Shown: positions 1 through 64,000 of the stretch, in pieces | How the letters are laid out: each line of letters begins with the position of its first letter | How positions within the stretch are numbered: the stretch's first letter is position 1 | Program-made: the position numbers and the translations under genes | Notes under the pieces: generated by a model | Told to the model about the DNA's origin: nothing | The model's database searches: none | What the model saw: the letters and a program-made list of their open reading frames with translations, nothing else | DNA from: Myxococcota bacterium | GTDB taxonomy: Bacteria > Myxococcota_A > Polyangia > Nannocystales > Nannocystaceae | DNA length: 64,000 nt | Direction of reading: 5' to 3' | Assembly: GCA_039028615.1 (NCBI GenBank) | Contig: JBCCHT010000003.1 | Location: 416,001-480,000, forward strand

Positions 1-401
1 AGCACCTGAAAGCAGCTGTCGGCCGCGTCCCGCAGCTGGGGATGATCCCGGCGATCGCCCAGGGTCTCGCCGAACATCAGCCGGAACACCCCGGGATTGT
101 CGGCGGCGAACTCCACATAGGCCGCGCCCGCCTTCTGCATCTCGACGAGGGCGGGGGCGCTTTGGTTGGCCGCCTCCTCGAGGGCCTGGCGCAGCTTCAT
201 GAACCCCTCGAGCGCGACCTCGGCCAGCACCGCCCGCTTGTCGGCGAAGTGCCGATAGGTTGCGGGATGACTCACGCCGACATCGGCCGCGAGGCTCCGC
301 AGGGTCAGCGCATGCGTGCCCTCGGCCTCGATCTTGCGGCCCGCTGCCACGAGCAAGGCCTCCCGTAGGTTGCCGTGGTGATAGCTGCGTCGACCCGCCA
401 T
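1..401 (-). CDS. TetR/AcrR family transcriptional regulator (3' end runs off the window)
   Basis: Not in the ORF track. Manual translation from ATG at 401 gives MAGRRSYHHGNLREALLVAAGRKIEAEGTHALTLRSLAADVGVSHPATYRHFADKRAVLAEVA...AYVEFAADNPGVFRLMFG, a classic TetR HTH with the YHHGNLR start; frame is open to position 1. Confidence 0.92.
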   Translation of the reverse strand, partial: MAGRRSYHHGNLREALLVAAGRKIEAEGTHALTLRSLAADVGVSHPATYRHFADKRAVLAEVALEGFMKLRQALEEAANQSAPALVEMQKAGAAYVEFAADNPGVFRLMFGETLGDRRDHPQLRDAADSCFQV

Positions 402-439
402 TTGACGCGCAGGATACTCGATGTTACCGTTGGTAACAA
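402..439. promoter_or_regulatory. Overlapping divergent sigma70-like promoters with a palindromic TetR-type operator
   Basis: Plus strand: TTGACG (402-407), 17 nt, TACCGT (425-430) with TG at 422-423. Minus strand: TTGTTA (439-434), 17 nt, TATCCT (416-411). Inverted repeat TGTTACC-gtt-GGTAACA at 422-438. Confidence 0.75.
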
Positions 440-1873
440 ATGCAGACCTCCGCCCCCTCCCCATTGCCCGCGCTGCCCGACTGGCGGCCCATGCTCGAAG
501 ATCCACGCCCGCAGCCGTCCTTCGTCCCGCTGCGGGTGGAGGGCCGGTTACCTCCTGAACTTCGGGGGACCTTCGTGCGCAATGGCCCGGCGTTGTCCCA
601 CGCGATGGGCACCGACTACGAGCACTGGTTCGACGGCGACGGAGGCTTGGTGGCGGTGCAGCTGGGCGACGGACGGGCCCGGGGAGCGCTGCGCCTCATC
701 GAGACGGCGGGACTGGCCAAGGAGCGTAAGCGCGGGCGTCGGCTCTTTCCCGGCTTCGGCACGCATGCCCCCGCGTGGTGGCACCCGTGGTCGGTCAAGA
801 ACGTCGCCAACACCAACGTCATCCCGTGGCAGGGGCGGCTGCTGGCGTTGTGGGAGGGCGGGCGACCCCATGAGGTGAGCCTCGAGACGCTGCAGACCCG
901 CGGGCTCACGTCCCTGGGTGGAGTGGTGCCCGGGGCGTTCTCAGCTCACCCCCACCGCGTGCAGGCGCGGGCGGCCGTCTACAACTTCGGCGTTCGTCCT
1001 CGGCTGCGCGGTGCACTCCTCGATCTGTTCGAGCTGCCCGACCAGGGGCCCGCGCGACGACTGGCCTCGCTGCCGCTGCCGAGCATGCCCTTCATCCACG
1101 ACTTCATCGCCACCGAGCGGCACCTGGTGTTCTTCATCAGCCCCGTGTTCGTGGACATCCCGCGGTTTTTGCTCGGGCCGCGGACCTACGCCGAGTGCAT
1201 GCAGTGGAAGCCCGAGGTCGGCACCGAGGTGTTGGTGGTGCCCATCGACGACCCCGCTCGCCCCGTGCGCTTCCGCAGCGAGGCGTCGTGGCAGTGGCAC
1301 TTCGGCAACGCCTTCGAGCGAGGCGACGAGATCGTCGTGGACCTGGTGCGCTTCGATTCCTTCTCGCTCATCGGGGTCTCGTCCGAGCTCCACGACGACG
1401 ACCGCGGCGTGGTCGACCACGGGTGGCCGGCGCGGGCGGTCATCGACCGGCGGGCGCGGTCGCTACGCTGGGAGACCTGGGCCGAGCGCAGCATGGAGTT
1501 TCCTCGGGTGGCGCCCTCGGTGGAAGGGGGCGAGCATCGCCATGTGTATATGGCGGCCCATGGGTCACAGGCTCAGCGAGAAGGCACCTTGTTCGATCGA
1601 ATCGTCAAGCTCGACACGAGTGTGGGTACTTTCGAAGAGTACGAGTTCGACTGTGGGGTCTTTGCAAGTGAGCCAATTTTTACCCCGAGCCCACATTCGA
1701 AGTGTGACGATGATGGTTGGGTGATGAGCCTGGTCTACGATGCCCCGAACCACCGTAGTCACGTCGCGGTATTCGATGCGCAGGACCTGTCCGGTGGGCC
1801 GGTCGCCCGCGTGCATTTCGATCGGCACGTGCACTACACCTTCCACGGGAGCTTCGTGCCCGAGGCCGTGTAG
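440..1873 (+). CDS. Carotenoid cleavage oxygenase / lignostilbene dioxygenase family (RPE65 superfamily)
   Basis: VEGRLPPELRGTFVRNGP, HWFDGDG, NVANTN, and four putative Fe-ligand His in FSAHPH, FIHDF, WHFGNAFE and HYTFHG; EPIF...DDGW near the C-terminus. Confidence 0.93.
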   Translation: MQTSAPSPLPALPDWRPMLEDPRPQPSFVPLRVEGRLPPELRGTFVRNGPALSHAMGTDYEHWFDGDGGLVAVQLGDGRARGALRLIETAGLAKERKRGRRLFPGFGTHAPAWWHPWSVKNVANTNVIPWQGRLLALWEGGRPHEVSLETLQTRGLTSLGGVVPGAFSAHPHRVQARAAVYNFGVRPRLRGALLDLFELPDQGPARRLASLPLPSMPFIHDFIATERHLVFFISPVFVDIPRFLLGPRTYAECMQWKPEVGTEVLVVPIDDPARPVRFRSEASWQWHFGNAFERGDEIVVDLVRFDSFSLIGVSSELHDDDRGVVDHGWPARAVIDRRARSLRWETWAERSMEFPRVAPSVEGGEHRHVYMAAHGSQAQREGTLFDRIVKLDTSVGTFEEYEFDCGVFASEPIFTPSPHSKCDDDGWVMSLVYDAPNHRSHVAVFDAQDLSGGPVARVHFDRHVHYTFHGSFVPEAV

Positions 1874-2076
1874 CGCCGCTGACGCGCCGTTTGGTGGCGG
1901 TTGCGTGTCAGTAGGAGGAAGGGAGGGGATCTCCTCCCTGCTCGAAGGGTACGGCTCGACCGAGCGATATCGCCCGTCTTGATTTCAAATGGCTCGTATT
2001 CGCCCGCAATTTGCGATCCCGCGCGCCCGCCCTGCGGAATCTGCCATGGTGGCCCATTCGTGCGCGACGATGAGAA

Positions 2077-2105
2077 TCATTGTTCGACTGTCACTCGAAC
2101 AATGA
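2077..2105. promoter_or_regulatory. Perfect 11-bp inverted repeat in an AT-richer intergenic region (possible protein-binding site)
   Basis: TCATTGTTCGA-ctgtcac-TCGAACAATGA. Confidence 0.45.
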
Positions 2106-2262
2106 CAACGACGTTATTCGATCAATGCGTGGTGCCGAATCTTCATGCATGAACTCGAGGGGACGACCGTGGTGATGGTGGAGTTGCTTGAATCCGAACG
2201 GGTGATTTTAATGTGAAGGAAACCCCCATCGGGTGAAATATTGCAGGTACTATCACTAGCGG

Positions 2263-2790
2263 ATGGAGCGTTTCGAGTCGGGTTCATCGGTCATCTACTG
2301 CGATGACAGTCATTTTCCGGTGGTCATCTCGACGTGGATCGGGGCGGCGACACTGGACAACAGCCAGGAGTATCTCACGTGGATGGATGCGCAACTACAG
2401 CGTGCTACACGTGAGGAGGTTCGGCTGATTTCGATCTCCGACAGTGCAGACGCGAAGCGGCCTCCACCCGAGGTTCGGCGGCTCTTCGTCGATTGGATCA
2501 ACAACAACGAAGAATCGACGGGAGATTCGTTCGTGGTGATCACCAATGCGCTGGTACGTGGCGCGCTGACGGCGATTGGGTGGCTGGCGCCCTCGGCCCA
2601 GAAGGTGAACACGGTGAAGGACTTGCCTACGGCGCTGAGCAAGGCACGGGGGCTGCTGGCGGAACGCGGGCTGACGGTCCCGGGAGGCCTGACCTCGGAG
2701 CGCTACGTACGACCGGGGCAGGACGCGGCCCGCAAGGTGGTCCGCAGCAATAGCGAAGCCGCGGCGATGATGAGTTCCTCCTCTCGCTAG
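2263..2790 (+). CDS. Hypothetical protein, STAS/SpoIIAA-like alpha/beta domain common in myxobacteria
   Basis: 175 aa ORF; pattern DDSHFPVV..TW.G...D....PPPEVRR...FVVITNALVRGALTAIGWL. Confidence 0.65.
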   Translation: MERFESGSSVIYCDDSHFPVVISTWIGAATLDNSQEYLTWMDAQLQRATREEVRLISISDSADAKRPPPEVRRLFVDWINNNEESTGDSFVVITNALVRGALTAIGWLAPSAQKVNTVKDLPTALSKARGLLAERGLTVPGGLTSERYVRPGQDAARKVVRSNSEAAAMMSSSSR

Positions 2791-2878
2791 GTCGAAGGGC
2801 GCACCAGCCGAGGCAGGGCGGGGTCGATGGGGCTCCGCCCTTTGTCGTGGTTCGAGCCGCCGTGGCGGGGGTGACCGG

Positions 2879-3622
2879 TCAGTGCGGGGAAGAGACGACG
2901 GTGGCGGTCTGGATGTAGTCGAGCCGCGGGAAGTCGGAGAGGTAGGGATTGCCCTCGTCGGTGAAGCGCCGCTGGTTGGGGCCCTCGCCCATGGGCGCGC
3001 ACTCGCCATAGCCGGTGTAGAGGCTGAGCACGGTGTACATGCCCGTATGAACCTCACCGAAGGGGGCGAACTCGAGTTCGTCGAGGAACTGGTTGTCCAC
3101 GGTGTTGATGAACAGCTGCGCCGTTCGGCTGTTGGGGGCCTTCGACTTGGCGAAGGCGATGGTGCCGGTCAGGTTGCTGTGGGTCGCGGGCTCGTCGGGG
3201 ATGGGGGCGTCGTTCCACTTCTGGGTGACGAAGGGATCGCCGTGGACGCCGAACTGGACCATGAAGTTCGGGACGGCGCGGTAGAACGCGACTTCTTGGT
3301 AGTAGCCGGCCTCGACGAGGTTGAAGAATCGATCGGCGGCCAGGGGAGCCCAGTCGCGGTGGACGGCGACCAGGAAGTCACCCCGTGTCGTCTCGAAGCG
3401 CACCTCGAATTCGTCGGGAGCACGGCGAGTGGCGAGCTCGGGGTGCATGAGCGGATCGAGGGCCGACTCGCTCTTGGCCGGGCGTGAATCGTCGCTCGTC
3501 GCTTCGGGTGCGGCCGCGGGCGAAGGGGCGGCGGGCTCGGTCGGGGCGGGCTTGCAGGCGCTCAGGCCGAGGGCGAGGCCGAGGGCACAAAGGGACGAGG
3601 GGGCACGCGGAGTCCACGGCAT
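2879..3622 (-). CDS. Cyclophilin-type peptidyl-prolyl cis-trans isomerase, lipoprotein
   Basis: FETTRGDF..APLAADRFFNLV..GYY..FYRAVPNFMVQFG, GTIAFAK, RTAQLFIN, FAPFGEV; lipobox LSAC. Start taken at MPWTPR. Confidence 0.93.
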   Translation of the reverse strand: MPWTPRAPSSLCALGLALGLSACKPAPTEPAAPSPAAAPEATSDDSRPAKSESALDPLMHPELATRRAPDEFEVRFETTRGDFLVAVHRDWAPLAADRFFNLVEAGYYQEVAFYRAVPNFMVQFGVHGDPFVTQKWNDAPIPDEPATHSNLTGTIAFAKSKAPNSRTAQLFINTVDNQFLDELEFAPFGEVHTGMYTVLSLYTGYGECAPMGEGPNQRRFTDEGNPYLSDFPRLDYIQTATVVSSPH

Positions 3623-3797
3623 TTCGCCGACCCTAACAAAGCGATCGCACAGGTTCGTCCTGCGCGCCGCGAATGTACGTGTGGCCCAGATCGGGAGCCG
3701 AGATCGCACATTCTGTCACGCGGTGGCGATGCGGCGGACGTGAACGAAGTTCGTGATATCGGGCATTGCCGCATTGCTCGACGGTGCGCCACGGTCG

Positions 3798-5039
3798 ATG
3801 ATTCCGGCCGTGAACCGCCCCCACCTGCCCACGTTGTTCCTGTTGTCGCTGTCCGCTGCTCCGCTGGCGCTGGCCGGTTGCGACAAGAAGCCCGAGTCCG
3901 GCGACAAGGCGGCAAAGGCCGATGCGAAGAAGAAGCCCGCGGGCAAGGACGCGGGTAAAGCGGACGCGAAGAAGGCGGACGCGGGCAAAGCGGATGCGAA
4001 GAACGACGACGCGAAGAAGGCGGAGCCGGGCAAGGCCGATGACGCGCCGAAAGAGGTGAAGCAGGCCCCACCCGAGGAGCCCACCAAGCCGCCCATCGTG
4101 TACGCGGTCGGCAAAGAGGTGTGGCGGGTGCAGGCCGACGGATCTGGGGCGAAGTCGATGGGCATCGAGGTCGAGGTCAAGGGGGACGGAACGGGGGCCA
4201 TCAACACGGGCTCGAACAGCGCGGCGGTCTCGGCCGACGGCGCTCACTTGGCCTACCTCCAAGATGCCAACTTGTATGTGGCCACGCTCGGGGACGACGG
4301 GGCCAAGGGGACGGCGCTGACCAAGATGCCGCCCGCCAAGGACGACTTCATCGTCGCCGCGGAGATTTCGTTCACCGGGTGGTCGCCCGATGGCCAGACC
4401 TTGGTCGTGTTCCTCACCGAGCCGAGCTATGCCGAGGAGGACCCTCTGCCCATGCCGGCCGGGGCCGAGTATGGCGCTCACGTGCTGTCCGCCTCCGACA
4501 TGAAGCTGACCCGGGCGCCCCACATCGCCGGGGCCATGGACTGGAGCCCGGACTCGAAGTGGGTCGTCGAGAACAAGCACGGTTCGGCGGCCGACTACAG
4601 CCTGGTGGCGTATGCCATCGCGGGCGGGCCGGTCGAGAACCTGCGCTCGACCTCCGACCAGTACGGCTTTGGCCAGCTCGACGTCGCGGGCAGCCACGTG
4701 GCGTGGAACGCCTCGGGCCCCGACGGTAAATTCAGCCAGGTCGTGGCCGCGCCCTACGCTGGCGGCGACCCGGTGCCGCTGACCGAGCAAAAGGGTTTCG
4801 CCGACATCCAGTGGCCGCGGCTGTCGCCGAAGGGCGATCGGGTGCTGGCCCAGATCTCGGGGACGTGGAAGCTCAGCCAGGGCGCGGCGGCTCCGAGCGC
4901 ACTCGAGGTTCCCGAGGACTCGCGCTGGGACGACAACGACCACCTGCTGGCGATCACCCCCGAGGGGCTGGTCCGCATGGACCTCGAAGGCAAGAAGGTC
5001 GTGCTCGACGCCAAGGCGACCGCGCTGATTCGGCAGTAG
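3798..5039 (+). CDS. Lipoprotein with Lys/Ala/Asp-rich linker and TolB/PD40-like beta-propeller
   Basis: Lipobox LAGC; KADAKK repeats; AVSADG, WSPDG, WSPDS and LSPKG blade motifs. Start uncertain (3753-3810). Confidence 0.75.
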   Translation: MIPAVNRPHLPTLFLLSLSAAPLALAGCDKKPESGDKAAKADAKKKPAGKDAGKADAKKADAGKADAKNDDAKKAEPGKADDAPKEVKQAPPEEPTKPPIVYAVGKEVWRVQADGSGAKSMGIEVEVKGDGTGAINTGSNSAAVSADGAHLAYLQDANLYVATLGDDGAKGTALTKMPPAKDDFIVAAEISFTGWSPDGQTLVVFLTEPSYAEEDPLPMPAGAEYGAHVLSASDMKLTRAPHIAGAMDWSPDSKWVVENKHGSAADYSLVAYAIAGGPVENLRSTSDQYGFGQLDVAGSHVAWNASGPDGKFSQVVAAPYAGGDPVPLTEQKGFADIQWPRLSPKGDRVLAQISGTWKLSQGAAAPSALEVPEDSRWDDNDHLLAITPEGLVRMDLEGKKVVLDAKATALIRQ

Positions 5040-5087
5040 ACACCCTGCTCGGTCGGCCGAGGCGGGCTGCGAAAACCGCCGCCTCGG

Positions 5088-5390
5088 TCAGGCCGGGTCG
5101 TCGTCGCTGGCCTTGGCGGCCAGGGAGGCGCGCAGCGCATCCTCGAGGCTCGGCTGATTCGCGCTGAGCCCTTGGAGGTGATCGATGCGCTCGAACTCGT
5201 AGTGCCCCTCGATCTTCGTGTTGAAGAACGTGCCCTTGGCGGGCGCACGCATGAGCCATTCGTGGGTGCTCGAGGGCACGCCGCGGTAGCGATAGATCTT
5301 CCCGGAGCGGAACTCGACCTCGAGCGTCTCCGACTCCGCGTCGTAGCCCACCGATCGAAGAGCGCCGGATTCCACTTCCGTGCGGTCCAT
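5088..5390 (-). CDS. KTSC domain protein
   Basis: MDRTEVESGALRSVGYDAESETLEVEFRSGKIYRYRGVP....EWLMRAPAKGTFFNTKI matches the KTSC consensus; it is the C-terminal 100 aa of ORF 5088..6239. Confidence 0.9.
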   Translation of the reverse strand: MDRTEVESGALRSVGYDAESETLEVEFRSGKIYRYRGVPSSTHEWLMRAPAKGTFFNTKIEGHYEFERIDHLQGLSANQPSLEDALRASLAAKASDDDPA

Positions 5391-5450
5391 GGGGCATCTT
5401 GGCTCGTTTTTTCGGTTGACATCAAGGCGCGTTCGGACCACCGATGGTTC

Positions 5451-7721
5451 ATGCACGCGCTTTGGTCCCGGGTTCGCGAGGGTCGTCATGCGGTGGTCGA
5501 GGGCAGCCTTCCCGCGCTGCCGACCACCGAGGAGGGCGAGCCCACCTGGGTCATCGTGCGAGTCGGCCGCGAGGGCCCCTGGTCGACGTGGGGCGCCATC
5601 GAGGGGGCCCGGCGGCGGATCGAAGAGCTGTTCGGCGAGCAGAGCCTGCCCTGGGACCAGGCGGTGGACCGCATGGGCTCCAGCAACCGGCTGCTGGGCG
5701 ACCTGCCCCGGCCGAGCACCGAGGCGACCCTGGTCGGCGCCGCCAATCGTCTCGCCGACCAGCACCCGCAGCGCAGCGCCCTGGTGCTCGAGCAGGTCGA
5801 CGAGGCGGACGAGGCCACGGTGCAGGCGCTGCACGAGATCCTCGGGCGCGAAGGCTGGCTGAGGCTGCCCTTGGTGCTGTGCATCGGGGCCGCGCCCGAG
5901 CAGGGAGCGCTGGCCGAGCTGCTCGCCCGCATCGACGGCGATGCGATCGTGGGCGAGGCCGCGAGCGCCGACGACGACGATGGTTACGAGTGGTCCGGTC
6001 TGCCCGCCGAGCAGCTGATGGTGATGCGCGCCGCGGCGGTGATCGGCCGCAGCTTCGAGACCGAGCTGGTCTCTCGGCTGCTGGGGGTCTCCGAAGACGC
6101 GGTGCTCATGCGCCTGCAGCAGGCGGTCGACCTCGGAGCACCCGTGACCGATCAGGGCGGGGGCCAGTTCGTGATGGCCGACGGTAGTCAGCGCGCGCTG
6201 GTGCGGCGCATTCTGCCGTCGCTGGTCGAGCGCTGGCATCGACGCCTGGGGGCGCTTTTGGCCGAGCCCCCCGATCTGTCCTTCGACATCGACATCGACG
6301 AGCCCCGTGCGGACGAGCCCGGGTTCATCGACGACGAGGTGGTGGTCGAGGTCGACGAAGAGACCGAGGCGGCCACGCCGGGCGAGAGCACGGAGGACGA
6401 CGAGGCCGACTACACCGAGCTCCTCGAGGCTCCCGAGCAGGCGCCGCTACGCGCCCCGAGCCACGACGGCGACGAGGGTGAAGGCGGTGACGATGGCGAG
6501 GAGGAGACCTCCTCCACCATGCGCCTCGAGCCCGAGGATGCCCAGCGCCTGCTCGGCGCCGCTCGGGCGGCGTATCAGGCCCGAGACCAGGCCCGCGCGG
6601 CCCATCACCTCGAAGAGGCGGGCCTGCCCGAGCGGGCCGTCGAGCAGTACCTCGCGGCCTTGCGCACCGTCGCCGCCCGCGGTGACAGCCGCCGCGCCCT
6701 GGTCATCGCCGAGCAAGCGTTGACCTTGCTCGAGCGTCAGCCCGCGTCGAGGGCTCGCGACCTGCTTCATGCTCGCGTGCTGGCCATGATGGCGCGCGTG
6801 CAGTGGCGCGGGGCGGGCGGTGGTTCGTCGCTCACGCTGCAGGGGGCGCTGGAGTCCCTCGACGTGGCCATCGAGCTGCTCGGTCACGAGGCGCCGCTCG
6901 AGCTCGGCACCGAGATCGCCCAGCTCGTGGCGGGCGTCTGCTACGACCTGGGCGACATCTCGTCGCTGCAGCGAGCCTTGGACGCGCTCACCGATGCCGC
7001 TCGCGACCTCATGAATGCGGGCGAGTCGACCCGGGCCGCGCGCCTGCTCAACGACCAGGCCGCCGTGTATCTGCGGGCGGGCGACCCGGTGCGGGCCAAT
7101 CACCTGCTCCAGCAGTCGCGCAGCATCTTCGACGACATGCATCGCAGCAAGCCCGACGATCCCACCGTGATCATCGAGCGGGCCGAGACCGAGCACCTGC
7201 TCGCGCGGCTGCCCCTGCATGCCCGGCTGCGCTCGGGTCGAGAGGACGATGCCTACTCGTTGGCGCTGGGCCATGCTCGGTCGGCGGCCGAGGGCTACAA
7301 GCGGCTCGGGGGGCGAGTCGAGCTCGGTCGCGTGTACGAGAGCATGGGGCGGCTCGAGACCGCGCGGGGGCGCTACGAGCAGGCGGCCAAGCACATCGAC
7401 GCGGCGCTGGAGATCAGTCGGCAGCTCGAGGACGTGACCGGCTTGGCCCGAGGCACCGCGGCACTGGCCGACTTGTATATCGCCGACGAGCGCCCGGCCG
7501 AGGCCCTGGGGGCGCTGAGCGAGTCGGTGGCGTTCAACGTCGAGAAGGGCTCCCCGCTGGGGCTGGCCGTCAATCGTCGCACGATGGATCGCCTGGGCTC
7601 GGCCATCGCCGGGGCCTCGACCGAGCAAGAGCTGACCAAGGCGGTCGAGGAGCTCGATGCCTCGCTGCGCAATGCGGAGTCCATGCTCGGCCGGGTGAGC
7701 GTGCCCGACGAATCGACCTAG
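5451..7721 (+). CDS. Degenerate STAND/MalT-like ATPase-winged helix-TPR protein
   Basis: Walker-B-like ALVLEQVDEAD, AAAVIGRSF..ELVSRLL winged-helix motif, HRRLG, AHHLEEAG and TPR-like helices; no Walker A found. Start at MHALW is inferred. Confidence 0.65.
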   Translation: MHALWSRVREGRHAVVEGSLPALPTTEEGEPTWVIVRVGREGPWSTWGAIEGARRRIEELFGEQSLPWDQAVDRMGSSNRLLGDLPRPSTEATLVGAANRLADQHPQRSALVLEQVDEADEATVQALHEILGREGWLRLPLVLCIGAAPEQGALAELLARIDGDAIVGEAASADDDDGYEWSGLPAEQLMVMRAAAVIGRSFETELVSRLLGVSEDAVLMRLQQAVDLGAPVTDQGGGQFVMADGSQRALVRRILPSLVERWHRRLGALLAEPPDLSFDIDIDEPRADEPGFIDDEVVVEVDEETEAATPGESTEDDEADYTELLEAPEQAPLRAPSHDGDEGEGGDDGEEETSSTMRLEPEDAQRLLGAARAAYQARDQARAAHHLEEAGLPERAVEQYLAALRTVAARGDSRRALVIAEQALTLLERQPASRARDLLHARVLAMMARVQWRGAGGGSSLTLQGALESLDVAIELLGHEAPLELGTEIAQLVAGVCYDLGDISSLQRALDALTDAARDLMNAGESTRAARLLNDQAAVYLRAGDPVRANHLLQQSRSIFDDMHRSKPDDPTVIIERAETEHLLARLPLHARLRSGREDDAYSLALGHARSAAEGYKRLGGRVELGRVYESMGRLETARGRYEQAAKHIDAALEISRQLEDVTGLARGTAALADLYIADERPAEALGALSESVAFNVEKGSPLGLAVNRRTMDRLGSAIAGASTEQELTKAVEELDASLRNAESMLGRVSVPDEST

Positions 7722-7737
7722 CGCCGCCGTCGCGAGG

Positions 7738-10707
7738 TCAGCGAGACGGTTTTTTTGGGGGCGAGGGGACTCCCGGCTTCGCGACGCCGCTGCGCAGGTC
7801 GGCGACCCGCGCCCGAAGCTTGGCGAGATCGAGTTTCAGCTCTGCGCTCCCGGGGCCGTCGTAGCCGTCGATGATCGGGGTGACGGTATCGATCTGCTGC
7901 TCGGCATCGTCGAGCTTGCCTTGCTCGGCCAGGCTGATCGACAAGCGGAGCAGGTTGGCGGCATGGCTGGAGGGGCGGCCCGAGGCCTTCTCGAGGATGC
8001 TCTCGACCCGGCGGGCCGACGCTTCGGCGTCGGCGTACTTGCCTTCTTCCAGGGCGATGTCGGCGAGCATCGTGTGAGCCATGGCCGCTTGGAGGTTCGA
8101 AGGGGCATCCCGTTGAAGCTCGAGGGCGCGTTGGAAGCGGGCGCGGGCCTGCGACCACTGCTTGCGCTGCTTGGCGATCATGCCGCGACAGTGCTGAGAT
8201 TCGGCACGCTGGGGGTGCTCGGGGGGGAGCAGCTCCTCTTCGAGGGCCTCGACTCGATCGAGGTACCGATCGGCTTCGTCGAGCTGGCCCGCCCGGCGGT
8301 GGGTCTCGGCCATCGTGTAGAGCAGGCCGAGGGTGCGAGTGTCTCGGCGGTCACCGTGGCGCTGCAGGGCCTGCTCGGTGACGGCGAGGGCTTCGTCGTA
8401 TCGGCGCAGGCTGAGCAGGGTGCTGCTGCGGTTGAGCATGGAGGAGATCACCCACTGGTGGTCCGGCGCGTAGGCCCGGGTGAACAGCTCCTCCGACTCC
8501 TTCAGCATCTCCACGGCGCGGTCGTAGTCCCCCATGGCCCGCAGGGTGTTTCCGAGGTTCATGGTGGTGCCCGCGACCCGCGGGTGGAAGCGTCCGTGGC
8601 GGGCGATGGCTCGCTCGCGGAGCTCGGCGAGGATGACGGCCCGCTCCGCGTTGCGCCCCATCAGGTTGAGGGTATTGGCCATGTCGGAGGAGAGCTGCCA
8701 GCGCAGCCGCGCGTGCTCGCCCGGGTCTTCGTCGAGGATGGTGCGGGCGCGCTGGCAGGCCGCGAGCGCGACCTCGGGCAGGCGCTGCTTGTTCATCACC
8801 TCGCACTCGACCTGCTGGCGGCGGGCCCGGAGCTCGGCGCTCGGGTCGGTTTGTCGGGCGATGGCCGCGTCGGCGTGGCGGAACCACGTCTCCGCGCGGT
8901 CTCGTTCGTTGTTGCGCGTCTGCGAGGCGGCCTCCAGGGCGCGCACGGCCGAGGCCTCGGCGTCGTCGAGCTCGAGCGCGATGGCGTGGGCCTGCTCGAT
9001 CTGGGGGGAGGCCGTGCCGTGATCGACCGCGTGCTGGGCCCGGGACCATTCCTCCAGGGCTTCGCCCTGTACGCTTCGAATCGCGGCGGCCTCGGCCTCG
9101 TGGGCGACGGCCTCGGCCATGGCCGCGGACTCGGCATGCTCGCCCAGCAGCCGTGCCGCCCGAGCCTGCGCCAGCTGGTCTCTCCACGCGCGAGTGCGAG
9201 GCGAGTCGTCGCGGACCTGCATGCCGGGGTCGCTGCACCGTGCCGGGGAGGGCAGGGCGGCCGCGGCAGAGGGGGCTCGTTGGGCGAGGGCGGCGGTCGC
9301 TCCTTCGAGGCGCACGACCAGCGCCTCCGCGTTCGCGAGGCCATCGCGTAGGCATGCCACGCGACGGTCGAGGTCCTCGGGTGGCGCCGTGGCTTCGATC
9401 CACGTCGAGCGGCAGGCGTCGGTGCGAGCCTCGGCCCACTCCGCGGTGAACTCGTCGAGGGTTCGCTCCACGGTGTCGCGGGTGGTCTCGGCGTAGGGCA
9501 CTGCCGTGTCGGCGAGCGCTCGGGCCACGGCTTGGCGCCGCGTGTCGTTCCAGACCCGTTGCGCCTCCGCTCGCGCGTCTTCGGGATCGCACCGCGCGGT
9601 CGAGGAGGCCGGGTCACCGCGCATGGCGAACCCGATGGCCAATGCGCCCGCCGCCACGCCCAGTGTCGCCGCGAGCAGGCCGGCCCGGCGTCGCGGCGCG
9701 GTGCTGGCCCGAGACAGCGCGGCGAGCAGGTGCTTCATGGAGGGATGGCGACCCGCGGGATTCACCGCCATCGCGCGGCGCAAGACGGTATTCACCGCGC
9801 CCGGAACCGCGGCCACGGCGGGCGGGCTCATCGATCCCTGCTCGATGTCCGCGAGCAGTCCCGGCAGAGAGCTGGCGGTGAACGGCGGCACGCCGTGCAG
9901 CACCTCCCAGGCGCTGACGGCAAAGCAGAACTGATCGCTGCGAAGATCTGCGACCGCGCCGCGATGCTGCTCGGGAGACATGTAGCGCGGCGTCCCCATC
10001 ACCGTCCCCGTGAGCGTCAGGCGGTGATGCGCTGAATCGAGGGGCGGGTCGTCGCCAGGGTCGGTCGAGTGGCGCTCCGGCGAGTCGGTCGTGCTGTCCG
10101 GGGCGCCGATGGACGCGAGCCCGAAGTCGGCCACCTTGACCACCCCGTCCTCGCCCACCAACACGTTGGCCGGCTTGAAGTCTCGATGCACCACCCCGCG
10201 CTCGTGGGCCGCGACCAGGCCTCGGCCCGCGGCCAGCAGCATGGCCAGAGCCCGTCGCCAGCGGCCGGGGTCGTCGGCAGGGTTGCCCTCGGCCCAGCCC
10301 GCGAGCGTGGTGCCGGCCACCAGCTCCATGGCGATGAAGTCCCGGTCTTCCGCGTGCCCGATCTCGAACACCGCGACGAGGTTGGGGTGCTCCACCTGCG
10401 CCATCGCCTGCGCTTCCCGACGCAGGCGCTCGATCTGCACCGACGTCGCGCCGCGATGCAGCAGCTTGAGCGCGACCTTGCGGTCCAGGCGGGGATCGGT
10501 GGACTCGTAGACCTCGCCGAACGCCCCCGCTCCGAGGCGCGGGCCGACCTCGTAGCGACCGAACTTCTCGGTGGTTTGCTCGTGGCCGAAGACCCGGGTG
10601 AGCAACGATGCGAGGCCTCGGCGTCCCGCGAGATCGAGCGGCGCGGCCTCGGGTCGTGCCTCACGGACCGCTCTTGCTTCGAGATCGTCCTCGCTATCCG
10701 CGACCAT
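7738..10707 (-). CDS. Ser/Thr protein kinase with transmembrane segment and C-terminal TPR repeats
   Basis: LGAGAFGEVY, VALKLL, VHRDFKPAN, VADFGLA, GTPRYMSPEQ; TM helix around LLAATLGVAAGALAIGF; TPRs such as HPRVAGTTMNLGNTL. Confidence 0.95.
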   Translation of the reverse strand: MVADSEDDLEARAVREARPEAAPLDLAGRRGLASLLTRVFGHEQTTEKFGRYEVGPRLGAGAFGEVYESTDPRLDRKVALKLLHRGATSVQIERLRREAQAMAQVEHPNLVAVFEIGHAEDRDFIAMELVAGTTLAGWAEGNPADDPGRWRRALAMLLAAGRGLVAAHERGVVHRDFKPANVLVGEDGVVKVADFGLASIGAPDSTTDSPERHSTDPGDDPPLDSAHHRLTLTGTVMGTPRYMSPEQHRGAVADLRSDQFCFAVSAWEVLHGVPPFTASSLPGLLADIEQGSMSPPAVAAVPGAVNTVLRRAMAVNPAGRHPSMKHLLAALSRASTAPRRRAGLLAATLGVAAGALAIGFAMRGDPASSTARCDPEDARAEAQRVWNDTRRQAVARALADTAVPYAETTRDTVERTLDEFTAEWAEARTDACRSTWIEATAPPEDLDRRVACLRDGLANAEALVVRLEGATAALAQRAPSAAAALPSPARCSDPGMQVRDDSPRTRAWRDQLAQARAARLLGEHAESAAMAEAVAHEAEAAAIRSVQGEALEEWSRAQHAVDHGTASPQIEQAHAIALELDDAEASAVRALEAASQTRNNERDRAETWFRHADAAIARQTDPSAELRARRQQVECEVMNKQRLPEVALAACQRARTILDEDPGEHARLRWQLSSDMANTLNLMGRNAERAVILAELRERAIARHGRFHPRVAGTTMNLGNTLRAMGDYDRAVEMLKESEELFTRAYAPDHQWVISSMLNRSSTLLSLRRYDEALAVTEQALQRHGDRRDTRTLGLLYTMAETHRRAGQLDEADRYLDRVEALEEELLPPEHPQRAESQHCRGMIAKQRKQWSQARARFQRALELQRDAPSNLQAAMAHTMLADIALEEGKYADAEASARRVESILEKASGRPSSHAANLLRLSISLAEQGKLDDAEQQIDTVTPIIDGYDGPGSAELKLDLAKLRARVADLRSGVAKPGVPSPPKKPSR

Positions 10708-10841
10708 CGGCAGGGCTCGACGGCCACTAGGGTAGCAAGCGTCGGGCTCCTGTCAGCTCGGCGCGAAAGGACGGACGAGCGTGTCGGGGATCAATGGAGC
10801 GCGTGCGCTCGATCGCTCCCCGGGCCCGCGGTGAGCCGGGG

Positions 10842-11843
10842 TCAACGCTGACCGTGGGGCGGCTGACCCGGCTGCGGCGGGTAGCCCTGCTGGGGCTGAC
10901 CGGGCTGCTGGAACCCCTGCGGCTGGCCGGGCTGGGGATAGCCCTGCTGAGGCTGACCGGGCTGCTGGAACCCCTGAGGCTGACCGGGTTGCGGGTAGCC
11001 CTGCTGAGGCTGACCGGGCTGCTGGAACCCCTGGGGCTGACCGGGCTGGGGATAACCCTGCGGCTGGGGCTGACCGGGTTGCTGGAACCCCTGGGGCTGA
11101 CCGGGCTGCGGATAGCCCGGCTGGGGCTGGCCGGGCTGCTGGAATCCGGGCTGGGGCGCCTGCGCGTGGGCCTGCGGAGCTTGGGGCGCGGGCGCGTGAC
11201 CCATCAGCTGCAGCAGATTCGCGCGGGCCTCTGGATCCGGGATGCCCTGCGCGGTGAGGTGAGCGACCGCCCACTCGAGGCGCTGCTCGTGCGGCGCGAC
11301 GACGTTGTTGTTGTACAGCGCAAGCGCCTGTTGGTAGCGCGGGTCGGCGGCCAGGGGATGGTTCGGATCGATCGATGCCGCCTCGTCCTCGTCCTCGTCT
11401 TCGTCGTCGTCGCCCCCGCTCACGAGGCTGAACACGATGAAGCCCACCACCAACACTCCGATCACGATGAGGCCCGGCGGCACCGTGTATGTGAACGGCT
11501 TCTTCAGCTCGTCGATGGAGGAGACACCCGCCGCCTCGGCGATCTTGGCGGGCTCGCCCGTCCAGAACTCGTCGTCGCGGTAGAGCACGAACTCGCCGTC
11601 CCACGACCACAGCTCCACGAAGAACAGACCGAACTGCTCGTACTTGTAGCCCACCGCCACGCCGGGCCCGATCTCCTCCTCGAGCGCCTTGGCCACCTCG
11701 GGGTCGAGGTCGGCGACGTGCGTGATGCTGTCGCCGCTGGTGATGAGCACGAGGCCTCGTTTCCTGGCCTGCGCGTCTCGTTGGGCCAGGAACACGACCA
11801 GCAACGCGACCAAGGGGAGAAGTCGAGCGAGGGGGCGGGGCAT
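10842..11843 (-). CDS. Single-pass membrane protein with Gln/Pro/Gly-rich repeat tail
   Basis: Signal peptide, extracytoplasmic domain, [20 protein letters not shown], acidic patch, then ([19 protein letters not shown])n. Confidence 0.8.
10850..11150 (-). repeat. Intragenic coding tandem repeat, about 57-bp unit encoding QPG/GYP/GFQ motifs
   Basis: Recurrent gctgaccgggctgctggaacccctg units on the plus strand. Confidence 0.8.
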
Positions 11844-11935
11844 GTCACCAGCGTCTCATGAAACGGGCGGTAGCGCTCGGCCCCACGGCCGCGTGTCGGG
11901 GGGCTCGAGCCCCCCGAGGCCCTCAGCCTCCGTCG

Positions 11936-13300
11936 TCAGTGGTCGGCGTCGGTGCTGGTACTCGTGGGCTCGAACGAAGCCTTACGGCGGATCCACCACA
12001 CCAACGCGCAGGCTACCGTGGCCAAGCCGAAGCACAGCCCCCACCACAGGCCTTCGAGGCCGAAGTCCCCGAGGGTCGACGCGGCCAGGGCCACGGGCAG
12101 CGCCAGCACGTAGTACGCCACGAGGTTGAAGACGGCGGCGGGGCGAGTGGCCCCGATGCCCCGCAACACGCCACCCCCGACGACCTGGGTGCCATCGAAG
12201 AGCTGGAACGCGGCGGCGATGGGGAGGATGCCCGCCGCGAGCCCGATGACCTCGGCCTCCGGGGTGTACAGCGTCGGCAGCTGCTCGCGCAGCGCCACGA
12301 AGAGCACGGCGCTGAGCACCATCACCCCAGCGCCCAGCGCCAGCGCGATGGTGGCCGAGCGCTTGGCGTCCTCGGTCCGACCGGCCCCCACCAGGTTGCC
12401 CACGCGGGTGGCCGCCCCCTGCGAGATGCCCATGGGGATCATGAACGACAGGGAGGCGAGGTTGAGGACGATGACGTGAGCCGCGAGCTCGGCCTCGCCG
12501 AGCATGCCCGCCATCAGGGTGGCGATGTGGAAGGCCCAGGTCTCGAGCCCATACTGGATGCCGATGGGCGTGCCGTGCTTGACGATCTCGGTGATGCCCG
12601 CGGCCTCGACGGAGGCCCGCGAGGGTCGAACCCAGGCGCCGCGGTGCAGCTTGGCGAAGTAGGTCCAGCCGACCAGGGTGGCCAGCATCACGCAGCGGGT
12701 CAGCCCCGTGGCCAGGCCCGCGCCGCGCAGGCCCATGGCGGGCAGGCCCAGGTGCCCGAAGATCAGCGCCCAGTTGGCGACCACGTTGAACAGGTTGGCC
12801 ACCACCACCGCGACCAGGGCGGGGGCCACGATGCCGCGTCCTTGGAGGTACTGCCGCACGGCAAAGAACCCGAGCAGCGGCCAGAGGCTGAACAGCTGGA
12901 TCTCGACGTACTCGCCCGCGGCCGTGGCCAGGGCCTCGTTTTGCCCGAGCACCGCGAGGCTGGGCGCTGCCCACCACCACGCGGCGGAGATGAGCGGGGT
13001 GACCAGAGCCGCGACGATCAGTCCGTGGTGCAGGGCCAGGGCCACTCGTCGGCCCTGCTTGGCGCCGTGGGCCTGGGTGACCACCGGATCCATGCCCAGC
13101 ACCAGGCCGATGCCGAACACGGCGGTACCCCACGCCCACAGCGAGCCCAGGGCCGCGGCGTCGAGGGCCTCGGTGCCGAGCTGGCCGACCATCATGGTGT
13201 CGACGACGCCGGTCAGCATCACCCCCAGCTGCGTCGCCGCAACGGGCAGGCCCAAGCGCAGCAGCGCTCGAAGCTCGGACGATGAGGTGGCGGCAGCCAT
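11936..13300 (-). CDS. MATE family efflux transporter (NorM-like)
   Basis: LGLPV..TQL, VDTMMVGQLG, MDPVVTQAHGA, TRVGNLVGAG, FQLFDGTQVVGGGVLRG; about 12 TM segments. Confidence 0.95.
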   Translation of the reverse strand: MAAATSSSELRALLRLGLPVAATQLGVMLTGVVDTMMVGQLGTEALDAAALGSLWAWGTAVFGIGLVLGMDPVVTQAHGAKQGRRVALALHHGLIVAALVTPLISAAWWWAAPSLAVLGQNEALATAAGEYVEIQLFSLWPLLGFFAVRQYLQGRGIVAPALVAVVVANLFNVVANWALIFGHLGLPAMGLRGAGLATGLTRCVMLATLVGWTYFAKLHRGAWVRPSRASVEAAGITEIVKHGTPIGIQYGLETWAFHIATLMAGMLGEAELAAHVIVLNLASLSFMIPMGISQGAATRVGNLVGAGRTEDAKRSATIALALGAGVMVLSAVLFVALREQLPTLYTPEAEVIGLAAGILPIAAAFQLFDGTQVVGGGVLRGIGATRPAAVFNLVAYYVLALPVALAASTLGDFGLEGLWWGLCFGLATVACALVWWIRRKASFEPTSTSTDADH

Positions 13301-13453
13301 CGAACGGCGGACTGTAGCAGCGAACGCCGCCGATGCTCGTCGGACGTGACTTTGATGCGGCTGCGGGAGGCTGCTCGCGGACGGGGGCGGCCGTCGTCCC
13401 CGAACTCGAGGAGCAATCGAAGCACGGCGGGCGGCCGGAGTTCCGGGGCGCCT

Positions 13454-14713
13454 TCAAGGGGTGGAGTCGTCGGGCTCGAGCGCTTGAAGTCGCCCCTGAA
13501 GATAGCGGCGCTCGGTGTCGTTGCTGGCGAGCTCGAGTGCGCTCTCGTAGGCCGCCGCGGCCTCTCGGTCGCGCCCCGCTCGCCGCAGCAGGTCGGCGCG
13601 GGCGGCCGGCAACAAGTGGTAGCCCGAGAGCGTGCCCTCTCGCTCCAGCCGGTCGAGACGGTCGAGACCGACCTCCGGGCCCTCGGCCATGGCGATGGCC
13701 ACCGCACGGTTGAGCTCGACGATCGGCGAGGGCCGATGCTGCGCCAACGCACCGTAGAGCGCCGCGATTTGGGCCCAGTCGGTGTCGGCTGCGGTGCGGG
13801 CCCGACCGTGCAGGGCGGCGATGGCCCCCTGGATCTGGTACGGCCCCGGTCGGTGCAGCGTCATGGCCACATCGAGGTGCTCACAGCCCTGGTGGATCTG
13901 CGCGTGGTCCCACTGCGAGCGGTCTTGTTGCTCGAGCGGGATGAGCTCGTCGTCGGCCCCCACCCGAGCGGTGCGGCGGGCATCGTGCAGCAGCATCAGC
14001 GCGAGCAGCCCGTGCACCTCGGGCTCCTCGGGCATCAGCTCGGTGAGGATCCGGGCGAGGCGGATCGCTTCGCGGCACAGCTCGGCGCGGATCAACGCCT
14101 GCCCGGCCGTCGCGGTGTAGCCCTCGTTGAACACGAGGTAGATCACCGCCAGCACCGAGGCGAGTCGCTCGGGCCACGCGGCGGGGGCCGGGACCTCGTA
14201 GGGGATGCCCGCCTGCTTGATCTTGCGCTTGGCCCGGACCAGGCGCTGGGCCATGGTGGTTTCTTTGGTCAGGAAGGCCCGGGCGATCTCCCCGGTCGAC
14301 AACCCGCCCAGCGTGCTCAGGGTCAGGGCCACGCGGGCATGCTGCGCCAGCGCGGGGTGGCAGCAGGTGAAGACCAGGCGCATGCGCTCGTCGGGCAGCT
14401 CCTGGTCGAGCAGCTCGTCGAGCGCATGCTCGGCCTTGGCCAGCATGCGCAGCTCGTCCTCCCGATCGGAGTGGGTCTTGCGGCGACGGATCCGATCGAG
14501 GGCACGGTTGCGCGCCACCGTGGTCAACCACGCCCCCGGCCGCTGCGGCACGCCTTCCTTGGGCCAGCGCCGCAGCGCGATCGCGAAGGCATCTTGCAGC
14601 ACGTCCTGGGCCAGCTCGAACTCGCCGATGATCCGAATGAGCCCGGACAGCACGCGCCCGGATTCCTCGCGGAAGACGCGATCGATCGTGCCGGACAGGG
14701 CGGTCGAGCTCAT
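13454..14713 (-). CDS. ECF RNA polymerase sigma factor with C-terminal TPR extension (ECF42-type)
   Basis: [75 protein letters not shown]; lies directly downstream of a DGPF gene. Confidence 0.93.
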
Positions 14714-14741
14714 ACGGTGGGGGCCGGAGGGCGTGGCCCGG

Positions 14742-15089
14742 TCACCAGACCATCAGCGGTCGGACCTCGATCGAACCCATGCGGGCGGTCGGGATCTGGG
14801 CCGCCCAGTGCAGGGCCTCGTCGAGGTCCTTGCACTCGAGCAGGTAGTAGCCGCCCAACTGCTCCTTGGTCTCGGCGAAGGGCCCGTCGGTGGTCAGCGT
14901 CTGGCCTTCGCGAATGCGAATGGTGGTCGCGGTGTCGACCGGCTTGAGGGCGTCGCCCGCCACGAACACCCCGGCCTTCTTCACCGCCTCGGTGAACGCG
15001 GTGTAGTCGGCCATGAGCTGCTTCTGCTCCTCGGGGGTGATGGAGTTGCGGTTGTGCTCGGTGTCGTAGATGAGGGCCATGTACTGCAT
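14742..15089 (-). CDS. YciI/DGPF domain protein
   Basis: [31 protein letters not shown]...IEVRP. Confidence 0.95.
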
Positions 15090-15157
15090 GGGGTCGCTCC
15101 GTGAGGGGGGCAAATCGTAGGATGTGTGGTCGCCGAAGCGCGACCGCTCGACCTCAC

Positions 15158-15184
15158 GACGGGTGGAAGTGGCCCAGATCGACA
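15158..15184 (-). promoter_or_regulatory. Putative ECF42-dependent promoter of the DGPF-sigma operon
   Basis: Minus strand TGTCGA-N17-CGTC about 70 nt upstream of the DGPF start; fits the ECF42 consensus as I recall it (TGTCGA / CG[AT]C). Confidence 0.65.
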
Positions 15185-15307
15185 GCCCTGCCGATTTTTT
15201 TCGGCGCCCCGCTCGCAGAAACTGAGCTCCGGGGGGCCGAATGCTCCGAGACCGACATGATTTCAGGAGGTTGGCGGACTACGGGCGCTCGCCCGTCTGA
15301 CCGAGTG

Positions 15308-15694
15308 ATGACCCAACCTGCACAGAAAATCGTCGTCGGCGTGTTCAATCCTGGCGAGTCCGCGGCCGACAACGGGCGCATGGTCCATGCCCTGAAGCTC
15401 GCCAAGGGGCTCATCGACGCGGGCGCCGAGGTGGAGCTGGTCTTCGAGGGCAAGGCGGTGACCTGGCTGCCCCGGCTGACGAACCGCACCGAGGACAGCC
15501 ACCCCTTCGACAAGCACTACGGGCCGGTCTTCGACGCCGTCCGCAGCCGGGTCCGAGCCTGCAACATGTGCTGCAAGCGCTTCGACGTCTACGACGCGGT
15601 CCGTGCCGCCGAGATCCCCATCGTGGGCGAGGGCAAGGACCACATCGACATCGCAGCCTACGTGCTCGACGGCTACCAGGTGATCAACCACTGA
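15308..15694 (+). CDS. DsrE/DsrF-like family protein
   Basis: GRMVHALKLAKGL..AGAEVELVFEGKAV, ACNMCC, YVLDGYQVI. Confidence 0.8.
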   Translation: MTQPAQKIVVGVFNPGESAADNGRMVHALKLAKGLIDAGAEVELVFEGKAVTWLPRLTNRTEDSHPFDKHYGPVFDAVRSRVRACNMCCKRFDVYDAVRAAEIPIVGEGKDHIDIAAYVLDGYQVINH

Positions 15695-15725
15695 CGGGGC
15701 GTGGCCCCGCCGATGGGGATGAGCG

Positions 15726-17837
15726 TCAGTCCTTGGCGATGGTGGAGAGCATGCCCTGGCCCGGAGGGGCGGCCATCAGCTCCATCATTTGTTCGTCGGA
15801 CAGGCCCTCGACGACGTCGGGGCGACCGCCGTCTTCGGGGGCGATCAGCCGGATCGGGTACCGCAGCACGTAGACCTTGTCGTCGAGCTCGCCCGCGGGG
15901 ATGTCGAGGGCCCACGCGGCCTCGCGCAGGCAGCTGGTGAGTTTTTCGTCGGGCGCCTCGTACTCGGCCCCCTGCAGCTCGGCGAGCATGACTTCACCCT
16001 TGGCGACCTCCATCTGCATGGTGGCGCGACCGGCCTGGCCGGGGTCGCGGCGCAGCGCGTGGTTGTAGCAGACGCGTGCGCGCGGCAAGACGCGGGTGGT
16101 GAGGTAGTGGCGGAAGATCTTGCGATCGAGGTAGCCCTTGCGCTGGATGCCCCCGCGACCGGCCTGGGCGATGCCCTGCCGAGCCGTGCGTTCATCCTCG
16201 AACTCGTACCAAGGGGGGCGCACGAAGCCTTCGGCGGCGGCTTCATCGGGCGGACCTCCGACCATGGCGGCCAGAGCCTGAGGCAATCGCTCTTGTTCGT
16301 CGGCCCGCATGCGCTTGAGGACGTCGTCGCCCGCGAAGCTGCCGGTCACCTCGAGGGCGGCAGCCGGCTTGCCCACGTAGTGGCCCGTGAGCAAGGCGAA
16401 GTTGCCCGCCACCAGGCCGCGGGGCGGCGGCTGATCGAGGACCATGTTCTCGGGGAGCTCGAGCCCGAGCTCGCCGAGCACCCGCGGTGCGGCGAGGAGG
16501 CTGGCGTCGGCCCGCCCCTCGAGCTGACCCACCGTCTCGAGGCTGATGCGAGCCCCGAGCGCAGCGGCGATGCGGGCGATGGGGTGGCTGGGGTCGAGGC
16601 CCGAGCGCACCAGCATGGGGTCGTCGACGACGAACAGCACCTCGGGACGACGACCGCGACGCCCGACCGCCTTGTCGAAGGCCCGCCGGACCTTCTCGGG
16701 CTCGAGGCTGATCGGGAGCATGCCGTCGGTGACGATCACGATCATCGGTCGCTTGGCGCCGAAGTCTTTGGCCCGATCGACGGCGCTGACGAGGGTGGCG
16801 ACCAGGTCGGTGCCCGGACCTCGCTCGTTGGCGTCGAGGGCGAGCCGGAGCTCGCTGCGGGCCTTGGAATCTCCGACCTTGGGCGCTTTGGAGCGCTCGC
16901 CGACCAGCGGCACGACGCGCCGGGCGAAACCGAGGCCATCGAAGGTGGTGGAGGCGGGCAGGTCGTCGAGCAGACCCTCGAACATGCGATGGGTCTGGCT
17001 CTGCAGCATGGAGCTGGTGGACAGCGAGCGATCGACGGCGAGCACGACGTGATCGGGGCGCGGCGGCTTGGCCTGGCCCAGGCGCAGGTAGACGCGGAAC
17101 TCGCCGTCGTCGAAGCCGGGCGGCCCGGGGGTGATCTCGTAGCGGCCCTCGAGCACCGACTTGCGGGCGAGATGAGCGGGCCACTTCACCGTGACGCCGC
17201 TATGGCCTCGCGTGACGATGTAGGGCTTGCCGCGGTTGCTGGTGTCGTCGACCCAGAACGGCTCGTTCTTGCGGAGGCCCTTCACCAAGACCCGGCGATC
17301 GGGCACGAGGTTGATCTGGTCGTGGCCGCGGGCGGGGAGGTCGAGCTCCCAGTTGTTGCCGCGCATGCGCGGGTACACGGCGACGGTGAGCTCGACCTGG
17401 ATGGTGGTGCTGGGCTCGAGGCCGAACGCGATGACCTCGGCCGCGGGCAGGCCCCCGCGCTCGGGCGGCGGCAGGGGCCGGGCGAACACGGCCCCCGGAT
17501 CGCGGCGGGCGGGCTCGTTCTCGATGAGGGTGGCGGCACCGTCGGTCCACTTGCCGTTGCGGGCGACCCGGATGCCCCGCAGCTGAGCCGTGGGCGGCAG
17601 GCCCAGGCTGGCCACGGCGTCGCGCGGGGTGGCGCTGGCGTTGTGCAGCGCGGTGCGAATGCGAAGGTTCACCGCGTAGCCATCGGCCGCGTCGATGATG
17701 GCTTCGTAGCTCAGCTCTTCGACCGCGATGTAGCCCGATTCCCCGTCGTTTCGCTCTGCGCTCAGCTGATCGGCGTGGGCGATGCAGGGGATCGAGAGCC
17801 CCAATGCCAAACCAAATAGTCGAGTGAGGGCCCGCAC
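15726..17837 (-). CDS. Secreted VIT-like + vWA domain protein with C-terminal TonB-C/AgmX-PglI-like domain
   Basis: Signal peptide (IAHA-D); MIDAS DRSLS...GTDL...VTDG; C-terminal ARVCYNHALRRDPGQAGR...LTSCL...YPIRL. GTG start inferred. Confidence 0.75.
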   Translation of the reverse strand: MRALTRLFGLALGLSIPCIAHADQLSAERNDGESGYIAVEELSYEAIIDAADGYAVNLRIRTALHNASATPRDAVASLGLPPTAQLRGIRVARNGKWTDGAATLIENEPARRDPGAVFARPLPPPERGGLPAAEVIAFGLEPSTTIQVELTVAVYPRMRGNNWELDLPARGHDQINLVPDRRVLVKGLRKNEPFWVDDTSNRGKPYIVTRGHSGVTVKWPAHLARKSVLEGRYEITPGPPGFDDGEFRVYLRLGQAKPPRPDHVVLAVDRSLSTSSMLQSQTHRMFEGLLDDLPASTTFDGLGFARRVVPLVGERSKAPKVGDSKARSELRLALDANERGPGTDLVATLVSAVDRAKDFGAKRPMIVIVTDGMLPISLEPEKVRRAFDKAVGRRGRRPEVLFVVDDPMLVRSGLDPSHPIARIAAALGARISLETVGQLEGRADASLLAAPRVLGELGLELPENMVLDQPPPRGLVAGNFALLTGHYVGKPAAALEVTGSFAGDDVLKRMRADEQERLPQALAAMVGGPPDEAAAEGFVRPPWYEFEDERTARQGIAQAGRGGIQRKGYLDRKIFRHYLTTRVLPRARVCYNHALRRDPGQAGRATMQMEVAKGEVMLAELQGAEYEAPDEKLTSCLREAAWALDIPAGELDDKVYVLRYPIRLIAPEDGGRPDVVEGLSDEQMMELMAAPPGQGMLSTIAKD

Positions 17838-18012
17838 GTTAGTCACCGTAGCCCATATCGAGGAGCGTCGCCTGCGACCTCCCGAGTTCGTCCTTCGCAT
17901 GCTCTAGCTCACGGACCCCGATGGCGCGTGTTCCCAGGTTCGCGCCTGAGCGCCGCGAGCGCTGATCTTCGCTGCGCTGGCCGTGGTGGTGTCGCACGGC
18001 CGCCTTTCGGTT

Positions 18013-18870
18013 TCACGAGCGAGGCTTGCTGCACAGCACGACCTGCGACTGCACGGCGGGTCCCAGCGAGACGCCCTCGAAGTCCCCGGTGTGGTCGAGC
18101 AGGTGCAGGCCGGCCGCGTGCACGAGCAGGCCGATTTCCTGCGGGAAGATCTGGCGGTGCGCCAGGTGCACGAGCTTGCGGGGCTTTTCCGGGGGCACGA
18201 AGCGGCGGCCCTTGGGCGGAGCGTCGTCGTAGTAGAGGCGAATGTGGCAGATCTGGGTCCGCGTGTCGTAGCGGTGGTTGGTGGAGTACACCAGCGTCTC
18301 GCCCGTGCTCGGGTGCTCGAAGCGGGTCACCGCGTGGCGCTTGTCCGGGTCCCAGCGCAGCCACTCCAGATCGGGCAGCTCCACGTCGAACGCGAACACA
18401 CCCCCGGGCACCAGCACTCGCGCGACCTCCTGGAAGCAGCGCAGCAGGTCTTCCCACGTGTACAGGTGCATCAGCGCGTTGAAGGGCGAGATGACGAGCT
18501 GACTCGACGCGTCGGGCAGCGGCAGCTCCCGCATGTCGCCTTCGACCACTTGCACCTGCTCGCTCAGCGAGTCCTCGGCCAGCCGCCGCTGCAGCATGGC
18601 CAGCATGGTGTCCTTGCGGTCGACGGCGATGACCCGGTGCCCGTCTACGGCCAGGGGACGGGTGATCCGCCCCGAGCCCGCGCCCAGCTCCACGATGGGC
18701 AGGCTCGGCTCGCGCTCATTGGCCAGCTGCCGGTACCAGTCGACGTCGTGCTCGCGATCCTCGTACTCGCTGTCGTACAGCTCGACGTCTTCGTAGTGAT
18801 CGTCGGTGCCGGCCTCGAGCAGACGCAGCCGCTCCGCCTCGCGTCGCGTGTTCCGTTGGCGCCGTGCCAC
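18013..18870 (-). CDS. Class I SAM-dependent methyltransferase
   Basis: IVELGAGSGRI, IAVDR, EGDMREL, SPFNALMHL, LVPGGVFAFD. Confidence 0.92.
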   Translation of the reverse strand: MARRQRNTRREAERLRLLEAGTDDHYEDVELYDSEYEDREHDVDWYRQLANEREPSLPIVELGAGSGRITRPLAVDGHRVIAVDRKDTMLAMLQRRLAEDSLSEQVQVVEGDMRELPLPDASSQLVISPFNALMHLYTWEDLLRCFQEVARVLVPGGVFAFDVELPDLEWLRWDPDKRHAVTRFEHPSTGETLVYSTNHRYDTRTQICHIRLYYDDAPPKGRRFVPPEKPRKLVHLAHRQIFPQEIGLLVHAAGLHLLDHTGDFEGVSLGPAVQSQVVLCSKPRS

Positions 18871-18894
18871 CCGTCGCTCCCGAGGCCCTCGATC

Positions 18895-20256
18895 CTATCC
18901 GTCGCGGGGTGGGGATGCCGAGCGCTCGCCCGCGGGCTTCTTGCGACGTCCGCCTCGACGTCGTCGCGTCCGCTTGCGACCGCCCTCACCTTGATCGCGG
19001 GCCTTGGCGGCCTGCTCTTGTTGGGCCTGGGCCAGCGCCGTCCATCGCGACAGCTCGCTGGTGTCTCCGCCCGAGGCCTCCACCGAGATGCCCAAGAAGA
19101 TCAGTGCATCGTGGAAGTACTGCCGCTGGCCGATGGCGCTGCGACGGCGTCGTCGCGGTCGCGTATCGGTCATGCGGTGGTGGGCCATGAGGATTTGTCG
19201 GGCCAGCTCGCGGTCGCGTCGGGCAACCCCGAAGGCGGAGCCGACGGGGGTCATCGCGTCTTCGATGGCGCGATCGAGAGCCTGGCGGTTGCCATCGCGC
19301 ATCTGCTCGAACAGCAGTGGTGCAAACAAGACCGCCTGCAGCACGCCGTTGACCACCTCGGCCCGGGTCACCCGGATGTAGTCGTCGAGCGCGTCGAGGT
19401 GACGCCACAACAGGGCGCCGGGCCGGGTGTCGCGGGGCGGCGCCTCTTCGCCCTCTTCGGCCTCCTGGGGCACGAGCCCGGCCGTCAGTGCGGAGAGTCC
19501 CTCGTCGTGGGCACCGTACTGAGCCGTGTACATCGGCATGATCCGGTGCAGCAGCCCGGCCTCGAGCAGCAACTCGAAGCAGCGCCGTGACGCGCCGCTG
19601 CGCAGCAATTTGTAGATTTCCTCCAGCAACCGAGCCCGGCTGCTGCGGGTGATGTCGGGCGCGACGTCGAGCAGTGCCTTCCAGGTGGCGTCCTCGATAC
19701 GGAAGTCGAGCCGAGCGGCGAACTTGATGGCCCGGATCATGCGCACCGGGTCCTCGCGGAAGCGCAGCTCCGGGTCGCCGATCGTGCGCACGACGGCCCG
19801 GTCGAGGTCGTCCATGCCGTCGACGAAGTCGACGATCTTGCGCGTCTCGATGTCGTAGAACAGGCCGTTGATCGTGAAATCTCGCCGTCGAGCGTCATCC
19901 TCGACGCTGCCCCACTCGTTGTCGTGGGTGATCAGCGGATCGTCGGCGTCCTGCTCGGGCGCGGTGCGGAACGTGCTGGTCTCGATGATCTTCGAGCCGA
20001 AGAACACGTGGGCGAGCTTGAAGCGGCGACCGATGACCCGACTGTTCCGAAACAGCTTGCGGATGAGTTCTGGAGTCGCGCTGGTGGCGACGTCGAAGTC
20101 TTTGGGCCGGTGACCGAGATACAAATCGCGAACGCAGCCACCCACCAGGTAGGCCTCGTGCTCGGCGGTCAGCAGCCTACGGACCACCTTCATCGCATCG
20201 GGGTCGATGTGCCCGAAGATCTGATCCGTGCCGGTCGATGGCTTGTCGTCGCTCAT
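18895..20256 (-). CDS. pcnB: Poly(A) polymerase I
   Basis: AYLVGGCVRD, PKDFDVAT, PAP-specific signature VIGRRFKLAHV, DARRRDFTINGL, EDPVRMIRA, Arg-rich C-terminal tail. Confidence 0.9.
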   Translation of the reverse strand: MSDDKPSTGTDQIFGHIDPDAMKVVRRLLTAEHEAYLVGGCVRDLYLGHRPKDFDVATSATPELIRKLFRNSRVIGRRFKLAHVFFGSKIIETSTFRTAPEQDADDPLITHDNEWGSVEDDARRRDFTINGLFYDIETRKIVDFVDGMDDLDRAVVRTIGDPELRFREDPVRMIRAIKFAARLDFRIEDATWKALLDVAPDITRSSRARLLEEIYKLLRSGASRRCFELLLEAGLLHRIMPMYTAQYGAHDEGLSALTAGLVPQEAEEGEEAPPRDTRPGALLWRHLDALDDYIRVTRAEVVNGVLQAVLFAPLLFEQMRDGNRQALDRAIEDAMTPVGSAFGVARRDRELARQILMAHHRMTDTRPRRRRRSAIGQRQYFHDALIFLGISVEASGGDTSELSRWTALAQAQQEQAAKARDQGEGGRKRTRRRRGGRRKKPAGERSASPPRDG

Positions 20257-20410
20257 GCGCGCGCTGGCCCCTGTACCATAGATGGCCACCAGACTCGAAA
20301 GTACCGTGATTTCAAGCGGGTAAGCCGAGCTTTGTCGTACGGATCCGCGCACCGCACACGAACCTTGATCTCGAGGCCTGGGATGCTATTCATATGTACA
20401 GGTAATTTCG

Positions 20411-21268
20411 ATGAGCACTGGGTTCCGCTGCATTCACGCATTCGACGCCTGTCATGGGCTGGCGGTGGTGATCGCGCGGGGTACGTCCCAGGCGCCTCAG
20501 GTCGACGAAGACGTGGGTTTGGCCCTCGGGGCCTGCCTCGGCGAGCGTGAAGCCCGCGGCCAACCCGCCCACACCGTCATCCTGCGGCTCACCGAGCGCG
20601 ACGATGCCGCGTGGGCCCGTCCGGCCGTCGAGTGGCTGGCCGAGCGAGGGCGTCGGGTCCTCGTGCGCAGCTCCGTCGTGCTCGGGCGTGATCTCATCCA
20701 GTCGATCCGTCGCTGGGGCGTCACCGTCGTGCTCGAGCTGGCGCATCCCCGGGCCTCGCACCAGCGCGCGCTGGTCGGCCCCACCGCCGAGACGGCCTCC
20801 GCCTTGTTGCTGCACGCCCAGCACCTGCGCAGCCTCGACATCGAGGTCGCGGCGCACCTGGGTCCGCTGCTGCCCGTCGTGCACGATCACGAGGGTGAGC
20901 TGCAGGCGCTGGCCCGGCACATCGCCGCCGCCGACATCCGCGACGTGCACCTGTCCGCCGGGCGGCTGACGCCCGCACGGGGTCGCAGCTTGGTCAAGGT
21001 CATGGAGCACGGGCGGTCGAGCGCGTTGCTGCTCGCCTTCGGGCGAGATCCCCGGCCCGACGATCCCTGGTCCGAGCTGCCGCCCAAGGGGGCGAGGCTC
21101 GCTCCGCTCGCGGCGGCCACCCTTCGGCACGGCGTGCGGCGCATGGTCGAGCACGCTGGGCTGCGGGTCGATCACTGCGGCTGTCCGGCGCAGTGCCACC
21201 TCGACCCCGAGCTCACGCCGAACTTCGTGCCGCTGCTCACCTCCGATTTGTTCGAGCACACCGCCTGA
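20411..21268 (+). CDS. Degenerate spore-photoproduct-lyase/PA0069-like radical SAM homologue lacking CxxxCxxC
   Basis: Downstream pattern RSSVVLGRDL...RALVGPTA...L..AQHLRSLDIEV..HLGPLLPVVHD.EGELQAL...AAA......RL resembles the SPL/PA0069 family; the N-terminus has only CIHAFDACHG. Confidence 0.55.
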   Translation: MSTGFRCIHAFDACHGLAVVIARGTSQAPQVDEDVGLALGACLGEREARGQPAHTVILRLTERDDAAWARPAVEWLAERGRRVLVRSSVVLGRDLIQSIRRWGVTVVLELAHPRASHQRALVGPTAETASALLLHAQHLRSLDIEVAAHLGPLLPVVHDHEGELQALARHIAAADIRDVHLSAGRLTPARGRSLVKVMEHGRSSALLLAFGRDPRPDDPWSELPPKGARLAPLAAATLRHGVRRMVEHAGLRVDHCGCPAQCHLDPELTPNFVPLLTSDLFEHTA

Positions 21269-21275
21269 GCGGGGC

Positions 21276-23858
21276 TCACTCGGTCGGTGCCGCGGGGCGC
21301 TCGAGCCAGATCAGCGGCTCGGTGACGCCCTCGAACGCCGCGTGATCCTTGCGCCCGTCGTGGCCGAGGTAGTCCACGGTGTAGTCGAAGCGCCGCGGGT
21401 CACCCTCGTGCAGGCCGACCTTCCACTCGAACGAGTCGTTCGTGGGCACGGGCCCGCCCTCGTGCAGGTTGATGGGTCCGCTCGTCTCGATGCGGCCGTC
21501 CGCGTGCGTATAGGTGATGTGCACCGTGGCCACCTTCACGTCGGCCGCGAAGTCGACCCCGAAGGGCTGGATGTACACCGACCACGATTGGGTGGGGGCC
21601 GCCGGTTGTTCGGGGGGGGTCGATGTCACCGTGTCGGTCGGCTCGGGGACGTGGAGCGTGGCGGTGTTGCCCGGCACCTCGAGCGTGGCCGTCGAGACCA
21701 CGCGCAGGGTCCAGGTCTGCCCCGCGGCCCGGCGCTCCTCGATCTTCTGCTCGGTCGCGGCGCGGTCGAGACCTTCGGCTAGCGGCTGCCCCTGCGCATC
21801 GAGCAGGTCGTAGGTCGAGTCGGGGCGCTCCGACAGCAGCGCGCGGATCGACGTGGTGAAGCTCGAGTTGGTGGTGCGCTGCGGGAGCCCGGTGAGGTCG
21901 GAGTACTCGCTCCTCCACTCGAGCACATAGGGCGCGTCGCGGGTGGGATCGAGGCTGAGGTCCCACAGGTCGGTGAGGGCCAGCGAGAGCTTCGATGTCC
22001 ACTCCTGGGTGCCACGCTCGAGACGCCCACTGGGAGGGTCGGCGGAGGTGGCCTCGAGCTCGACGTGTGTGGAATCGTACTCGGCCACGGCCGCGGCGTC
22101 GGCGGCCAGGTTGGTCGCCCGCACGGTCACGCGGCGGGTGGTCCGGCTCGAGGAGGCCTTGTGGTGAATGGCGGCGAGCCAGCCGTCCTCGGGCGCTTCG
22201 ACCTCGACCTCGCCGAGCTCGACATAGACCGCATTCCACTCGTTCGCACCGTCGACCGGGGCGACCTCGAACTCCACCGCTTGCTGGGGCTCGAGCCGAG
22301 AGGGCAGGGCGTCGACCGGCTTGCCGCTGCGCACGTTGGTGGGCACGCCCGCGTCCCCGACTTGATCGGCGAGATGGATGGTGACCGGGGACAACGTCAC
22401 GGCTCGGTCGATGCGGTTGCGCAGCACGAAGCGGCGGGGAACGCCTTCGGTCGCCTCCTCGGACGGCTCGACCGCGATCACGTCGTCGGCGTGCAGATGC
22501 TCGAGTCGCAGGGCGACCGGCACGCTGGCATCCATGCCTTCGTTGTCCTCGAGGATGTCCACGAACACCCGGCCGTGCGCCCCACCTCCGGCCGCCGAGA
22601 GCGTCTCCATGTTCGGGGCCCAGTGCTCGGACCCGAACGAGAACGCCAGGCCGAACGAGGCATCGAGCCCGACCGTCTTGTCCGTGGGCGACTCGGCGCC
22701 CTTGAGACCCACGTCGAGCTGGAGCGTGCCCGTGACGGCCGGCGACACCAGGATCGCGAAGTCCTCGTTCTCCTGCGCTTGAATGACCTGGCGCAGCGCC
22801 TCGCGTCGTTCGGAGTCGACATGGGGCGAGACGGACACGGTGATGTCCACCAGCGGATTGCCGGCCTCGTCTTCGTGCACATAGGGCTCGAGCGCCGGGC
22901 TCGCGCTCGCTTCGTCGAAGCTCATGCGGAAGTCGGTGGGCAGGTGCTCGTAGGTCGACTCGTAGCCCGTGAATCGGTAGTAGGTCACACGCCCCTCGCC
23001 GAGCTGGGCCAGCCGCCAGGTCGAGGGCCCGTCTTGCCAGAACGGATGATCGGCCAAGGGGTAGACCAGGGGCTTGCTCGCCGTCTGCGTGAACGAGTAG
23101 TGCGTCGGCTCGGCCGTCGAGGTCGAGGTCGAGGTCGAGTTGGTGGAAACCGTGGGCTGGATCCTCGAGGCGAGGTCGGACGTGGAGAGTTCTCGCAGGG
23201 AATCTCTCGTGCGCGACACCCGGAGGGCGTTGGTCGATGATGCCGCGCCGACCCGAGAATCGATGGTCGGGCGCGAGGTCCGGTCGGCGTCGCTGCGCTC
23301 GGTGTTCTCGGGCAGGTAGCGAGCTTCGTGCGTCCAGCGAAACTCGATCTGCGTGGAGGGGTCGTTCATGATCGCGCCCCGGATGAACTCCCGCTCCACG
23401 TCGTCGGGGAACTCGTACGAGAGCGTCAGCCGGTAGCGGCCGTCGTCTTCTCGGCGCCACCACACCGTCATCGTTCGCGTGCGGCCGGTCGACAGCGCCA
23501 GCCGGGCCTCGATTTCCTCGTCGGTGAGCGGCAGCGGCTCGCCCAGGCCCAGCGCCGGCTCGAAGTCCATCGTGACCGCCCCCTTGGTGAAGCGGGCGCT
23601 CGCTTCCGCCTGTTCGACCCAGTGAAGGATCGAGACCCAGCCCTTGCCGCTGGTGTCCGTGCTCGCCCCGTTGCTCTCCGCTTGGGGGCGCGTCCCTTCT
23701 TCGAAGATCGGCAGGTCGCTCTCGGCCAGCGTCTCGATCACCCGAGGCAGCGCGTCGGAGATGCGCCGAAACAGCTCCGGTTTCCGGCTCGCCGCCCGGG
23801 CCAACGACTCCAGAACTTCGGGGGGGATCCGTTCGAGAGTTCGGTCGTTGGCTGGCAC
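21276..23858 (-). CDS. Large hypothetical protein (860 aa), acidic, beta-rich, with a C-terminal beta-sandwich-like domain
   Basis: Long ORF with GC3-biased codons; GAAGGA upstream of the GTG; no signal peptide or motif recognised. Confidence 0.8.
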   Translation of the reverse strand: MPANDRTLERIPPEVLESLARAASRKPELFRRISDALPRVIETLAESDLPIFEEGTRPQAESNGASTDTSGKGWVSILHWVEQAEASARFTKGAVTMDFEPALGLGEPLPLTDEEIEARLALSTGRTRTMTVWWRREDDGRYRLTLSYEFPDDVEREFIRGAIMNDPSTQIEFRWTHEARYLPENTERSDADRTSRPTIDSRVGAASSTNALRVSRTRDSLRELSTSDLASRIQPTVSTNSTSTSTSTAEPTHYSFTQTASKPLVYPLADHPFWQDGPSTWRLAQLGEGRVTYYRFTGYESTYEHLPTDFRMSFDEASASPALEPYVHEDEAGNPLVDITVSVSPHVDSERREALRQVIQAQENEDFAILVSPAVTGTLQLDVGLKGAESPTDKTVGLDASFGLAFSFGSEHWAPNMETLSAAGGGAHGRVFVDILEDNEGMDASVPVALRLEHLHADDVIAVEPSEEATEGVPRRFVLRNRIDRAVTLSPVTIHLADQVGDAGVPTNVRSGKPVDALPSRLEPQQAVEFEVAPVDGANEWNAVYVELGEVEVEAPEDGWLAAIHHKASSSRTTRRVTVRATNLAADAAAVAEYDSTHVELEATSADPPSGRLERGTQEWTSKLSLALTDLWDLSLDPTRDAPYVLEWRSEYSDLTGLPQRTTNSSFTTSIRALLSERPDSTYDLLDAQGQPLAEGLDRAATEQKIEERRAAGQTWTLRVVSTATLEVPGNTATLHVPEPTDTVTSTPPEQPAAPTQSWSVYIQPFGVDFAADVKVATVHITYTHADGRIETSGPINLHEGGPVPTNDSFEWKVGLHEGDPRRFDYTVDYLGHDGRKDHAAFEGVTEPLIWLERPAAPTE

Positions 23859-24034
23859 GAACGAACCCTACCGTCCTTCGTCGTCGAGATGAATTCGGGT
23901 GTCCCTGGTCAGGACGTCGCGGGCGCTCCAACCGGCGCTGGCGTGCCGAATCGTCGCGTCCCCCTCGGTCGAGGGGTGGGCGGCATTGCGGTCGCTCCCC
24001 ATAGTGATCCGGTTTCGACAAGGAGTACGCCGAT

Positions 24035-25006
24035 ATGGCGAAAAACGTGAAGGCCCTCAACCAGGGCAATACCAATGGCTGTGGTTCGACCACCTTGGCC
24101 ATGATTCTCAACGCATTCGGAAAGACCACGAGTTCGGGTGCAGCCTTCGATCGCGCGGCGATCGACGAGCACATTCGCAAGGCCGACATCTTCACCTCAC
24201 CGCGGGGGATGAAGGCGCTGGCCGAGGATTTCGGGCTCGCGGCCAGGGCTGTCAACGGGGCCGACTTCGACCTCCTTCACGAGGTCACGAGCAAGAGCTA
24301 CGTCTGTCAGCTGCTGATCCTGAGCATCAAGGGCACACCGACACCCGCCGACCGCACGGGCAAGTACGTACACTTCGTCGTCGCCGATTGGGCCTGGCAG
24401 GGGCGGCGTGACGCGCTGAGCGGCAACCAGTTCCCCGACGAGCCCCACTCCACCTACGCCCCTTCGGACGTCGGACGCTGGGTGCGGATCAAGGACCCCG
24501 ACGGCGGTGTCGCCTACGTCATCCGCTACGAGGACTTGGTCGAGCGCTGCTGGTCCAACATCGGGTTTCAGCTGCTGCCCACCGGGATCGACAACTTCGC
24601 GATCATCTATGCCGACGGCGGCACGGACATCGAGCTGAACTCCTCGTACTGCACCTTCGACGCCAGCGCGACGCTGGTGACCATCGAGGCGAGCTCGGAC
24701 TTGGTCAACGCCTTGGTGCTCACGGCCGAGCTCGATCCCACCGGGGTGCCCAAGGTGATCACGGGAGCGTTGCGCACCATCCTCGGCGGCGCGGCCTACA
24801 TCACCAAGTACCCCGGCATGGTGCTGTCCGACGTCACCGCGGAGCAGGTGGAGACGGGGCTGCGCTTGCTCAAGGACGACCCGAACATCCTGGTGAAGGC
24901 CGGCGGCGGGCTGCTCTTCGTCGGCTCGGGCGTGCTGTGGCTCGCCGCGCAGCCCTTCAAGGTGGTGGGAGACGCCATCGGTTGGTTCGTGGGGCTATTC
25001 GACTGA
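24035..25006 (+). CDS. Peptidase C39-like (papain-fold) protein with hydrophobic C-terminal helices
   Basis: NQGNTNGCGSTTLAMILN (Q...C), YVHFVV (H), VRIKDP (D); AAGGAG RBS upstream. Confidence 0.75.
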   Translation: MAKNVKALNQGNTNGCGSTTLAMILNAFGKTTSSGAAFDRAAIDEHIRKADIFTSPRGMKALAEDFGLAARAVNGADFDLLHEVTSKSYVCQLLILSIKGTPTPADRTGKYVHFVVADWAWQGRRDALSGNQFPDEPHSTYAPSDVGRWVRIKDPDGGVAYVIRYEDLVERCWSNIGFQLLPTGIDNFAIIYADGGTDIELNSSYCTFDASATLVTIEASSDLVNALVLTAELDPTGVPKVITGALRTILGGAAYITKYPGMVLSDVTAEQVETGLRLLKDDPNILVKAGGGLLFVGSGVLWLAAQPFKVVGDAIGWFVGLFD

Positions 25007-25034
25007 GGCCTCCGTTCGGGCGATCCTCTCGCTC

Positions 25035-25457
25035 GTGAAGGTCTCGCCCAACGCCCCGTGCCCCTGTGGCCGCGACGCCAAGCTCAAGCGCTGCTGCGGC
25101 CCCTACATCGCGGGGCGGCCGGTACCGCATCCCGAGCTGCTGGTACGGGCGCGCTTCACCGCCTACGCGACGGGCAAGGTCCGCTTCATCATGGACACCA
25201 CCCACCCCGATGCGCCCCATCGGCCCGAGGACCAGGCGGCGTGGCGTACCGAGCTGCGCGATCATTGCCGCCAGGTTCGGTTCGAGCGCCTCACCATCCA
25301 TGAGAGCGAGGTGCACGAGGCGGAGGATCGAGCCGAGGTCTCGTTCACGGTGGAGATGAGTCGCGACGGCGAGCCGGTGGGATTCTTCGAGCGCAGCCGC
25401 TTCCTGCGGGACGGCAATCGTTGGCGCTACGTCAGCGGCGACCTCGAGTCGACCTGA
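25035..25457 (+). CDS. ychJ: YchJ family protein (SEC-C motif + NTF2-like domain)
   Basis: PCPCGRDAKLKRCCGP, LVRARFTAY, TTHP, ERSRF....WRYVSG. Confidence 0.88.
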   Translation: MKVSPNAPCPCGRDAKLKRCCGPYIAGRPVPHPELLVRARFTAYATGKVRFIMDTTHPDAPHRPEDQAAWRTELRDHCRQVRFERLTIHESEVHEAEDRAEVSFTVEMSRDGEPVGFFERSRFLRDGNRWRYVSGDLEST

Positions 25458-25516
25458 GCGCGCGCGGCCGACGATTGCCCTTGACGGGTGCGCGCCCCCG
25501 ATGCCCTGATGCCCGC

Positions 25517-26356
25517 ATGCCCGTACTCGATGGCTCGACGGTTCTGCTGACCGGTGCATCCTCCGGGATTGGTCTGGAGCTCGCTCGCCTGGTCGCGGCA
25601 CGGGCCTCGAGGCTCATCATCGTGGCGCGCCGACGCGACCGCCTCGAGACGCTTCGCGACGAGCTGGTGGCGGCGCATCCGAAGCTCGTGGTCGACGTCG
25701 AGACCTGCGACCTGTCCGATCTGGCCGCGACCGAGGCCCTCGCCGACGGTTTGCTCGCGCGCCTGGATGCGGTCGACGTGCTGATCAACAACGCGGGGCT
25801 CGGCGACATCCGGCTCTTCGAGGTCTCCGAGCACGCCAAGCTCCAGCGCATGATCGCGGTGAACATCGAGGCGGTCACCCTGCTCACGCACAAGCTCGTG
25901 CCGCCCATGGTCCAGCGCGGACGCGGCGGGGTGCTGTTCATCAGCTCGGGCTTCGGGCTCACCGTGATGCCGGGCGTGGCCGCCTACGCCGGGACCAAGC
26001 ACTACGTCTCCGCGTTCTCGGAGGCCTTGCGGATGGAGCTACGAGGCACGGGGGTGGTGGTGACGCAGGTCTGCCCGGGGCCGGTCGCGACCGAGTTCGA
26101 ATCGGTCGCGGGCAATCCCACGGGGCAGTCGGTCCCCAAGTTCATCGAGCTGTCGCCGGAAAAGTGCGCGGCGCTCTCTATCCGGGGCTTCGACCGTCGC
26201 CGCGCCACGGTGGTCCCCGGCTTCGTGATGTCCATCTTGATGTGGTTCGGCGTCTGGATGCCGCGCTGGTCGAGGCGGGCGATGTACTCCTGGATGGCCA
26301 CGTTCCTCCGCAACAAGCAGGGCCTCAAGGCGCTCGGGTCCGGCGACGCCGGGTAG
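25517..26356 (+). CDS. Short-chain dehydrogenase/reductase
   Basis: TGASSGIG, LINNAGLG, YAGTK, VCPGPVATEF. Confidence 0.93.
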   Translation: MPVLDGSTVLLTGASSGIGLELARLVAARASRLIIVARRRDRLETLRDELVAAHPKLVVDVETCDLSDLAATEALADGLLARLDAVDVLINNAGLGDIRLFEVSEHAKLQRMIAVNIEAVTLLTHKLVPPMVQRGRGGVLFISSGFGLTVMPGVAAYAGTKHYVSAFSEALRMELRGTGVVVTQVCPGPVATEFESVAGNPTGQSVPKFIELSPEKCAALSIRGFDRRRATVVPGFVMSILMWFGVWMPRWSRRAMYSWMATFLRNKQGLKALGSGDAG

Positions 26357-26363
26357 CGCAAAG

Positions 26364-26759
26364 TCAGTTCACCGGGCGGTCGCGGAGCGTTGCCGCGAGC
26401 CAGAACACCAGCACCCCGACCGAGTACGCCACCAGGTCGCTCCACAAAAAGCCGCGGCCGAGCACGAGTCGTCCGGGCAGGGTGGTGCGCAGCGCGTTGA
26501 GCCACTCGACGTCGATGCGCTGGCTGAACTCCACGGCGAAGCAGATGCCCACGCTCGTGATGGCGATCTTCGTGCGGTGGGCGGTGGGGACGACGAACCC
26601 GACGAGGCCGCAGATCATCATGGCCCACAGGCCGTCGCCCACCGACGGCGGGACGCCGGGGATGCGGCGCGACAGCAGGCCGACCGCGATGAGCAGCAGG
26701 ACGAGGCCGCCGTATCGCCACCGGGTCGTCCAGCGGGACGGGTCACGGTCTTCGGACAT
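26364..26759 (-). CDS. DUF2809 family membrane protein
   Basis: GLLSRR, GDGLWAMM, FAVEFSQ, LRTTLPGRLVLGRGFLWSDLVAY. Confidence 0.85.
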   Translation of the reverse strand: MSEDRDPSRWTTRWRYGGLVLLLIAVGLLSRRIPGVPPSVGDGLWAMMICGLVGFVVPTAHRTKIAITSVGICFAVEFSQRIDVEWLNALRTTLPGRLVLGRGFLWSDLVAYSVGVLVFWLAATLRDRPVN

Positions 26760-26944
26760 GCGTCGTTTTCACTCTACGTCTCGCGGGGCGAGCGGACGGA
26801 GCGAAGGGCACGAACGGTAGGGGAGTGAAACCGACTGGCCGGCTTTGGCGAGTCGGCGGCGAAGAGGCGCGATGCGATCGCGCGCGTCGGCGGGCGCGGG
26901 ATGTTCACGCGACCGCCGAGTCGAGCCGGAGCCAACGGGCGCGA

Positions 26945-27067
26945 TCAGGTGGCGCCGTCGGTCTCGTCGCTGTCGTCGATCTGCTCCTGGGTCTCGATGC
27001 AGGCCATCCCGCCGAGGGCGATCGAGAGGGCGACAAAAGCGAACAACGCGAAGAACTTACGAGTCAT
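26945..27067 (-). CDS. Very small putative lipoprotein (40 aa)
   Basis: MTRKFFALFAFVALSIALGGMAC-IETQEQIDDSDETDGAT: charged N-terminus, hydrophobic core, lipobox Cys, short acidic mature peptide. Confidence 0.6.
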   Translation of the reverse strand: MTRKFFALFAFVALSIALGGMACIETQEQIDDSDETDGAT

Positions 27068-27090
27068 GGCGTGAATCCAGGGAGAAAGCG

Positions 27091-29023
27091 TCAAGGGGCC
27101 CACAGGCGGGTGGCGTCGTCGAGGCGGCGTCGAACGTGGTCTCTTCGGGCGGGATCGGCTGCGAGCAGGAGATCCTCGTGGGTGGACCAGGCCGTTTGGG
27201 CCGCCGAAGCATGGCCGAGATCCAGCTCGAGTTCCACCCTGTCGAGCACGACGTCCCAACGCTCGGGGCGCAGCTTGCTTGCACGCTCGTAGAGGGTTCG
27301 GGCCCTTTGTGCGTCTCCCAGGCGGTGATGGATACGGGCAGCCGTGGCGTGGGCGAGGGCCGAGTAGGGATAGTCACGCGTGGCGCGGTTTGCGAAATCC
27401 TGGGCTGCCGCAACTCGCGCCTCGTACTCGAGATCGGCTCGATCGAGGCTGACGGAGGCTAGAGCCGCGAGTACGCGGTCTTCCCGGTCGAGTCCCCGCG
27501 ACCGGGCGCGCTCGAACAGCGCATGGGCCGTGGGCCAGTCGCGCTGGGTCGCCGCCAGTCGGGCGCCACACAGCCAGGGCAGGGCCTGCTCGGGGGCGAG
27601 GCGCTGCGCGATGGAGCAGTGAGCCGACGCACGATTCAGGGCTCGCGGGTCGTCGGGGTTGGACTCGAGGCGACGAACGTAGAGCTGGCCGCGGATCCCG
27701 TGGGCGCGGGCCGATCCCGGGGCCCGGCGCAGGGCGGTGTTCCACAGGCGGGTGTCGCTGCGATAAGCGGTGGCCGCTCCTTGGGCCAGCGCGCCCTGGA
27801 GGATCAGCATGGCGACCAGCGGGGTGAGCAAAGCCCAGCCGCGATCCCCCCGGGCGAGCCACTGACCACCGCGTACCGCCGCCGCGGCGAGGCCGATGCA
27901 CACCGCGATCGAGGGCAGATACATGAAACGATCGGCCCGGAGGTTGGTCATGGGCCACAGGTTGCTGGTGGGCAGGGCCAGGCCGAACGCCCCGAGGATG
28001 GCCAACGCGACCACGGGCCAGCGCCTCCGCCACGCGCCCACCAGACCCACGAGCATCAACCCGAGCAGGGCGGCCGCGGACACGAGGGGTGGCGGGGCTG
28101 CCCCACGAGCGCGGCGGCTCGACGTACTCGGGCGACAGCCCGAAGGGCACCAGCATCTGCTGCAGGTAGCTCAGGTGGATCTGGGCGCTGGCGGCCATGG
28201 TCGGCCCCAGCCCGGCGTGCAGCAGCACGAGGCGCGGGTTTTCGACGCCGCCGTAGGGCGACGCGCCGCCGTAGATGGAGTAGCGGTGCCCGATCACCAA
28301 CGCGGCGGCCCCGATCAGCGCGAGCGCAGGCAGCTGGTCTCGGCGCCCGAGCCCGCGACCCCACGGTGCGAGCAGCCGTGCCAGCCCCCATAGGCCGACC
28401 AGCGCGATGGCATTGAGCTTGGCGCCGGCCGCGAGCACGAGCAGCACGCCCGCGCCGAGGGCCCGCAGCCCCACGCCGCGACCGGTGGGGGCCTCCCCGC
28501 TGGCGTCGGCGAGCGTCAGCGCCCCGAGCCCGAGCCCGGCCGCGAGCAAGTCCTCGTGAAAGGAGACCACGGTGACCACCTCGGCGTGGATCGCCATGAC
28601 CCCGAAGAGCGCGGCGGCGGAGCTCCACAGCGCGGTGGGGGCCCGTAGTCCGCGGAGCCACGCGGCGAGCATGGCCACGACCCCCACGTGCAGCAGCACC
28701 GAGACCGCGTGATGCAGCCACGGCTTTGCCCCCAGCGCCTGGTAGCTGAGCATGTCGAAGGCCACCAGCGTGGGGCGGAAGGCATCCGGCACGTTGCGGG
28801 CGTGAGCCTGGTCGCTCAGCAGCAGCGACAGGTCCTCGGGCGATCGCAGAAAGCCGTTGGCGAGGATCGTCCAGTGGTCGTCGTAGACGAAGTCGAAGCT
28901 CAGCGTGGGCAGGTAGACCAGACCCGACAGCAGCACGATCCCCGCCAGCAATACGCGCGGCGAGACCCTCGACCACAGGTCGGGGTCCGCGTCGTTCGTT
29001 GCGGGCGGGGTGGAGGCGCTCAC
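27091..29023 (-). pseudogene. TMTC-like (GT-C) membrane glycosyltransferase with TPRs, interrupted by a +1 frameshift near 28086-28089
   Basis: N-half in frame 27374..29023: FDFVYDD, FRP, HAVSVLLH, HAEVV, LVPFGLSPEY. C-half in frame 27091..28083: LPTSNL, ADRFMYLPS, LW..AL, TPRs. Removing one base of the G4 run joins them. Could be a sequencing error. Confidence 0.75.
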
Positions 29024-29027
29024 GCGC

Positions 29028-29585
29028 CTACTCGGCGCTGCCGGCCTCGTCGTCGCGCCCGGGGCAGTCCTTGCGGCGCGGCGGCAGGTCGCCGCAGCGG
29101 GCGTGGTCGATGCCGTACATGGTGGACGCCAGGATGACGCCCGCCAGCCCGATCACGGCCGAGCCGATGGCCATGCCGTTCATGACCTCGCCGGTGGTGG
29201 TCAGCGTGTCGGCGCGGTCCCGCGTGAGGGACTGGTCTTCGTAGCCGTTGGCGATCTGGGCCTGGACCACGCGGCCGCCGATGCCGAAGCCGGTCGTGCC
29301 GACCACGCCAAAGCCCGCGGCGCCGGCTCCCAGGAAGAACAAGATCTTCCGGCGACGCCGCTTCTTGTCGCTCTCGGGGTCGTCGCTGCGGTCCCCGTCG
29401 TTGCTGGAGCTGGTGCCGACCTCGACGGTGGCCGGGCCGTCATCGAGTTCGAACTGGGTGCGATGGGCCATGGCGCCCACCTGGAGGTCGGTGGGGATGA
29501 GCCGGGGCGCGGGCGTGGCCGCGCTCACACAGCCGGTGAGGCTAGTGGTGCCCGCCAGGGCGACGGCAAGGATTCGAGCGCGCAT
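29028..29585 (-). CDS. Hypothetical lipoprotein/membrane protein
   Basis: Lipobox LTGC, basic patch KKRRRRK and two Gly-rich hydrophobic segments. Confidence 0.75.
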   Translation of the reverse strand: MRARILAVALAGTTSLTGCVSAATPAPRLIPTDLQVGAMAHRTQFELDDGPATVEVGTSSSNDGDRSDDPESDKKRRRRKILFFLGAGAAGFGVVGTTGFGIGGRVVQAQIANGYEDQSLTRDRADTLTTTGEVMNGMAIGSAVIGLAGVILASTMYGIDHARCGDLPPRRKDCPGRDDEAGSAE

Positions 29586-29587
29586 CG

Positions 29588-30202
29588 TTATCGCTCCTCC
29601 TGGTCTTCGGGGAACGAGGCGCCCCCGCTGCTGCCGTCGTCGCCTCCGCTGCTGCCCCCGTCGTCACCCGAGGGAATCTCGGTGCCCTCGGGGATGCAGA
29701 TGCCGAACAGGCAGGTGGAGCCGCTCGCGCAGTCGTCGGGGGTGGTGCACATGGTGGCGCAGGTCCCAAAGTCGGGGATGCAAATCTCACCCTCCGGGCA
29801 GATGTCGGCATTTTCGCCGTCATCGCACTGGATCCCGCAGATGCCGATGGTCGCGTCCGAACCTCCGCCACCGAAGGGGCTGCCTCCGCCTCCCCCGAGG
29901 TCGATGCCGAGGTCGATGCACTCGTGGCTCGCGGGGCAGCGACCGGCCCCCACCTCACAGGTGTTGGCACAGGCCCCGTTGAAGCAGGCCGCGAAGCCAT
30001 CCTCGAAGGGGCAGTCCTCGGCCGCGGTGGCCTGGGTGCAGGTCCGCTCGCAAACGCCGCGGCGGCACGTCTCGTTGGAGTTGCAGTCCGAGTCCGAGTC
30101 GCAGGCGTAGCGGAAGTTCGACGGCGGGAGCTGCTCGGAGTAGCAGCTGATGCCGAGGCCGGAGCCGAGCAACAGCGCCACTAGCGTGCGGGGGAGGGTC
30201 AT
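29588..30202 (-). CDS. Cys-rich lipoprotein (disulfide repeat modules)
   Basis: MTLPRTLVALLLGSGLGISC lipobox; repeated C-x4-DC-x4-C-x3-G-C modules. Confidence 0.8.
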   Translation of the reverse strand: MTLPRTLVALLLGSGLGISCYSEQLPPSNFRYACDSDSDCNSNETCRRGVCERTCTQATAAEDCPFEDGFAACFNGACANTCEVGAGRCPASHECIDLGIDLGGGGGSPFGGGGSDATIGICGIQCDDGENADICPEGEICIPDFGTCATMCTTPDDCASGSTCLFGICIPEGTEIPSGDDGGSSGGDDGSSGGASFPEDQEER

Positions 30203-30379
30203 GTGGCGCCCAAGATAGCGCAAGCAATCGCGCGGTCCATGCCGGGGTAGACACCGCAGATCCCGCAGCGGTTTCCCAGCCAATTTTCGCCCTTATCTCA
30301 CTGCTCACGCGCTCGTCGTGGGCTCGGGGGGGCGGTGCTTGTCGGGCGGAAGCGGGCCGTGCTACCAACCGGCCCGCTC

Positions 30380-30490
30380 TAACGACTCATGCCCCGCGAG
30401 GGCTCCGTGGTGTGATCGCTACCTTTACCGGCGCGATTTGGCGGAGACCGACGACCGAGGCAGAGGCTCAACGCCAACAAGGAACGAAAA
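30380..30490 (+). promoter_or_regulatory. Probable structured rpsB 5' leader (S2 autoregulation)
   Basis: About 110-nt non-coding leader; CTCATGCCCC near 30386 can pair with GAGGCAGAG near 30458; GAGGCTCAAC precedes the RBS. Position matches known rpsB leaders; the structure was not computed. Confidence 0.4.
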
Positions 30491-31447
30491 ATGGAATCGA
30501 CCACCCAGGCCGCGGCCGGCGACAGCGCCGCGCTCGACCAAGCCCAGCGCATCATCACCGTCCGTCAGTTGCTCGAGGCCGGCGTCCACTTCGGACACCG
30601 CACCGATCGCTGGAACCCCAAGATGAAGCAGTACATCTATGGGGCGCGCAACGGCATCCACATCATCGACCTCCAGCAGACGGCCGTCCTCTTCCGTCGC
30701 GCCTACAACTTCATCCGCAGCATGGCCGCGGACGGCAACCCGGTGCTCTTCGTCGGGACCAAGAAGCAGGCCGCCGATGTGATGGTGACCGAGGCCCAGC
30801 GGGCGGGTCAGTTCTTCGTGGCTTCGCGCTGGCTCGGCGGCACGCTGACCAACTGGAAGACCGTTCGTCAGTCCGTCGACAAGCTCCGCAGCTTGGAGCG
30901 CATGTCCGAGGACGGCACCCACGAGAAGCTGACCAAAAAAGAGGTCCTGCGCATGGAGAGGCTCCGCCTCAAGCTCGAGCGCAACCTCGGCGGCATCAAG
31001 GACATGACCAAGCTCCCCGGTGCGATCTTCGTGATCGACCCCGCCAAGGAGTACATCGCGGTCTCCGAGGCCAACCGCCTGGGCATCCCCGTGGTGGCGG
31101 TCGCCGACACCAACGCCAACCCGGACAAGATCGCCCACGTCATTCCCGGCAACGACGACGCGATCCGCTCCATCAAGCTGTTCTGCTCCAAGATCGCGGA
31201 CGCCTGCATCGAAGGCACCCGCATCGGCAAGCAGCGCGCGGTCACGGCCACCTCGGGTGACGAGGAAGCTCCCGAGACCATCCGCGTGATGACCGGTGGC
31301 GACGGCCCCAAGGTCGAGCTGGTCTCCCGCCGCGGAAACCTGCCCACCCCCGAGGCCGCTGCGACTCCCGAAGCCGAGGAGAACGCCGCCGCTGCTGCCC
31401 AGCAGGCCGCCCAGACCGCTCCCGAGGGCGGCACTCCGGCCACCTGA
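30491..31447 (+). CDS. rpsB: 30S ribosomal protein S2
   Basis: [49 protein letters not shown]; Ala/Glu-rich C-terminal extension. Confidence 0.99.
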
Positions 31448-31468
31448 GCACCCCGAGAGGACTGACTC

Positions 31469-32140
<672 letters not shown>

Positions 32141-32226
32141 GCCGGCGACGTTGTCCGGTCCCGTACGCCATCCGACCCGGGGGTACGGGGCCGAACATTC
32201 GGGTCGGCCAGGCTGAGTTTTTCACC

Positions 32227-32964
32227 ATGTCCGATCCCACCCCCCGTTATCGACGCATCCTGCTCAAGATCTCCGGCGAGGCCCTTCAGGGCAGCGGCAG
32301 CGGAGGGATCGACGGCGAGGTGCTCCGCGACGTCGCCGAGCAGATCGGCGAGGTCGTGAAGCTCGGCGTCCAGGTCGGCCTGGTCTGCGGCGCGGGCAAC
32401 ATCTTTCGGGGCGTGAGCGTGGCCGCCGAGGGCATGGACCGCCCGATGGCCGACTCGATGGGCATGCTGGGGACGGTGATCAACTCACTGGCCATCCAGG
32501 ATGCCCTTCGTCGCGCCAACGTCCCGGCTCGCACGCTGTCGGCCATCGCGATGGAGCGGGTCTGCGACACCTATGCGCAGCGCCGAGCCGTCCGCCACCT
32601 CGAAGACGGCGAGGTCGTGATCTTGGCCGCGGGCACGGGCAACCCGTTCTTCACCACCGATACCGCGGGGGCGTTGCGCGCCCTGGAGATCGGGGCAGAC
32701 GTGATGCTCAAGGCTACCAAGGTCGACGGGGTCTATGACAAGGACCCCGTCAAGCACCCCGATGCGACCCGTTTCGAGCGGCTCTCGTACATGGATGTGC
32801 TCGGCCGGGGCCTCAAGGTGATGGACAGTACGGCCACCTCGCTGTGTAAGGACAGCGATCTGCCGATCATCGTGTTCAACATGAACACCCGAGGTAACAT
32901 TCGTCGCGTGGTTTGCGGCGAGGCAGTCGGGACGCTGGTGAGCAACGAGCCGGCACCGAAGTGA
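32227..32964 (+). CDS. pyrH: UMP kinase
   Basis: RILLKISGEAL, GAGNIFRG, GTGNPFFTTD, KATKVDGVYDKDP. Confidence 0.99.
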   Translation: MSDPTPRYRRILLKISGEALQGSGSGGIDGEVLRDVAEQIGEVVKLGVQVGLVCGAGNIFRGVSVAAEGMDRPMADSMGMLGTVINSLAIQDALRRANVPARTLSAIAMERVCDTYAQRRAVRHLEDGEVVILAAGTGNPFFTTDTAGALRALEIGADVMLKATKVDGVYDKDPVKHPDATRFERLSYMDVLGRGLKVMDSTATSLCKDSDLPIIVFNMNTRGNIRRVVCGEAVGTLVSNEPAPK

Positions 32965-33007
32965 TCGCTGCCGAGACCCACCCCCCAAACCAAGAGGAGC
33001 GAAGCAG

Positions 33008-33565
33008 ATGCTGGATGAAGCGGAGGACCTTGCGAAAGTTGGCATGGACGCGGCGATGGAGCGGCTCAAGAAGGAGCTGGCACGCGTGCGGGCAGGTCGG
33101 GCGAACCCGGCGCTCCTCGACGAGGTGAAGGTCGACAGTTACGGCACCATGCTCCCGCTGAAGCAAGCGGCGAGCATCAGCGTGGCCGATGCTCGGCTGC
33201 TCGTGGTCAAGCCCTTCGACCGCAACAACATCGCGGCCGTCGAGCGGGCCATCAACAACTCGCAGCTCGGCCTCAACGCGAGCAACGACGGCGTGATCGT
33301 GCGGGTGCCGATCCCCGCGCTCACCGAGGAGCGTCGCAAGCAGCTGGTCAAGCAGGCCCACGACGCGGGCGAGGAGGCGAAGATCACCGTTCGCCAGTCT
33401 CGCCGTGACGCCAACGACATCCTCAAGAAGGCCGAGAAGGACAAGGAGGTCAGCGAGGACGATGCCAAGCGCGGCCTCAGCAACATCCAGGAGCTGACCG
33501 ACTCGTTCATCAAGAAGATCGACGCCGTCGTGAAGAACAAGGAGACCGAGATCCTCGACGGTTGA
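33008..33565 (+). CDS. frr: Ribosome recycling factor
   Basis: RAGRANP, YGTMLPL, IPALTEERRKQLVK, VRQSRRDA. Confidence 0.99.
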   Translation: MLDEAEDLAKVGMDAAMERLKKELARVRAGRANPALLDEVKVDSYGTMLPLKQAASISVADARLLVVKPFDRNNIAAVERAINNSQLGLNASNDGVIVRVPIPALTEERRKQLVKQAHDAGEEAKITVRQSRRDANDILKKAEKDKEVSEDDAKRGLSNIQELTDSFIKKIDAVVKNKETEILDG

Positions 33566-33708
33566 TCGTCGCGCCACGTTCATCGTGGCCACCGTCGTGA
33601 TCGGGAGGGCTCGAGACGTTTCGTCTCGGGCCCTCGCTGCGTCTGGGGCCTCCATCGAAGTGCAGGGCTGCGTGCTACGGTGACCGCGGTCGTCGGCCTC
33701 CCGTTGTC

Positions 33709-34815
33709 ATGATTGCTCCCGTACTCGCCGTTGCCTGGCTCGTGTTCGCTCCGCCGGGCGGGGATGCGGCGCCCGAGCAAGCGGTGCCGGCCGTCGCCGC
33801 ACCCGCCGAAGAGCCCAACCCCTTCCTGCTGGCGGTACGGGCCCGGCTCTCCCCCGAGGACGCGGAGGCCTTCGACGCCATGACCGACGCCGAGCTGGAG
33901 GCCCTGGCCGCCAAGCTCGACACCAACGCCTCGCTGACGCCTCGGGAGCGGGCCATCTCCGATGCGCTCATCGCCGTGGGCGTGGCCGACTTCGAGGCCG
34001 GGCTGTCGTATCAGACCGGCGACATCGAGCTCGGCGACGGCCTGGCCGTGCTGCGCCTGGGCCAGGACTTTCGCTACCTCGACCCCGACCAAGCCAACCG
34101 GGTGCTCGTCGAAGCATGGGACAACCCGCCCGGGCCGCGCACGCTCGGCATGATCCTGCCCAAGGACGGCAGCCTGCTCGATCCAGACACGGGGTGGGGC
34201 GTGGTCGTCACCTTCGCCGCCGATGGTCACGTGAAGGACCATGCGGCGGCGATCGACGCCGACGCACTGCTCGCCCGGCTGCAGGCCCAAACCCAGGAGC
34301 GCAATGTCGGGCGTGTCGGGCAGGGCTACCCGCCGATGGCCTTGGTCGGCTGGGCCGAGGCACCGCACTACGACGCGGCGACTCACCGCGTGCACTGGGC
34401 CAAAGAGGTCGCGATCGAGGGAGCGCCCAACCACGCGCTCAACTATGCGGTTCGCATCCTCGGCCGTCGGGGCGTGCTCGAGTTCGATGCCATCGCGACC
34501 ATGCGTCAGCTCCCGCAGATCGAGCCCGCGATGGACGCGGTGCTCTCGGCCGTCGAGTTCTCACCCGGGCATCGCTACGAAGACTTCGACCCCCAAGTCG
34601 ACGGCGTGGCGGACTACGGGATTGCGGGACTCGTCGCGGGGAAGGCCCCCGCCGAGCCCGGGCTCTTTGCTGCGGTGCTCGAGTTCTTGGCGACGGTGCA
34701 GAAATTCTTGATCGCGGGTGCATTCGCCATCTGGGGGCTCTTTCGGGTGCTTTCGCGCGGGCGAAAGAACGCGCCCGAGGGCGGCGTCGAGGGCGACACC
34801 GACCGCAGCGCGTGA
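33709..34815 (+). CDS. DUF2167 family membrane-anchored protein
   Basis: WDNPP, GHVKD, GWAEAPHYD..THRVHWAKE, LNYAVRILGRRGVL, GHRYEDFDP..D.VADYGIAGLVAG. Confidence 0.9.
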   Translation: MIAPVLAVAWLVFAPPGGDAAPEQAVPAVAAPAEEPNPFLLAVRARLSPEDAEAFDAMTDAELEALAAKLDTNASLTPRERAISDALIAVGVADFEAGLSYQTGDIELGDGLAVLRLGQDFRYLDPDQANRVLVEAWDNPPGPRTLGMILPKDGSLLDPDTGWGVVVTFAADGHVKDHAAAIDADALLARLQAQTQERNVGRVGQGYPPMALVGWAEAPHYDAATHRVHWAKEVAIEGAPNHALNYAVRILGRRGVLEFDAIATMRQLPQIEPAMDAVLSAVEFSPGHRYEDFDPQVDGVADYGIAGLVAGKAPAEPGLFAAVLEFLATVQKFLIAGAFAIWGLFRVLSRGRKNAPEGGVEGDTDRSA

Positions 34816-34961
34816 GCGGTTGTGAAGCGTCGGGGGCGGGCCTCCGGGTCGAGCCCGCATAGTCAATTCGTGCGCGCGAGAATACGAGGGGCTGTCGCCT
34901 TGCACTCGATGTTCCCCGCCGACGCTGGCCGGATCTCGAAGGGCTCCCTTAGCCTGGATCC

Positions 34962-37058
<2,097 letters not shown>

Positions 37059-37071
37059 GCGACAGCGGCGG

Positions 37072-37096
37072 GGGTCCGGGCTCGGTGCCCGGACCC
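37072..37096. terminator. GC-rich hairpin between convergent genes
   Basis: GGGTCCGGGC-tcggt-GCCCGGACCC, a perfect 10-bp stem; no clear U-tract. Confidence 0.5.
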
Positions 37097-37106
37097 GGCC
37101 GTCGGA

Positions 37107-38864
37107 TCAGCGGACCACGACGAGGCTGCCGGGGGCGTCGTCGTGGGACGCCGCGCCGTGCCAGCCCTCGGGGAGCTCGGGGCCGACCCACCAGAACAGC
37201 CAGCGCGCGTCGCCCGGGGCCAGGTTGATGCAGCCGTGGCTGCGCCGCGAGCCGAAGCGCGAGTGCCAGAAGGCGCCGTGCAGGGCGTAGTTGCCGTGGA
37301 AGAACATCGCCCACGGCACGTCCTGGATCGAGTACGCGCCGTCCGACGCGGTGTTGCCGTCCATCGACGAGGAGATGTGCTTGGTCTGAATGCGGAAGCT
37401 GCCCGTGGGGGTGTCGAAGGGCTCTTCTTCGGTGCCTTTGCGCCCGGTCGACACGAGGGTGGCGAACACCGGGCGCTCGCCCTCGTAGGCCACGAGCAGC
37501 TGCTGCGCCAGGCTGACGTCGATCCAGTGGTCGAGCTCGCCGAGGTCTTCGGGCGGGGTCTGGGGCTCGGCGACGCGTAGATCGGAGACGCGCACGTAGG
37601 CGTCCTCGGCGGTTCGCAGGTACTCGCGGCCGTCGACCTCGAGCTGCTCCACGCCATCGACGAAGGTGCGGTACTCGATCGAGCGCACGCGCTGGAGCTT
37701 GCCCGCCGCGTTCTTCTCGAACACGGGCGCCCGGTCGTCGTCGACGAAGCCGAAGGGGAAGCCGCTGGTCTCGGCGATCTCCTGGCCCAGCTCGAGCACC
37801 TTGGGGTCCTTCTTCTTGTAGGCCTTGCGGGTGTCGAGGTAGCCGCCGCGGCTGGTTCGCCACCAGGTTCGGCCCTGGTCCTTGATCTTCAGGGCGGCGG
37901 TGATGATGAAGCCCTTTTCCAAGTACGGGTTTTCGGGGTGCAAGGGCAGCTTGGCCATCTTCTCGATTCGAAGCTGGCGGTCGGCCTCCGCCTTGGCGGC
38001 CTCTTCCTCGGCGCGCTTTTTGGCCTCGGCTTCCTTGCGCTCGCGCTCGGCGATTTCCTCGGGCGTGGGCGGAGCGGGAGGGGCATCGGGGATGTCGTCG
38101 ATACCCGGCAGCTTCGCGGCGGGCTCCCCCGTGCCCCCGGTCTCGGCCTTGGGCTTGGGCTTGGGCTTGCTGAAGTCGGGCGGAGGCGGGGGCGGCTCGC
38201 CTGCCGCCACCGCGGCGGCCACGGCCTCCTTGTGCTGCGCCATCGCGAACTTCTCTGCCGACAGCTCGCGCTCGAGGGCGTCGGCCGGCCGCCACCACAT
38301 CTCGGTCCCGTTGCGAGCGACGATGGCGTAGTCGTAGGGCATGGGCTCGTCCACGCGAGGACGCGGGGGCGGCTGATGCATGTACGGCGCCTTGCTGGCG
38401 TCGACGGTCAGGCCCTTGCTCGCGCAGGCGTAGCTGCCCCCGGCCAGCTGGTGCCAGCCCTTGCGGCATCCTTCGCCCTGGTCGTCGACCTTGGGGGTGA
38501 CCATGGTGCGATGCCCCAGCCGCAGGTAGCCGAGCTTGGTCGAGCTCATGTCCGGCTTGGCGTAGAGCGTGACGATCTCGTAGGCCGCCAGCGCATGCAT
38601 CGTCACTGTGGAAGGGTCGGGCGGCGTGGCCACGACGGCGGGCTCGGGCGCGGGCTCGGGCTCGGCAGCGGGCGGGGCCTGTGCCTCATCGCCCGGCTCC
38701 GGCGCCTTGGCCTCGGCCGCACCGTCGGCCTTCGGGGTCTCGGAGGGGGTGGCCGGCTCGGCATCGGCGGCGGGCTCGGGCGTGGACTTCGAGTCGCCGC
38801 AGCCCGGCCCGGCCAGCATCGACGCCAGCAACAACGAGGGGTAAACGAGACGATGGGAGTTCAT
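37107..38864 (-). CDS. L,D-transpeptidase (YkuD family) lipoprotein
   Basis: WIDVSLAQQLL, VSTG, TPTGSF, ALHGAFWH..FG..RSHGCINL catalytic motif; lipobox-like GPGC. Confidence 0.93.
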   Translation of the reverse strand: MNSHRLVYPSLLLASMLAGPGCGDSKSTPEPAADAEPATPSETPKADGAAEAKAPEPGDEAQAPPAAEPEPAPEPAVVATPPDPSTVTMHALAAYEIVTLYAKPDMSSTKLGYLRLGHRTMVTPKVDDQGEGCRKGWHQLAGGSYACASKGLTVDASKAPYMHQPPPRPRVDEPMPYDYAIVARNGTEMWWRPADALERELSAEKFAMAQHKEAVAAAVAAGEPPPPPPDFSKPKPKPKAETGGTGEPAAKLPGIDDIPDAPPAPPTPEEIAERERKEAEAKKRAEEEAAKAEADRQLRIEKMAKLPLHPENPYLEKGFIITAALKIKDQGRTWWRTSRGGYLDTRKAYKKKDPKVLELGQEIAETSGFPFGFVDDDRAPVFEKNAAGKLQRVRSIEYRTFVDGVEQLEVDGREYLRTAEDAYVRVSDLRVAEPQTPPEDLGELDHWIDVSLAQQLLVAYEGERPVFATLVSTGRKGTEEEPFDTPTGSFRIQTKHISSSMDGNTASDGAYSIQDVPWAMFFHGNYALHGAFWHSRFGSRRSHGCINLAPGDARWLFWWVGPELPEGWHGAASHDDAPGSLVVVR

Positions 38865-38883
38865 GGGGGCTCCAGGCCTTCGA

Positions 38884-39363
38884 CTAGCAGATCCCGCTTT
38901 GGGTGGCGCCGCGCTCTTCCAGGTCTTCGGCGATGCTCTCGGCCTGGGCTCGGCCGTCGACCTCCACCGTCAGCAACACGTCGCCGGCCGGCAGTCGGGG
39001 CGCGAGCGCCTGAATTGGCTCTTTGGCCACCCGGGTCCCCGCCTGCATGGCGGTATAGACCCCGATCACCGCGCCCGAGATGACGCCCAGCAGCGCACCC
39101 ATGGCCGCGCTCAGCCCGGGCACGACCTCGTAGATGCCGATGATGATGCCCGACACCGCGAAGAACACACTGCCGCCGACCGTGTTCCACAGCAGGTTGC
39201 GGCCGAAGAAGGTCGCGCCCTCGGGCAGTTGGTTGGTGTCGAGGTGCTTTTCGTGCACGCGGGCGTCGAGCCCAGGGCTACCTTCACCTCGGCGACTGAG
39301 TTCGGTGCAGGCCTGGTCCGCCAGCCCAGAGTCCTCGAACAGCGCGTACACGACGTGGGACAC
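38884..39363 (-). CDS. Hypothetical two-TM membrane protein
   Basis: 159 aa; Gly-rich TM hairpin flanked by VYALF and GDVLLTVE (general-stress/DUF1269-like layout). Confidence 0.7.
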   Translation of the reverse strand: MSHVVYALFEDSGLADQACTELSRRGEGSPGLDARVHEKHLDTNQLPEGATFFGRNLLWNTVGGSVFFAVSGIIIGIYEVVPGLSAAMGALLGVISGAVIGVYTAMQAGTRVAKEPIQALAPRLPAGDVLLTVEVDGRAQAESIAEDLEERGATQSGIC

Positions 39364-39481
39364 GGGCGAAGGCTACCCCCGTTGGGGCGAGTCGCTAACC
39401 CTGTTTGGGCCGTGGGCGGTGCGTTCGCTCCGCAGCGGACCCCGGCCGGGGAGCGCCGACTAACAAACCGAGATTACAAGT

Positions 39482-39529
39482 AAAAATCGGGACCCGTGCC
39501 CCGGTCGTTCCGGTGGGCGGGTCCCGATT
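39482..39529 (-). terminator. Rho-independent terminator downstream of the DNA methyltransferase gene
   Basis: Minus strand AATCGGGACCCG...CGGGTCCCGATT running into TTTTT. Confidence 0.65.
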
Positions 39530-39555
39530 CTGCTCGGTCGCAAAAGTTGCGGGGC

Positions 39556-40437
39556 TCAGGTCTTGGCGAGGCGGAGCCGCGGCTTGCCCGCCCACTTGGG
39601 GTGCTCGTCCACGAGGCGAGCGCGGGTCAGGTCGAGATACTCGGTCTGCTGATCGATGCCGACGTACGGGTGCCCGGCTCGCGCCGCGGCCACGCCGGTC
39701 GTCCCGCTGCCGTTGAAGGGATCGAGGATGGTGCCCTCGGGCGGGCAGGCCGACTCGATGATCCGCTCCAGCAACGCGAGCGGTTTTTGGGTGGGGTGCT
39801 TGCCGTGGGTCTTCTCGGACTTGCCCGGCGCCGTCATCCGCCACACCGACTTCATCTGCTTGCCGCCGTTGATCTCTCGCATGCGGGCGTACTCGAAGTG
39901 GTGCTTGCTCTTGCGACCACGGGCCGCCCACAAGACCGTCTCGGTCGAGTGCGTGAAGTAGCGGCACGAGAGGTTGGGCGGCGGGTTGGGCTTCTCCCAC
40001 ACGATCTCGTTGAGCAGCTTGTAGCCCAGCTGCTGCATGGCGAAGCCCACGCTGTAGATCACGTGGCTGGTGCCCGAGACCCAGATGGTGCCGTTGGGCT
40101 TGAGCAGGCGCTGGCAGGCCGTCAGCCAGCGGCGGTTGAACTCGTGATTTTCTTCGACGCCCTTGCTGCGATCCCAGCGGCCCTTGTCCACCTTGGCGCG
40201 GCGACCCGACTTGCAGGTGCTGCCGCCGTTGGAGAGGAAATAGGGAGGATCGGCGAAGACGAGGTCGAAGGACTCCTCCGGCATCGACTCCATGATCTCG
40301 AGGCTGTCGCCCGAGAGCAGCGTGACCTCTTTTTTGGGCGAGGCCCAATGCACGGTCTTGCGGGGCAGGGCCGACGCATCGAAGGCTTCGGCGACGCCAG
40401 AGGCAGTTTTGGTGGCACGGCTGGAAGAAGCACCCAC
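39556..40437 (-). CDS. Beta-class amino-DNA methyltransferase, DpnA (M2.DpnII)-like, orphan
   Basis: FADPPYFLSNGG, VDKGRWD, WEKPNPPPNLSCRYFTHSTET, GKQMKSVW, HPTQKP, LDPFNGSGTT; motif IV precedes motif I. Start uncertain (frame open to 40548). Confidence 0.9.
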   Translation of the reverse strand: MGASSSRATKTASGVAEAFDASALPRKTVHWASPKKEVTLLSGDSLEIMESMPEESFDLVFADPPYFLSNGGSTCKSGRRAKVDKGRWDRSKGVEENHEFNRRWLTACQRLLKPNGTIWVSGTSHVIYSVGFAMQQLGYKLLNEIVWEKPNPPPNLSCRYFTHSTETVLWAARGRKSKHHFEYARMREINGGKQMKSVWRMTAPGKSEKTHGKHPTQKPLALLERIIESACPPEGTILDPFNGSGTTGVAAARAGHPYVGIDQQTEYLDLTRARLVDEHPKWAGKPRLRLAKT

Positions 40438-40556
40438 GGGTGCCCACTTTTCACGTCTGACCCCGTGCGCCGAAATTTTGGCCCAACCGATGGGGACCCC
40501 TCGGATTCGCCGCTTCCTTGCTGCCGCGTCGGGGGCTCTGATATTCAAGTCTCGCC

Positions 40557-41324
40557 GTGATCTCCGTCCGCAACGATCGACGTCGATGGGTGGCTCCCAT
40601 CGCGCTGGGGCTCTTGATGGCCGCTGGCTGCAAAAAGGACCCGCCCAAGGTCCAGCTGCCCAACGCGCCCGCCCCCGACCGGGCGGCCCAGAGCTTCATC
40701 TACTGCGTCGAGGCCCGCGCCGGGCAGTGCGTCGAGCCGGCCGATCAGGTCGCCGGATGGGACTCCTTTTATCTCCTCACGTGGCTGGCGGGGGGCTCCC
40801 CCGTGGCCATCTTGGAGGCTCTGCCCCGCGAACTGTCGGACCATGCCGACCCGCGTCGGGTGCAGCGGCGCTTCGTGGGCGAAGTCGAGCGCTACGCGGC
40901 CACGATTCGCGGCGCCGAGTGCCAGGCCAACGGTTCTCGCCCCATCGAGCCCCTCATCGACGAGGTCGCAGGGGTCGCGGCCGAGCGCCTGCGCAAGCTG
41001 GGCCTGTGGAAGGGCGACATGCAGGCCATCGCGCGCGGCCTGGTCGAAGAAGCCCACGACGAGCTCAACGGTGGCTTCCTCGTGCGCCTCGACTGCAAGC
41101 GTGACCCCTATCGAATTTACGTCGCCACCCAGGAGCGAGACGGGCGACATGCGGTCTTGGGTCTGACGACCATGGTGCCGCAGGTCATCGAGCCCGAGCC
41201 CCCGGGGCGCGAGCAGGTCTCCGAGCGACTACGAAGTCGTTCCCTGGGCCTCAACAACGCATCGGCGCCCGTCGATGAAGGCACCATCAGCCCGTGGCTT
41301 CGGTTCCCAGTGGAGGAGTTTTGA
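40557..41324 (+). CDS. Hypothetical lipoprotein
   Basis: Lipobox LMAAGC-KKD; 255 aa; next gene starts 2 nt after its stop. Confidence 0.75.
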   Translation: MISVRNDRRRWVAPIALGLLMAAGCKKDPPKVQLPNAPAPDRAAQSFIYCVEARAGQCVEPADQVAGWDSFYLLTWLAGGSPVAILEALPRELSDHADPRRVQRRFVGEVERYAATIRGAECQANGSRPIEPLIDEVAGVAAERLRKLGLWKGDMQAIARGLVEEAHDELNGGFLVRLDCKRDPYRIYVATQERDGRHAVLGLTTMVPQVIEPEPPGREQVSERLRSRSLGLNNASAPVDEGTISPWLRFPVEEF

Positions 41325-41326
41325 TC

Positions 41327-42196
41327 ATGCGCAAGCTCTCCCTTGGATTGTCCGCCGCCTTGGCCGGGCTCGCGATCGTGGCCTGGCCCGGCGACTCGGT
41401 GCAGGCCCAGCCCACCACGGGCTCCGCCGCCGAGTTCGAGCGCATGCAGGGCTTCGCGACGGTGGTGGTCAACCACATCAACGAGACCCTCGGTACCGAG
41501 AACCTGCCCGTGGCCAACGGCGGTGGAGTCGAGCCCGGGGTCTTCGTCACCGTGAAGATGGACGAGCTGCTGATCTTCGACCAGCCAGTGGCGAAGCTTC
41601 AGGGCGGTCGTTCCGTCGACACCACCATCGCCGCCGAGTGTCGTAGCGAGTGCCCGGCCGCGTTCTACGATCCCTTCCAGCGCAGCTGGCTGGAGGCGGC
41701 GGTCGAGTCCACGACCTTCGCCGTCGAGATCCCCCAGCGTGTGGTCTTGGCCGTCGACCGCGAGCTACCGGCCGCGACCCTGCTCCAGGTGGTCTACGCC
41801 GCGGCCGAGACCCGACCGGTGCAGCCGCCTCAGCTCGCGCTGCTGGTCAACAACACCCGCGGCAGCCTCCGCGCCAAGACCTTCTTCGTGCTGCCTCCCG
41901 AGGGCATCGAGCTCCGTCAGGGCTCGGCCGCGCTCGGCCTCACCATCGAGGTCGGACCGGGGAGCTACGAGGTCAAGGCGGCCGATCAGGGCTTCGCACG
42001 CAAGAACCGAGTCGGTGCCGCAGCGCAGCTGCTGCCGATCATCAAGGGCGTGAAAAAGCGCTACCCGGGCAAGGAGACCGTGATCCTGGTGCCCAAGGGT
42101 GACGTGACGGTGCGCGAGTTGATGACGGTCGCCAACACGATCGCCGAAGAATTCCCGCGCCTCGTTTTGAGCGCCGGTCAGACCGTGCGGATCTGA
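41327..42196 (+). CDS. Exported protein with ExbD/TolR-like periplasmic folds
   Basis: Signal peptide; VVLAVDRELPAATLLQVV and VKKRYPGKETVILVPKGDVTVRELMTV both resemble ExbD C-terminal domains. Confidence 0.55.
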   Translation: MRKLSLGLSAALAGLAIVAWPGDSVQAQPTTGSAAEFERMQGFATVVVNHINETLGTENLPVANGGGVEPGVFVTVKMDELLIFDQPVAKLQGGRSVDTTIAAECRSECPAAFYDPFQRSWLEAAVESTTFAVEIPQRVVLAVDRELPAATLLQVVYAAAETRPVQPPQLALLVNNTRGSLRAKTFFVLPPEGIELRQGSAALGLTIEVGPGSYEVKAADQGFARKNRVGAAAQLLPIIKGVKKRYPGKETVILVPKGDVTVRELMTVANTIAEEFPRLVLSAGQTVRI

Positions 42197-42615
42197 TTCG
42201 GGCGCGCGCTCGAGTCACCGTGGCCGTCACCCCCCAGCGGGCGACGTGATCGGGTGAGGGACTTGCGCATCGTTGCGGGGTGCGTGGCAGGACGATCTGC
42301 ACGGGTGAAATCCGAACGGCGCGATTGAAAGATGCGCGGCAGCATCTGGACCGACCCGAGGATTTAGTTCCGCGCGATCCTGCGTAAGCCTCGGCAACAT
42401 GCGCATGGCCTCCTGCGACGCACGCAGGCCGTGCCCATGAAAATGAGAAGGAATCGACACGATTTTCCCCGTAGTCGGCATGGAAAAATCTCGGCATGAA
42501 TCGTTCCGTGGCGCGGAGGTGAACACGAGGTGACGCGAGTCTCCCTCACGTGAAGAAGACTTTCCCCGGGCGGAGGACGAGGGGGTTCGTGTGCTACCTT
42601 GGAAATCGTCCCGTG

Positions 42616-43707
42616 ATGATGAGTTCGCAATCTGTAGAGGCCTCGCTAGGCAGCTACCGCGTGATGAGCAAGCTCGGCCAGGGAGGAATGGCCGACGTCT
42701 TCTTGGCTCGCCGCGACGTGCCTGGTTCGCAGCCCTGGGCCCAAAACCAAGAGCTTGCCCTCAAGCAGATTCGCCCCGAGTTGGCCGCGAATACCGAGTA
42801 CGGCGAGATGCTCATCGAAGAGGCTCGCCTGGGGGCTGCCCTCCGGCACCCCAACCTCGTCGAGGCCTACGACGTCGGCAATCACGAAGGCAAGCTATTC
42901 TTCACCATGGAGTTGGTGCGCGGCCAAGAGCTGCGGCACATCGTGCGCAAGTCGGCCGAGCTCGACGGGCGACTCGACCTCTCCTTTGCCATCGCCATCG
43001 TGGTGGGGGTCGCGGCCGGCCTTCATCATGCCCACTGGCTGCACACCACCAGCGGCATGCCGCTGCGGATCGTGCACCGTGACGTCTGCCCCTCGAACGT
43101 GCTCGTCAACGACGAGGGCTACGTCAAGCTCATCGACTTCGGCATCGCCAAGACCGATCGCACCGCCTTCTTGAGGATGCTGGCCGACGGTTCCTACGAA
43201 GGCCCGATCCCTCAGCCGGTCGACGACCGACTGCGGCGGGGGACGCTGGCCTATATGTCGCCCGAGCAGTGCAACGCGCTGCCGAGCCTCGATCACCGCA
43301 GCGACATCTTCTCGCTGGGGGTGATGTTGTGGGAGCTGACGGTGTGGGGGCGCCTGTATCGGGCCAAGTCGCGGGCCGAGGTCTTCGATCGCATCGTCAA
43401 CCACGACGCCCCGTCGCCGCGGTCGATCAAGCCCGATTTTCCCGAGGAGCTCGATGCCATCATCATGAAGGCGTTGTCTCGAGACCCCGATCGTCGCTAC
43501 CAGACCGCACTCGACATGCAGGAAGCGCTCGAGGAGTTCGCGTTCTCGCAGGGACTGCATACTTCGCCGACTCGGCTCGCGCAGCTGATGAACCGGTTGT
43601 TTCCGCCGCGGCCCAAGATTCAGCACGACGCCGTCGCCGAGGAGTTTGCTCGGCGGTATCAATCGATCGGGCGGCGCTGGTCTTCGCGTCACGGCACGCC
43701 GAAATAG
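42616..43707 (+). CDS. Cytoplasmic Ser/Thr protein kinase (kinase domain only)
   Basis: LGQGGMADVF, LALKQI, VHRDVCPSN, LIDFGIA, GTLAYMSPEQ, RSDIFSLG. Confidence 0.95.
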   Translation: MMSSQSVEASLGSYRVMSKLGQGGMADVFLARRDVPGSQPWAQNQELALKQIRPELAANTEYGEMLIEEARLGAALRHPNLVEAYDVGNHEGKLFFTMELVRGQELRHIVRKSAELDGRLDLSFAIAIVVGVAAGLHHAHWLHTTSGMPLRIVHRDVCPSNVLVNDEGYVKLIDFGIAKTDRTAFLRMLADGSYEGPIPQPVDDRLRRGTLAYMSPEQCNALPSLDHRSDIFSLGVMLWELTVWGRLYRAKSRAEVFDRIVNHDAPSPRSIKPDFPEELDAIIMKALSRDPDRRYQTALDMQEALEEFAFSQGLHTSPTRLAQLMNRLFPPRPKIQHDAVAEEFARRYQSIGRRWSSRHGTPK

Positions 43708-43851
43708 GCCGCTGGCATCGGGCTACGCCCGACCCTTCGCCTCGAGAGACTCGATTGTTTCCCGATGGGCGTGATCGCCCTGTTAGGATGCAATTCGTCT
43801 GCTGCTTGGGGTTGATGGCGCTCGTGCGTCATCGGCCGTGCGAGGCTTGCC

Positions 43852-44970
43852 ATGATCTTCGATCGTTCGACCCTACCCGTATTGTCTTGTGCATTGTTGT
43901 TGGCCGCCTGTGGCAGTGACGCGACCGTCGGTGCGAGCGGAGGCGGGGGCGGCGGTGATGGCGATGCTACGGCGACGGTCGGCACCACTACGGGCACGGG
44001 CACGGGGGCGGCCACCAATGTGGCGAGCGCCTCGGGGTCGGGTGGCACTACGGGCGCGGTCGATACCACCGCGGGGGCCGATGCCAGCACCACGATGGGC
44101 ACCACCGTGGGCACGACCATGGCCACCGATGACACCACGGCCGGCTTCGATGGCACGACCGACGATTCGATGGGCACGACGATGGGCATGAGCTCGTCGG
44201 GTGGGCTCAGTGCGGGCTCGTCGGGCGGCTTCAGTGGCGGCTCGTCGGGCGGCTTCAGCGGTGGATCGGGCGGAGATACCGGTGGCGGCTCGTCGGGCGG
44301 ATTCACCGGGGGCGGCTCGTCGTCGGGTGGAGTCAGCGGGGGCGGTTCGTCGTCGGGTGGAGTCAGCGGCGGCGGCTCGTCGTCGGGCGGAGTCAGCGGT
44401 GGCGGCTCGTCGTCGGGCGGATTCACGGGCGGCGGTTCGTCGTCGGGCGGGTTCACGGGCGGCGGTTCGTCGTCGGGCGGATTCACGGGCGGGGGTTCGT
44501 CGTCGGGCGGATTCACGGGTGGCGGTTCGTCGTCGGGCGGGTTCACGGGCGGCGGTTCGTCGTCGGGTGGATTCACGGGCGGCGGTTCGTCGTCGGGTGG
44601 ATTCACGGGCGGCGGATCCTCGACGGGCGGATTCACGGGCGGCGGTTCGTCGTCGGGCGGCATGCCGCCAGTCGAGGGCTTCGGCGATTGCGTGAACAAC
44701 CTGCCGGCCGATGCTTGCCTGCCTCAGGAGCAGTGCATCACCGATCTCATGGTGCCGCCCACTCAGGGCGTGTGCACCGACCCTGCGTGTGTCGACGTCA
44801 GCGATTGCCCGCTCGCACCGCCCGGAGGCACGGCCCCGGTGCAGTGCATCGACCTGACGGGAGAGGGCATCAACGAGTGCGTGCTGCTGTGCAGCATTCC
44901 CGGCGTCACCTGTCCCACCGGGATGATCTGCGCGCTGGGCATCGCCTGCGCCTGGCCGGCCATGCCCTGA
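43852..44970 (+). CDS. Lipoprotein with Gly/Ser/Thr low-complexity stalk and Cys-rich C-terminal domain
   Basis: Lipobox LLAAC; (GGGSSSGGFT)n; C-terminal domain of about 100 aa with many Cys. Confidence 0.85.
   Translation: MIFDRSTLPVLSCALLLAACGSDATVGASGGGGGGDGDATATVGTTTGTGTGAATNVASASGSGGTTGAVDTTAGADASTTMGTTVGTTMATDDTTAGFDGTTDDSMGTTMGMSSSGGLSAGSSGGFSGGSSGGFSGGSGGDTGGGSSGGFTGGGSSSGGVSGGGSSSGGVSGGGSSSGGVSGGGSSSGGFTGGGSSSGGFTGGGSSSGGFTGGGSSSGGFTGGGSSSGGFTGGGSSSGGFTGGGSSSGGFTGGGSSTGGFTGGGSSSGGMPPVEGFGDCVNNLPADACLPQEQCITDLMVPPTQGVCTDPACVDVSDCPLAPPGGTAPVQCIDLTGEGINECVLLCSIPGVTCPTGMICALGIACAWPAMP
44308..44661 (+). repeat. Coding tandem repeat, 30-bp unit, about 12 copies
   Basis: ggcggcggttcgtcgtcgggcggattcacg variants encoding GGGSSSGG(FT/VS). 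Confidence 0.92.
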
Positions 44971-44992
44971 AGGCACGGCGTTCGCTTTCGGC

Positions 44993-46495
44993 TCAGTCGA
45001 GCTCGCGGTCGATGTACATCCCGGCCGCGGAGTTCATGCCGTTGTGGTCGCCTGCGCCCGCGCGCTCGAAGGTCGAGAACACTCCGTCGTCGTCGAGATC
45101 GCCGAACGCTTGGGCCGTGAACTGGCACGTCCCGTAGCCCTGCTCGGAGTTGTTCCAGCGAAAGTCGAGGTGGAAGCGATGCGGCTGTTCCTTGACGACG
45201 TTCATCTCCTGCCACACCGGGTTTTTCAGCCATAGGTCGACCGAGTACTCACCCGGGCCCTCGGGCGTGCCGCGAACGGGCACGCAGTAGCCATCGGGGC
45301 CGTCGTTGCAGTTGAGCGACAGCGGGGGCGTGGGGCCGGCCGAGCCGATGAGGCGACCGTCGCTGGGGCAGCGGTGGATGGGATCCGACGAGCCCTCCGT
45401 GCCGCTCACCGGGAGCTGCTCCTCGTAGAAGAACGCGGCCGTCGCATCGAACATCTTGGCGACCTCGACCCGTGGTTCGGAGGTCTTGCTGCGCTTCATG
45501 TACTTGTCCAGCGCGGGGACGGCGATGGCTGCCGCCACGCCGGCCAGGGCAGCGAGGACGTCGGGGTCGTGGATCGTGACAGGGACGAGCAGGCTCAGCC
45601 GACGCCCTTGCAGCCTCGGCACCAGTCGGCCGCGAACCTGCTGCCACTGGTGGTAGGTGACGATCGAGCCGATACCCGTCCACACGCTGCCGCCGCGCAT
45701 GGCTTGTTCGTACTGCGCCTCGGTCTGCATGGTGATGGCATCGAGCGCCGCCACGGCCTCGGCCTGCAGCGTCGCCAGGCCCTCGGGGTCGCCCTCGATC
45801 ACCGCCTCCACCCCCGCGTTGCCGTACGAGAGCATCGCCTGCTCGATTCCCAGGCTCCGGGCGGGACCCGGGACCCGGAAGGGGGGCTGGCTCGTGTCGA
45901 CCGCGGCCATCATGAGCACTCCTTCGGAGCGGTCGAGCACCATGGTGCGAAGGGGGCTCTTGCTGTCGCGAAGGGCCGGGCGCCCGCCCGCGAGGGTGGA
46001 GATCGCCAGCTCGACCGCGCTCCGGCTGCCGACGATCAGCTCGCCCTCGTGCTTGGCCACCGACAGCCCGTCGATCACGTGGATCTCGACCCCGTGAAGC
46101 TCGCCGTCGGGTGTGCCTCGAAGCGAGCCCTCGGTGCCCTGGACCACCACCGCCACGCCTTCGTCCGCGGTGTAGAACGCTACCGCGAGGTGGGCGGTGG
46201 TCAGCGTCATGCCGAGCCGCGACTGCATGAACTCATCGAGCTCCGTTCGCATCGCGTCCACGTTCTCGGGCGACGCCGGTCCCAGCAGGTCGAGGCTGGC
46301 CAGCGTGGCGAAGAACGACTCGGCGCTGCGCAGCACCAAGATGCCCGCGGCGTCGACGGGAATCGAGGCGGGCAGAGTGATCGCCGGAAGCGGAGCCTGC
46401 TCGGGCGCGGCCGTTTTTGCCTTTGGTTCCTTCGAGCACGCGCTCGCGCCCGCACACAGAGCGAGGGCGAGGGCGATGGAGCGGGGGCGGAGCAT
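44993..46495 (-). CDS. Lipoprotein fused to a C-terminal type IV pilin-like domain
   Basis: Lipobox ASAC; internal ALAGVAAAIAVPALDKYMKRSKTSE (pilin alpha1-like), Cys-containing head and FTAQAFGDLDDDGVFSTF as in myxobacterial pilins. Confidence 0.75.
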   Translation of the reverse strand: MLRPRSIALALALCAGASACSKEPKAKTAAPEQAPLPAITLPASIPVDAAGILVLRSAESFFATLASLDLLGPASPENVDAMRTELDEFMQSRLGMTLTTAHLAVAFYTADEGVAVVVQGTEGSLRGTPDGELHGVEIHVIDGLSVAKHEGELIVGSRSAVELAISTLAGGRPALRDSKSPLRTMVLDRSEGVLMMAAVDTSQPPFRVPGPARSLGIEQAMLSYGNAGVEAVIEGDPEGLATLQAEAVAALDAITMQTEAQYEQAMRGGSVWTGIGSIVTYHQWQQVRGRLVPRLQGRRLSLLVPVTIHDPDVLAALAGVAAAIAVPALDKYMKRSKTSEPRVEVAKMFDATAAFFYEEQLPVSGTEGSSDPIHRCPSDGRLIGSAGPTPPLSLNCNDGPDGYCVPVRGTPEGPGEYSVDLWLKNPVWQEMNVVKEQPHRFHLDFRWNNSEQGYGTCQFTAQAFGDLDDDGVFSTFERAGAGDHNGMNSAAGMYIDRELD

Positions 46496-46560
46496 GGGGC
46501 GTAGCCTATCGTGGCCGGCGCCGAAGAGGGGACCGACCCGCGGTGCTACGCTCGACTGCG

Positions 46561-47025
46561 ATGGCTCGGAAAACGGTCGATCCCACGCTGGCCATACGAC
46601 GCAAAGCCGGCAGCTACGCTGGCGTGGACGAAGGCACCGCGTGCACCCAAAGCTCGTTCAAGACCGGCAAGAAGGCCTTCTTGTTCATCGGTGAGCAGGG
46701 CGGCCGCTACAAGGCGATGTTCAAGCTCTCCGACTCCAAGGCCGAAGCGCTGCGCCTGGCCGAGAAGGAGCCCGACCGTTTTCAAGCCGGCTCGAACCCC
46801 TGGGTCACCGCCCGCTTCTCCGCCGACGAGCCCATGCCGAAGGCGCTTTGGACCAAGTGGCTGGAGGAGAGCTACGGCCTGAGCGCGAGCCCGGCGAAGA
46901 AGAAGACGGGGGCGAAGAAGAAGACGGGGGCGAAGAAGAAGACGGCAGCGAAGAAGAAGACGGCTGCGAAGAGGAAGACGGGGGCGAAGAAGAAGACGGC
47001 GAAGAAGAAGACGGCGCGCCGATAG
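46561..47025 (+). CDS. MmcQ/YjbR-like protein with histone H1-like Lys-rich tail
   Basis: SFKTGKKAFLF, WVTARF, WLEESY, then (AKKKT[G/A])n. Confidence 0.8.
   Translation: MARKTVDPTLAIRRKAGSYAGVDEGTACTQSSFKTGKKAFLFIGEQGGRYKAMFKLSDSKAEALRLAEKEPDRFQAGSNPWVTARFSADEPMPKALWTKWLEESYGLSASPAKKKTGAKKKTGAKKKTAAKKKTAAKRKTGAKKKTAKKKTARR
46894..47016 (+). repeat. Coding tandem repeat, 18-bp unit, about 7 copies
   Basis: gcgaagaagaagacgggg variants. Confidence 0.85.
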
Positions 47026-47034
47026 CCCGGGGCG

Positions 47035-47321
47035 CTAGCGGCCGCGCCAGTAGCCGGGCTGTCGCTTCTGGTGCATCACGGCCAGCACCAGGATGTGGTC
47101 GGGCTCGATCGTGTACAGCAACCCGTAGGGAAAGCGGCGAAACGAGACGCGGCGTATGCCTGGCTCCAGCTCCGGCCAGGCAGTGGGAAGCTCGGAGATC
47201 CGCGAGCGTGCGAGCTTGTAGGCCTCAACGAACAGAGCGGCCGCCGTGGGCGAGCGCTCGGCGTACCACGAGGTGGCCCGACGGAGTTCGTCGCGGGCCT
47301 CCGGGGTCAGGGCGACCGCAT
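47035..47321 (-). pseudogene. RelE/ParE family toxin with a -1 frameshift just after the start codon
   Basis: Body VALTPEARDELRRATSWY...RRVSFRRFPYGLLY...ILVLAVMHQKRQPGYW is ParE-like. The ATG at 47321 reads MRSP*; one extra G would give MRVALTPE. Confidence 0.7.
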
Positions 47322-47323
47322 GC

Positions 47324-47587
47324 TCAGCCGGTGGCTCGCTCGGAGGGGTTGGACGCCGTCGCCACAATCTCGTCGAGTTCGCGTTCCACCACGCGTGAAT
47401 CGATCGGCGAGGACTCTCCCGCACGCACGCGCGAGATCCGTTGCTTGGCCTCCTCGATCCAGGCCGCCTCGATTTGCTCGGTCGGCCCGCGCTCGAGACT
47501 GTCGGTCAGCACCGCTGCGACCACCGCTCGCTCCCGTCGTGGAAGCTCGAGCAGTGCCTTCAGGATGTCGTCGACGTCCTCGGCCAC
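47324..47587 (-). CDS. Addiction-module antitoxin (putative addiction module component)
   Basis: ALLELPRRERAVVA..L.DSLE...IEAAWIEEAKQRI..VRAGE; directly upstream of the ParE-like gene. Confidence 0.88.
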   Translation of the reverse strand: MAEDVDDILKALLELPRRERAVVAAVLTDSLERGPTEQIEAAWIEEAKQRISRVRAGESSPIDSRVVERELDEIVATASNPSERATG

Positions 47588-47751
47588 GGAACGAGCATAG
47601 CAGCGTCGTATGGCCGCCGCGAACGTGCGGTCGAACCGCCGTCGCTCGCCGATCCATGAACTGGATCGAAGTGCCTCAGTCGAAAGACCCCATCATGCAA
47701 AAGGCCGAGTCCCTCGTGGGACCCGGCCTTCGATGATGCTCGTTGCGGCGT

Positions 47752-48552
47752 TCAGCCTTGGGGCCAGCCTTGTCCCGGCGGTTGTCCTGGGGCCGGCGGT
47801 TGTCCGGGTTGGGGCTGAGCGAAGCCCTGGGGTGCCGCGGGTTGGCCGGGGTATCCGGCGGCGGGCTGACCGGGGTAGCCCTGCGGAGCGGCGGGCTGAC
47901 CGGGGGCGACGTGACCGGCGGGCGCTTGGGGCTGGGCCGGCTGTTGGCCGGCGAAGGGCTGACCGCCCTGAGGAGGCGAGGCCTGCGGCGGCTTGGCCTT
48001 GGGCTCGGGCATCTTCATGCCGCTGAGCTTGCCCAGGACGCCGAAGCCGAGCACGAAGAGGATCGAGGAGACGAGGGCGGACGAGAGGGCGGCCGCGACC
48101 GCGCTCCAGCTGGGCCAGTCGAGGACGGTGGAGATGAACCCGGCGAGCGCGGGCAGCAGGGAGACGGCACCGACGATGGCGATGACACCCGCGGCGAGTC
48201 GCTTGGCCTTGGGGTACTCCTCGGCGTTCGTGCGGGGGAAGAGCACGAGGGCGCCCCCGACCGCGAAACCACCACCGATGAGGACGGAGGGGAACGAGAC
48301 TTTGAAGCGGTCCCAGAACTCGTCGAAGGTGAGCAGCGTGTGCAGCAGGTCCTGCAGGCCGAGCGCGAACATGAAGGTCGCGACGACGGTGAGCACGGCG
48401 GCCACCGTCTTGAGGCCCAGCTGGGTATCGTCGGCGGTGGGGCTGTCCTTGCGGCGCGCGTCGTAGAGCAGCAGCAAGTACACCAACAGGGAGAGGGGCA
48501 GCGCAGACCAGGTCGCCAGCGCGCTCGGTGCCATCGGCAGCGGGAAGGGCAT
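47752..48552 (-). CDS. Multi-pass membrane protein with Pro/Gln/Gly-rich C-terminal tail
   Basis: About five hydrophobic segments, then GQPAAPQGYPGQP repeats; start inferred. Confidence 0.75.
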   Translation of the reverse strand: MPFPLPMAPSALATWSALPLSLLVYLLLLYDARRKDSPTADDTQLGLKTVAAVLTVVATFMFALGLQDLLHTLLTFDEFWDRFKVSFPSVLIGGGFAVGGALVLFPRTNAEEYPKAKRLAAGVIAIVGAVSLLPALAGFISTVLDWPSWSAVAAALSSALVSSILFVLGFGVLGKLSGMKMPEPKAKPPQASPPQGGQPFAGQQPAQPQAPAGHVAPGQPAAPQGYPGQPAAGYPGQPAAPQGFAQPQPGQPPAPGQPPGQGWPQG

Positions 48553-48656
48553 CGCCACGAAGGCTATCAGCTCCGCGCGTCGCGTTCGTTCCCACGAAGG
48601 GACGCCTGACCCGACCTTCGGGCCGGTGCGGGCTCGTTGCGGTGGAACGGCGATTG

Positions 48657-49178
48657 CTAGCCTGGCACGGAGACCTGCACCCGAAGACCCGCACGGACCT
48701 TCAGTGTCCCCAGCATGGCGGTGAAGGGCACGACGCCGAAGTCGGGTTGGTGGAGCTGCAGATCGACGGACCAGCGGCCGTCCTTGCGACGCGCCCACGC
48801 GGTGAGGGGCCGCTGCACGCCGTGCATCTCGAGCGTCCCTTCGACGCGCCGCTCGTCGCCCTCACCCGAGACGGTGCTCGATCGAAACACCACCTCGGGG
48901 TAGCGCCGCGTGTGCAGCACCTTGGTGTTGATGTTGTTTTCGATCTCCCGCTTGTTGCGAGCCGACAGCGTGCCCGGGTCGGGGCGGCCGTTCTTCATGG
49001 CGCAGTCGACTCGTAACGAGGTGGTGTCGAAGCGGGCGGCGACGGCCTCGGTGTCCTCGTCGATCTCGATGGTGAAGCGTTCGACCGAGAGCCGCAGGTC
49101 GTGAGCCACGGCCGAGAGCACACCGTCCTTGAAGGTGAGCACCGAGCACTTCGCATCGGTAGCGTCGAAGCGAGGCAT
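48657..49178 (-). CDS. YceI family lipid/polyisoprenoid-binding protein (no signal peptide)
   Basis: VLHTRRYPEVVFRS, VEGTLEMHGV, QPDFGVVP, LKV. Confidence 0.88.
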   Translation of the reverse strand: MPRFDATDAKCSVLTFKDGVLSAVAHDLRLSVERFTIEIDEDTEAVAARFDTTSLRVDCAMKNGRPDPGTLSARNKREIENNINTKVLHTRRYPEVVFRSSTVSGEGDERRVEGTLEMHGVQRPLTAWARRKDGRWSVDLQLHQPDFGVVPFTAMLGTLKVRAGLRVQVSVPG

Positions 49179-49184
49179 GAAGGG

Positions 49185-50798
49185 CTAGCTCGCGAGCGAG
49201 GGGCTGTGCTCGGTGGCGTCGGTCTGGGCGTAGCGGGCGGCACGGAAGCCGACCAGCATGCTCGGCGCGTTCAGAGCCGACACGGGCGTGAAGGGGATGG
49301 CGGAGGCATCCGCGATGCGGATGTTCTCGGTGCCCCGCAGCCGCAGGCGCTCGTCGCAGGCCGACGTCGGGTCGTCGCCCATCGAGCAGGTACCCGCGAA
49401 GTGATAGGTGGTGATCGCGTTGTTGGCGACCCAGCGAGCGATCTGGGCGTCGGAGCGCACCAGGGGCCCGGGCATGAGCTCGCGGCTGCGCCACGCCCTC
49501 AACCCACCGCTGCGGCTGAGCCGACGCGCGACCTTGATGCCCTCGACCATGGTGGCCATGTCGTCGGGGTGGGAGAAGTACGCGGGATCGATGACCGCCT
49601 GGGCTCGTGGATCGTTCGACTGCAGGCCCAGGCTGCCGCGGCTTCGCGGCTTGCCGAGGATGAGCACGATCCCGTAGAGGTGATCGACGAAGCGACGCAG
49701 CGTGCCGGAGCGGAAGGCCAGGCCCACCGCGTTGCGGACGCCCTGCTTGAGCGGCCCGTCGTAGAGCGAGGGCGGCAAGACCTGCCCCGGGAGCACGCGC
49801 TGGACCGCCTGCTTCATGGCCGAGCGCGCGGGCCAGAACACGTAGCAGGTGTCGCTCTGCCCGGTCGGCAGCGCGGCGGACTCGAGCGTGCGATAAAAGC
49901 TGTAAAGCTGCGGGTAGTTGCTGTCGACCGCTTGCTTCGAGACGAAGAAGAGCGGGACGTTGGGGTGATCGTGCAGGTTCTGGCCGATTGCGTCCTGCTC
50001 GATGAGCGTGGGCAAGCCGTGGGCGCGGAGGGTCTGGCTGGGGCCGACGCCCGAGAGCATGAGCAGCTTGGGGGTCTCGAGCGCCCCGGCACACATCACG
50101 ACCTCGCGGCGGACTTCGGCCCGGCAGCGCACGCCGTCCTGCTCGTACTCCACGGCGACCACGCGGCGCTGTTCGAATACGAGGCGATGCACCAAGGAGC
50201 CCGAGCGCACCACGAGGTTGTCGCGCTGCCCGGCGTCCTTGATGAACGCGACGTAGGAGCTGCGACGGCGGTCGCCCTCGTAGGTCATGGGCTCGTAGCC
50301 GACCACGCCACCGAGGTCACCGTCGCTCATGTCGGTGCTGCGACGAAAGCCACAGGTAGTGGCGGCGGAGATGCAGGCCTCGGTCCAGCGGGTGGCCGGG
50401 CGCGAGCGGGGCCGAAGCTTGGCCTCGATGCGTTCGAAGTCGGGGACCACGTCGTCCCACTGCCACCCGGAGGGCCAGTCGTCGTAGTCGCGGGCGTCGC
50501 CGCGGGTGTAGACCATGCCGTTGACCGAGCCGCTCCCGCCCAGCACGGTGCCCGTCCCCGCGAAGATCCGCTGGCCGCCCGCGTTCTTCTGCGGCGCGGT
50601 GAAGCGCTCCCAGATCACCTCGTCGTTGATGAAGGCGTCCTTGTAGCCATCGGCCGACAGCGTCTCGGGATGCGTCTCGGCACGGGGCCCCGCTTCGAGC
50701 AGCAGCACTCGGCAGTTCGGATCGTCGGCGAGCTGGGCCGCGGCGATGCAGCCCGAAGAGCCGCCGCCGACCACCACGTAGTCGTAGGTCTCGTTCAT
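49185..50798 (-). CDS. GMC family FAD oxidoreductase
   Basis: YDYVVVGGGSSG, LLLEAG, GTVLGGSGSVNGMVYTRG, TPKLLMLSGVG, GQNLHDH, YHFAGTCSMG, ADASAIP...ALNAP; ATG overlaps the upstream TGA (ATGA). Confidence 0.95.
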   Translation of the reverse strand: MNETYDYVVVGGGSSGCIAAAQLADDPNCRVLLLEAGPRAETHPETLSADGYKDAFINDEVIWERFTAPQKNAGGQRIFAGTGTVLGGSGSVNGMVYTRGDARDYDDWPSGWQWDDVVPDFERIEAKLRPRSRPATRWTEACISAATTCGFRRSTDMSDGDLGGVVGYEPMTYEGDRRRSSYVAFIKDAGQRDNLVVRSGSLVHRLVFEQRRVVAVEYEQDGVRCRAEVRREVVMCAGALETPKLLMLSGVGPSQTLRAHGLPTLIEQDAIGQNLHDHPNVPLFFVSKQAVDSNYPQLYSFYRTLESAALPTGQSDTCYVFWPARSAMKQAVQRVLPGQVLPPSLYDGPLKQGVRNAVGLAFRSGTLRRFVDHLYGIVLILGKPRSRGSLGLQSNDPRAQAVIDPAYFSHPDDMATMVEGIKVARRLSRSGGLRAWRSRELMPGPLVRSDAQIARWVANNAITTYHFAGTCSMGDDPTSACDERLRLRGTENIRIADASAIPFTPVSALNAPSMLVGFRAARYAQTDATEHSPSLAS

Positions 50799-52393
50799 TT
50801 GCGTCCCACCAGGCTTCGTACGAGGTCGCCGGCTCCGCTCAGCCTGCGGCGCACGCCGGGGCCGTACACCATCTGCAGCGCGCTCTTGATGCGGCTGAAG
50901 TCTTCGTTGGCCACGGGGAACACTTTGTTGGGGAACCCGAAGGGCAGGCGGTCGTCGAGGACGGCCTTGACGTTGCAGCACGCCCGCAGGCCCTCGCGGC
51001 CGTTGATGCGCCCGAAGCCGGACTCCTTGACGCCGCCGAAGGTCAGGCCCTGGACCATGTAGGTCATGGCCCCGAAGTCGTTGATCGCGGTCATGCCCGC
51101 CTGCAGGCGGTCACCGATGGCGCGGGCCCGATCGCGGTCGCGGCTGAAGACGGAAGACGACAGGCCGTAGCTGGTGGCGTTGGCCACTTGCACCGCCTCG
51201 TGCTCGTCGTTGACCCGGCACAGGAGCATGACGGGGCCGAAGGTCTCCTCGTGCATGATCTCCATGTCGGGGGTGACGTCGGCCAGCACGGTGGGGGCGA
51301 AGAACTCGCCTTCGTCGGCGAGGGTCCGGGTGCCGCCTTGCACCACGCGGGCCCCTTGCTCCACCGCCCGCGAGACCAGGCCTTCGACGATCTCGCGCTG
51401 CATCGGGGTGACCATGGCCCCGACGTCGACGCGCTCGGCACCGTGCGGGTTGCCCTGGCGAAGCTCGGCCGTCAGCTGGCCGACCCGGGCCTCGAACTGG
51501 TCGTAGATCGAGTCGAAGACGAGGATGCGCTCCGAGGCCACGCAGTTCTGACCGGCGGAGAAGAAGCAGCTGTTGATCGTCGCGTAGGCGGTCTGCTCGA
51601 GGTTGGCGTCGTCGCAGACGATGAGCGGATCCTTGCCGCCCAGCTCGAGGATGACCGGGGTGATGTTCTTGGCCGCGGCCTCGAGCACGCGCCGCCCGTT
51701 GCCCACCGAGCCGATGAAGATCAGCGAGTCCACCCCCCCTTCGACCAGCGCCTGGCCGGTCTCACCGTAGCCCTGCACCACCTGCACCAGCTCGGGCGAT
51801 TGCCCCTCGGCCTCGAGCGCGTCGGCGACGATCTGGATGAAGGGGCGGGCCGACCACGCGACCCACTCGGAGGGCTTGACCACGTACCCGTTGCCGGCCA
51901 TCAGCGCCGGGATGAGCGGGTTCATGACGTTCTGAAAGGGGTAGTTCCACGGGGTGATGGCCCCGATGACCCCGAGCGGCCGGTACTCGAGTCGCGCTTT
52001 CTTGTGCTTGAGCAGACCCGACGAGACGGGCTCCGGTCGCAGGTGGCGGGGCCCCTGCGAGGCGGTCCAGCGCAGCTTCTCGAGCACCATCCAGACCTCG
52101 CCCATCAGGGCGTTCTCGCGGGTCTTGCCCGAGTCGCGCACGACCAGGTCGACCAGCTCGTCCATGCGATCGACGATGCTGGTGATGATCCGTCGGAACA
52201 CGCGACGGCGCAGGGCGAAGTCGGTCTCGGCCCAGCCGATCTGCGCCTCGCGGGCGCGGGCGATGGCGCGACGCACGTCGTCGGGGCTGTCGATGGGCAC
52301 GGCGCCCAGCGGCTCGCGGGTGGCCGGATCGAAGCAGCGAATGAGCCCCGGCTCGGCGCGGAGGTTCAGCACGGGAGGATTGGGGGCGTTCAT
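50795..52393 (-). CDS. Aldehyde dehydrogenase (Msc7/ALDH22-like subgroup)
   Basis: ITPWNYPF, KPSE, FIGS, LELGGKDP, AGQNCVA (catalytic Cys), EETFGP, FGGVKESGFGR; ATGA overlap with the Rieske gene stop. Confidence 0.95.
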   Translation of the reverse strand: MNAPNPPVLNLRAEPGLIRCFDPATREPLGAVPIDSPDDVRRAIARAREAQIGWAETDFALRRRVFRRIITSIVDRMDELVDLVVRDSGKTRENALMGEVWMVLEKLRWTASQGPRHLRPEPVSSGLLKHKKARLEYRPLGVIGAITPWNYPFQNVMNPLIPALMAGNGYVVKPSEWVAWSARPFIQIVADALEAEGQSPELVQVVQGYGETGQALVEGGVDSLIFIGSVGNGRRVLEAAAKNITPVILELGGKDPLIVCDDANLEQTAYATINSCFFSAGQNCVASERILVFDSIYDQFEARVGQLTAELRQGNPHGAERVDVGAMVTPMQREIVEGLVSRAVEQGARVVQGGTRTLADEGEFFAPTVLADVTPDMEIMHEETFGPVMLLCRVNDEHEAVQVANATSYGLSSSVFSRDRDRARAIGDRLQAGMTAINDFGAMTYMVQGLTFGGVKESGFGRINGREGLRACCNVKAVLDDRLPFGFPNKVFPVANEDFSRIKSALQMVYGPGVRRRLSGAGDLVRSLVGRK

Positions 52394-53532
52394 CGGCTCA
52401 GGTTCTCCTGGGGCACGAGCGGCGCCTTGCGGCGCTTGCTGGTCTTGCCCGTGCGCTCGAGGTACTCGCTCCACTTGCGGATCGACAGGTCTTGGAAGGC
52501 CTTGACCACGGGGGACAGCTCGGGCCCGGGCTTGTCCCAGTGGCGTTCCCAGCCCTGCTGCTCGTGCCCGATGACCCAGACGTCTTGGCTGAGCAGGGGC
52601 TTGAGCGTCGTCAGGCGGGTCATCTTCATCATCTTGTCTGCGATGAAGCGCGGAACGGGGCCGAGGCCGGGCAGGCGAATCGTGCCCGGCCGCAGGTAGA
52701 AGATGAAGATGTGCCGATTCGACGACTCGTCCATCGGCAGCGTGAACAAGAAGTGCTTGATGCGGTCGTCGGTATTCGACCAGTGGTAGGGGTAGTCGTA
52801 GCAGGCGAGCATGTGGTCGCAGCCGCTGTCGCCCCGCTCGACGAACATGTCTTGCAGGCGCCCGGCCGCGATCTTCGAGTCGTACTCGAGCTCGACCCGA
52901 TCGCCGATCTCTTCGATGCGCCGCAGGTCGGTGCCCTCGAAGGGCTGGAACTTGCGGTGCAGGAACCCGTGGGTGAAGTCCGAGACGTTCTCCAGCAGCA
53001 TCGAGTGGTGGCCGGGGCAATCGAACTGGACGATCGCGTGCGGCCACGGGCGCGGGCCCTCGAGCTCGGGGATGGAGGGGATGTCGCGGGTCTTGGCGAC
53101 CTCGGGATCGCCGGGAAAGATGAAGACCAGGCCGTAGCGCTCGCGGACGGGGACCGACGCGATGCGAACGTTGGGCTCCTTGCGGCCGAACAGGTCGTGG
53201 TCGATCTTGCCGCGCCCCTGCCCGTCGTAGGACCAGCCGTGATAGGGGCAGACCAGGCGGCAGCCGACGACCTCGCCCTCGGTCAGCCGCACGTGACGGT
53301 GGGCGCAGCGGTTCTCGACCGCGTTGAGCCGCCCGTCTTCTCCCCGGAACACGGCGATCGATCGGCCGAGGAATTTCGTCTCGAAGTGCTGGCCCTTGCC
53401 CACGTTCTTCGACTGCTCGACCGCGTACCAGTAGTCGGGATCGAGCCCCGCCGCGCGTGCCTTCTGACGGCGGGTGCGGGCCTCCTCGAACGTGGGGGGC
53501 GGGCCAGGGGCGTGGCCGGAGAGGTCGGTCAT
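52390..53532 (-). CDS. Rieske non-heme iron oxygenase, SdmA-like
   Basis: Rieske CAHR...CPYHGW; mononuclear site ENVSDFTHGFLH and distal QD. RRQKARAAG..YWY, IPELEGPRPWP, YDYPY and EQQGWERH...ELSP..FQDLS..KW resemble Methylococcus SdmA as I recall it. Confidence 0.9.
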   Translation of the reverse strand: MTDLSGHAPGPPPTFEEARTRRQKARAAGLDPDYWYAVEQSKNVGKGQHFETKFLGRSIAVFRGEDGRLNAVENRCAHRHVRLTEGEVVGCRLVCPYHGWSYDGQGRGKIDHDLFGRKEPNVRIASVPVRERYGLVFIFPGDPEVAKTRDIPSIPELEGPRPWPHAIVQFDCPGHHSMLLENVSDFTHGFLHRKFQPFEGTDLRRIEEIGDRVELEYDSKIAAGRLQDMFVERGDSGCDHMLACYDYPYHWSNTDDRIKHFLFTLPMDESSNRHIFIFYLRPGTIRLPGLGPVPRFIADKMMKMTRLTTLKPLLSQDVWVIGHEQQGWERHWDKPGPELSPVVKAFQDLSIRKWSEYLERTGKTSKRRKAPLVPQENLSR

Positions 53533-53573
53533 GGCGAGGGCTCCATGCAGAGGACGCGCGGTCCGCGGATTGA

Positions 53574-53595
53574 AAACAGAATTGAGATTCTGTTT
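53574..53595. promoter_or_regulatory. Palindromic TetR-type operator between the Rieske operon and tetR
   Basis: AAACAGAAT-tgag-ATTCTGTTT; overlaps a possible TTGAGA-N16-TACTAT promoter for tetR. Confidence 0.75.
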
Positions 53596-53624
53596 GGCTA
53601 AGCTACTATTCTGCCCCACAGGCC

Positions 53625-54299
53625 ATGTCAAGCGACGCTGCGCACCATGCCGACAATCCCCGCGAGCGCCTCAAGCAGGCCCGGCGGGCGCTCTATCGCG
53701 AGGCGATCATCGATGCGTCGGAGCGGATCTTTGCCGAGCACGGCTACGACGCGGCCAAGGTGCAGGCCATCGCGAAGGCGGCCGGGGTCTCGCTCGCAAC
53801 CTTCTATGCCGTGTTCCCCAAGAAGTGGGATGCGTTCCGAGCGGTGCAGGCCGATCGTCTCGCATCGTTGATGCAGCGCGTCGGCACCGAGGTGCTCGCG
53901 GCCGACGATGCCTTCGGTCGACTGCGGGCCGGGCTCGAGGGCTACCTGCGCTTCCACATGGAGCACCCCGAGTTCTTGCGCATGCAGCTGCGCGAGCGGG
54001 TGCCCTGGGGCACGACCGACGAGCTGCGCACGCCCGAGCAAACGCGGGCGTGGGAGGCCGGCCTACAGATGCTCATCGCCGCGTTGAAGGAAGGCATGGC
54101 CGAGGGTTCCTTTCGCGAGGACGACCCCGAGCTGTGTGCTCGAACCGCGACTGCGATGAGCCAGGTTCGACTCGCGCTGTGGGAAGGGCGAGGGATGAAC
54201 GAGTCGCCCGACGCGGTCGCTCGCGAAGCCATGCTCCAGCTGGTGCGGACCTTCGCGGCCGCGGACCGAGTGCACGGGTTGTCGCAGCGCATCGGCTGA
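53625..54299 (+). CDS. TetR/AcrR family transcriptional regulator
   Basis: REAIIDASERIFAEHGYDAAKVQAIAKAAGVSLATFYAVFPKK. Confidence 0.95.
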   Translation: MSSDAAHHADNPRERLKQARRALYREAIIDASERIFAEHGYDAAKVQAIAKAAGVSLATFYAVFPKKWDAFRAVQADRLASLMQRVGTEVLAADDAFGRLRAGLEGYLRFHMEHPEFLRMQLRERVPWGTTDELRTPEQTRAWEAGLQMLIAALKEGMAEGSFREDDPELCARTATAMSQVRLALWEGRGMNESPDAVAREAMLQLVRTFAAADRVHGLSQRIG

Positions 54300-54508
54300 C
54301 GCTCGTCGCCCGCTTCACCGACCATCGCCGTCGTCCTTGGACACCCGCGGGGCCCGCCGTGCGCCCGGTGGTAATGCCGATTTAATAGGCGACGTTGCGC
54401 TTTGTACCGGAATGTCGGGGGTATCCCGGTGTCGGACTGTGTAGGAAGACGACGCACTCCGCGAGGCGCTCGGGCGTCACGCCGAGACGGCGACGAAGGG
54501 GGACGACG

Positions 54509-55906
54509 ATGGTCGCGAAACGACTTCAGAACGCAGTTTGGGGGCTGGGACTGGGCGTGTGCGTGGGGTTGGGAGGCGCCTGCGACGCGCCGCACGATCT
54601 CGATCCCGAGCCGATCGAGGCGCCCGAAGATCCGCTGGCCGGAGGCAAGGGGGACGATCTCAACTCGTCCACGGTCACCGACCCGGGCGCGCTTCGTTGG
54701 TCGGCAATCGCCCAGGTCCGTGGCGAGCCGGTCGGCGCTCCGTTGTTCGTGAGCAACAACCCCGAGCATGTCGAGGGCTTCGGGATCCTGGCCGGCGTGC
54801 CCTACCCCGGCCTGTCGCTGCGTGGGGCCCAGCGCGCGCCCGATGCCCCCGAGGCGCAGTGGTCACGGCAGATCGTCGACGAGCGCTGCCCGGATGGCGG
54901 CGCCCAGGAGTTCGGGGTGTACCTCGCTCATATCCTGCCCGCCGATCTCGGCAGCGGTCGGCGAATCACGCTGGGCCTGGTCGCCGAGGACGACGCGACC
55001 ATCACCGTCCGCGGCAAGATGGGCACCACGGACTGGTCGAGCGGAGGGCAGCTTCTCACCACCGAGACCACCTGGCTGGGAGCCCAGCTCGCCCGCTCGT
55101 TCTTCTTCGATCACGACGCGCCCGAGCGCACCTTCGAGGCCGAGGCCGGCAAGTTCGTCGAGGTCGACGTGCAGATGGCCGCATCGCTGGTCGAAGGTCG
55201 CTATCACGTCGAGAGCGACACCTGCCTCTACCCCTTCACCATCGCGCACGGCCGTGGCCTGGGTGGTCACCTGCCCCGTCACTACGCCAAGGGGGATGTG
55301 AAGTGGCCCGGTTGGTACGAGGGAAGCGGCTACGGGCGTGCAGCCGGGGTCTACGAGGCCGATCACTTCAGCGGGGAGCAGGCGGTGATCGTCGACGAGG
55401 TGCCCTCGGTGCAGGGCGTGGGCCTGCTGACCCCCGACGACTCGTTCCCCGCGCTCGCGCGGCACGAAGACTCGGCCGAGCTGCTCTTCGGCAACTACGG
55501 CGTGCTCTACGATCACACGCTGAACCTGGTCAACGACACGGAGGCGTGCATCGAGGCAAACGTCGAGCTGGTCTCGTACATCGATCGCAACGCCACGCCG
55601 GGCCGCACCCCGACGGTGGGCTTTTTCGAGGACACGGCGGACGCCTATACGCCCTCGATGTTCTGGAACGGCCCGGTGCGCGTGGGGACGGCACGAGGTC
55701 AGCAGCTGCATCACCCCGTGCTGCACTACGCTCCGACCGAGGCCGAGCGTGCGGAACGGAATCGAGCCGTGGCCAGCATGCGGCACAGCCTGCTGAAGGT
55801 CGAGCTGGCGGCGGGGCAGGTCTTCGACGTGGAGGTCGAGCTGCCCGTGCCGGGATACATCGTGGCTCCGATCGCACTGACCGTGCACGCGCAGCCCTGC
55901 GGCTGA
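54509..55906 (+). CDS. Hypothetical lipoprotein, DUF3370-like
   Basis: Lipobox LGGAC; myxobacterial GGKGD motif; LFVSNNPE...GIL and GNYGVLYD motifs. Confidence 0.65.
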   Translation: MVAKRLQNAVWGLGLGVCVGLGGACDAPHDLDPEPIEAPEDPLAGGKGDDLNSSTVTDPGALRWSAIAQVRGEPVGAPLFVSNNPEHVEGFGILAGVPYPGLSLRGAQRAPDAPEAQWSRQIVDERCPDGGAQEFGVYLAHILPADLGSGRRITLGLVAEDDATITVRGKMGTTDWSSGGQLLTTETTWLGAQLARSFFFDHDAPERTFEAEAGKFVEVDVQMAASLVEGRYHVESDTCLYPFTIAHGRGLGGHLPRHYAKGDVKWPGWYEGSGYGRAAGVYEADHFSGEQAVIVDEVPSVQGVGLLTPDDSFPALARHEDSAELLFGNYGVLYDHTLNLVNDTEACIEANVELVSYIDRNATPGRTPTVGFFEDTADAYTPSMFWNGPVRVGTARGQQLHHPVLHYAPTEAERAERNRAVASMRHSLLKVELAAGQVFDVEVELPVPGYIVAPIALTVHAQPCG

Positions 55907-55918
55907 GTCGCGTCGGCT

Positions 55919-58027
55919 TCAACGCCCGAGCGCGGGATGGCCTCGCCCCAAGTGGGCGAGTGCGTCTTGCTCGGCCGTCTTTCGCAGGGCGGCGGCGGCC
56001 TCTTCGTTGCCCTGCTCCTGCTCGAGGTTGGCCAAGAGCTCTCGGGCCTCGAAGACCCACGCCGCCGCGGAGACGTCGACCTCCTGCTCGAGTCCGCGGC
56101 GCAGGGCGCTGGCCGCCTGCTCGGCGTTCCCGTTGACCAGCGCGTGCCGAGCCAGCTCGAGCTGGAGTCGTAGGCGAAGCTGGGCCGGGACGTCGGACCG
56201 CGTCGAGTGTTCGCGGGCGATGCGAGTCCACAGCATGGTATCGGCGGGCGGCTGGCTCACGCTTCGCGAGAGCTTCAACAGGGCGATGGCCGCATGGGCG
56301 GTGAGCCGCGGTCGGTTCATCGACTCGCCCGACCACAGCGCCTCGGTCAGCGCGGGCTCGGCTTCCGGCAGCTGTCCCGTGCGCTGCGCGAGCAGGCCCA
56401 AGGCCACCGCTGCATCGAGCCGCAGCGGGGTGTCCCCCTCGTCGTTGGCCCGGGCGTGGGCCCGACGGGCGTGCTCGAGCGCGCGCGCGTCGTCGCCGAG
56501 CAGCTGCCACTTCCACGCCTGCTCGAGTTCGATCCGCGCTGGGCTACCGAGGCCCTCTCGGCATGCGCCCGGCCCCGGCCAGTGCCGCAGCTGCTCCGCG
56601 GTATGCAGCAGGCCCGGTCCATCGGCGGTGGTGGTGGCACCGACGATCGCTTCGAAAGCCTCGAGGGTCCGGCCCAGACAGGCGGTGGTGGCGTGGTCGA
56701 CGTCGGCCCGGCACGCCGAGCGCTCGAGCGCTCGACCTTCGGCCGCGTGTTGGTCGAACCCGGCGATGGCCCGCTCCGTGGCTCGGCTGACGTAGACCTG
56801 CGGGTCCTGGCCGGCGTGGTCTCGCAGGGCGCGGCGCTGGTCCGGCCCCCAGGCGGCGCTCCACGCCGTCGCGTCGCAGTCGTCGGTAGAGCGTGCGGCC
56901 AGCCACCCCGCAGCGCCCAGGGCGAGCCCGAGCCCGAGCCCGACGGCGATCGTTCGCTTGTGCCGGACGAGCCGATACTTCGTCGGGTGCTCGAGAGCGT
57001 CGAGCAGTGCGTCCATCGATTCGAAGCGCTCGAAGGGTCGAGCCGAGAGCCCGCGGCGGAGGATGGGGTAGCACCAGCTGGGCGCGTCGGTGTCGTGCGG
57101 GGGAGGGAGCGGGGCGCCGTTGCGTTCGAGACGCCGCAGCTCGGCCTCGGTCTGCGCGATGAAGGGGCGGTGGCGGTAGCAGGCCTCGTAGAGCATCAAG
57201 CAGAACGAGTACTGGTCGCTGCGCGCGGTGGCGGCGATGCGGTCGCGCTGCTCGGGCGCCATATAGGCGGGCGTGCCCACCAGCGCTCCCGTGACGGTGA
57301 GGTTGGCGTCGATCGGTCGCGCGAGTTCTTGGAGCCGTTGCTTGGCCCCGGTGGACATGCGCAGCGACGACTCCGAGCCGTGGGGGGCGACCTGCCGCAC
57401 CAGCCCGAAGTCGACGACGCATACGTGGCCATCGGTGCCGATCATGACGTTGGCCGGCTTGAAGTCGCGGTGCACGAGCTTGCGCGCATGCGCGGCGGCG
57501 AGACCTCGCCCCGCGGCGATGAACACGTCGCGGATCTCTGGCCAGCTGCGGTGGCGTCGACGCAGCCAGCGATCGAGGCTCCGCCCCTCGAGCAGCTCGG
57601 TGGCGAGATACACCCCGGGGACGTGCGTCATACCTTCGTCGTCGCGGCGCATGCCGAAGCGTCGGGCAGGGGAGGGGTCGAAGACGGCGGGGTCGTAGGT
57701 CCCGACATCGAACACACGCAGCACGTTCGGGTGCGAGAGCTTGGCGAGCGCCTGCGCCTCGCGCAGCAAGCGATCGCGGGCGGCCTCGTAGCGACCGGCG
57801 TCGACCGCATGCAACAGCTTCAGGGCGACGCGGCGATCGTTCTTGGGGTCGAAGGCGCGATAGACCACGCCGCTGCTGCCCGCGCCGATGCGTTTTTCGA
57901 CCACGTAGCGCCCGAGCTGGACCGCATCGCGCGACTGACCCTTGGCCCGAGGTCGGGCGGGGGCGTGGTCGGAGGCCGCGCGTAGCCACTCGTCGAGGGC
58001 ACGCGACGGTGGCTCGGGCGATGCCAC
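55919..58027 (-). CDS. Ser/Thr protein kinase with TM segment and short TPR-like C-terminus
   Basis: IGAGSSGVVY, VALKLL, VHRDFKPAN, VVDFGL, GTPAYMAPEQ; paralogous architecture to 7738..10707. Confidence 0.93.
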   Translation of the reverse strand: MASPEPPSRALDEWLRAASDHAPARPRAKGQSRDAVQLGRYVVEKRIGAGSSGVVYRAFDPKNDRRVALKLLHAVDAGRYEAARDRLLREAQALAKLSHPNVLRVFDVGTYDPAVFDPSPARRFGMRRDDEGMTHVPGVYLATELLEGRSLDRWLRRRHRSWPEIRDVFIAAGRGLAAAHARKLVHRDFKPANVMIGTDGHVCVVDFGLVRQVAPHGSESSLRMSTGAKQRLQELARPIDANLTVTGALVGTPAYMAPEQRDRIAATARSDQYSFCLMLYEACYRHRPFIAQTEAELRRLERNGAPLPPPHDTDAPSWCYPILRRGLSARPFERFESMDALLDALEHPTKYRLVRHKRTIAVGLGLGLALGAAGWLAARSTDDCDATAWSAAWGPDQRRALRDHAGQDPQVYVSRATERAIAGFDQHAAEGRALERSACRADVDHATTACLGRTLEAFEAIVGATTTADGPGLLHTAEQLRHWPGPGACREGLGSPARIELEQAWKWQLLGDDARALEHARRAHARANDEGDTPLRLDAAVALGLLAQRTGQLPEAEPALTEALWSGESMNRPRLTAHAAIALLKLSRSVSQPPADTMLWTRIAREHSTRSDVPAQLRLRLQLELARHALVNGNAEQAASALRRGLEQEVDVSAAAWVFEARELLANLEQEQGNEEAAAALRKTAEQDALAHLGRGHPALGR

Positions 58028-58063
58028 CTCACGAGTGTAGCGCGGGCCCTTCGGGGGGACGAT

Positions 58064-59923
58064 TCAGCGCGAGCGTGGCGGGAGGCTCTCGGCGAAAAAA
58101 TCCTCGGCGCGATTTCGCAATGCCGCGGGATCGGTGATCGGCGTGGAGCAAGAGGTCTCGGTGCACAGGTACACGGCGGGGCGGCCCGTGTCCGGGTAGC
58201 GCTCGCCGGGCAGGCTGCGCTCGACGACGGCGCGGGGCTCGGGCAGGTGAAGGGCGGCGCGGGCGAGCGACTCGGTGCGAGGGTCGTCGGGCGTGCCGAC
58301 CACGGTGATGTCGACCGTTGGCATGGTGACCGCCTCGAGGGCGAGCAGGAACCGACCGACGATCCGTCCCTCGTCCTCCATGACGTTGGCTCGGGCGACG
58401 GCAGCCAGGGCCCGCTCGGCCGAGGCGGCGTAGGGCGTCTCGAGCGTACCGTCGCCATCGAGGACGCGGTGCAGGTCGATCAAGAAGCGTGCCGCGAGCC
58501 CATTTTCCTCGACCGGCTTGCGGCGCTGAGCGAACACGCCGACCGCGGCCGGGTCCGCGGTATGAGCCCAGAAACCACCGGCCTCGGGATCCTCGAGTGA
58601 GCTGCGCATGAACACGGCGACCTCGGTCGCGGCCTCGAGCCAGCGCGACTGGCCCGTGGCTCGGAAGAGCGCGAGCAAGCCCGCGCCCATCGATGCCTGA
58701 TCACGCAGGTGCAGCAGACCCTTCGGATCGTCCTGAGCGCCGTGCATGAACGCCCCGTCCGCGGTGCGATGGGTTCGCAGCAGGTGCTCGGCCGCGCCGA
58801 CGGCCGCATCGAGGTCGGCCGCATCGCCCGTGGCGACGTACAGCTCGACCATGGAGCGGATCATCAGGCCGTTGAGATCGGCGTAGACGTTCTCGTCGAT
58901 CCGCGGCAGCCCGAGCGCGAGCCGCTGGGTCTCGTCTCGGCCGTAGTAGTCCTCGCCCAGCACGGTCGGCTCGCCGTCTCGCCGCAGGTCGGCATCCTGA
59001 CTGGTACGAAACCCACCTTCGGGGTCTCGCATGAACCGCTGCATGTAGCTCGAGACCAGGCGAGCAGGAGCGAGCCACTGCTCGTCGCCCGTGGCGCGAG
59101 CGAGCTGGGCGTAGTTCTCGATGGCGCCCGCCTGGATCGCGGTGATCTTCTCGTAGTGCGGGTGGTCCCAGTCGCCGCGCACCGAATACTGATAGATGCC
59201 GCCCCACACGGGATCGATGATCTTGCGCTCGTAGCTCAGCGTGGTCTCGGCCCGCTCGGCCCACTGCGACTCGCCGTAGATTCGGGCCCGCATCAAGGCG
59301 TGCTCGACGGGGGCGGGAAAGGGGTACTTCTGCCGCCGGCCCCAACCGCCGATCTCCGGCTCGTAATAGTCGTCGAGCTGGGCCGTGACCTCGGCCAGCA
59401 GCGGGGCGAGCTCGGAGGGGCGCGCCTTCGGAGGGTCGGGCACCAGTACTCGTTGACTCAGCCGGCCCGCGTCGCGATCGGCGATGAGCTCCCGCAGCAG
59501 CGCTTCGAACTTCTCGGCTCGCTTGTAGCCGCGCAGCGCGAGCACGGGCTGGGCATCGGGGGTGAGGAACGCGGTCGCGGGCCAGCCCCACTCGCGGTAG
59601 CGCTCGGCGATGTCGGGTCGCGCATCGGAGTCGACGCGGATGGCCACGAAGTGCTCGTCGATCAGCGCGGCGACCTCGGGGTCTTCGTAGGTCTGCTCCT
59701 CCATGACGTGACACCAGTGGCACCACGAAGCGACGACGTTGATGAGCAGGATGCGGTCGTCCTTTTGCGCGCGTTCGAAGCTGCTGGGCTCCCACGGTGC
59801 CCACTCGATCTCGGCGTGACCGGCCACGGCCTGCGGCGACGTGGTGGCGGCGGTCTCACCGTGTCCGCAGGCAGCAGTCAGCGTCAGGGCGAGCGAAGCG
59901 GCGGCGAGCACAAAGCGCATCAT
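58064..59923 (-). CDS. YyaL/SSP411 family thioredoxin + (alpha/alpha)6 domain lipoprotein
   Basis: SWCHWCHVME, RPDI, GWPATAFLTPD, DPVWGG, PHYEK, SQDAD; lipobox LTAAC. Confidence 0.9.
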   Translation of the reverse strand: MMRFVLAAASLALTLTAACGHGETAATTSPQAVAGHAEIEWAPWEPSSFERAQKDDRILLINVVASWCHWCHVMEEQTYEDPEVAALIDEHFVAIRVDSDARPDIAERYREWGWPATAFLTPDAQPVLALRGYKRAEKFEALLRELIADRDAGRLSQRVLVPDPPKARPSELAPLLAEVTAQLDDYYEPEIGGWGRRQKYPFPAPVEHALMRARIYGESQWAERAETTLSYERKIIDPVWGGIYQYSVRGDWDHPHYEKITAIQAGAIENYAQLARATGDEQWLAPARLVSSYMQRFMRDPEGGFRTSQDADLRRDGEPTVLGEDYYGRDETQRLALGLPRIDENVYADLNGLMIRSMVELYVATGDAADLDAAVGAAEHLLRTHRTADGAFMHGAQDDPKGLLHLRDQASMGAGLLALFRATGQSRWLEAATEVAVFMRSSLEDPEAGGFWAHTADPAAVGVFAQRRKPVEENGLAARFLIDLHRVLDGDGTLETPYAASAERALAAVARANVMEDEGRIVGRFLLALEAVTMPTVDITVVGTPDDPRTESLARAALHLPEPRAVVERSLPGERYPDTGRPAVYLCTETSCSTPITDPAALRNRAEDFFAESLPPRSR

Positions 59924-60056
59924 CGTGAGATCCCCCAGAGGCACAGTCCTGCCCGGTACGTGGCGCAGCTGGCGATGGATCGATCCACGTTTTCTGAACC
60001 TCGTTGGCCCAGTGCTCTGGGGCACGAAAGGTTCAGCGTGTCGACGTGGTCGGCGC

Positions 60057-60203
60057 TCAACAACCGGGAATGATGCCGAGCACGAACAGCCCCGTGACGA
60101 ACAGCGCAATGGCCAGAGTCAGCGGTAGAAAGCCCGTGGAGGCGGGTTCGCCGTCGTCTTCGTCGTCGCACTGATCGGAGTGCGAGTGCGAATGTGAACT
60201 CAT
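60057..60203 (-). CDS. Small His/Asp-rich single-TM protein (48 aa)
   Basis: MSSHSHSHSDQCDDEDDGEPASTGFLPLTLAIALFVTGLFVLGIIPGC. Confidence 0.55.
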   Translation of the reverse strand: MSSHSHSHSDQCDDEDDGEPASTGFLPLTLAIALFVTGLFVLGIIPGC

Positions 60204-60395
60204 GTGCGAATCCGGTTGCGCACCTCGGACGACCCTTCGTTTTGGGCGCCTGAAGGCAGCCCTTGAGATTACCACCCTGCGATTGGCTGGCGCAAACCGG
60301 GCTGCGACGTAGGACGCGTCACATGATTGTAGCGCTCGGTCAATGGCGAGACCCCGGTGACATCGTCTAAGGTCCGCCACGGGACCAAACGGAAA

Positions 60396-61496
60396 ATGCC
60401 GATGACGACGAGTACACAGAGTGAAGCCCCGCGTGGCTTCATCTCGACCTGGATCCTAGATTTTCACAATCGAACCGTCCTGTTCCGCATTGGCAACTGG
60501 CTGTTCACGACCTACGCCTTCTTGGCCGGTACGGCCTTCGCCATGGGCTTTGCCGTGTCGCTGTGGTTCGACGCGATGCACGGCATGAACACGGTGTACA
60601 TCGCGAAGCTCTACCTGTTCATCGCGGTGCCCTCGGTGCTCGTCGGTCTGCGGGCGTTCAGCATCATGCTGGAGTGGCGGGAGCTGTTCCGTCGGCCTTT
60701 GGCCACCTTGATCAAGCCGGGCTACATGCTGCACGGCGGCATCGCGGGCGGCACGCTCGGCTTGCTGGCGGTCAGCTACATGGCCGGGGTTCCCCTGCTC
60801 CGCATCCTCGACGCGCCCGCGTTCGCGATGCCGCTCGGCGAGGCCATCGCCCGCCTGGGCTGCTTCGTGTACGGCTGCTGCTGGGGTCGACCCACGCGAG
60901 GCAGCCTCGGTAGCCGCTTCGGCGTTCGCTATACGAGCAAGGACTCCAAGGTCCTCCGCGCCGCGCCCCACCTCGAGAACGTCAAGATCCACCCCGCGCA
61001 GCTGTACGCCCTCGTCGTGTACCTGGGGATGTTCGCGGTCTTCTACACGATCTTGCCGTACATGCCCTTCGACGGTGCGCTGACCGGTCTGTACCTCATC
61101 GGCCACTCGATCATCCGCATCAGCCTGGAGTACTTCCGTCAGGACGACCGCGGTCGCCTGTGGGGCAAGCTGACGCACACCAACCTGTACTCGGCGGTGA
61201 TGATCCTCGGCGGTGTCGCGGCGCTGACCTACGGCAGCCTCTACAGCGCCACCAGCACCCCGGACCTCGGCGTTCGCCTCGTGCACGTCTTCTTCGACGG
61301 CAACATCTTCCCCTGGATCTGCCTGTACGGCGTGGTCTTCGGCTTCGCCTACGGCGTGCACTACAAGAAGGTCGGCTCCTGGATCAGCAGCCCCAGCTCG
61401 GGCATGAGCGCCAACGTCAACGAGCTGAGCATGGGCGCCGCCTCTCGCATGGAGGCCCAGGCGCGCGACGACGAGAAGAACGAAGAAGAGAAGTAG
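60396..61496 (+). CDS. Prolipoprotein diacylglyceryl transferase (Lgt) family protein, divergent
   Basis: MLHGGIAGG, LDAPA..MPLGEAIARLGCF..GCCWGRPT, HPAQLY, RISLEYFR. Confidence 0.82.
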   Translation: MPMTTSTQSEAPRGFISTWILDFHNRTVLFRIGNWLFTTYAFLAGTAFAMGFAVSLWFDAMHGMNTVYIAKLYLFIAVPSVLVGLRAFSIMLEWRELFRRPLATLIKPGYMLHGGIAGGTLGLLAVSYMAGVPLLRILDAPAFAMPLGEAIARLGCFVYGCCWGRPTRGSLGSRFGVRYTSKDSKVLRAAPHLENVKIHPAQLYALVVYLGMFAVFYTILPYMPFDGALTGLYLIGHSIIRISLEYFRQDDRGRLWGKLTHTNLYSAVMILGGVAALTYGSLYSATSTPDLGVRLVHVFFDGNIFPWICLYGVVFGFAYGVHYKKVGSWISSPSSGMSANVNELSMGAASRMEAQARDDEKNEEEK

Positions 61497-61529
61497 CCCT
61501 TCGGCTGCTACCCCTTCGTCGGACCAAGA

Positions 61530-61561
61530 GGGTCGCGGGGCATTCGCCTCGCGGCCCTTTT
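61530..61561 (+). terminator. Rho-independent terminator
   Basis: GGGTCGCGGGGC-attc-GCCTCGCGGCCC followed by TTTT, downstream of the Lgt-family gene. Confidence 0.7.
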
Positions 61562-61724
61562 CAATTGTCCGGCGTGGCCCGGCGGTAGCTTCGTCGCCGC
61601 CGGGCTCGGCCGACTCACCTCACGTGCTTGTCGGCGAGATCACAGCGGTCCCGCTCGGAGGCCGCCCGAGGCTCTCTTCGCGTGGACACCGTTGCAGCCG
61701 CGGTGATACGCGCGTTTCATCGCG

Positions 61725-62840
61725 ATGAGCACGGACACCAGCATTCCTCGGGGCAAGGTCTTGGTGACGGGCGGCAGCGGGCACGTGGGGGCCAACCTCG
61801 TGCATGCCCTGCTCGCCGAAGGGCAGGAGGTTCGCTGCCTGGTGCTGCCGGGCGCGAGCGAGCGTGCCTTCGAAGGGCTGCCCGTGGAGCGCTTCGAGGG
61901 GGACATCCGCGACCCGCAGGCCATGCTCGCCGCGACCAAGGGCTGCGCCCGGGTCTTCCACGTGGCCGCCAAGGTCTCCACCCTCAACGCCACCGCGGGG
62001 GAGCAGCGCGAGCTGTACGAGATCAACGTGCTCGGCACCCGCAACGTGATGCGGGCCTGCCTCGAAAACGGCGTCGACCGGGCCGTGCTCACCGGGTCGT
62101 TCTCCTCGACCGGCTTCGACCTCGACGACCCTTCCAAGCCCAGCCACGAGGCGCGGCCCTTCTATCCCTTCGGGCACGTCATGCCCTACTCGCACACCAA
62201 GGCCCTGGCCGAGCACGAGACCCTCAAGTGCGTGGTCGAGGGGCTCGATGCGGTGATCGTGACCTCGTGCGCCTGCGTCGGGCCGTGGGACTACATGCCC
62301 TCGCGCATGGGTCGGACGATGATCGACTACGCCAACGGCAAGCTGCGTGCGTTCGTGCCCGGTGGCTTCGACTTCGTCAACGGCCGGGACATCGCCCAGG
62401 GACACCTGCTGGCCATGGAGCGCGGCCGGGCCGGCCAGAAGTACATCTGCAGCACGCACTTTCACACCCTCGAGGACCTGGTGGGGTTCTTCTCCGAGGT
62501 GACCGGCCTGCCTCCCGTGCGCCTACAGGTGCCGGCCAAGCTCATGGCCAAGGTGACGGGACTGTACGCGGGGTCGTTGGCCAAGCTGTTTCCCAAGCTG
62601 CCGCAGCGGCTCACGCCCGGGGCGATCGGCGTGCTGCAGATGCGGCGACACGCCGACACCAGCAAGGCGCAGCGGGAGCTGGGCTATCGACCCACCAGCA
62701 TTCGCGAGGCGGTGCGGGATGCGTTCGTGTTCTTCGCGCGTGAGGGCAAGCTGCCGCCCGAGGTTCGGGATCGAGTGTTGTCGACGCACGCCGAGGCGGC
62801 CGAAGCCGCAGGGTTGTACCGCGGCGCCCGAGTGCACTGA
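61725..62840 (+). CDS. Extended SDR (NAD-dependent epimerase/dehydratase), SdmB/HpnA-like
   Basis: VTGGSGHVGANLV, HVAAKVS, INVLGTRN, YSHTK, VGPWDYMPSRMGRTMIDYANGKLRAFVPGGFDFV, KAQRELGY.PTS. Confidence 0.88.
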   Translation: MSTDTSIPRGKVLVTGGSGHVGANLVHALLAEGQEVRCLVLPGASERAFEGLPVERFEGDIRDPQAMLAATKGCARVFHVAAKVSTLNATAGEQRELYEINVLGTRNVMRACLENGVDRAVLTGSFSSTGFDLDDPSKPSHEARPFYPFGHVMPYSHTKALAEHETLKCVVEGLDAVIVTSCACVGPWDYMPSRMGRTMIDYANGKLRAFVPGGFDFVNGRDIAQGHLLAMERGRAGQKYICSTHFHTLEDLVGFFSEVTGLPPVRLQVPAKLMAKVTGLYAGSLAKLFPKLPQRLTPGAIGVLQMRRHADTSKAQRELGYRPTSIREAVRDAFVFFAREGKLPPEVRDRVLSTHAEAAEAAGLYRGARVH

Positions 62841-62852
62841 CGTCACACCTCT

Positions 62853-64000
62853 TCAGGGGGGTGGCGGCGGAGTCGGTGCGGCCTTGCTCGGATAGGGCGT
62901 GAAGCGTTCCCGGCTGCCTCGCCGCGCGTTGAGCCGCTGCAGCTCCTCCGCGGAGTAGCCGTCCTCCGTGCCCTGTCCGACGTGGCGGCGGATGAACTGG
63001 ATGATCTCCTTGCGCGCCTTGGCGGCGATGCTCTGGCGGAGTCGCTCGAGCTCCTGCTCATCGCTGACCTTCGCCGAGCCCCGCGGGGGCGCTTCGATGC
63101 AGTCGTCCCACAGCTGAAACAGTGCCTCGCGTCGCTGCGCTGCGGGCAGGCCGGAGCGGTACCAGAGCGTCTGGAGTTCCTTGTCCAGGGCGTCCAGTCG
63201 AGCGTTGAGGCGCTCCTCGGCGTGGGTCCGGGCCATGCGGTGACGGAGCTCGGCGGTGCCCTCGAGGAAGATGAGCTTGAGGTGGGTGTTGATCTCCTGA
63301 CCCGAGCCCTTGCGGATCAGATCGTCGAGCCGCGGCAACTTGACGTAGACCATGGGACTGAGCGAGCCGATGGTCTGGCTCAGGCTCTCGATGAGGCTCT
63401 TGGCGTCGATGGGTGGGGCGTTGGCGGGGTCTTTGGCGTTGCGTACCGCGGTGCGGATCTTCTCCACCATCGGATGCCCCACCTTGAGCTGCTGGTCGCG
63501 GAAGCTCATGCGACCTTCGGCGTCGATGCGGACGACGAAGGGCAGCTCGGCCCGGCGCATGACGAACGAGCCGTCCTTGCGCTTGCGAAAGCCGGCCTCG
63601 GTCAGCGAGCGGGGCGGGCCGTCGCGACGCATCTCGATGCGGGGTCGTGGGCGCGGCGTCGGGCTCGGGCTCGGGCCGACTTCGGCTCCCGCATCGGCGC
63701 CGTCGAGCCCCGACAGGCGTGGGGTGAGCACGCGACCGCCGGATCCGTGGCCCGGGTCTCGGCTCGTACTTCGCAGGCCCAACAATGCTACGCCACCCGA
63801 GTTCGGAGGCGTGGGGGTGGTGGGCTCCGTCGGCGGGACCGGCTCAGCGGAGGGCGGCGTGGGTCTGGGCCGACGAACGGAGGGGGTCGGCGGCGGCGTG
63901 GAAGGAGGAGCGGTCGGATCGGCAGACGGCTCCGCCACGGGCTCGATGGGGTTCGGCTGCACGGGCGTCGGTGCCGGGGCGGAGGGGGGCTCCAGCGTGA
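62853..64000 (-). CDS. Hypothetical Pro-rich protein (5' end beyond the window)
   Basis: Frame stays open upstream of 63962 to the window edge; Pro-rich stalk then LFQLWDDC.E...FIRRH...YS.EEL.RLNARR...F.PY. Confidence 0.75.
   Translation of the reverse strand, partial: TLEPPSAPAPTPVQPNPIEPVAEPSADPTAPPSTPPPTPSVRRPRPTPPSAEPVPPTEPTTPTPPNSGGVALLGLRSTSRDPGHGSGGRVLTPRLSGLDGADAGAEVGPSPSPTPRPRPRIEMRRDGPPRSLTEAGFRKRKDGSFVMRRAELPFVVRIDAEGRMSFRDQQLKVGHPMVEKIRTAVRNAKDPANAPPIDAKSLIESLSQTIGSLSPMVYVKLPRLDDLIRKGSGQEINTHLKLIFLEGTAELRHRMARTHAEERLNARLDALDKELQTLWYRSGLPAAQRREALFQLWDDCIEAPPRGSAKVSDEQELERLRQSIAAKARKEIIQFIRRHVGQGTEDGYSAEELQRLNARRGSRERFTPYPSKAAPTPPPPP

Follow-up and report, generated by a model that had tools for sequence, protein, structure and literature searches.

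A TetR-flanked operon encoding an SdmA-like Rieske oxygenase, an ALDH, and a GMC flavoprotein in a member of the Myxococcota: a candidate elaboration of sterol C-4 demethylation

Organization of the locus

The window, the whole 64,000-nucleotide stretch of a Nannocystaceae (Myxococcota) genome that was analyzed, contains four co-directional genes for a Rieske oxygenase, an ALDH, a GMC flavoprotein, and a YceI protein, divergent from a tetR gene (Table 1). Open reading frames and translations agree with this arrangement, which an earlier note on this DNA had described, and Pfam matched all five families. The tight packing reported there is also evident from direct reading of the sequence, as the Rieske stop overlaps the ALDH start and the ALDH stop overlaps the GMC start, each as ATGA (52390-52393 and 50795-50798), and 6 nt separate GMC from YceI (TAG CCCTTC ATG). 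As had likewise been stated, the operon holds no ferredoxin or reductase gene; no uptake system lies within it either, and all six proteins considered here appear soluble and cytoplasmic by sequence inspection.

Table 1. Positions of genes and predicted regulatory features in the window
Feature	Position	Strand	Basis
YceI	48657-49178	-	ORF and Pfam
GMC	49185-50798	-	ORF and Pfam
ALDH	50795-52393	-	ORF and Pfam
Rieske	52390-53532	-	ORF and Pfam
TetR operator palindrome (predicted)	53574-53595	.	Sequence reading
Sigma-70-like tetR promoter	53582-53609	+	Consensus match only
TetR	53625-54299	+	ORF and Pfam
SdmB-like extended SDR	61725-62840	+	NCBIfam NF052578

The first gene of the operon encodes a nonheme-iron Rieske oxygenase of 380 aa with Pfam Rieske and VanA_C domains. 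It matches the NCBIfam SdmA model NF052579 nearly end to end (E 2.8e-102, model positions 3-346 of 351), scoring 342.3 bits against an equivalog cutoff of 600 bits that is reached by none of 14 control genomes nor by the window's own genome; the next NCBIfam family, GbcA, scores 35 bits. The name of the SdmA model points to Methylococcus-type sequences. No other strong SdmA-like gene is present in the genome, the next Rieske gene scoring 85 bits with this model. The [2Fe-2S] ligands (CxH..CxxH, C76/H78/C95/H98) and the N..D..H...H motif (N182..D185..H188...H192) are intact, and these residues, together with D317, which would be a mononuclear-iron ligand, are invariant across an alignment of 17 family sequences. 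The SdmA-type blocks listed in the earlier note are present in the protein and fall at invariant columns of the family alignment; two of the spacings given there are off by 1 to 3 residues. The predicted structural model (pLDDT 84.7) has a fold resembling that of alpha3 Rieske monooxygenases. The protein is a predicted candidate sterol C-4 methyl hydroxylase.

The ALDH (532 aa; Pfam Aldedh, 445 bits) carries the catalytic motifs ELGGK and GQNC, matches no NCBIfam equivalog at cutoff, and is the single copy of its orthogroup in the genome. The GMC flavoprotein (537 aa) matches GMC_oxred_N (PF00732, 137.9 bits) and GMC_oxred_C (PF05199, 110.4 bits), and among solved structures the closest to it is that of the chloramphenicol primary-alcohol oxidase 8b7s. 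It has a GxGxxG motif (GGGSSG, residue 11), which we take to be the FAD motif, and an HxxGTCxMG motif (HFAGTCSMG, residue 466), whose His is presumably the active-site His. The GMC protein is a predicted candidate for converting a 4-hydroxymethylsterol to a 4-formylsterol, and the ALDH for converting the latter to a 4-carboxysterol. Choline dehydrogenase models fall far under their cutoffs on the GMC protein. An identity as BetI/BetB/BetA was rejected, with scores of 278 versus a cutoff of 732 bits for betA (TIGR01810), 331 versus 669 bits for BADH (TIGR01804), and 26 versus 201 bits for BetI (TIGR03384).

The YceI protein is small (173 aa), with a Pfam YceI match (PF04264) of 40.1 bits versus a cutoff of 23.7 and a weak match of 26 bits to the solved Escherichia coli YceI, 1y0g. 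No signal peptide or hydrophobic N terminus was seen on sequence inspection. It is possibly a carrier for a hydrophobic substrate. The earlier note had included it in the pathway as a lipid carrier, but the gene is only loosely linked and adjoins GMC in the window's genus only. In the three same-genus loci examined it lies 0.1, 0.7, and 4.1 kb from GMC, it is placed elsewhere in two other genera, and in genome G457 it sits beside a lone GMC homologue.

The TetR protein (224 aa) has Pfam TetR_N (PF00440, 48.8 bits) and TetR_C_24 domains, and its nearest NCBIfam and PDB relatives are fatty-acid- or acyl-CoA-sensing TetRs, all under cutoff. Between the divergent genes lies the palindrome that the earlier note had pointed out, AAACAGAAT-TGAG-ATTCTGTTT, with 9-bp arms and a 4-bp spacer. 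The core, CAGAAT-N4-ATTCTG, has a single occurrence in the window (0.01 expected by chance with up to one mismatch) and a single one in the 12.27-Mb genome, where a reversed control pattern occurs 0 times. A sigma-70 consensus scan found one candidate tetR promoter (TTGAGA, 16 nt, TACTAT) versus 0.3 in shuffles, and its -35 hexamer overlaps the palindrome, a putative TetR operator.

An SdmB-like gene is found 7.4 kb from tetR. Its 371-aa product matches the SdmB model NF052578 over positions 3-325 of 328 (E 8.7e-90), with 301.8 bits against a cutoff of 600, ahead of a second NCBIfam match, HpnA, at 245.9 bits. Nothing else in the genome scores as high on this model, the runner-up reaching 190.7 bits. 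The protein has GxxGxxG (GGSGHVG, residue 16) and YxxxK (YSHTK, residue 155) motifs and is a predicted candidate C-4 decarboxylase/3-ketoreductase. The window carries no operator copy with up to one mismatch at this gene. The earlier note had set the operon apart from the two-gene SdmAB arrangement; given this gene in the window, the system is probably not SdmB-less.

Distribution of the oxygenase and the ALDH-GMC module

To place the oxygenase, we compared it with other Rieske proteins in a quick IQ-TREE phylogeny of 51 rows, none of them an experimentally characterized SdmA sequence. The window protein and four relatives form a clade (support 100) within the Myxococcota SdmA clade (95/97), and a branch with support of 100 splits the SdmA family from 14 other Rieske proteins. 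This nesting and the end-to-end model match bear out the view that the protein is SdmA-like rather than an aromatic O-demethylase. Other Myxococcota members of the SdmA clade adjoin SdmB in clusters with SE-OSC, P450, ERG24, SQS, HMGR, or SMT. Among 1.84 billion proteins, only 62 representative clusters match at an E value of at most 1e-30.

Two types can be told apart. The stem branch of the window type is long, at 0.83 changes per column, and nine substitutions, including W137F, L243A, and W261F, are near-fixed in each type when window-type sequences are compared with 34 classical SdmA sequences. Among the 73 genomes of a family sample, 30 have the window type (at least 68% identity, one copy being broken) and 33 the classical type, and none has both, which argues that the window type is the SdmA orthologue and not an extra paralogue. 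Conservation of the neighborhood, which the earlier note had suggested checking, is apparent, with Rieske, ALDH, and GMC contiguous in 27 of the 30 window-type genomes and the other three cut by contig ends.

TetR orthologues with 54 to 82% identity flank the module in relatives, although tetR is deleted in one genome of the same genus (G444). All 13 window-type loci that keep tetR also have the GAAT-N4-ATTC geometry, its arms changing in step (CAGAAT/ATTCTG versus GCGGAAT/ATTCCGC), as do three of five tested regions of other types. Taken together, the translationally coupled Rieske, ALDH, and GMC genes are conserved as a unit, and so is the predicted operator of the TetR that would control them. 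The SdmB-like gene is placed more variably. It was inside the fetched stretch at only 5 of 14 window-type loci and is no more than 4 kb from the operon in two genomes (G463 and G468). A 63% identical orthologue is directly beside tetR in two relatives (G340 and G255), in the second of which YceI lies inside the TetR-SdmB operon, and orthologues with 50 to 55% identity adjoin SdmA in sterol clusters.

The ALDH and GMC genes also occur in other settings. At 19 other loci of the ALDH orthogroup, a hand-picked and nonrandom set, the ALDH gene adjoins SdmA, ERG25-like, 3beta-HSD, CYP51-like, or OSC genes in 12 and has no sterol-type neighbor in 7; GMC is adjacent in 15 and absent beside ALDH in 4. 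The TetR, ALDH, and GMC genes are found with SdmA, a CYP51-like gene, and ERG24 at one locus (L099), with SE-OSC, SdmB, and SdmA at another that has two ALDHs (L044), and with an ERG25-like FA_hydroxylase and a 3beta-HSD at seven more (L214, L224, L225, and L233-L236). No TetR match was found at two further loci. In one of these (L227), ALDH-GMC is beside a 3beta-HSD and a 29% identical P450, with a weaker FA_hydroxylase-like match 4 kb away; in the other (L230), it is inside an OSC/SE-SQS/FAH/P450 operon. The same ALDH-GMC partners accompany hydroxylases of two unrelated kinds and decarboxylases of two unrelated types, and in every sterol-linked arrangement seen they are tied to a C-4 decarboxylase-type SDR, either SdmB or 3beta-HSD.

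Across a phylum sample, an OSC-like gene is present in 21 of 34 genomes with the ALDH orthogroup and in 26 of 367 others, counts in which relatives are not independent. The remaining 13 ALDH-positive genomes, some of them 98 to 100% complete, have no OSC-like gene at an E value of at most 1e-80. Among the genomes in which none was found at this threshold are four of genus g6 (G035, G047, G085, and G130), each 98 to 100% complete, which carry a cluster of HSD, FAH, and TetR alongside ALDH-GMC.

Proposed role and competing readings

The search for osc, smo, and cyp51 that the earlier note had called for was productive. The window's genome encodes an OSC with a VSDCTAEA motif, an SE-like (epoxidase-like) gene, and a CYP51-like P450 divergent from ERG24, where "CYP51-like" denotes a Pfam p450 match and 44 to 47% identity to P450s inside sterol clusters. 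An OSC is present in all five window-type genomes of the phylum sample, the window's own and four relatives. ERG25-like FA_hydroxylase and 3beta-HSD genes are also encoded apart from the operon, and this pair could perform C-4 demethylation on its own.

On balance, we lean slightly toward a role of the locus in SdmA/SdmB-type C-4 demethylation of the cell's own sterols, with GMC and ALDH splitting the methyl oxidation. SdmA would hydroxylate a 4-methyl group of endogenous 4,4-dimethyl or 4-methyl sterols, GMC would oxidize the 4-hydroxymethyl group to the aldehyde, ALDH would convert the aldehyde to the 4-carboxylate, and SdmB would carry out C-3 oxidation, decarboxylation, and re-reduction. 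YceI may hold a hydrophobic intermediate for the soluble enzymes, and TetR may leave its operator when a sterol-like ligand builds up. What the substrate is, which position is attacked, and in what order the steps run are all proposed here from gene neighborhood. The earlier assignment of methyl to alcohol to aldehyde to acid through Rieske, GMC, and ALDH holds up as the most economical reading, with the module traveling with two unrelated kinds of sterol C-4 enzyme. The pathway that the earlier note put forward as new, on the other hand, is better described as an elaboration of SdmAB C-4 demethylation than as a separate pathway. In principle, GMC and ALDH are not required, as characterized SdmA does the oxidations without them in the available text of PMC10202945.

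A second possibility, which we consider improbable, is that the operon is a sterol operon whose GMC and ALDH serve another carbon or purpose than C-4 demethylation. The Rieske protein might hydroxylate a side-chain or angular methyl that ends as a sterol acid, an end product or signal, or GMC and ALDH might only detoxify reactive sterol aldehydes leaking from SdmA. The long stem and nine type-specific substitutions of the window-type SdmA could mean that its substrate or site of attack has changed, C-4 could be covered by the separate ERG25-like and 3beta-HSD genes, and myxobacterial sterols with extra hydroxylations have been published (PMC10152446, available portion). Weighing against this reading, the window type replaces classical SdmA, the two never co-occurring, and ALDH-GMC keeps company with SdmB or 3beta-HSD wherever a sterol link was seen.

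Somewhat less probable again is the view, raised in the earlier note as scavenging, that the operon does not serve the cell's own pathway but that sterols or triterpenoids acquired from prey or the surroundings induce it and are remodeled by its enzymes. A ligand-type TetR with an operator unique in the genome would suit such a role, as would a cotranscribed gene for a possible lipid carrier, YceI, and retention of the related cluster in the four g6 genomes. However, eukaryotic prey contain mainly sterols that carry no C-4 methyls, the operon has no uptake system, its proteins appear soluble and cytoplasmic, and an OSC accompanies the window type throughout the phylum sample. Because this genome has OSC, SE-like, CYP51-like, and ERG24 genes, in addition to a single SdmA and a single strong SdmB, endogenous synthesis is likelier than scavenging. 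The C-4 demethylation genes of Nannocystaceae are, moreover, held to be vertically inherited with Osc in the available text of PMC12004948. For relatives that have the module and no detectable OSC, we leave scavenging of prey sterols open.

That the operon is unrelated to sterols, being either a bet-like choline system or a TsaM/Alk kind of aromatic or aliphatic methyl oxidation, is very improbable, for although betIBA consists of the same TetR, ALDH, and GMC families, the best NCBIfam names include choline dehydrogenase and BADH, and the C-terminal half of the Rieske protein weakly matches VanA_C, the end-to-end SdmA match far exceeds that to GbcA, the SdmA family is cut off from other Rieske families in the tree and confined to few clusters, and the neighbors in relatives are sterol genes.

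Extending C-4 demethylation of endogenous sterols beyond this locus, we offer a broader proposal more tentatively, at a little under even odds: many Myxococcota may use a split relay, in which a hydroxylase (SdmA or an ERG25-like di-iron enzyme) does only the first, O2-dependent hydroxylation and GMC and ALDH complete the oxidation to the carboxylate, all under a sterol-sensing TetR. If true, bacteria would have a fourth route of C-4 demethylation, each methyl would cost a single oxygenase turnover rather than three, and the halt of Enhygromyxa salina SdmAB at the aldehyde in E. coli would be explained. Since other genomes pair the module with a hydroxylase of unrelated type, the idea is testable by gene swaps in E. 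coli.

Relation to known systems

Bacterial sterol synthesis informs the debates on how the eukaryotic pathway arose and on how sterane biomarkers should be read, and C-4 demethylation is the step at which bacteria and eukaryotes differ most. A role for GMC, ALDH, and TetR would lower the oxygen cost of 4-desmethyl sterols, which is relevant in low-oxygen settings, would mean that heterologous reconstitutions omitting these genes give an incomplete picture, and would provide a possible sterol sensor in a repressor with a defined 22-bp operator. We found no mention of GMC or ALDH in sterol C-4 demethylation in the literature searched, and their involvement would be an undescribed way of trimming sterols in bacteria.

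Published bacterial variants number three, namely SdmAB of methanotrophs, SdmAB of Calothrix, and SdmABC of E. salina. The Methylococcus capsulatus system (MCA1016/MCA1017; Lee et al. 2018, as cited in PMC10202945) demethylates sterols at C-4 with a Rieske oxygenase and an extended SDR, two kinds of protein also encoded in the window. Over their full length, the window proteins match the M. capsulatus-based NCBIfam models, with scores about half the equivalog cutoffs. Whereas sdmA and sdmB are adjacent in M. capsulatus, their counterparts in the window are 8 kb apart, and the window oxygenase is translationally coupled to ALDH and GMC under a putative TetR control, features not described for sdmAB. 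None of the names ALDH, GMC, TetR, or ferredoxin occurs in the main text of PMC10202945 or in six of its supplementary files, figure images aside.

Closer to hand is SdmA/SdmB/SdmC of E. salina, which shares the window's phylum and probably its family. Window SdmA is 47 to 52% identical to that of family members with a classical SdmB-SdmA pair, and in genus g269 the SdmB next to SdmA has 61 to 65% identity to the window's SdmB-like protein. According to the available text of PMC10202945, SdmA of E. salina or Calothrix accumulates the 4-aldehyde when expressed alone in E. coli, an intermediate that an ALDH would clear; the window operon, in contrast, includes an ALDH.

The eukaryotic ERG25/ERG26/ERG27 enzymes perform the same chemistry, from methyl to carboxylate, through 3-dehydrogenation and decarboxylation, to 3-keto reduction, with ERG25 doing all three oxidations and with neither flavoprotein nor ALDH in the scheme given in PMC10202945 as available. 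Relatives of the window, by comparison, pair the ALDH-GMC module with ERG25-like and ERG26-like (3beta-HSD) genes. In alkane oxidation by Pseudomonas, the iron oxygenase AlkB yields the alcohol, the GMC-family dehydrogenase AlkJ the aldehyde, and the aldehyde dehydrogenase AlkH the acid. By analogy, the window operon would resemble AlkB/AlkJ/AlkH in its logic while differing in oxygenase family and substrate.

The operon and its Rieske oxygenase

An earlier note on this DNA had placed five genes in this region, and ORF listing with translation returned the same coordinates, with families assigned by Pfam (see table). The sequence itself shows two stop/start overlaps (ATGA) and, ahead of YceI, a TAG-CCCTTC-ATG junction; together with the ORFs, the Pfam families and the palindrome, these confirm that note's observation of the operon as a whole. 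Expected catalytic motifs are intact in all six proteins discussed here, and a Kyte-Doolittle scan of the six revealed no hydrophobic N-terminus and no membrane-span-like segment. The window has a G+C content of about 69%.

Features of the operon region and sterol genes of the same genome (G000)
Feature	Location	Strand	Basis or remark
YceI	48657-49178	-	ORF listing, translation, Pfam
GMC	49185-50798	-	ORF listing, translation, Pfam
ALDH	50795-52393	-	ORF listing, translation, Pfam
Rieske	52390-53532	-	ORF listing, translation, Pfam
Palindrome (predicted operator)	53574-53595		AAACAGAAT-TGAG-ATTCTGTTT
Sigma-70-like promoter for tetR	53582-53609		TTGAGA, 16 nt, TACTAT; consensus match only; overlaps palindrome
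TetR	53625-54299	+	ORF listing, translation, Pfam
SdmB-like gene	61725-62840	+	extended SDR
OSC	contig C5		VSDCTAEA motif present
Squalene-epoxidase-like gene	contig C10
P450	contig C52		44-47% identity to P450s in relatives' sterol clusters; divergent pair with ERG24
3beta-HSD	contig C3, ~57 kb before window
FA_hydroxylase	contig C11

Several neighboring genes were also seen. Ninety-eight nucleotides downstream of YceI and on the same strand, a gene at 47752-48558 (-) encodes a 268-aa protein with hydrophobic stretches, judged by eye from the translation, a proline/glutamine-rich tail and no Pfam match. Just downstream of the operon region, within 46561-47424, a ParE-toxin-family gene (47035-47424, -) adjoins a YjbR-family gene (46561-47025, +).

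The proposed link of the Rieske protein to SdmA is borne out by an end-to-end model match, its nesting in an SdmA clade and the sterol-cluster neighbors of that clade. The protein matches the NCBIfam SdmA model NF052579 over positions 3-346 of 351 (E 2.8e-102; 342 bits, under the 600-bit equivalog cut-off), and the next NCBIfam family, GbcA, scores 35 bits. No other gene of the genome matches the SdmA model strongly, the runner-up among Rieske genes scoring 85 bits. With 62 homologues at E<=1e-30 among 1.84 billion representative proteins, the SdmA-like family is small. In a tree of 51 proteins from the loci fetched, which lacks the experimentally tested SdmA proteins of M. capsulatus, E. salina and Calothrix, the window protein groups with four relatives at support 100, their shared stem being long (0.83), and this clade is nested within a Myxococcota SdmA clade (95 and 97). 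A branch supported at 100 sets the whole SdmA group apart from 14 Rieske proteins of other kinds. Other members of the Myxococcota clade adjoin an SdmB-like SDR, in clusters that hold squalene epoxidase (SE)-OSC fusions, P450, ERG24, squalene synthase (SQS), HMG-CoA reductase or sterol methyltransferase.

Given this position and these neighbors, the protein does not cluster with aromatic O-demethylases, the outcome that the earlier note had named as telling against its proposal. The reading as an aromatic O-demethylase is rejected on the tree, the neighborhoods and the family scan, and that as a bet operon on the NCBIfam scores. The predicted structure (pLDDT 84.7) has an alpha3 Rieske monooxygenase fold; its nearest solved structures, SxtT/GxtA, DdmC and KshA, at 17-19% identity, are solely alpha3 Rieske oxygenases, as expected, from a library of solved structures that contains no SdmA. 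Elsewhere in the genome, three Rieske-domain oxygenase genes (L002, L004 and L005) stand in tandem at C58:2517-7289, with weak SdmA-model matches of 57-85 bits. A sterol cluster in an alphaproteobacterial MAG (L103:4136-12562) holds two SdmA-like genes, 49% and 40% identical to that of the window, along with OSC, SdmB, P450 and ERG24.

Conservation of the operon and its predicted operator

An SdmA-like gene was found at E<=1e-40 in 63 of 73 family genomes. The window type occurs in 29 genomes including the window's own (68-84% identity) and the more distant, SdmB-paired classical type in 33 (~43-52% identity); no genome among the 73 has both. One further genome, G431, carries a window-type gene split by a stop (C400:1482-2574), in two pieces with TAG at the joint, beside intact ALDH and GMC genes, which reflects either loss of the gene's function or a mistake in the assembly. 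Of the 30 window-type genomes, 27 show an uninterrupted run of Rieske, ALDH and GMC matches, and in the other three (G409, G413 and G403) a contig end falls between them.

The gene for YceI is less constant, lying 0.1, 0.7 and 4.1 kb from GMC in three loci of the window's genus. It was not found in the remaining window-type loci inspected except that of G255, where it ends a TetR-SdmB-FAD_binding_3-YceI operon (L037:6057-9619) opposite Rieske-ALDH-GMC. The FAD_binding_3 protein of G255 (376 aa) has homologues in the sterol clusters L097 and L199; it may belong with Bsr, the C-24 sterol reductase of GGR type described in the text of PMC12004948. After the GMC gene, the same genome has genes for the lipid-transport proteins MlaD and MlaE. 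A lone GMC homologue in G457 has a YceI gene as its immediate neighbor.

The divergent region in the window spans 92 bp, and the palindrome core within it, CAGAAT-N4-ATTCTG, occurs once in the window (0.01 expected) and once in the whole 12.27-Mb genome. Among 14 window-type loci inspected, 13 have a divergent tetR, and all 13 keep a GAAT-N4-ATTC palindrome, its arms co-varying from CAGAAT/ATTCTG in four genera to GCGGAAT/ATTCCGC in a fifth. Such paired changes, combined with conservation, are good comparative evidence that the palindrome is the operator. The exception, G444, belongs to the window's genus: at L212:10840-11100 tetR and the operator are missing from an otherwise intact Rieske-ALDH-GMC-YceI operon, and because merely the first codons of tetR are left, a deletion and constitutive expression of the operon are suggested.

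SdmB, the genome's sterol genes and the ALDH-GMC-TetR module

The earlier note had overlooked both an SdmB-like gene in the window and the genome's sterol genes. The former matches positions 3-325 of 328 of the SdmB model NF052578 at 301.8 bits (cut-off 600) and is the top SdmB match of the genome, the next scoring 190.7 bits. In two relatives, G340 and G255, a 63%-identical orthologue lies directly beside tetR, in the order SdmB-TetR followed by the divergent Rieske-ALDH-GMC, and in G463 and G468 it is less than 4 kb from the operon. In the window, five unrelated genes intervene between it and tetR, a separation not seen in G340 and G255; one of the five, directly after tetR (54395-55906, +), encodes a protein of 503 aa for which DUF3370 is the only match, and a weak one.

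The sterol genes lie dispersed over the genome, as the texts of PMC10152446 and PMC12004948 describe for this group. The CYP51-like P450 was sought with bait P450s taken from the sterol clusters of relatives because an NCBIfam scan of 16 P450 pieces was uninformative, matching no CYP51 model. The only squalene-epoxidase-like FAD monooxygenase (C10:214062-217525; L052:8062-11525) does not adjoin OSC; it adjoins a second, divergent squalene-hopene-cyclase-like gene (661 aa), whose score against hopene cyclase, 161 bits, is below cut-off. The earlier suggestion that prey sterols are scavenged is weakened for this genome, which has its own OSC, SE-like gene, P450 and ERG24.

The strongest clue to function comes from other contexts of the ALDH-GMC-TetR module. 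In an uncultured Nannocystaceae locus (L099), GMC and ALDH diverge from TetR, 3beta-HSD-like, SdmA and P450 genes, with ERG24 further along, and L044 combines SE-OSC, SdmB and SdmA with two ALDH genes. In L214, FA_hydroxylase (FAH, ERG25-like), 3beta-HSD and TetR genes diverge from ALDH-GMC, in a genome (84% complete) in which no SdmA was found; the same set recurs in L224, L225 and L233-L236, with a CYP51-like P450 match within the fetched stretch of L224, L225, L234 and L235. A weaker FA_hydroxylase-like match, 3beta-HSD and P450 stand beside ALDH-GMC in L227, with no TetR match, and OSC, SE-SQS, FA_hydroxylase, P450, ALDH and GMC share one strand in L230. Orthologous ALDH, GMC and TetR partners are thus shared by methyl hydroxylases of two unrelated kinds and by decarboxylase-type SDRs that are likewise of two unrelated kinds. 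The same type of palindrome is present in three of five TetR regions tested outside the window type. Across 19 hand-picked, non-random ALDH-orthogroup loci outside the window type, sterol-type neighbors occur in 12 and not in 7, and GMC is adjacent in 15 and not in 4.

In a 401-genome sample of the phylum, SdmA-like genes occur in 22 genomes, the ALDH orthogroup in 34 (17 of them also with SdmA-like genes) and an OSC-like gene in 47. The OSC-like gene is present in 21/34 ALDH-orthogroup genomes versus 26/367 others, a tally in which relatives are not independent. In the remaining 13 of the 34, a search at E<=1e-80 revealed no OSC-like gene. Four of these (G085, G047, G035 and G130, with the cluster in L233-L236) belong to genus g6, are 98-100% complete at ~4-5 Mb and keep the whole HSD-FAH-TetR/ALDH-GMC cluster, so an exogenous-sterol or non-sterol substrate is possible for those relatives. 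At the same threshold, an OSC-like gene was not found in 10 of 18 g6 genomes sampled. Organisms with OSC-less g6 genomes could scavenge sterol precursors, or the module could act on a non-sterol substrate.

A possible oxidation relay and the SdmAB system

Read most economically, the genes would form a relay: SdmA would hydroxylate the C-4 methyl, GMC would make the aldehyde, ALDH the acid, and SdmB would decarboxylate and re-reduce. This fits the accumulation of a 4-aldehyde when E. salina or Calothrix SdmA is expressed alone in E. coli, according to the text of PMC10202945, and fits the nearest solved GMC relative, a primary-alcohol oxidase. PDB sequence searches with ALDH, YceI and TetR returned generic relatives only; TetR is most like lipid/acyl-CoA-sensing TetRs, weakly, and a sterol-like inducer is a guess. 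The predicted three-enzyme oxidation, proposed earlier, is strengthened by comparative genomics. Counting against the relay are that characterized SdmA enzymes work without helpers, that the ERG25-like and 3beta-HSD genes of G000 could form another C-4 system, that 13 of the 34 ALDH-positive genomes gave no OSC-like gene at that threshold, and that nine near-fixed differences, as judged from alignment with 34 classical SdmA sequences, mark the window type (W137F, A174G, V221I, L243A, Q250H, W261F, T272N, A320V and N340S).

The main text and six supplements of PMC10202945, as text, do not mention aldehyde dehydrogenase, GMC enzymes, TetR or ferredoxin, and aldehyde dehydrogenase and GMC have no occurrence in the main text of PMC12004948. 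Full-text searches of openly readable papers turned up none that links ALDH or GMC to bacterial sterol C-4 demethylation. The operon departs from the SdmAB system already known in bacteria as a new and readily testable variant.
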